DNA from: an uncultured Rhodobacterales bacterium
GTDB taxonomy: Bacteria; Pseudomonadota; Alphaproteobacteria; Rhodobacterales; Rhodobacteraceae
Assembly (NCBI GenBank): GCA_964559535.1
Contig: CAZLIC010000102.1
Coordinates: 1-12,891, forward strand
Length of the DNA: 12,891 nt
Direction: 5' to 3'
Below are positions 1-12,891 of this stretch, in pieces; the first letter of the stretch is position 1; every line of letters starts with the position of its first letter. The notes under the pieces are model-generated. The model had not been told where the DNA came from and searched no databases. It saw nothing but the letters and a program-made list of their open reading frames with translations. The position numbers were made by a program, and so were the translations under genes.

Positions 1-635
1 CCATCGGGCGGGCCATCGTGCGGGGGCCCGAGGTGTTCCTGTTCGACGAACCGCTGTCGAACCTTGACGCCGAATTGCGGGTGGAGATGCGGGTGGAAAT
101 CGCCCGCCTGCACCGCGAAATCGGCGCGACGATGATCTATGTCACCCACGACCAGGTCGAGGCGATGACGCTGGCCGACAAGATTGTGGTGCTGCGCGCG
201 GGCCGGATCGAGCAGGTGGGGGCACCCCTGCACCTGTTCCACGACCCCGACAACCGCTTTGTCGCGGGCTTCATCGGATCGCCCGCGATGAACTTCGTGA
301 AGGGCCGGGTGGCGGCGGCAGGTTCGGTCGACGCACCGGGGCTGTCGGGCACGTTGTCCACGGGCGTGGCGCTGCCCGGTGCAGGCGCCGAAGTGACCGT
401 GGGTGTGCGGCCTCAGGCGCTGTCGCTGGCCGCGGGCGACAGCCACCGGGTAGAGATTGCCGAGGCGCTGGGCGGGCAGACCTTCATCCACGTCACCGCC
501 GCCACCGGCGAAAAGCTGGTGATCGAAACCCGCGAGGATCCGAAGGTAAGGCCGGGCGACCGCACCGGCATAGCCTTCGACCCCGCCGCCGCGCTGTTCT
601 TTGCTGCCGACAAGGACGGCAAGCGGCTGCGCTGA
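1..635 (+). CDS. sugar ABC transporter ATP-binding protein (MalK/UgpC family). The 5' end is outside the window; the C-terminal ~210 aa are present.
   Basis: The frame is open from nt 3 with a TGA stop at 633-635. The translation contains [18 protein letters not shown] (ABC signature/D-loop region) and [20 protein letters not shown] (H-loop). It also has the FIGSPAMNF motif and a C-terminal MalK/UgpC-type regulatory domain. GC3 bias is strong. Confidence 0.85.
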
Positions 636-650
636 GCGGGCAAGGCTGCC

Positions 651-671
651 GTGGGACAACGGGTGTCCCAC
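651..671 (+). terminator. Candidate stem-loop just after the ABC ATPase stop. GTGGGACA-acggg-TGTCCCAC, with no U-tract.
   Basis: Perfect 8-bp inverted repeat 16 nt downstream of the TGA. There is no T-run, so if it is a terminator it is the GC-rich-genome type. Confidence 0.3.
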
Positions 672-1053
672 GCTGGGACGCGCAGCGCCTTCAACAAAAT
701 CAATAGGTTGCAAGGCCGCCTTCACGATTTACCTGCGCCCGTGGCACCGGGCCGGGAATTCTGGATCCAGCCGGTACGCGGAAGTTTCGGCCCTTCGTGG
801 GCCGGGCAGGCTTTGCTGCCGCGCCGCAGGCTTGGCCATCGGCGACGGCGCGCGGTGTCACCGTGGCGCGGCGGCCACAGCGCCCGGCGACAGAGCGCCA
901 TGCCCCGATTCCCATTGGCGCGAATCGCCCCTTTGCCCTAGGCGCGCGCCTCCGTCCCCAGTGGACCGGACCCCAGCGGCCAGGGCTTTTGTTCCTGCCG
1001 GTGCGGGGCGGCGCTGCCGCCATCGCATGCCGGGGCCGGAAAGCCGGACGGAA

Positions 1054-1128
1054 GGGTGCGTGGCTCAGGGGTAGAGCGCCGGGTTTGAGGCCCGGAGGTC
1101 GGGGGTTCGAGTCCCTTCGCGTCCGCCA
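1054..1128 (+). tRNA. tRNA gene, 75 nt, encoded CCA, anticodon TGA (UGA). Class-I short variable arm with a G3-U70 acceptor wobble, so isotype is ambiguous (nominally Ser by anticodon, not by structure).
   Basis: Hand-folded cloverleaf:
- Acceptor GGGTGCG/CGCGTCC, 7 bp, with G3-U70 and U4-G69.
- U8. D-arm GCTC-AGGGGTA-GAGC with A14, G18G19 and A21.
- Anticodon stem CCGGG/CCCGG, perfect, with loop TTTGAGG: U33, anticodon TGA at 1086-1088, G37.
- Variable loop AGGTC, 5 nt.
- T-arm GGGGG-TTCGAGT-CCCTT with G53 T54 T55 C56 A58 C61.
- Discriminator G73, then CCA at 1126-1128. Confidence 0.7.
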
Positions 1129-1198
1129 TGATGTAGCTCAAGGGTAGAGCAGCAGACTGATAATCTGTCGGTAGCAGGTTCGACTCCTGCCATCTCCA
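1127..1198 (+). tRNA. Pseudo-tRNA or tRNA-like remnant with an Ile-type anticodon loop (CTGATAA, GAU). The top of the acceptor stem is defective and there is no encoded CCA.
   Basis: - D-arm GCTC-AAGGGTA-GAGC.
- Anticodon stem GCAGA/TCTGT with loop CTGATAA.
- Variable loop CGGTA.
- T-arm GCAGG-TTCGACT-CCTGC.
- The 3' acceptor strand CATCTCC pairs only 4 of 7 with the 5' strand CATGATG; positions 1-3 are mismatched.
- Its 5' strand overlaps the CCA of the preceding tRNA.
- It is followed by A-ACC rather than CCA. Confidence 0.4.
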
Positions 1199-1200
1199 AC

Positions 1201-1514
1201 CGCCCTTGAAAAGCGGTCGAACGAACGGGTGTCCGGGGCCGGCCTGCCAAGGGCCGCGCCCAGCCGCCGCAAGGCGGGGAAGCCCGGCCCAAGGCACCGG
1301 CGCAGGGCCGGTCGCGCGGATGACGGGGGCGCGGCCCCGGTTCCCCCGATGGCCGAAAGGCCAAGGGGTGCCGGGCGCCCTGCCCTCCTCTCGCTGCCGA
1401 TCCGCACCGGCGACGGGCAAGGGCCGGTCCCGGCATCTTCACCGCCCCTTCCCGGGGCCCCAACCCGGCCCGGATGGGCAAGCAACCGAAAGGAACAGGA
1501 CGGAACAGGAGGCG
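1201..1514 (+). other. ~315-nt GC-rich noncoding leader upstream of the SPFH gene containing several tetraloop hairpins. Possible structured 5' UTR or sRNA.
   Basis: There is no credible ORF: in-frame and other-frame translations are Arg/Pro/Gly-rich junk. Hairpins seen: CGGCC-tgccaag-GGCCG (1240-1256), CCGCC-GCAA-GGCGG (1264-1277), GGGGC-gcg-GCCCC (~1325-1337) and GGCC-GAAA-GGCC (1351-1362). Confidence 0.2.
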
Positions 1515-2657
1515 ATGATGCTGGAAACGCTGGAAAAACTGCTGGGATGGGCACGGGTCACGGTGACCGAGAACGAGCGCGCGCTGGTCATCTTGCGCGG
1601 CCGGTTCGCGGCCATCCTTGGCCCCGGGCGGCACACGCTGACACAGGCGCGCGACACCCAGGTCGAGATGCACAATCTGGCCAAGGCGGTTTTCACCTCG
1701 GCCTTCGACGCCGCGCTGTTCCGCGAACGGCCCGACCTTGCCGCCGCGCACCTGACCGAAATCCGCACTTCTGCGGGTGAGGTCGCGGTGGTCTTTTGCG
1801 ACGGGCGGCCGCTGGATGTGATGCGCCCCGAGGCGCGGCTGGTGGTCTGGACGGAGGCCGGTCCGTGGACGGTCGAACGCCTGCCGATGGGCGACACGGC
1901 GGCGGTGCCGCCCGACCTTGGGCAGCGGCTGGTGCGGCTGGGGCTGACCGGCGCCTTTGCCACGGTCGAGGTGGCCGAGGGGCATGTGGGCCTTTTGTCG
2001 GTTGATGGCGTGCAGGCTGCGGTGCTGCCTGCGGGGACGCATCGGTTCTGGGCTGACGGGCGCAAGCGCGCGGTGCGGCAGGTGGACACCCGCTGGCGCA
2101 CGCGTGACGTGACGGGGCAAGAGATCCTGACGAAGGATCGCGTGACCCTGCGCGTCAACCTGTCGGCCGACTATCGCGTGACCGACCCGCTGCGCGCGGC
2201 GTCCGAGGTGAAGGACTTTGACGAGGCGCTGCACCGGTCGCTGCAACTGGCGTTCCGCAAGACGCTGGGGGCGGTGACGCTGGACACGCTGTTGGCCGAC
2301 AAGGTCTCGGTCGATGCCGAGGCGGCGGCGGCGGTGCGGGCCGAGATGGCGGCGATGGGGGTGGAGGTGGGGCAGATCGCACTGAAGGACGTGATCCTTC
2401 CGGGCGAGATGCGCGACATCCTGAACCGCGTCGTCACCGCGCAGAAAGAGGCCGAGGCCAACGTCATCCGCCGCCGTGACGAGGCCGAGGCGACCCGTGC
2501 GCTGTTGAACGCCGCCAAGGTGATGGCCGACAACCCGGTGATGCTGCGGCTTAAGGAGCTTGAGGCGCTGACCGGCATTGCGGGCAAGGTCGAGCGGCTG
2601 ACGGTGCACAACGGAACGGCCGGGCTGCTGTCCGACCTTGTGAAGCTGCGCGACTGA
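1515..2657 (+). CDS. SPFH/Band-7 (stomatin/prohibitin/HflK-C superfamily, slipin-like) domain protein, apparently without an N-terminal TM helix.
   Basis: AGGAGG at 1507-1512, then ATGATG at 1515-1520; the second ATG at 1518 has the better spacing. Classic SPFH core: TKDRVTLRVNLSADYRVTDPLRAASEV...LAFRKTLGAVTLDTLLADKVSV..AAMGVEVGQIALKDVILPGEMRDILNRVVTAQKEAEA..RRRDEAEATRALLNAAKVMADNPVMLRLKELEAL. TGA stop at 2655-2657. Confidence 0.85.
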   Translation: MMLETLEKLLGWARVTVTENERALVILRGRFAAILGPGRHTLTQARDTQVEMHNLAKAVFTSAFDAALFRERPDLAAAHLTEIRTSAGEVAVVFCDGRPLDVMRPEARLVVWTEAGPWTVERLPMGDTAAVPPDLGQRLVRLGLTGAFATVEVAEGHVGLLSVDGVQAAVLPAGTHRFWADGRKRAVRQVDTRWRTRDVTGQEILTKDRVTLRVNLSADYRVTDPLRAASEVKDFDEALHRSLQLAFRKTLGAVTLDTLLADKVSVDAEAAAAVRAEMAAMGVEVGQIALKDVILPGEMRDILNRVVTAQKEAEANVIRRRDEAEATRALLNAAKVMADNPVMLRLKELEALTGIAGKVERLTVHNGTAGLLSDLVKLRD

Positions 2658-2662
2658 GCCTT

Positions 2663-2690
2663 GGCCCGCCCGGGAACACCCGGGCGGGCC
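2663..2690. terminator. Bidirectional stem-loop terminator between the convergent SPFH (+) and RTX-like (-) genes.
   Basis: GGCCCGCCCGGG-aaca-CCCGGGCGGGCC, a perfect 12-bp stem with a 4-nt loop, followed by GTTTCG on the + strand. It sits 6 nt after the SPFH stop and 11 nt after the RTX gene stop. Confidence 0.6.
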
Positions 2691-2700
2691 GTTTCGCCTG

Positions 2701-4638
2701 TCAGAACAGGAAGTTCCCGGCGTCGGCGATCTCGGCCACCAGCGCGTCCAGCACGGTGATGCGCAGCGCGCCAAAGTCGATGCGCACGTCGGCGCCGTTC
2801 TGCGTGATGGTCAGGTCGCCCAGCGCGTTCGCCTCGCGCAGTTCGATCCGGTCGGTGCCATCGGCGAAGTCGGTGATCACGTCGCGCCCATCGGCCTGCA
2901 GGAAGGTGAAGGTGTCGGCGCCAAGGCCGCCGGTCAGCACGTCATTCTCGCGCCCGCCGACCAGCGTGTCGTTTCCGTCTCCCCCTGACAGCGTGTCGGC
3001 GCCGCGGCCGCCGGTCAGCAGATTGTTGTCCTCGCTGCCCGCAATCGCGTCTGCCCCGGTGCCGCCGATGGCGTTTTCCACCCCGATCATGGCCAGATAG
3101 CCCTGCGCCGGTGTGCCGCCCACCCCTGCGGGGTTCTGCCATTGGCTGGTGGACAGATCGAGCGTCAGGTTCGCGGTGAAGCGCGACAGGTCGATGGTGT
3201 CAACGCCGCCATCGCCCTGCACCTCGATGCCGAAGGTCGGGGTTCCGGGAGCGAAGGACAGCACGTCATCGCCGTCGCCCAGCACCACGAACCGAGCGCT
3301 GAGTGCCCCCAACGTCACCGTGTCGTTGCCATCGCCCGCCTCGACAAAGTCGATGCGGCCATCGACGGCGCTGATGGAGTCATTGCCCTCGCCCGAGCGC
3401 ACGGCAAAGGCCCGCCCCGACCCGATGGTGATATTGTCGCGGCCTTCGCGCGTTTCGACCAGCACGGTCCACTCGGAGCCGGTGGTGATGGTGTTGTTGC
3501 CGCTGCCGGCCAGGATGGAATCGATCTGCCCGTCCTGCACGGTGATCTTGTCAGCACCGTCATACGTCTGCAGCGAACCGATCTGGCCTGACTTGACCAA
3601 GACCGTGTTCTTGCCGTTGCCCAGCGTCACCAACTCGATTTCGCCGCCGTCGAGCGTCAGCCGGTCGGCTCCGTCATAGGCGACCACACTGCCGACGTAT
3701 CCCGTACCATCGACGGTCAGGGTGTTGTTGCCGCTGCCGAGGCTCACGGTCCCTGCGCCACCTTCCCCCCGGAAAGTGACGCGGTCATTGTTCGAGCCGA
3801 CCTGAATCTGCTCGACGAAGCCGTCAACCGTGATCACGTCCACCCCGCCTGAAAACCCGATGCTGCGCACGTCGGCATTCGCGCCGACGTTGATCGTGTT
3901 GGTGCCCGAGTAGGAGGTGATCGAGCCGTAGAAGCCGCCGGTCAAGTTCACAGTGCTGATGCCTGAGCCGAGGCTGAGTGCGTCGCCACCGGCCAGGAAT
4001 GTAAATGTGTTGTTGCCGTTGCTGCGGATCGAGCCGAACTCGCCGCCATTAGATATTGTGTTGGTGGAGCCGAAGCCAAACTCGATGGTGCCGATGCCAC
4101 CTGAGCTTCCGGTGACCGTATTGGTCGAGCCATTCCCGAAACTTAGAGCCTCAACAAAGCCTGTCCCGACGTTGAAAACGTTTATCCCTTGTCCGAGATA
4201 GGCGTATTGGAGGTTTCCCGATCCCATAGTTATTGTGTTGTCGGTTGCCCACAGGTCCATATAGCGCACCCGTTGGCTGCCCAACGTCAGGTTCACTGTC
4301 CCGCCGTCGTCACCCAAGATGAAATCGACCCGCGTATTGAAGAGTGTGATCGTCGTGTTGCTGTTTGCCGCCAGTTCGATGCGCTCCAGGCGCCGGATGA
4401 CACCGTCGTTCGTGTCAGAGATGTTCAAATCAAATTCGAACGCAGTTTCGTTGAAAAACCCGAGGTGACGGATGCGCCATGCCGGTCCCGATAGTCCGAT
4501 GTTGAGCGTATTGTCCTCGGTCGCAGTCTCGACCCCGAGGTTTGCGGCGTCCAGCCGCAGCCCGCTCCAGTTGAAAGTGCCGCCGTCGAAAGCGCTAAAA
4601 GATGTTGCGCCATCCAGCGTAATGCTCTGCGTCGCCAT
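2701..4638 (-). CDS. Large secreted-type repeat protein, candidate type I secretion substrate. The N-terminal Asn/Thr/Gly-rich beta-helix/beta-roll repeats are followed by C-terminal RTX hemolysin-type Ca-binding nonapeptides and a T1SS-like C-terminal tail.
   Basis: - Start ATG at 4638-4636 is preceded by GGGAGGA with a 4-nt spacer.
- About 30 degenerate ~19-aa repeats of the form GSGNNT-ITV-DG...YDGAD.
- C-terminal GGxGxDxUx units: GGRGADTLS, GGDGNDTLV, GGRENDVLT, GGLGADTFT.
- Then DVITDFADGTDRIEL...ITVLDALVAEIADAGNFLF.
- No T1SS ABC/MFP genes are in the window. Confidence 0.8.
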   Translation of the reverse strand: MATQSITLDGATSFSAFDGGTFNWSGLRLDAANLGVETATEDNTLNIGLSGPAWRIRHLGFFNETAFEFDLNISDTNDGVIRRLERIELAANSNTTITLFNTRVDFILGDDGGTVNLTLGSQRVRYMDLWATDNTITMGSGNLQYAYLGQGINVFNVGTGFVEALSFGNGSTNTVTGSSGGIGTIEFGFGSTNTISNGGEFGSIRSNGNNTFTFLAGGDALSLGSGISTVNLTGGFYGSITSYSGTNTINVGANADVRSIGFSGGVDVITVDGFVEQIQVGSNNDRVTFRGEGGAGTVSLGSGNNTLTVDGTGYVGSVVAYDGADRLTLDGGEIELVTLGNGKNTVLVKSGQIGSLQTYDGADKITVQDGQIDSILAGSGNNTITTGSEWTVLVETREGRDNITIGSGRAFAVRSGEGNDSISAVDGRIDFVEAGDGNDTVTLGALSARFVVLGDGDDVLSFAPGTPTFGIEVQGDGGVDTIDLSRFTANLTLDLSTSQWQNPAGVGGTPAQGYLAMIGVENAIGGTGADAIAGSEDNNLLTGGRGADTLSGGDGNDTLVGGRENDVLTGGLGADTFTFLQADGRDVITDFADGTDRIELREANALGDLTITQNGADVRIDFGALRITVLDALVAEIADAGNFLF

Positions 4639-4741
4639 CACGTCCTCCCAAAGCCGCGCCGCCCCGGAATGGGGCCGACCCACGCACCCGTGATCAGACT
4701 ATTGGCCTTTGTCCGGAAACGAGACTCTCTTTCGTATAGGG

Positions 4742-7075
4742 CTATTCCCCGTAGGGCACCCACACCGTCTTGACCTCGGTCGCCGTCCGCAGCGCAGCCT
4801 TCACGTCGAACGCGGCCCAGTCCACCGCCCGGCCGTAATTCACCCAGGTCCGCTTCACATTCCCCGCCGCCTCGCGCTCGACCAATCCGGACAGGTCCGA
4901 CGACGAGAAACACCACACCGCATCGACATCCAGGTGCGACGCCAGCGGCTTCGCCAGTTCCGCATGCGCCCCGGTCACGATGTTCACCACACCGCCCGGC
5001 ACGTCGGAGGTATCCAGCACCTGATAGAGGTCGGTCGCGGCCAGCGGGTAGGCCTCGGACGGCACCACCACCGAAGGGCAGCCCAGCGCCATCAGCGGGC
5101 CGACCAGCGACACCAGCCCCAGAAGCGGCGCCTCGTCAGGGCAGATCACCCCCGCCACACCCACCGGTTCGTTCATCGCCAGCGCCACGCCGCGCACCGG
5201 CACCGCGCGCACGGCGCCGTCCCACTTGTCCGCCCAGGCGGCGCAGGCGAACAGCCGGTCCACCGACGCCGCCACCTCGGCCGCCCCATCGCGCCCCGTC
5301 ATGTCGCGCAGCCGCCCGGCAAACTCGGCGGCCCGCGCCGACAGGTTCTCGGCCAGGTAATACAGCACCTGCGCCCGGTTCCACGCGGTGGCCCGGGCCC
5401 AGCCCTTGGCGGCATGCGCGGCCTCCACCGCGTTGCGGATGTCCTTGCGGTTGCCCAGGCCCGCATGGCCCAGAAGCCGCCCCTTGGGCGACCAGACCGC
5501 GCGGGAATAGCCGCCGTCCGGCCGCGCCTGGTTGCCGCCCACATACATCTTCGCCGTGCGGTCGATGCCTTCAACCACCGCCTCTGCCGGTTCGGCCACC
5601 GCCGCCACCTTCTTCAGCGGCTTGCCCACAGCGGCAGGGCGCAGGTAGGCCAGCATCCCCTCGCGCCCGCCTTCCCGGCCGAAGCCGCTTTCGCGCACCC
5701 CACCGAACCCGGCCGCCGCGTCGAACATGTTCGTGCCGTTCACCCACACCACGCCCGCGCGCAGCTTGGGCGCCATGTCGAGCGCCAGGTTCACGTTCTC
5801 GGTCCAGACCGTGGCCGCCAGCCCGTAACGCGAGTTGTTGGCCAGCGCGACCGCCTCTTCCGGCGTGCGGAAGGTCATGCTGACCAGCACGGGGCCGAAA
5901 ATCTCGTCCTGCATCAGCGGGCTGGCCGACCCCAGCCCGGAAATCAGCGTGGGCGGATAGAAGCAGCCCGCGGGCACCGCGCAGGCCGCGCGGTACACCG
6001 TGCCGTCGCCGTTGCCCTCTACCATGGCGGTGATGCGGGCCAGCTGTTCGGGGTGCACCACGGCGCCCACGTCAATGCACTTGTCCAAGGGGTCACCGAT
6101 GCGCAGCCCGTCCATCCGGCGCTTCAGCGCGGTGTGGAACCGCCCGGCCACGCCCTCCTGCACCAAGAGCCGCGACCCGGCACAGCAGACCTGCCCGCCG
6201 TTGAACCAGATGGCATCCACCAGCCCCTCGACCGCCGAGTCGAGATCGGCGTCGTCGAACACGATGTAGGGCGACTTGCCGCCCAGTTCGAGCGTCAGCG
6301 CCTTGCCGCTGCCCGCGGTGGCGGCGCGGATCTTCTTGCCCACCTCGGTAGAGCCGGTGAAGGCGACCTTGTCCACCGGGCTGGCCACCAGCGCCGCGCC
6401 GGTGGCGCCATCGCCGGTGACCACGTTCAGCACACCCTTCGGCAACCCGGCCTCACGCGAAATCTCGGCAAACAGAAGCGCGGTCAGCGGCGTCCATTCG
6501 GCGGGCTTCAGCACCACGCAATTGCCCGCGGCCAGCGCCGGGGCCACCTTCCAGGCCAGCATCAGCAGGGGGAAGTTCCACGGGATCACCGCGCCGCAGA
6601 CGCCATGCGGGACCATGCCGGGAAACTCCGTCTCGGCCAGCTGCGCCATGCCGGCGTGATAGCCGAAGTGACGGGCCACCAGCGGCACGTCGATGTCGCG
6701 CGATTCCCGGATGGGCTTGCCGTTGTCCATCGTCTCCAGCGTGGCCAAGAGGCGGGAATGCTTCTGCACCAACCGGCCCAGCGCATACAGAACCCGCGCG
6801 CGCGCTGCGCCCCCGGCCTTCGCCCATTTCGGCTGCGCGCGGCGGGCGCCAGCGACGGCTGCAGCCACATCCGCGTCAGACCCCTGCGTCACCTCGGCCA
6901 GCACCTTGCCGGTGGCAGGGTTGGTGGTGGCAAACACCTCGCCCGGTTCGGTAAACCGCCCGTCTATCCAGTGCCCGAACCGCCCCCCGTGACGCGCAAT
7001 CCAGGCCAGCGCCTCGGCATTGCCCTCGGGTGCGGGGCCGTACTCCATCGTGCGGAAGATGTCGGCGACGTTCAT
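4742..7075 (-). CDS. Two-domain aldehyde dehydrogenase family protein (~777 aa). It is a complete catalytic ALDH domain fused to a C-terminal truncated, non-catalytic ALDH-like (NAD-binding half) domain.
   Basis: - The N-terminal domain has the ALDH hallmarks FTGSTEVGK, LELGGKSP (catalytic Glu) and NGGQVCCAGSR (catalytic Cys).
- The C-terminal ~300 aa again resemble the first half of an ALDH (VGVAGVICPDEAPLLGL..., VVNIVTGAHAELAKPLASHLDVDAVWCFSSS) but lack the Cys and Glu motifs.
- Start ATG at 7075-7073 with a GGGGA upstream; stop TAG at 4744-4742. Confidence 0.85.
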   Translation of the reverse strand: MNVADIFRTMEYGPAPEGNAEALAWIARHGGRFGHWIDGRFTEPGEVFATTNPATGKVLAEVTQGSDADVAAAVAGARRAQPKWAKAGGAARARVLYALGRLVQKHSRLLATLETMDNGKPIRESRDIDVPLVARHFGYHAGMAQLAETEFPGMVPHGVCGAVIPWNFPLLMLAWKVAPALAAGNCVVLKPAEWTPLTALLFAEISREAGLPKGVLNVVTGDGATGAALVASPVDKVAFTGSTEVGKKIRAATAGSGKALTLELGGKSPYIVFDDADLDSAVEGLVDAIWFNGGQVCCAGSRLLVQEGVAGRFHTALKRRMDGLRIGDPLDKCIDVGAVVHPEQLARITAMVEGNGDGTVYRAACAVPAGCFYPPTLISGLGSASPLMQDEIFGPVLVSMTFRTPEEAVALANNSRYGLAATVWTENVNLALDMAPKLRAGVVWVNGTNMFDAAAGFGGVRESGFGREGGREGMLAYLRPAAVGKPLKKVAAVAEPAEAVVEGIDRTAKMYVGGNQARPDGGYSRAVWSPKGRLLGHAGLGNRKDIRNAVEAAHAAKGWARATAWNRAQVLYYLAENLSARAAEFAGRLRDMTGRDGAAEVAASVDRLFACAAWADKWDGAVRAVPVRGVALAMNEPVGVAGVICPDEAPLLGLVSLVGPLMALGCPSVVVPSEAYPLAATDLYQVLDTSDVPGGVVNIVTGAHAELAKPLASHLDVDAVWCFSSSDLSGLVEREAAGNVKRTWVNYGRAVDWAAFDVKAALRTATEVKTVWVPYGE

Positions 7076-7086
7076 TCCATGATCCC

Positions 7087-7139
7087 CGTTCTCATCTTTG
7101 CCCAAATACCCTGGGGGTCCGGGGGCAAGGCCCCCGGCG
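7087..7139. repeat. Copy A of a ~52-bp intergenic repeat with an internal GC hairpin (CCGGGGGC-aag-GCCCCCGG). It sits between the deoC stop and the ALDH start.
   Basis: The reverse complement matches 10827-10878 at 49/52 positions. Spurious six-frame ORFs read through both copies and give shared peptides (LIFAQIP.GSGG and SHLCPNT.GVRGQ). Confidence 0.75.
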
Positions 7140-7146
7140 CTCCCGG

Positions 7147-8154
7147 CTATCCCATCGCGTGGCGGTTGGCGGCGGAATAGGCGCCGGTCAGGAAATGCTC
7201 CAGCTGCCGTTCGATGTCGCCCAGCAGGGACGAGGCGCCGTAGCGGAACAGGTCGGGCTGCAGCCATGGGTCGCCCAGTTCGTCCTTCATCAAGGACAGG
7301 TACACCAGCGCATCCTTGGCCTTCGAGATGCCGCCCGCGGGCTTGTAGCCCACCTTGATGCCCGTTCGCGCCTCATAGGCGCGGATCGCCCGCACCATGG
7401 TCAGCGTGACCGGCAGCGTGGCGTTCACGCCTTCCTTCCCGGTCGATGTCTTGATGAAATCCGCCCCCGCCATCATGCACACCAGCGACGCCTTCATCAC
7501 GTTGCGCAGGGTGCCCAGTTCGCCGGTGGCCAGAATGGCCTTCACATGGGCATCGCCACAGGCCGCGCGCATCTCGGCCATCTCGTCATACAGCGCCTGC
7601 CAGTTGCCGGTCAGCGCATGGCGGCGCGAGATGACGATGTCGATTTCCTTTGCCCCAGCGGCCACGCTTTCGCGGATTTCCTGCACGCGCAGGTGCCAGG
7701 GCGACAGGCCCGCCGGAAACCCGGTGGACACGGCCGCCACCGGGATGCCCGAGCCTTCCAGCGCCTTCACCGCGGTTTCGACCATGTCGTGATACACGCA
7801 GACGGCGCCGACCTTCAGGTCCGGCATTCCCAGCCGGTCCAGCATCCAGGGCGCCACCGGCTGGCGCGCCTTGCTGCACAGCCGCTCCACCCGGCCCCAG
7901 GTATCGTCGCCCGACAGCGTGGTCAGGTCGATCAGCGTGACGGCCTTCAGCAGCCAGGCCGCCTGCCATTCCTTCTTGACCGACCGCCGCCCCGGCAGCG
8001 TGGCGCAGCGGCGTTCCACGGCGCTGGTGTTCACCTGCACGCCCGCCACCCAGTCCAGGTCCAGCGCCATGCCGGGGTTGCGCGGGTGGGCATGGCCGGG
8101 AATCACCTGGGGCAACTGGCCGGATGCCGCTTGTACCGGGGAAAGCGTGGTCAT
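7147..8154 (-). CDS. deoC: deoxyribose-phosphate aldolase (DERA), long-form DeoC.
   Basis: 335 aa. The active-site region FIKTSTGK contains the Schiff-base Lys. Flanking residues are conserved DERA ((beta/alpha)8 class I aldolase fold). Start ATG at 8154-8152 follows GAGGTGG; stop TAG at 7149-7147. Confidence 0.85.
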   Translation of the reverse strand: MTTLSPVQAASGQLPQVIPGHAHPRNPGMALDLDWVAGVQVNTSAVERRCATLPGRRSVKKEWQAAWLLKAVTLIDLTTLSGDDTWGRVERLCSKARQPVAPWMLDRLGMPDLKVGAVCVYHDMVETAVKALEGSGIPVAAVSTGFPAGLSPWHLRVQEIRESVAAGAKEIDIVISRRHALTGNWQALYDEMAEMRAACGDAHVKAILATGELGTLRNVMKASLVCMMAGADFIKTSTGKEGVNATLPVTLTMVRAIRAYEARTGIKVGYKPAGGISKAKDALVYLSLMKDELGDPWLQPDLFRYGASSLLGDIERQLEHFLTGAYSAANRHAMG

Positions 8155-8234
8155 CGGCCACCTCTGCCGCTGTCAGGATCAGTGGAACATGCACGCGGGC
8201 GGGCGGGCTGGCAAGACTGCTGTCCGCATGAAAC

Positions 8235-8248
8235 TGACCACATGGTCA
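8235..8248. promoter_or_regulatory. Palindromic candidate operator TGACCA-ca-TGGTCA in the divergent deoC/transporter promoter region. It extends imperfectly to AAACTGACCAcaTGGTCAAATT.
   Basis: Perfect 6+6 inverted repeat with a 2-bp spacer. It lies 81 nt upstream of the deoC ATG and 72 nt upstream of the transporter ATG. A TTGACC -35-like hexamer follows at 8262-8267. Confidence 0.3.
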
Positions 8249-8319
8249 AATTATTGCGCTCTTGACCCGGCCGCCCGCACGTTGAACGTGACGCGGCCAT
8301 CCCGAGCGGAGACCGACAG

Positions 8320-9624
8320 ATGCCTGACCTTGACCTGACCGCGCATTGGGCCGGGATTCTGTCCCTGGTCATCTTCGTCACCGCCTATGTGCTGGTGGTG
8401 TTCGAGGAAGCCACGCACCTGCGCAAGTCGAAGCCCGTCATGCTGGCCGCCGGTCTGATCTGGGGGCTGATCGGCCTTGCCTATGTGATGGCCGGGCAGC
8501 CCGATGCCGCGCATGACCATGCGGCCGAGATCATCGAGGAATACGGCGAGCTGTTCCTGTTCCTGCTGGTGGCCATCACCTACGTGAACACCCTGGAGGA
8601 GCGGCGGGCGTTCGAGGTGCTGCGGGCGTGGCTGGTGGGCCTGGGGCTGGGCTACCGGGCGCTGTTCCTGCTGACAGGCATCCTGTCGTTCTTCCTGTCC
8701 GGGGTGCTGGACAACCTGACCACCGCGCTGGTGATGGGGGCCGTGGTGCTGGCCATCGGGCGCGGCGACGCGCGATTCGTGGCCATGGGCTGCGTGAACG
8801 TGGTGGTGGCCGCCAATGCGGGCGGGGCCTTTTCCCCCTTCGGCGACATCACCACGCTGATGGTCTGGCAGCAGGGCAAGCTGAGTTTCTTCGAGTTCTT
8901 CAACCTTTTCCTGCCCTCGGTCGTGAACTGGCTTGTGCCCGCGGCGCTGATGCTGGCCGCCGTGCCCGCCACAAGACCCCCGGCAATGACCGAAACCGTC
9001 ACCGCCAAGCCGGGCATGTGGGGCGTGGTGGTGCTGTTTGCGGCCACCATCGCCACCGCCGTGGCGTTCAAGAACTTTCTGCACCTGCCGCCCGCGCTGG
9101 GCATGATGCTGGGCCTTGGCTATCTGCAGATCTTCTCCTTCACCCTGCAGCGCAAGGGGCACCGGCACGGCGACGAGGACATGATCCTGGACAGCTTCCA
9201 GCAGGTGCAGAAGGTTGAATGGGACACGCTCTTGTTCTTCTTCGGCATCATCTTTGCGGTGGGGGGCCTTGGCGTGCTGGGCTATCTGGGGCTCGCCTCG
9301 GACTTCCTGTACGCCGACCTTGGCCCCACCTACGCCAACATCATCATCGGCGCGCTGTCGGCCATCGTCGACAACATCCCGCTGATGTTTGCCGTGCTGA
9401 CGATGGACCCGGCCATGTCCGACGGGCAGTGGCTGCTGATCACGCTGACCTGCGGCGTGGGCGGGTCGATGCTGTCCATCGGCTCGGCCGCGGGGGTGGC
9501 GCTGATGGGGCTGGCGAAGGGGGCCTACACCTTTTCGTCGCACCTGCGCTGGACCTGGGCCGTGGCGATGGGCTATGCGGCGTCCATTGCGGTGCATCTG
9601 TGGCTGAACGCAGCCCTGTTCTAG
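8320..9624 (+). CDS. ArsB/NhaD-superfamily permease, putative NhaD-type Na+/H+ antiporter. Polytopic membrane protein of 434 aa.
   Basis: 10 to 12 hydrophobic helices. NhaD-like N-terminus (HLRKSKPVMLAAGLIWGLIGLAY) and a duplicated half-transporter pattern. GGAG lies 9 nt upstream of the ATG. Stop TAG at 9622-9624. Confidence 0.7.
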   Translation: MPDLDLTAHWAGILSLVIFVTAYVLVVFEEATHLRKSKPVMLAAGLIWGLIGLAYVMAGQPDAAHDHAAEIIEEYGELFLFLLVAITYVNTLEERRAFEVLRAWLVGLGLGYRALFLLTGILSFFLSGVLDNLTTALVMGAVVLAIGRGDARFVAMGCVNVVVAANAGGAFSPFGDITTLMVWQQGKLSFFEFFNLFLPSVVNWLVPAALMLAAVPATRPPAMTETVTAKPGMWGVVVLFAATIATAVAFKNFLHLPPALGMMLGLGYLQIFSFTLQRKGHRHGDEDMILDSFQQVQKVEWDTLLFFFGIIFAVGGLGVLGYLGLASDFLYADLGPTYANIIIGALSAIVDNIPLMFAVLTMDPAMSDGQWLLITLTCGVGGSMLSIGSAAGVALMGLAKGAYTFSSHLRWTWAVAMGYAASIAVHLWLNAALF

Positions 9625-9701
9625 GGGCTTGGCCCCCTTGTGCGGAACCGGAAAACAGCTAACGTGCCGGTCCCCGCAGGGGGGCAATTGGGGGATACGG
9701 G

Positions 9702-10820
9702 ATGAAGCTCAGCATCGAGCGCGCGGCGCTGCTGAAGGCCGTCGGTCAGGCGCAGTCGGTCGTCGAACGGCGCAACACGATCCCCATCCTGGCGAACGTG
9801 CTGATCGAGGCCGAGGGCGCCAGCGTCAGCTTCCGCGCCACCGACCTGGACATTGAGGTGGTGGACCGCGCCCCCGCGATGGTGGAACGCCCCGGCGCCA
9901 CCACCGTGTCGGCGGTGACCCTGCATGAAATCGTGCGCAAGCTGCCCGATGGCGCGCTGGTCACGCTGACGTTTGACGCCGTGCAGCAGCGGCTGACGGT
10001 GGCCGCGGGACGGTCGACCTTCCAGCTGGCCACCCTGCCGCGCGAGGATTTCCCGGTGATGGCCAGCGCCGAGTACGCCTGCAGCTTCTCGGCCCCCGCG
10101 CCGCTGCTGCGGCGGCTGTTCGACAAGGCCAAGTTCGCGATTTCCACAGAAGAGACGCGGTACTACCTGAACGGCATCTACCTGCACACCGCCACCTCGG
10201 ATGGCGCCCGCGTGCTGCGTTGCGTGGCCACCGACGGCCACCGCCTGGCCCGCATCGACGCCCCATTGCCCGAAGGCGCCGACGCGATGCCGGGCGTCAT
10301 CGTGCCGCGCAAGACGGTGGGCGAGCTGATGAAGCTTCTGGACAGCGACGACGCGGTGATCGCGGTGTCGGTCAGCGAAACCAAGGTGCGCTTCGCCACC
10401 CCCGGCATCACCCTGACATCCAAGGTGATCGACGGCACCTTCCCCGATTACAGCCGGGTGATTCCGCTGGGCAACACCCGCAAGATGGAAGTCGACGCCG
10501 CCGAATTTGCCCGCGCGGTGGACCGGGTGGCGACCGTGTCGTCGGAACGGTCGCGCGCGGTGAAGCTGTCGCTGGAAGAGGACCGGCTGGTGCTGTCGGT
10601 GAACGCGCCGAATGCCGGCGCCGCCGAGGAGGAACTGGCCGTCGCCTATGACAGCGAGAAGCTGGAGATCGGGTTCAACGCCAAGTACCTCTTGGAGATT
10701 GCAAGCCAGGTGGACCGCGAGAACGCCGTGTTCCTGTTCAACTCCAGCGGCGACCCGACGCTGATGCGCGAAGGCGGCGATACCTCGGCACTGTATGTCG
10801 TGATGCCGATGCGCGTGTGA
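9702..10820 (+). CDS. dnaN: DNA polymerase III beta sliding clamp.
   Basis: 372 aa. Motifs include MKLSIERAALLKAVGQAQSVVERRNTIPILANVLIEA and LKLEIGFNAKYLLEIASQV, with the C-terminal ALYVVMPMRV. There is a GGGGGA RBS. Confidence 0.95.
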   Translation: MKLSIERAALLKAVGQAQSVVERRNTIPILANVLIEAEGASVSFRATDLDIEVVDRAPAMVERPGATTVSAVTLHEIVRKLPDGALVTLTFDAVQQRLTVAAGRSTFQLATLPREDFPVMASAEYACSFSAPAPLLRRLFDKAKFAISTEETRYYLNGIYLHTATSDGARVLRCVATDGHRLARIDAPLPEGADAMPGVIVPRKTVGELMKLLDSDDAVIAVSVSETKVRFATPGITLTSKVIDGTFPDYSRVIPLGNTRKMEVDAAEFARAVDRVATVSSERSRAVKLSLEEDRLVLSVNAPNAGAAEEELAVAYDSEKLEIGFNAKYLLEIASQVDRENAVFLFNSSGDPTLMREGGDTSALYVVMPMRV

Positions 10821-10826
10821 TGGACC

Positions 10827-10878
10827 GCCGGGGGCGCTGCCCCCGGACCCCCGGGGTATTTGGGCAAAGATGAGAACA
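10827..10878. repeat. Copy B of the ~52-bp hairpin repeat, in inverted orientation relative to copy A. It lies in the dnaN-recF spacer and includes the recF ATG.
   Basis: Sequence gccgggggcgctgcccccggacccccggggtatttgggcaaagATGagaaca. Its reverse complement aligns to 7088-7139 with 3 mismatches. Confidence 0.75.
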
Positions 10879-11967
10879 CAGGCCGGTTTTGCCGTTGCCC
10901 GGCTGACGCTGTCGCATTTCCGCAGCCACCGATTGACGCAGTTGGACCTGGGCGGGCGGACGGCGGTGTTCGCCGGGCCGAACGGGGCGGGCAAGACCAA
11001 TGTGCTGGAGGCGGTGTCGCTGCTGTCGCCCGGGCGCGGACTGCGGCGGGCCGAGGCGGCCGAACTGGCGCGGCAGCCCGAGGGAATTGGCTGGAAGGTG
11101 GTGGCCGACCTGACAGGGCCGGACGGGGATCATCAGGTGGAAAGCTGGGCCGGGCCGGGCGAGGCGCGGCAGGTGCGGATTGACGGCAAGGCGGCATCGC
11201 AGGCGGCGCTGGGGCGGCTGTGCCGTGTCCTGTGGCTGGTGCCAGCGATGGACCGGCTGTGGCTGGACGGGGCCGAGGGGCGTCGGCGGTTTCTGGACCG
11301 GGTGGCGCTGTCGTTCTATCCCGACCATGGCGAGGCGGTGCTGGGCTATGACAAGGCGATGCGCGAGCGCAACCGGCTGTTGAAGGACCAGGTGGCGGAT
11401 GCGCGCTGGTACCAGGCGCTGGAGGCGCAGATGGGGCAGGCGGCCGACCTGATTTCCGGCAACCGGCAGGCCGCGGTGGACCGCCTGCTGGCGGCGCAGG
11501 GCGGGGGCAGCGCCTTTCCGGCGGCCGCGCTGCAGCTGGTGTGCGAGGGGCCTGCGGTGGGAGAGGCGTTCCTGCGCGCGCTGGCCGAGGGGCGGCGGCG
11601 CGACATGGCGGCGGGGCGCACGCTGGCCGGGCCGCACCGGGCCGACCTTCTGGCGACCTATGCCGCGAAGGCGATGCCCGCCGCGCAGTGTTCCACCGGC
11701 GAGCAGAAGGCGCTGCTGATCCGCCTGATCCTGGCCAATGCCCGGGCGCTGGCCGATGACGCGGGCGCGCCGGTGCTGCTGTTGGACGAGGTGGCGGCGC
11801 ATCTGGACCCGGACCGGCGCGCGGCGCTGTATGACGAGATCGCGGCCCTGGGGACGCAGGCGCTGATGACGGGCACCGAGGCGGCGCTGTTTGACAGTCT
11901 GGGCGGCAGGGGGCAGGGATTTGCCGTCGCCGACGAGGGCGGCGAAACCCGGATCGTACCCGCATGA
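10870..11967 (+). CDS. recF: DNA replication and repair protein RecF.
   Basis: 365 aa. N-terminal [10 protein letters not shown] followed by Walker A ([17 protein letters not shown]). Contains the RecF signature and Walker B ([11 protein letters not shown]). It lies immediately downstream of dnaN. Confidence 0.9.
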
Positions 11968-12584
11968 CCGTGACCGGATACCAGCTGTTCCTTTACGCCC
12001 TTGGCATGGCGGGCCTGTGGGCGGTGCCGGGCCCGGTGTGGGTGGCGCTGACGGCGCGCGCCCTGTCGGGCGGCATGGCGGCGGCCTGGCCGCTGGCCGT
12101 GGGCGTGGCGCTGGGCGATCTCGTCTGGCCCCTGGCCGCCATTCTGGGCCTGACCTGGATCGAGAGCGTCTACGGCGACTTCCTGTCGCTGCTGCGCTGG
12201 GTGGCGGCCGTGGTGTTCCTGCTGATGGGGGTGATGCTGATCCGCAAGCCTGCTGTCGCCATGAACGCCGACAGCCGCCTGACCCGCCCCGGCCTGCTGG
12301 CGGGCTTTACCGTGGGGGTGGCGGCGGTGATCGGCAACCCCAAGGCGATCCTGTTCTACATGGGTGCGCTGCCCGGCTTCTTCGACCTTGGCCGGGTCAC
12401 CGCGCCCGACATCGCCGCGATCATCGCCATTTCGGCGGTTGTCCCCATGGCCGGGAACCTGGGCCTTGCGCTGTTCCTGGACCGGGCGCGCAGGCTGCTG
12501 TCGTCTCCTGCCGCGGTGCGGCGGCTGAACGTAGGGTCGGGGGTGCTGCTGATGGGTGTGGCCGTCGCAATTGCAGTTTACTGA
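11964..12584 (+). CDS. LysE/RhtB-family amino-acid exporter (translocator).
   Basis: 206 aa with 6 hydrophobic segments and the typical LysE architecture (VPGP motif, NPKAILFY). The start ATG overlaps the recF stop as ATGA (11964-11967). Stop TGA at 12582-12584. Confidence 0.75.
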
Positions 12585-12664
12585 CCAGTGTGAGACTTTA
12601 CAGGACCAATCCGCTGGGTCAGGCCATGAACGCTCCACTCCGCAACAGCCGGGATGCCCTTCCG

Positions 12665-12847
12665 ATGTACGCCATTGCCTTCGACCTGGAAATCGCGACG
12701 CTGAAACGCGAGTATGGCGATCCCTACAATAACGCGCATTTCGAGGTGAGGCGGGAACTCGAATCGCTCGATTTCAACTGGACGCAAGGAAGCGTCTATC
12801 TTTACGAAGGCACCGGCGGACTGGCGGCAGTGTATCGGAGCGTCTGA
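12665..12847 (+). pseudogene. vapD: Truncated vapD (Cas2-like endoribonuclease, VapXD toxin family) remnant of 60 codons in a low-GC patch. An alternative upstream ATG at 12626 adds 13 aa.
   Basis: The translation [49 protein letters not shown] matches the characteristic VapD N-terminus [22 protein letters not shown]...ELE.LGFEWTQGSVY. The ORF ends ~30 aa short of full length, where native high-GC sequence resumes. No vapX partner is visible. Confidence 0.6.
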
Positions 12848-12891
12848 TCTACGGCTGCGGCTTCGCTGGGATGGCCGCCTGAGCGTCGCTG

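What the first reader, a model, noticed from the sequence alone, without database searches (positions are those of the whole stretch)
7087..7139. 52-bp hairpin repeat present in inverted copies that bracket deoC-nhaD-dnaN and carry a functional start codon
A (7087-7139) and B (10827-10878) are reverse complements at 49/52 nt. Two of the three differences fall in the predicted hairpin loop, consistent with selection for structure, as in REP or MITE-like elements. The conserved arm ...GGGGTATTTGGGCAAAGATGAGAAC contains an ATG.
- In copy B this ATG is the recF initiation codon (MRTQAG...).
- In copy A, read on the minus strand, the same ATG opens a 7-codon uORF (MRTGIME) whose TGA overlaps the aldehyde dehydrogenase ATG (ATGA). 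That is a classic translational-coupling arrangement.
The element therefore behaves as a portable hairpin plus start codon module sitting exactly at gene 5' ends. Two inverted copies 3.7 kb apart could also mediate inversion of the segment carrying dnaN.
Basis: seen in the sequence. Interest (0 to 1): 0.7.

Follow-up and report, generated by a model that had tools for sequence, protein, structure and literature searches.

The report
Two copies of intergenic hairpin repeat
The two inverted 50-base sequences are copies of a short hairpin-plus-tail repeat found in the gaps between genes across Rhodobacterales bacteria; here one copy has come to supply the start codon of the repair gene recF, but the element is not a general start-codon cassette.

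Summary
Windows 7088-7143 and 10822-10877 are reverse complements (56 nt, 93%), and no shuffle reproduces the shared 20-mer.

Both copies lie in the same direction as transcription: stop codon, 7-9 nt, an 8-bp G/C hairpin, ACCCCC, then the tail GGGTATTTGGGCAAAGATGAGAAC, then the next gene.

They belong to a repeat family that I found only in Rhodobacterales: 79 exact genome hits, 57 plasmid or chromid records and 53 metagenome loci. The family is mosaic. A nearly invariant tail is joined to interchangeable GC hairpins, and those hairpins show compensatory base changes.

Copies occur in both orientations relative to genes (29 sense-tandem, 17 antisense-tandem, 16 convergent, 8 divergent) and sit within a few bases of gene ends.

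The tail ATG is a polymorphic position (GATGA, GAAGA or GAGGA). It is rarely in frame with the next gene (4 of 22).

In this lineage recF really does start at the tail ATG; relatives carry the same element but start at a GTG just after it. The deoC-ALDH copy is missing in two close relatives, which have 4-nt spacers. The 7-codon uORF exists, but nothing shows it is used.

No inversion isomer was seen. There is no Rfam family and I found no paper. Verdict: a new family of the REP/BIME kind; its mechanism is inferred, not shown.

The parts
10828..10846 (+). Copy B hairpin: stem 10828-10835 / 10839-10846 (CCGGGGGC / GCCCCCGG), loop GCT at 10836-10838. It begins 7 nt after the dnaN stop.
   Evidence: Sequence; fold; family covariation.
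10847..10877 (+). Copy B linker and tail: ACCCCC-GGGGTATTTGGGCAAAGATGAGAAC. A mini-hairpin ACCC/GGGU is predicted; UAUUU is the only AU patch.
10870..10872 (+). ATG inside the tail of copy B, used as the recF start codon (MRTQAGF...).
   Evidence: First start of the ORF. The RecF model aligns from residue 10. Relatives: L145 and P0002 share this start, while L143, L041 and L146 start at a GTG after the element.
7119..7137 (-). Copy A hairpin (CCGGGGGC-CTT-GCCCCCGG on the minus strand). It begins 9 nt after the deoC stop.
7088..7118 (-). Copy A linker and tail: ACCCCC-AGGGTATTTGGGCAAAGATGAGAAC, read on the minus strand.
7072..7095 (-). 7-codon uORF MRTGIME* that opens at the tail ATG of copy A. 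Its TGA overlaps the ALDH ATG (ATGA).
   Evidence: Translation. Whether it is translated is unknown.
4742..7075 (-). Aldehyde dehydrogenase family gene (777 aa); true start at 7075-7073 (MNVADIFRTMEYGPAPE).
   Evidence: N-termini of orthologues in L013 and L147-L154.
7147..8154 (-). deoC (deoxyribose-phosphate aldolase); stop TAG at 7149-7147, upstream of copy A.
9702..10820 (+). dnaN; stop TGA at 10818-10820, upstream of copy B.
10870..11967 (+). recF, downstream of copy B.

Best explanation
SHOWN
- Both sequences are copies of a short (about 50-60 nt) dispersed intergenic repeat family that I found only in Rhodobacterales. It is of the REP/BIME kind.
- A unit has three parts: a G/C-rich stem-loop (here CCGGGGGC-NNN-GCCCCCGG), a short C-run/G-run linker, and a nearly invariant non-palindromic tail GGGTATTTGG(R)C(M)AAGA(T/A/G)GAAG.
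- The family is mosaic. The same tail is joined to several interchangeable hairpin modules, and units also occur as tail-to-tail doublets.
- Units fill short gaps at gene ends in either orientation, with a moderate excess directly behind a stop codon in the sense direction.
- Units are gained and lost at some junctions and kept for long periods at others.
- In this genome one unit sits between deoC and an aldehyde dehydrogenase gene, and one sits between dnaN and recF.
- The two units look inverted because the two operons are divergent, not because they form a functional pair.
- In this lineage the polymorphic tail position is T. That creates an ATG which has been taken over as the recF start codon, and which at the other copy opens a 7-codon uORF ending on the ALDH start.

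INFERRED
- Once transcribed, the stem-loop forms 7-9 nt behind the upstream stop codon and acts as intercistronic mRNA punctuation. It would protect or partly terminate the upstream cistron.
- The single-stranded UAUUU would be a likely RNase E entry point.
- The purine-rich end of the tail would lie in the ribosome-binding region of the next gene.
- The invariant tail is probably also the recognition site of the unidentified machinery that propagates or homogenises the family.
For: FAMILY AND TAXONOMIC RANGE
- The 59-mer hits 57 PLSDB records, dominated by Paracoccus, Cereibacter, Ruegeria and Sagittula, with a minority of weak partial hits outside the order.
- The 25-nt core hits 79 genome loci. 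Every one whose title names a taxon below class is Rhodobacterales/Paracoccaceae, with up to 8 loci per MAG.
- The tail 20-mer hits 53 metagenome loci, five of them on one 430-kb contig.

MOSAIC STRUCTURE
- The same tail follows short G5/C5 hairpins with at least 24 different loops, a long hairpin (GCGTTATCGGTT...AACCGATAACGC), and CGCC-TCC-GGCG.
- Tail-to-tail doublets occur in L007, L053, L038, L106, L109, L115, L121, L124 and L128.

HAIRPIN UNDER SELECTION
- Among 45 distinct hairpins, the flanking and loop-closing pairs are Watson-Crick in 43-44 of 45, using 3 pair types each, and G-run and C-run lengths covary.
- On the model alignment, 86% of cells are paired versus 72% in shuffles (0 of 500 shuffles reach it), 7 of 8 pairs change on both sides, and slid controls are far lower.
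- At the orthologous dnaN-recF site, L146 has GCGGGGGC/GCCCCCGC where the others have CCGGGGGC/GCCCCCGG.

CONTEXT
- Counts of 29/17/16/8 for sense-tandem, antisense-tandem, convergent and divergent.
- Stop codons lie a median 10.5 nt before the hairpin.
- Downstream starts lie a median 13.5 nt after the tail, versus 34 nt on the hairpin side of antisense copies (p = 0.002).
- Copies sit between same-strand, closely spaced genes: nrdE-nrdF in L008 and gap-fba, followed by a Rubisco gene, in L010.

TURNOVER AND RETENTION
- dnaN-recF carries the element in every relative fetched by protein, unbiased with respect to DNA (L143, L145, L146), and in L041.
- deoC-ALDH carries it in L148, L149, L150 and L153, but L147 (95% DeoC) and L151 have 4-nt spacers and L013 lacks it.
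- Hairpin modules differ at the same junction (L117 versus L062).

RNase E
- RNase E of R. sphaeroides prefers AU-rich sites (PMC6238624).
Against: - No mobilising enzyme, terminal inverted repeat or target-site duplication was identified, so mobility is inferred only from patchy presence and from genome-specific tail variants.
- About 35-40% of copies are antisense to the adjacent genes. Any RNA function that depends on the tail sequence cannot apply to those copies.
- The simple terminator scan does not call either copy. The U-patch is 11 nt from the main stem.
- The source genome itself could not be searched, so its copy number is unknown.
- No expression, RNA-end or ribosome data were available. 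Every functional step (3' protection, RNase E entry, RBS contribution) is inference.
- The 5' hairpin arm and the tail beyond the seed were free to vary in each scan, but the seeds themselves enforce identity in the core. Conservation estimates from seeded loci are therefore inflated. Only the protein-fetched loci (L143-L154) are unbiased.
Confidence: 0.75

Rival explanations
1. The element is a portable hairpin plus start-codon cassette selected to sit at gene 5' ends. It supplies initiation codons and coupling uORFs, and the inverted pair can flip the deoC-nhaD-dnaN segment.
For: - recF starts at the tail ATG here and in L145 and P0002.
- uORFs from a tail ATG end on the next start codon at window copy A (ATGA), L148 (ATGA, frame kept despite a 3-nt length difference), L150 (ATGA) and L146 (GTGA at recF).
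- Downstream starts lie close to the tail.
Against: - The ATG is not conserved. Paracoccus tails read GAAGAAG, MAG JN10.003 reads GAGGAAG, and L143 reads GAAGAAG.
- 20 of 42 sense copies followed by a gene lack a tail ATG. Where one is present, it is in frame 4 times and out of frame 18 times, no better than the 1/3 expected by chance. In that wider set no uORF ends exactly on the called start.
- uORF peptides are not conserved (MRTGIME, MRDAGRLP, MRACR).
- 17 antisense-tandem and 16 convergent copies cannot serve a 5' end.
- Both junctions are ancestral adjacencies, and no contig links deoC to recF or dnaN to ALDH.
Confidence: 0.12
2. The element acts at the DNA level. The invariant tail is a binding site for a conserved Rhodobacterales protein (a nucleoid or gyrase/IHF-type factor, or a recombinase), as in enterobacterial BIMEs. 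Any RNA effects are incidental.
For: - The tail is conserved in sequence, not in structure, across many genera, while the hairpins are exchanged.
- Both orientations relative to transcription are common.
- Tail-to-tail doublets make about 50-bp perfect palindromes.
- Cores are conserved better than flanking genes at orthologous sites.
Against: - No candidate protein is known.
- By eye, the tail does not fit the E. coli IHF consensus (WATCAANNNNTTR, recalled from memory).
- There is a moderate sense bias and depletion from divergent promoter regions: 8 of 70 against 17.5 expected.
- Nothing was tested directly.
Confidence: 0.2
3. It is an active MITE or half-MITE. The tail is the terminal inverted repeat (GGGG outermost, as I recall Tn3-family ends to be), the tail-to-tail doublet is the complete element, and single units are solo ends.
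For: - Doublets of the form GGGTATTTGGGCAAAGATGAA-N8-10-TTCATCTTTGCCCAAATACCC are recurrent.
- Presence is patchy at deoC-ALDH.
- Genome-specific tail variants suggest amplification within a genome.
Against: - Singles outnumber doublets by roughly ten to one.
- The hairpins are themselves repeated and conserved, so they are part of the unit and not target DNA.
- No target-site duplication is visible when filled sites are compared with empty ones.
- No autonomous element with these ends turned up in about 1 Mb of fetched loci.
- The one pair flanking about 950 bp (L125) encloses an ORF that looks like a cation-efflux transporter by eye, not a transposase.
Confidence: 0.12
4. The two copies are ordinary Rho-independent terminators, or a single local duplication of the recF leader.
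For: - A GC hairpin directly follows the stop codon, and a T-rich patch follows it.
Against: - Neither copy meets the terminator pattern.
- The same 50-nt sequence recurs at over a hundred unrelated loci in many genera.
- Copies lie between same-strand, closely spaced genes, nrdE-nrdF and gap-fba.
- The deoC-ALDH copy has orthologues in L148-L150, so it is not a recent copy of the recF leader.
Confidence: 0.02

Closest known systems
REP / BIME elements of Enterobacteria and Pseudomonas (including REPIN doublets mobilised by RAYT transposases)
   Same: - A short GC-rich imperfect palindrome, strictly extragenic and interspersed in many copies.
- Found in either orientation, mostly at 3' ends and between cistrons, and rare in divergent promoter regions.
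- Species-specific consensus variants.
- Some inverted doublets.
- A mosaic combination of palindromic units with a non-palindromic motif, as in BIMEs.
- The hairpin lies within about 15 nt of stop codons. From my own memory of Liang, Rudd and Deutscher 2015 (not retrievable here), REPs at that distance modulate translation of the upstream gene in E. coli.
   Different: - There is no GTAG or CGTC tag next to the palindrome, which is the feature used to define the two REP superfamilies (PMC3733652).
- The most conserved part is a 22-nt non-palindromic tail, not the palindrome.
- RAYT Group 1 is described as rare in Alphaproteobacteria (PMC5581495), and no RAYT could be looked for here.
- The copy number appears to be tens to about a hundred per genome rather than several hundred.
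RIME (Rhizobium-specific intergenic mosaic elements) and other alphaproteobacterial intergenic repeats
   Same: An alphaproteobacterial, intergenic, mosaic arrangement of palindromes restricted to one order.
   Different: The host order is different (Rhizobiales versus Rhodobacterales). I could not compare the sequences: RIME is known to me only from the citation seen. No Rfam family matches the present element.
Intercistronic mRNA stem-loops that set segmental stability (the puf operon of Rhodobacter; from my own memory, malE-malF REP in E. coli)
   Same: A stable hairpin between cistrons of one operon, next to an AU-rich RNase E-type site (PMC6238624). This is what the element would work like in sense orientation.
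   Different: Those are single-locus structures, not a dispersed repeat family. No RNA data exist for the present element.
Rho-independent terminators
   Same: A GC-rich stem-loop just after a stop codon, followed by a T-containing stretch.
   Different: The T patch (TATTT) is 11 nt from the main stem and short. The pattern scan does not call it. Copies occur between same-strand, closely spaced genes and in antisense orientation.

Membership tests
REP / REPIN-RAYT | A short imperfect palindrome that forms a stem-loop, maintained across copies | tested here: met
   8-bp stem in both copies. Compensatory changes across 45 distinct hairpins. Covariation exceeds shuffled and slid controls.
REP / REPIN-RAYT | Extragenic, interspersed, many copies per genome | tested here: met
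   79 genome loci, 53 metagenome loci and 57 plasmid records, nearly all intergenic. Up to 8 exact-core copies in one fragmentary MAG and 5 exact tails on one 430-kb contig. The source genome itself was not available.
REP / REPIN-RAYT | A conserved GTAG or CGTC tetranucleotide at one end of the palindrome | tested here: not met
   Neither tag nor its complement flanks the hairpin in the 104 aligned units. The 5' flank is variable and the 3' flank is ACCCCC. Definition taken from PMC3733652.
REP / REPIN-RAYT | Organisation as inverted doublets (REPINs) | tested here: inconclusive
   Tail-to-tail doublets exist (L007, L053, L038, L106, L109, L115, L121, L124, L128), but singles predominate. The two window copies are 3.7 kb apart and are not a doublet.
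REP / REPIN-RAYT | A single-copy RAYT (Y1 transposase) gene flanked by the repeats | not testable with these tools
   No whole genome of a host could be scanned. None was seen by chance in the fetched loci.
BIME / RIME-type mosaic elements | Palindromic units combined with other conserved motifs in several arrangements | tested here: met
   One tail is joined to at least four hairpin architectures, and hairpin modules differ at orthologous junctions.
BIME / RIME-type mosaic elements | Binding of host proteins (IHF, gyrase, Pol I) to the motifs | not testable with these tools
   This needs experiments.
MITE | Terminal inverted repeats at both ends of each unit | tested here: not met
   The 5' end (hairpin) and the 3' end (tail) of a unit are unrelated. 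Only doublets are palindromic.
MITE | A target-site duplication flanking insertions | tested here: inconclusive
   Comparing filled sites (window, L148-L150) with empty ones (L147 TAA-GGCC-ATG, L151 TAG-CGCC-ATG) shows no clear duplication, but the flanks are too short and too diverged to be sure.
Rho-independent terminator | A GC-rich stem immediately followed by a U-tract | tested here: not met
   The scan finds 3 sites in the window, none at either copy. TATTT starts 11 nt after the stem.
uORF-mediated translational coupling | A uORF conserved at orthologous junctions, with its stop overlapping the downstream start | tested here: inconclusive
   ATGA overlap in the window, L148 and L150. 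L149 overlaps by 10 nt. L153 has no ATG. L147 and L151 have no element. Peptides are not conserved. In the wider family no uORF ends exactly on the called start.
Rfam-curated RNA families | A match to any covariance model | tested here: not met
   No hit covers either element at E <= 1 in the window; the only nearby row, snoR113 at 10862-10929, scores 21.4 bits against a 47-bit threshold at E = 1 and is chance. No hit in seven loci with doublets or long variants.

The most novel reading that the evidence does not exclude
The element may be more than selfish filler. On this reading an undescribed, Rhodobacterales-wide mosaic module is kept by selection as standard intercistronic punctuation. 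Its hairpin would fix the 3' end and the termination behaviour of the upstream cistron. Its invariant UAUUU tail would be a dedicated RNase E or protein recognition site. Its purine-rich end, sometimes with an ATG, would act as a ready-made translation-initiation region, so that insertion, loss or a single-base change in the tail re-tunes expression or moves start codons, as at recF.
Probability: 0.15. Interest if true: 0.65.

Novelty: new member of a known kind. Interest (0 to 1): 0.35.

Why it matters
- Practical. The family confuses annotation and assembly in an ecologically important order. ORF lists and database proteins read straight through it: the 841-aa ORF across copy A, and RecF and transporter N-termini that are translated element. 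Three of five short-read contigs carrying this deoC stop at its foot, and a fourth ends in a poly-G run. A covariance model (R1) now recognises it.
- Biological. It gives a clean example of a start codon migrating into a repeat. recF starts at a GTG just after the element in relatives and at an ATG inside it here.
- Wider. It defines an apparently undescribed repeat family whose invariant 22-nt tail points to an unknown, order-wide trans-acting factor. If the punctuation model holds, the family would be a natural toolkit for tuning operon stoichiometry in high-GC bacteria.

Tried and rejected
- Local duplication of the recF leader. Rejected by the family survey.
- Plain terminator. Rejected (and the positions between same-strand genes).
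- GTAG/CGTC REP superfamilies. The tag is absent.
- Rfam. No family covers the element.
- Phage or att origin. Only one weak, irrelevant hit in 50,697 phage records.
- Exact window-specific 24-mer in JGI metagenomes. 0 hits, so other copies from the source organism could not be collected.
- Tail-only BLAST against plasmids. Too short to be informative.
- Tail-only nhmmer. Low sensitivity.
- My first tail regex was too strict and was discarded.
- MAFFT alignments put hairpin arms out of register. Pairs were therefore counted by parsing and on a model-based alignment.
- Transposase between inverted copies. The only such pair (L125) flanks an ORF that looks like a cation-efflux transporter by eye.
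- Literature. Ten searches and seven papers read found no description of the family, and no paper contained any of seven sequence strings from the element.
- The Liang et al. REP-translation paper could not be retrieved and is cited from memory only.
- In-frame use of the tail ATG as a family property. Rejected.
- Inversion isomers. None seen, but short-read contigs often break at the element, so low-frequency isomers are not excluded.
Full report
**1.

The window contains one outstanding inverted repeat: arms 7088-7143 and 10822-10877, 56 nt and 93% complementary. The next best pair is 38 nt at 71%. The shared 20-mer GGGTATTTGGGCAAAGATGA occurs exactly twice and in none of 200 dinucleotide-preserving shuffles.

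Read in register, the copies are:
- Copy A, minus strand: CCGGGGGC-CTT-GCCCCCGG-ACCCCC-A-GGGTATTTGGGCAAAGATGAGAAC
- Copy B, plus strand: CCGGGGGC-GCT-GCCCCCGG-ACCCCC-G-GGGTATTTGGGCAAAGATGAGAAC

Both fold into an 8-bp stem with a 3-nt loop. Total folding energy is no better than shuffles because the sequence is so GC-rich, so thermodynamics alone proves nothing.

**2. GENE CONTEXT: THE INVERSION IS A CONSEQUENCE OF DIVERGENT OPERONS**

NCBIfam assigns the following genes:

| Coordinates | Strand | Gene |
|---|---|---|
| 4742-7075 | - | 777-aa aldehyde dehydrogenase family protein |
| 7147-8154 | - | deoC |
| 8320-9624 | + | nhaD |
| 9702-10820 | + | dnaN |
| 10870-11967 | + | recF |
| 11964-12584 | + | LysE-type exporter |

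Each copy is co-oriented with its own operon:
- deoC stop, 9 nt, hairpin, tail, ALDH start.
- dnaN stop, 7 nt, hairpin, tail, recF start.

The ALDH start is the ATG at 7075-7073 (MNVADIFRTMEYGPAPE). Orthologues support this. The 841-aa ORF is a read-through artefact.

**3. IT IS A FAMILY FOUND ACROSS RHODOBACTERALES**

- BLAST of the 59-mer against PLSDB gives 57 records, dominated by Paracoccus, Cereibacter, Ruegeria, Sagittula, Leisingera and Gemmobacter. A minority of weak partial hits fall outside the order. Almost all hits have no annotated feature under them.
- A genome scan with GCCCCCGGACCCCCNGGGTATTTGG returns 79 loci. Every title that names a taxon below class is Rhodobacterales/Paracoccaceae (Rhodobacter, Paracoccus, Gemmobacter, Defluviimonas, Phaeovulum, Rhodovulum, Tabrizicola and others). 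Up to eight come from one fragmentary MAG.
- The 5' hairpin arm was not part of the search pattern, yet it is present in essentially every hit.
- The tail 3' of GGGTATTTGG differs by genome: GGGTCAAGAGGAAGGGG in MAG JN10.003, GGACAACGAAGAAGAGG in Paracoccus, GGACAATGAAGAAG in Defluviimonas and GGACGAAGGAGAAG in Phaeovulum. This is the signature of amplification or homogenisation within a genome.
- The exact window-type 24-mer is absent from JGI metagenomes.
- The 20-mer tail finds 53 loci, five of them on one 430-kb contig.
- Model R1 finds about a dozen unseeded extra copies in 380 kb of those loci. That suggests tens to about a hundred units per genome in element-rich hosts. This is a rough estimate and is biased by how the loci were chosen.

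**4. ARCHITECTURE: A MOSAIC WITH AN INVARIANT TAIL**

Loci seeded by the tail alone show the same tail behind many different upstream modules:
- G5/C5 hairpins with loops GCT, CCAG, TTTCACA, CTTCG and others.
- Variants with an extra second hairpin.
- A long hairpin, GCGTTATCGGTT...AACCGATAACGC.
- A small CGCC-TCC-GGCG hairpin.

The run of C before the tail and the GGGG(T) that opens the tail are predicted to form a mini-hairpin just before AUUU. Tail-to-tail doublets form about 50-bp palindromes in at least nine loci.

The hairpin is maintained by compensatory change. Among 45 distinct simple hairpins:
- The pair next to the G-run is Watson-Crick in 44 of 45 (C-G 40, T-A 3, A-T 1).
- The next pair out is Watson-Crick in 43 of 45 (C-G 32, G-C 10, T-A 1).
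- The loop-closing pair is Watson-Crick in 44 of 45 (C-G 39, T-A 4, A-T 1).
- G-run and C-run lengths covary.

On a model-based alignment of 75 distinct units:
- 86.3% of cells pair, versus 72.2% in shuffles (0 of 500 shuffles reach it).
- 7 of 8 pairs show changes on both sides.
- Slid controls drop to 51-70%.
- Caveat: the alignment was fitted to the model.

**5. WHERE COPIES SIT**

Genes were called with a GC-frame ORF caller that reproduces the window's gene map. Results:
- 102 unique tails fall as 29 sense-tandem, 17 antisense-tandem, 16 convergent and 8 divergent, with the rest undetermined. Earlier subsets agree.
- Against equal expectation, my hand calculation on the counts gives chi-square of about 13 on 3 df. 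It reflects an excess behind a stop codon in sense orientation and a deficit in divergent promoter regions. Both orientations are common.
- Units essentially fill the spacer. The upstream stop is a median 10.5 nt from the hairpin, and a convergent stop is a median 16 nt from the tail.
- Downstream starts are a median 13.5 nt after the tail. Starts on the hairpin side of antisense copies are a median 34 nt away (Mann-Whitney p = 0.002).
- Units lie between same-strand, closely spaced genes: nrdE-nrdF in P. aestuarii, and gap-fba followed by a Rubisco gene in C. azotoformans. This argues against a strong terminator. The pattern scan calls neither window copy.

**6. HISTORY OF THE TWO WINDOW COPIES**

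*dnaN-recF.* Relatives fetched through RecF protein similarity are unbiased with respect to the DNA. All of them carry the element at this junction: L145 (87% nt), L143/L144 (85%) and L146 (80%). The scan hit L041 does too.

The recF start differs between them:
- The window, L145 and P0002 start at the tail ATG (MRTQAGF...).
- L143 has tail GAAGAAG and starts at a GTG 8 nt later (VTGFRITRLT...).
- L041 has tail GAGGAAG and also starts at a following GTG.
- In L146 the tail ATG opens an 11-codon uORF whose TGA overlaps the recF GTG.

In the window the codon aligned with that GTG is CAG. Reading the sequence, no other ATG, GTG or TTG precedes the conserved [10 protein letters not shown]. So the start codon has moved three codons upstream into the repeat.

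*deoC-ALDH.* Presence is patchy:
- Present in L148 (93% DeoC), L149 (88%) and L150 (87%).
- Present as a long, degenerate variant in L153/L154 (92%).
- Absent in L147 (95%; TAA-GGCC-ATG) and L151 (87%; TAG-CGCC-ATG).
- Absent in L013.
- L152 has an unrelated 330-nt AT-rich insert at this position.

This junction therefore gains or loses the unit on short timescales. No target duplication is discernible. Elsewhere, orthologous junctions carry different hairpin modules with the same tail (L117 versus L062), and one junction is filled in L019 but empty in L048.

**7.

*Start-codon module.* The ATG is one allele of a polymorphic tail position.
- 20 of 42 sense copies followed by a gene have no tail ATG.
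- Of the 22 that have one, it is in frame with the downstream gene in 4 and out of frame in 18. That is no better than chance.

*uORF coupling.* MRTGIME* exists. L148 and L150 also have uORFs ending in ATGA on the ALDH start. Against that:
- The ALDH gene begins ATGA, so any upstream ORF in the right frame (1 in 3) ends there.
- The peptides are unrelated.
- L153 has no ATG, and L147 and L151 manage with a 4-nt spacer.
- In the wider family no uORF ends exactly on a called start.
- Coupling remains possible but unsupported.

*Inversion.*
- dnaN-recF and deoC-ALDH are the ancestral adjacencies in all relatives.
- Six Logan contigs cross copy B, and one (L155) crosses copy A, all in the window arrangement.
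- None links deoC to recF.
- Three contigs end exactly at the foot of hairpin A and one ends in poly-G. Short reads therefore cannot exclude rare isomers.

**8. HOW IT MOST LIKELY WORKS**

*Shown.* It is a dispersed, structurally constrained, mosaic intergenic repeat with turnover at some sites and long retention at others.

*Inferred.*
- In transcripts the stem-loop forms 7-9 nt after the stop codon. There it can protect the 3' end of the upstream cistron or attenuate read-through. By analogy with E. coli REPs (from my own memory, not verified here), it could also interfere with terminating ribosomes.
- The invariant UAUUU is the only AU-rich single-stranded patch in a roughly 70% GC element. 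RNase E of R. sphaeroides prefers AU-rich sites (PMC6238624). Cleavage there would separate a hairpin-capped upstream fragment from a downstream fragment that begins just before its ribosome-binding region.
- Because the hairpin is symmetric, part of this would also work in antisense copies. The tail-dependent part would not.
- Sequence-level invariance of the tail across genera, set against freely exchanged hairpins, points to a trans-acting factor that recognises it and has not been identified. That factor could serve propagation or homogenisation, or be a DNA- or RNA-binding protein.

**9. COMPARISON WITH WHAT IS KNOWN**

- The element works like, and looks like, REP/BIME elements. It fails one defining test for the two described REP superfamilies: it has no GTAG or CGTC tag (PMC3733652).
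- A RAYT partner could not be sought. RAYT Group 1 is described as rare in Alphaproteobacteria (PMC5581495).
- It is not a MITE by terminal repeats, and not a terminator by pattern.
- No Rfam 15 family covers it.
- It is not in the phage collection.
- The paper surveying Paracoccus transposable elements does not mention it (PMC3281130).
- No paper in the library contains any of seven sequence strings taken from it.
- I therefore file it as a new family of a known kind.

**10. VERDICT**

- The recF start-codon observation is right and is a nice case of exaptation.
- The portable start-codon cassette and the inversion switch are not supported.
- Interest is moderate (0.35). The family is apparently undescribed and widespread, and it has an intriguing invariant tail. 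It belongs to a familiar class, and its mechanism is still inference.

Noticed in passing
window 1054-1198 (+): Two abutting tRNA-like genes. The first is a 75-nt class-I tRNA with anticodon UGA (it would read the Ser codon UCA) but without the long variable arm of tRNA-Ser; CCA is encoded and GC is 0.72. It is followed directly by a tRNA-Ile(GAU)-like gene with GC 0.52, whose outer three acceptor pairs do not match (Rfam aligns model positions 4-67 only).
   Followed up: partly
L156, L157, L159 (ends of contigs); L158: Independent Logan short-read contigs that carry the window's exact DeoC stop precisely at ...TAGCCGGGAGCG, the 5' foot of hairpin A. One ends in a poly-G run. The element breaks assemblies.
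   Followed up: partly
window 4742-7267 (-); RecF homologue P0030; L125 43-1005: ORF lists and database proteins read straight through the stop-free, GC-rich element. Examples are an 841-aa ORF across copy A, a RecF N-terminus ...GGLAPPAPPVGYLSKEEA, and a transporter-like ORF that begins MPKYPGGSGGQSPPAPG. All three are translated repeat.
   Followed up: partly
L117 11340-11430 versus L062 500-560; L153 1293-1401 versus window 7076-7146: The same orthologous junction carries the same tail but a different hairpin module (long versus short). This suggests replacement or conversion between family members.
   Followed up: partly
L152 1229-1560: A Gemmobacter MAG has an unrelated, roughly 330-nt AT-rich insert at the deoC-ALDH junction, exactly where other genomes carry the repeat or a 4-nt spacer.
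   Followed up: no
window about 9634-9651: Similarity to the closest relatives (L143, L145; 85-87% nt over dnaN-recF-LysE) stops just upstream of dnaN. The ALDH-deoC-nhaD block next to dnaN is not seen there in these relatives; L143 has an aspartate/ornithine carbamoyltransferase-family gene at that position.
   Followed up: partly
window 4742-7075 (-): The aldehyde dehydrogenase is 777 aa with two Aldedh matches. It is conserved as the gene right after deoC in many Paracoccaceae. The function of the pairing was not examined.
   Followed up: no
window 2701-4683 (-): A 660-aa RTX/serralysin-type calcium-binding repeat protein. Direct-repeat families D1-D5 of the repeat scan lie largely within it.
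   Followed up: no
L146 76-125; L148 2190-2232; L150 5020-5062: uORFs that open at a tail ATG and end with a stop overlapping the next gene's start (GTGA at recF; ATGA at ALDH) recur at the two junctions studied, but not in the wider family. This is possibly chance.
   Followed up: partly
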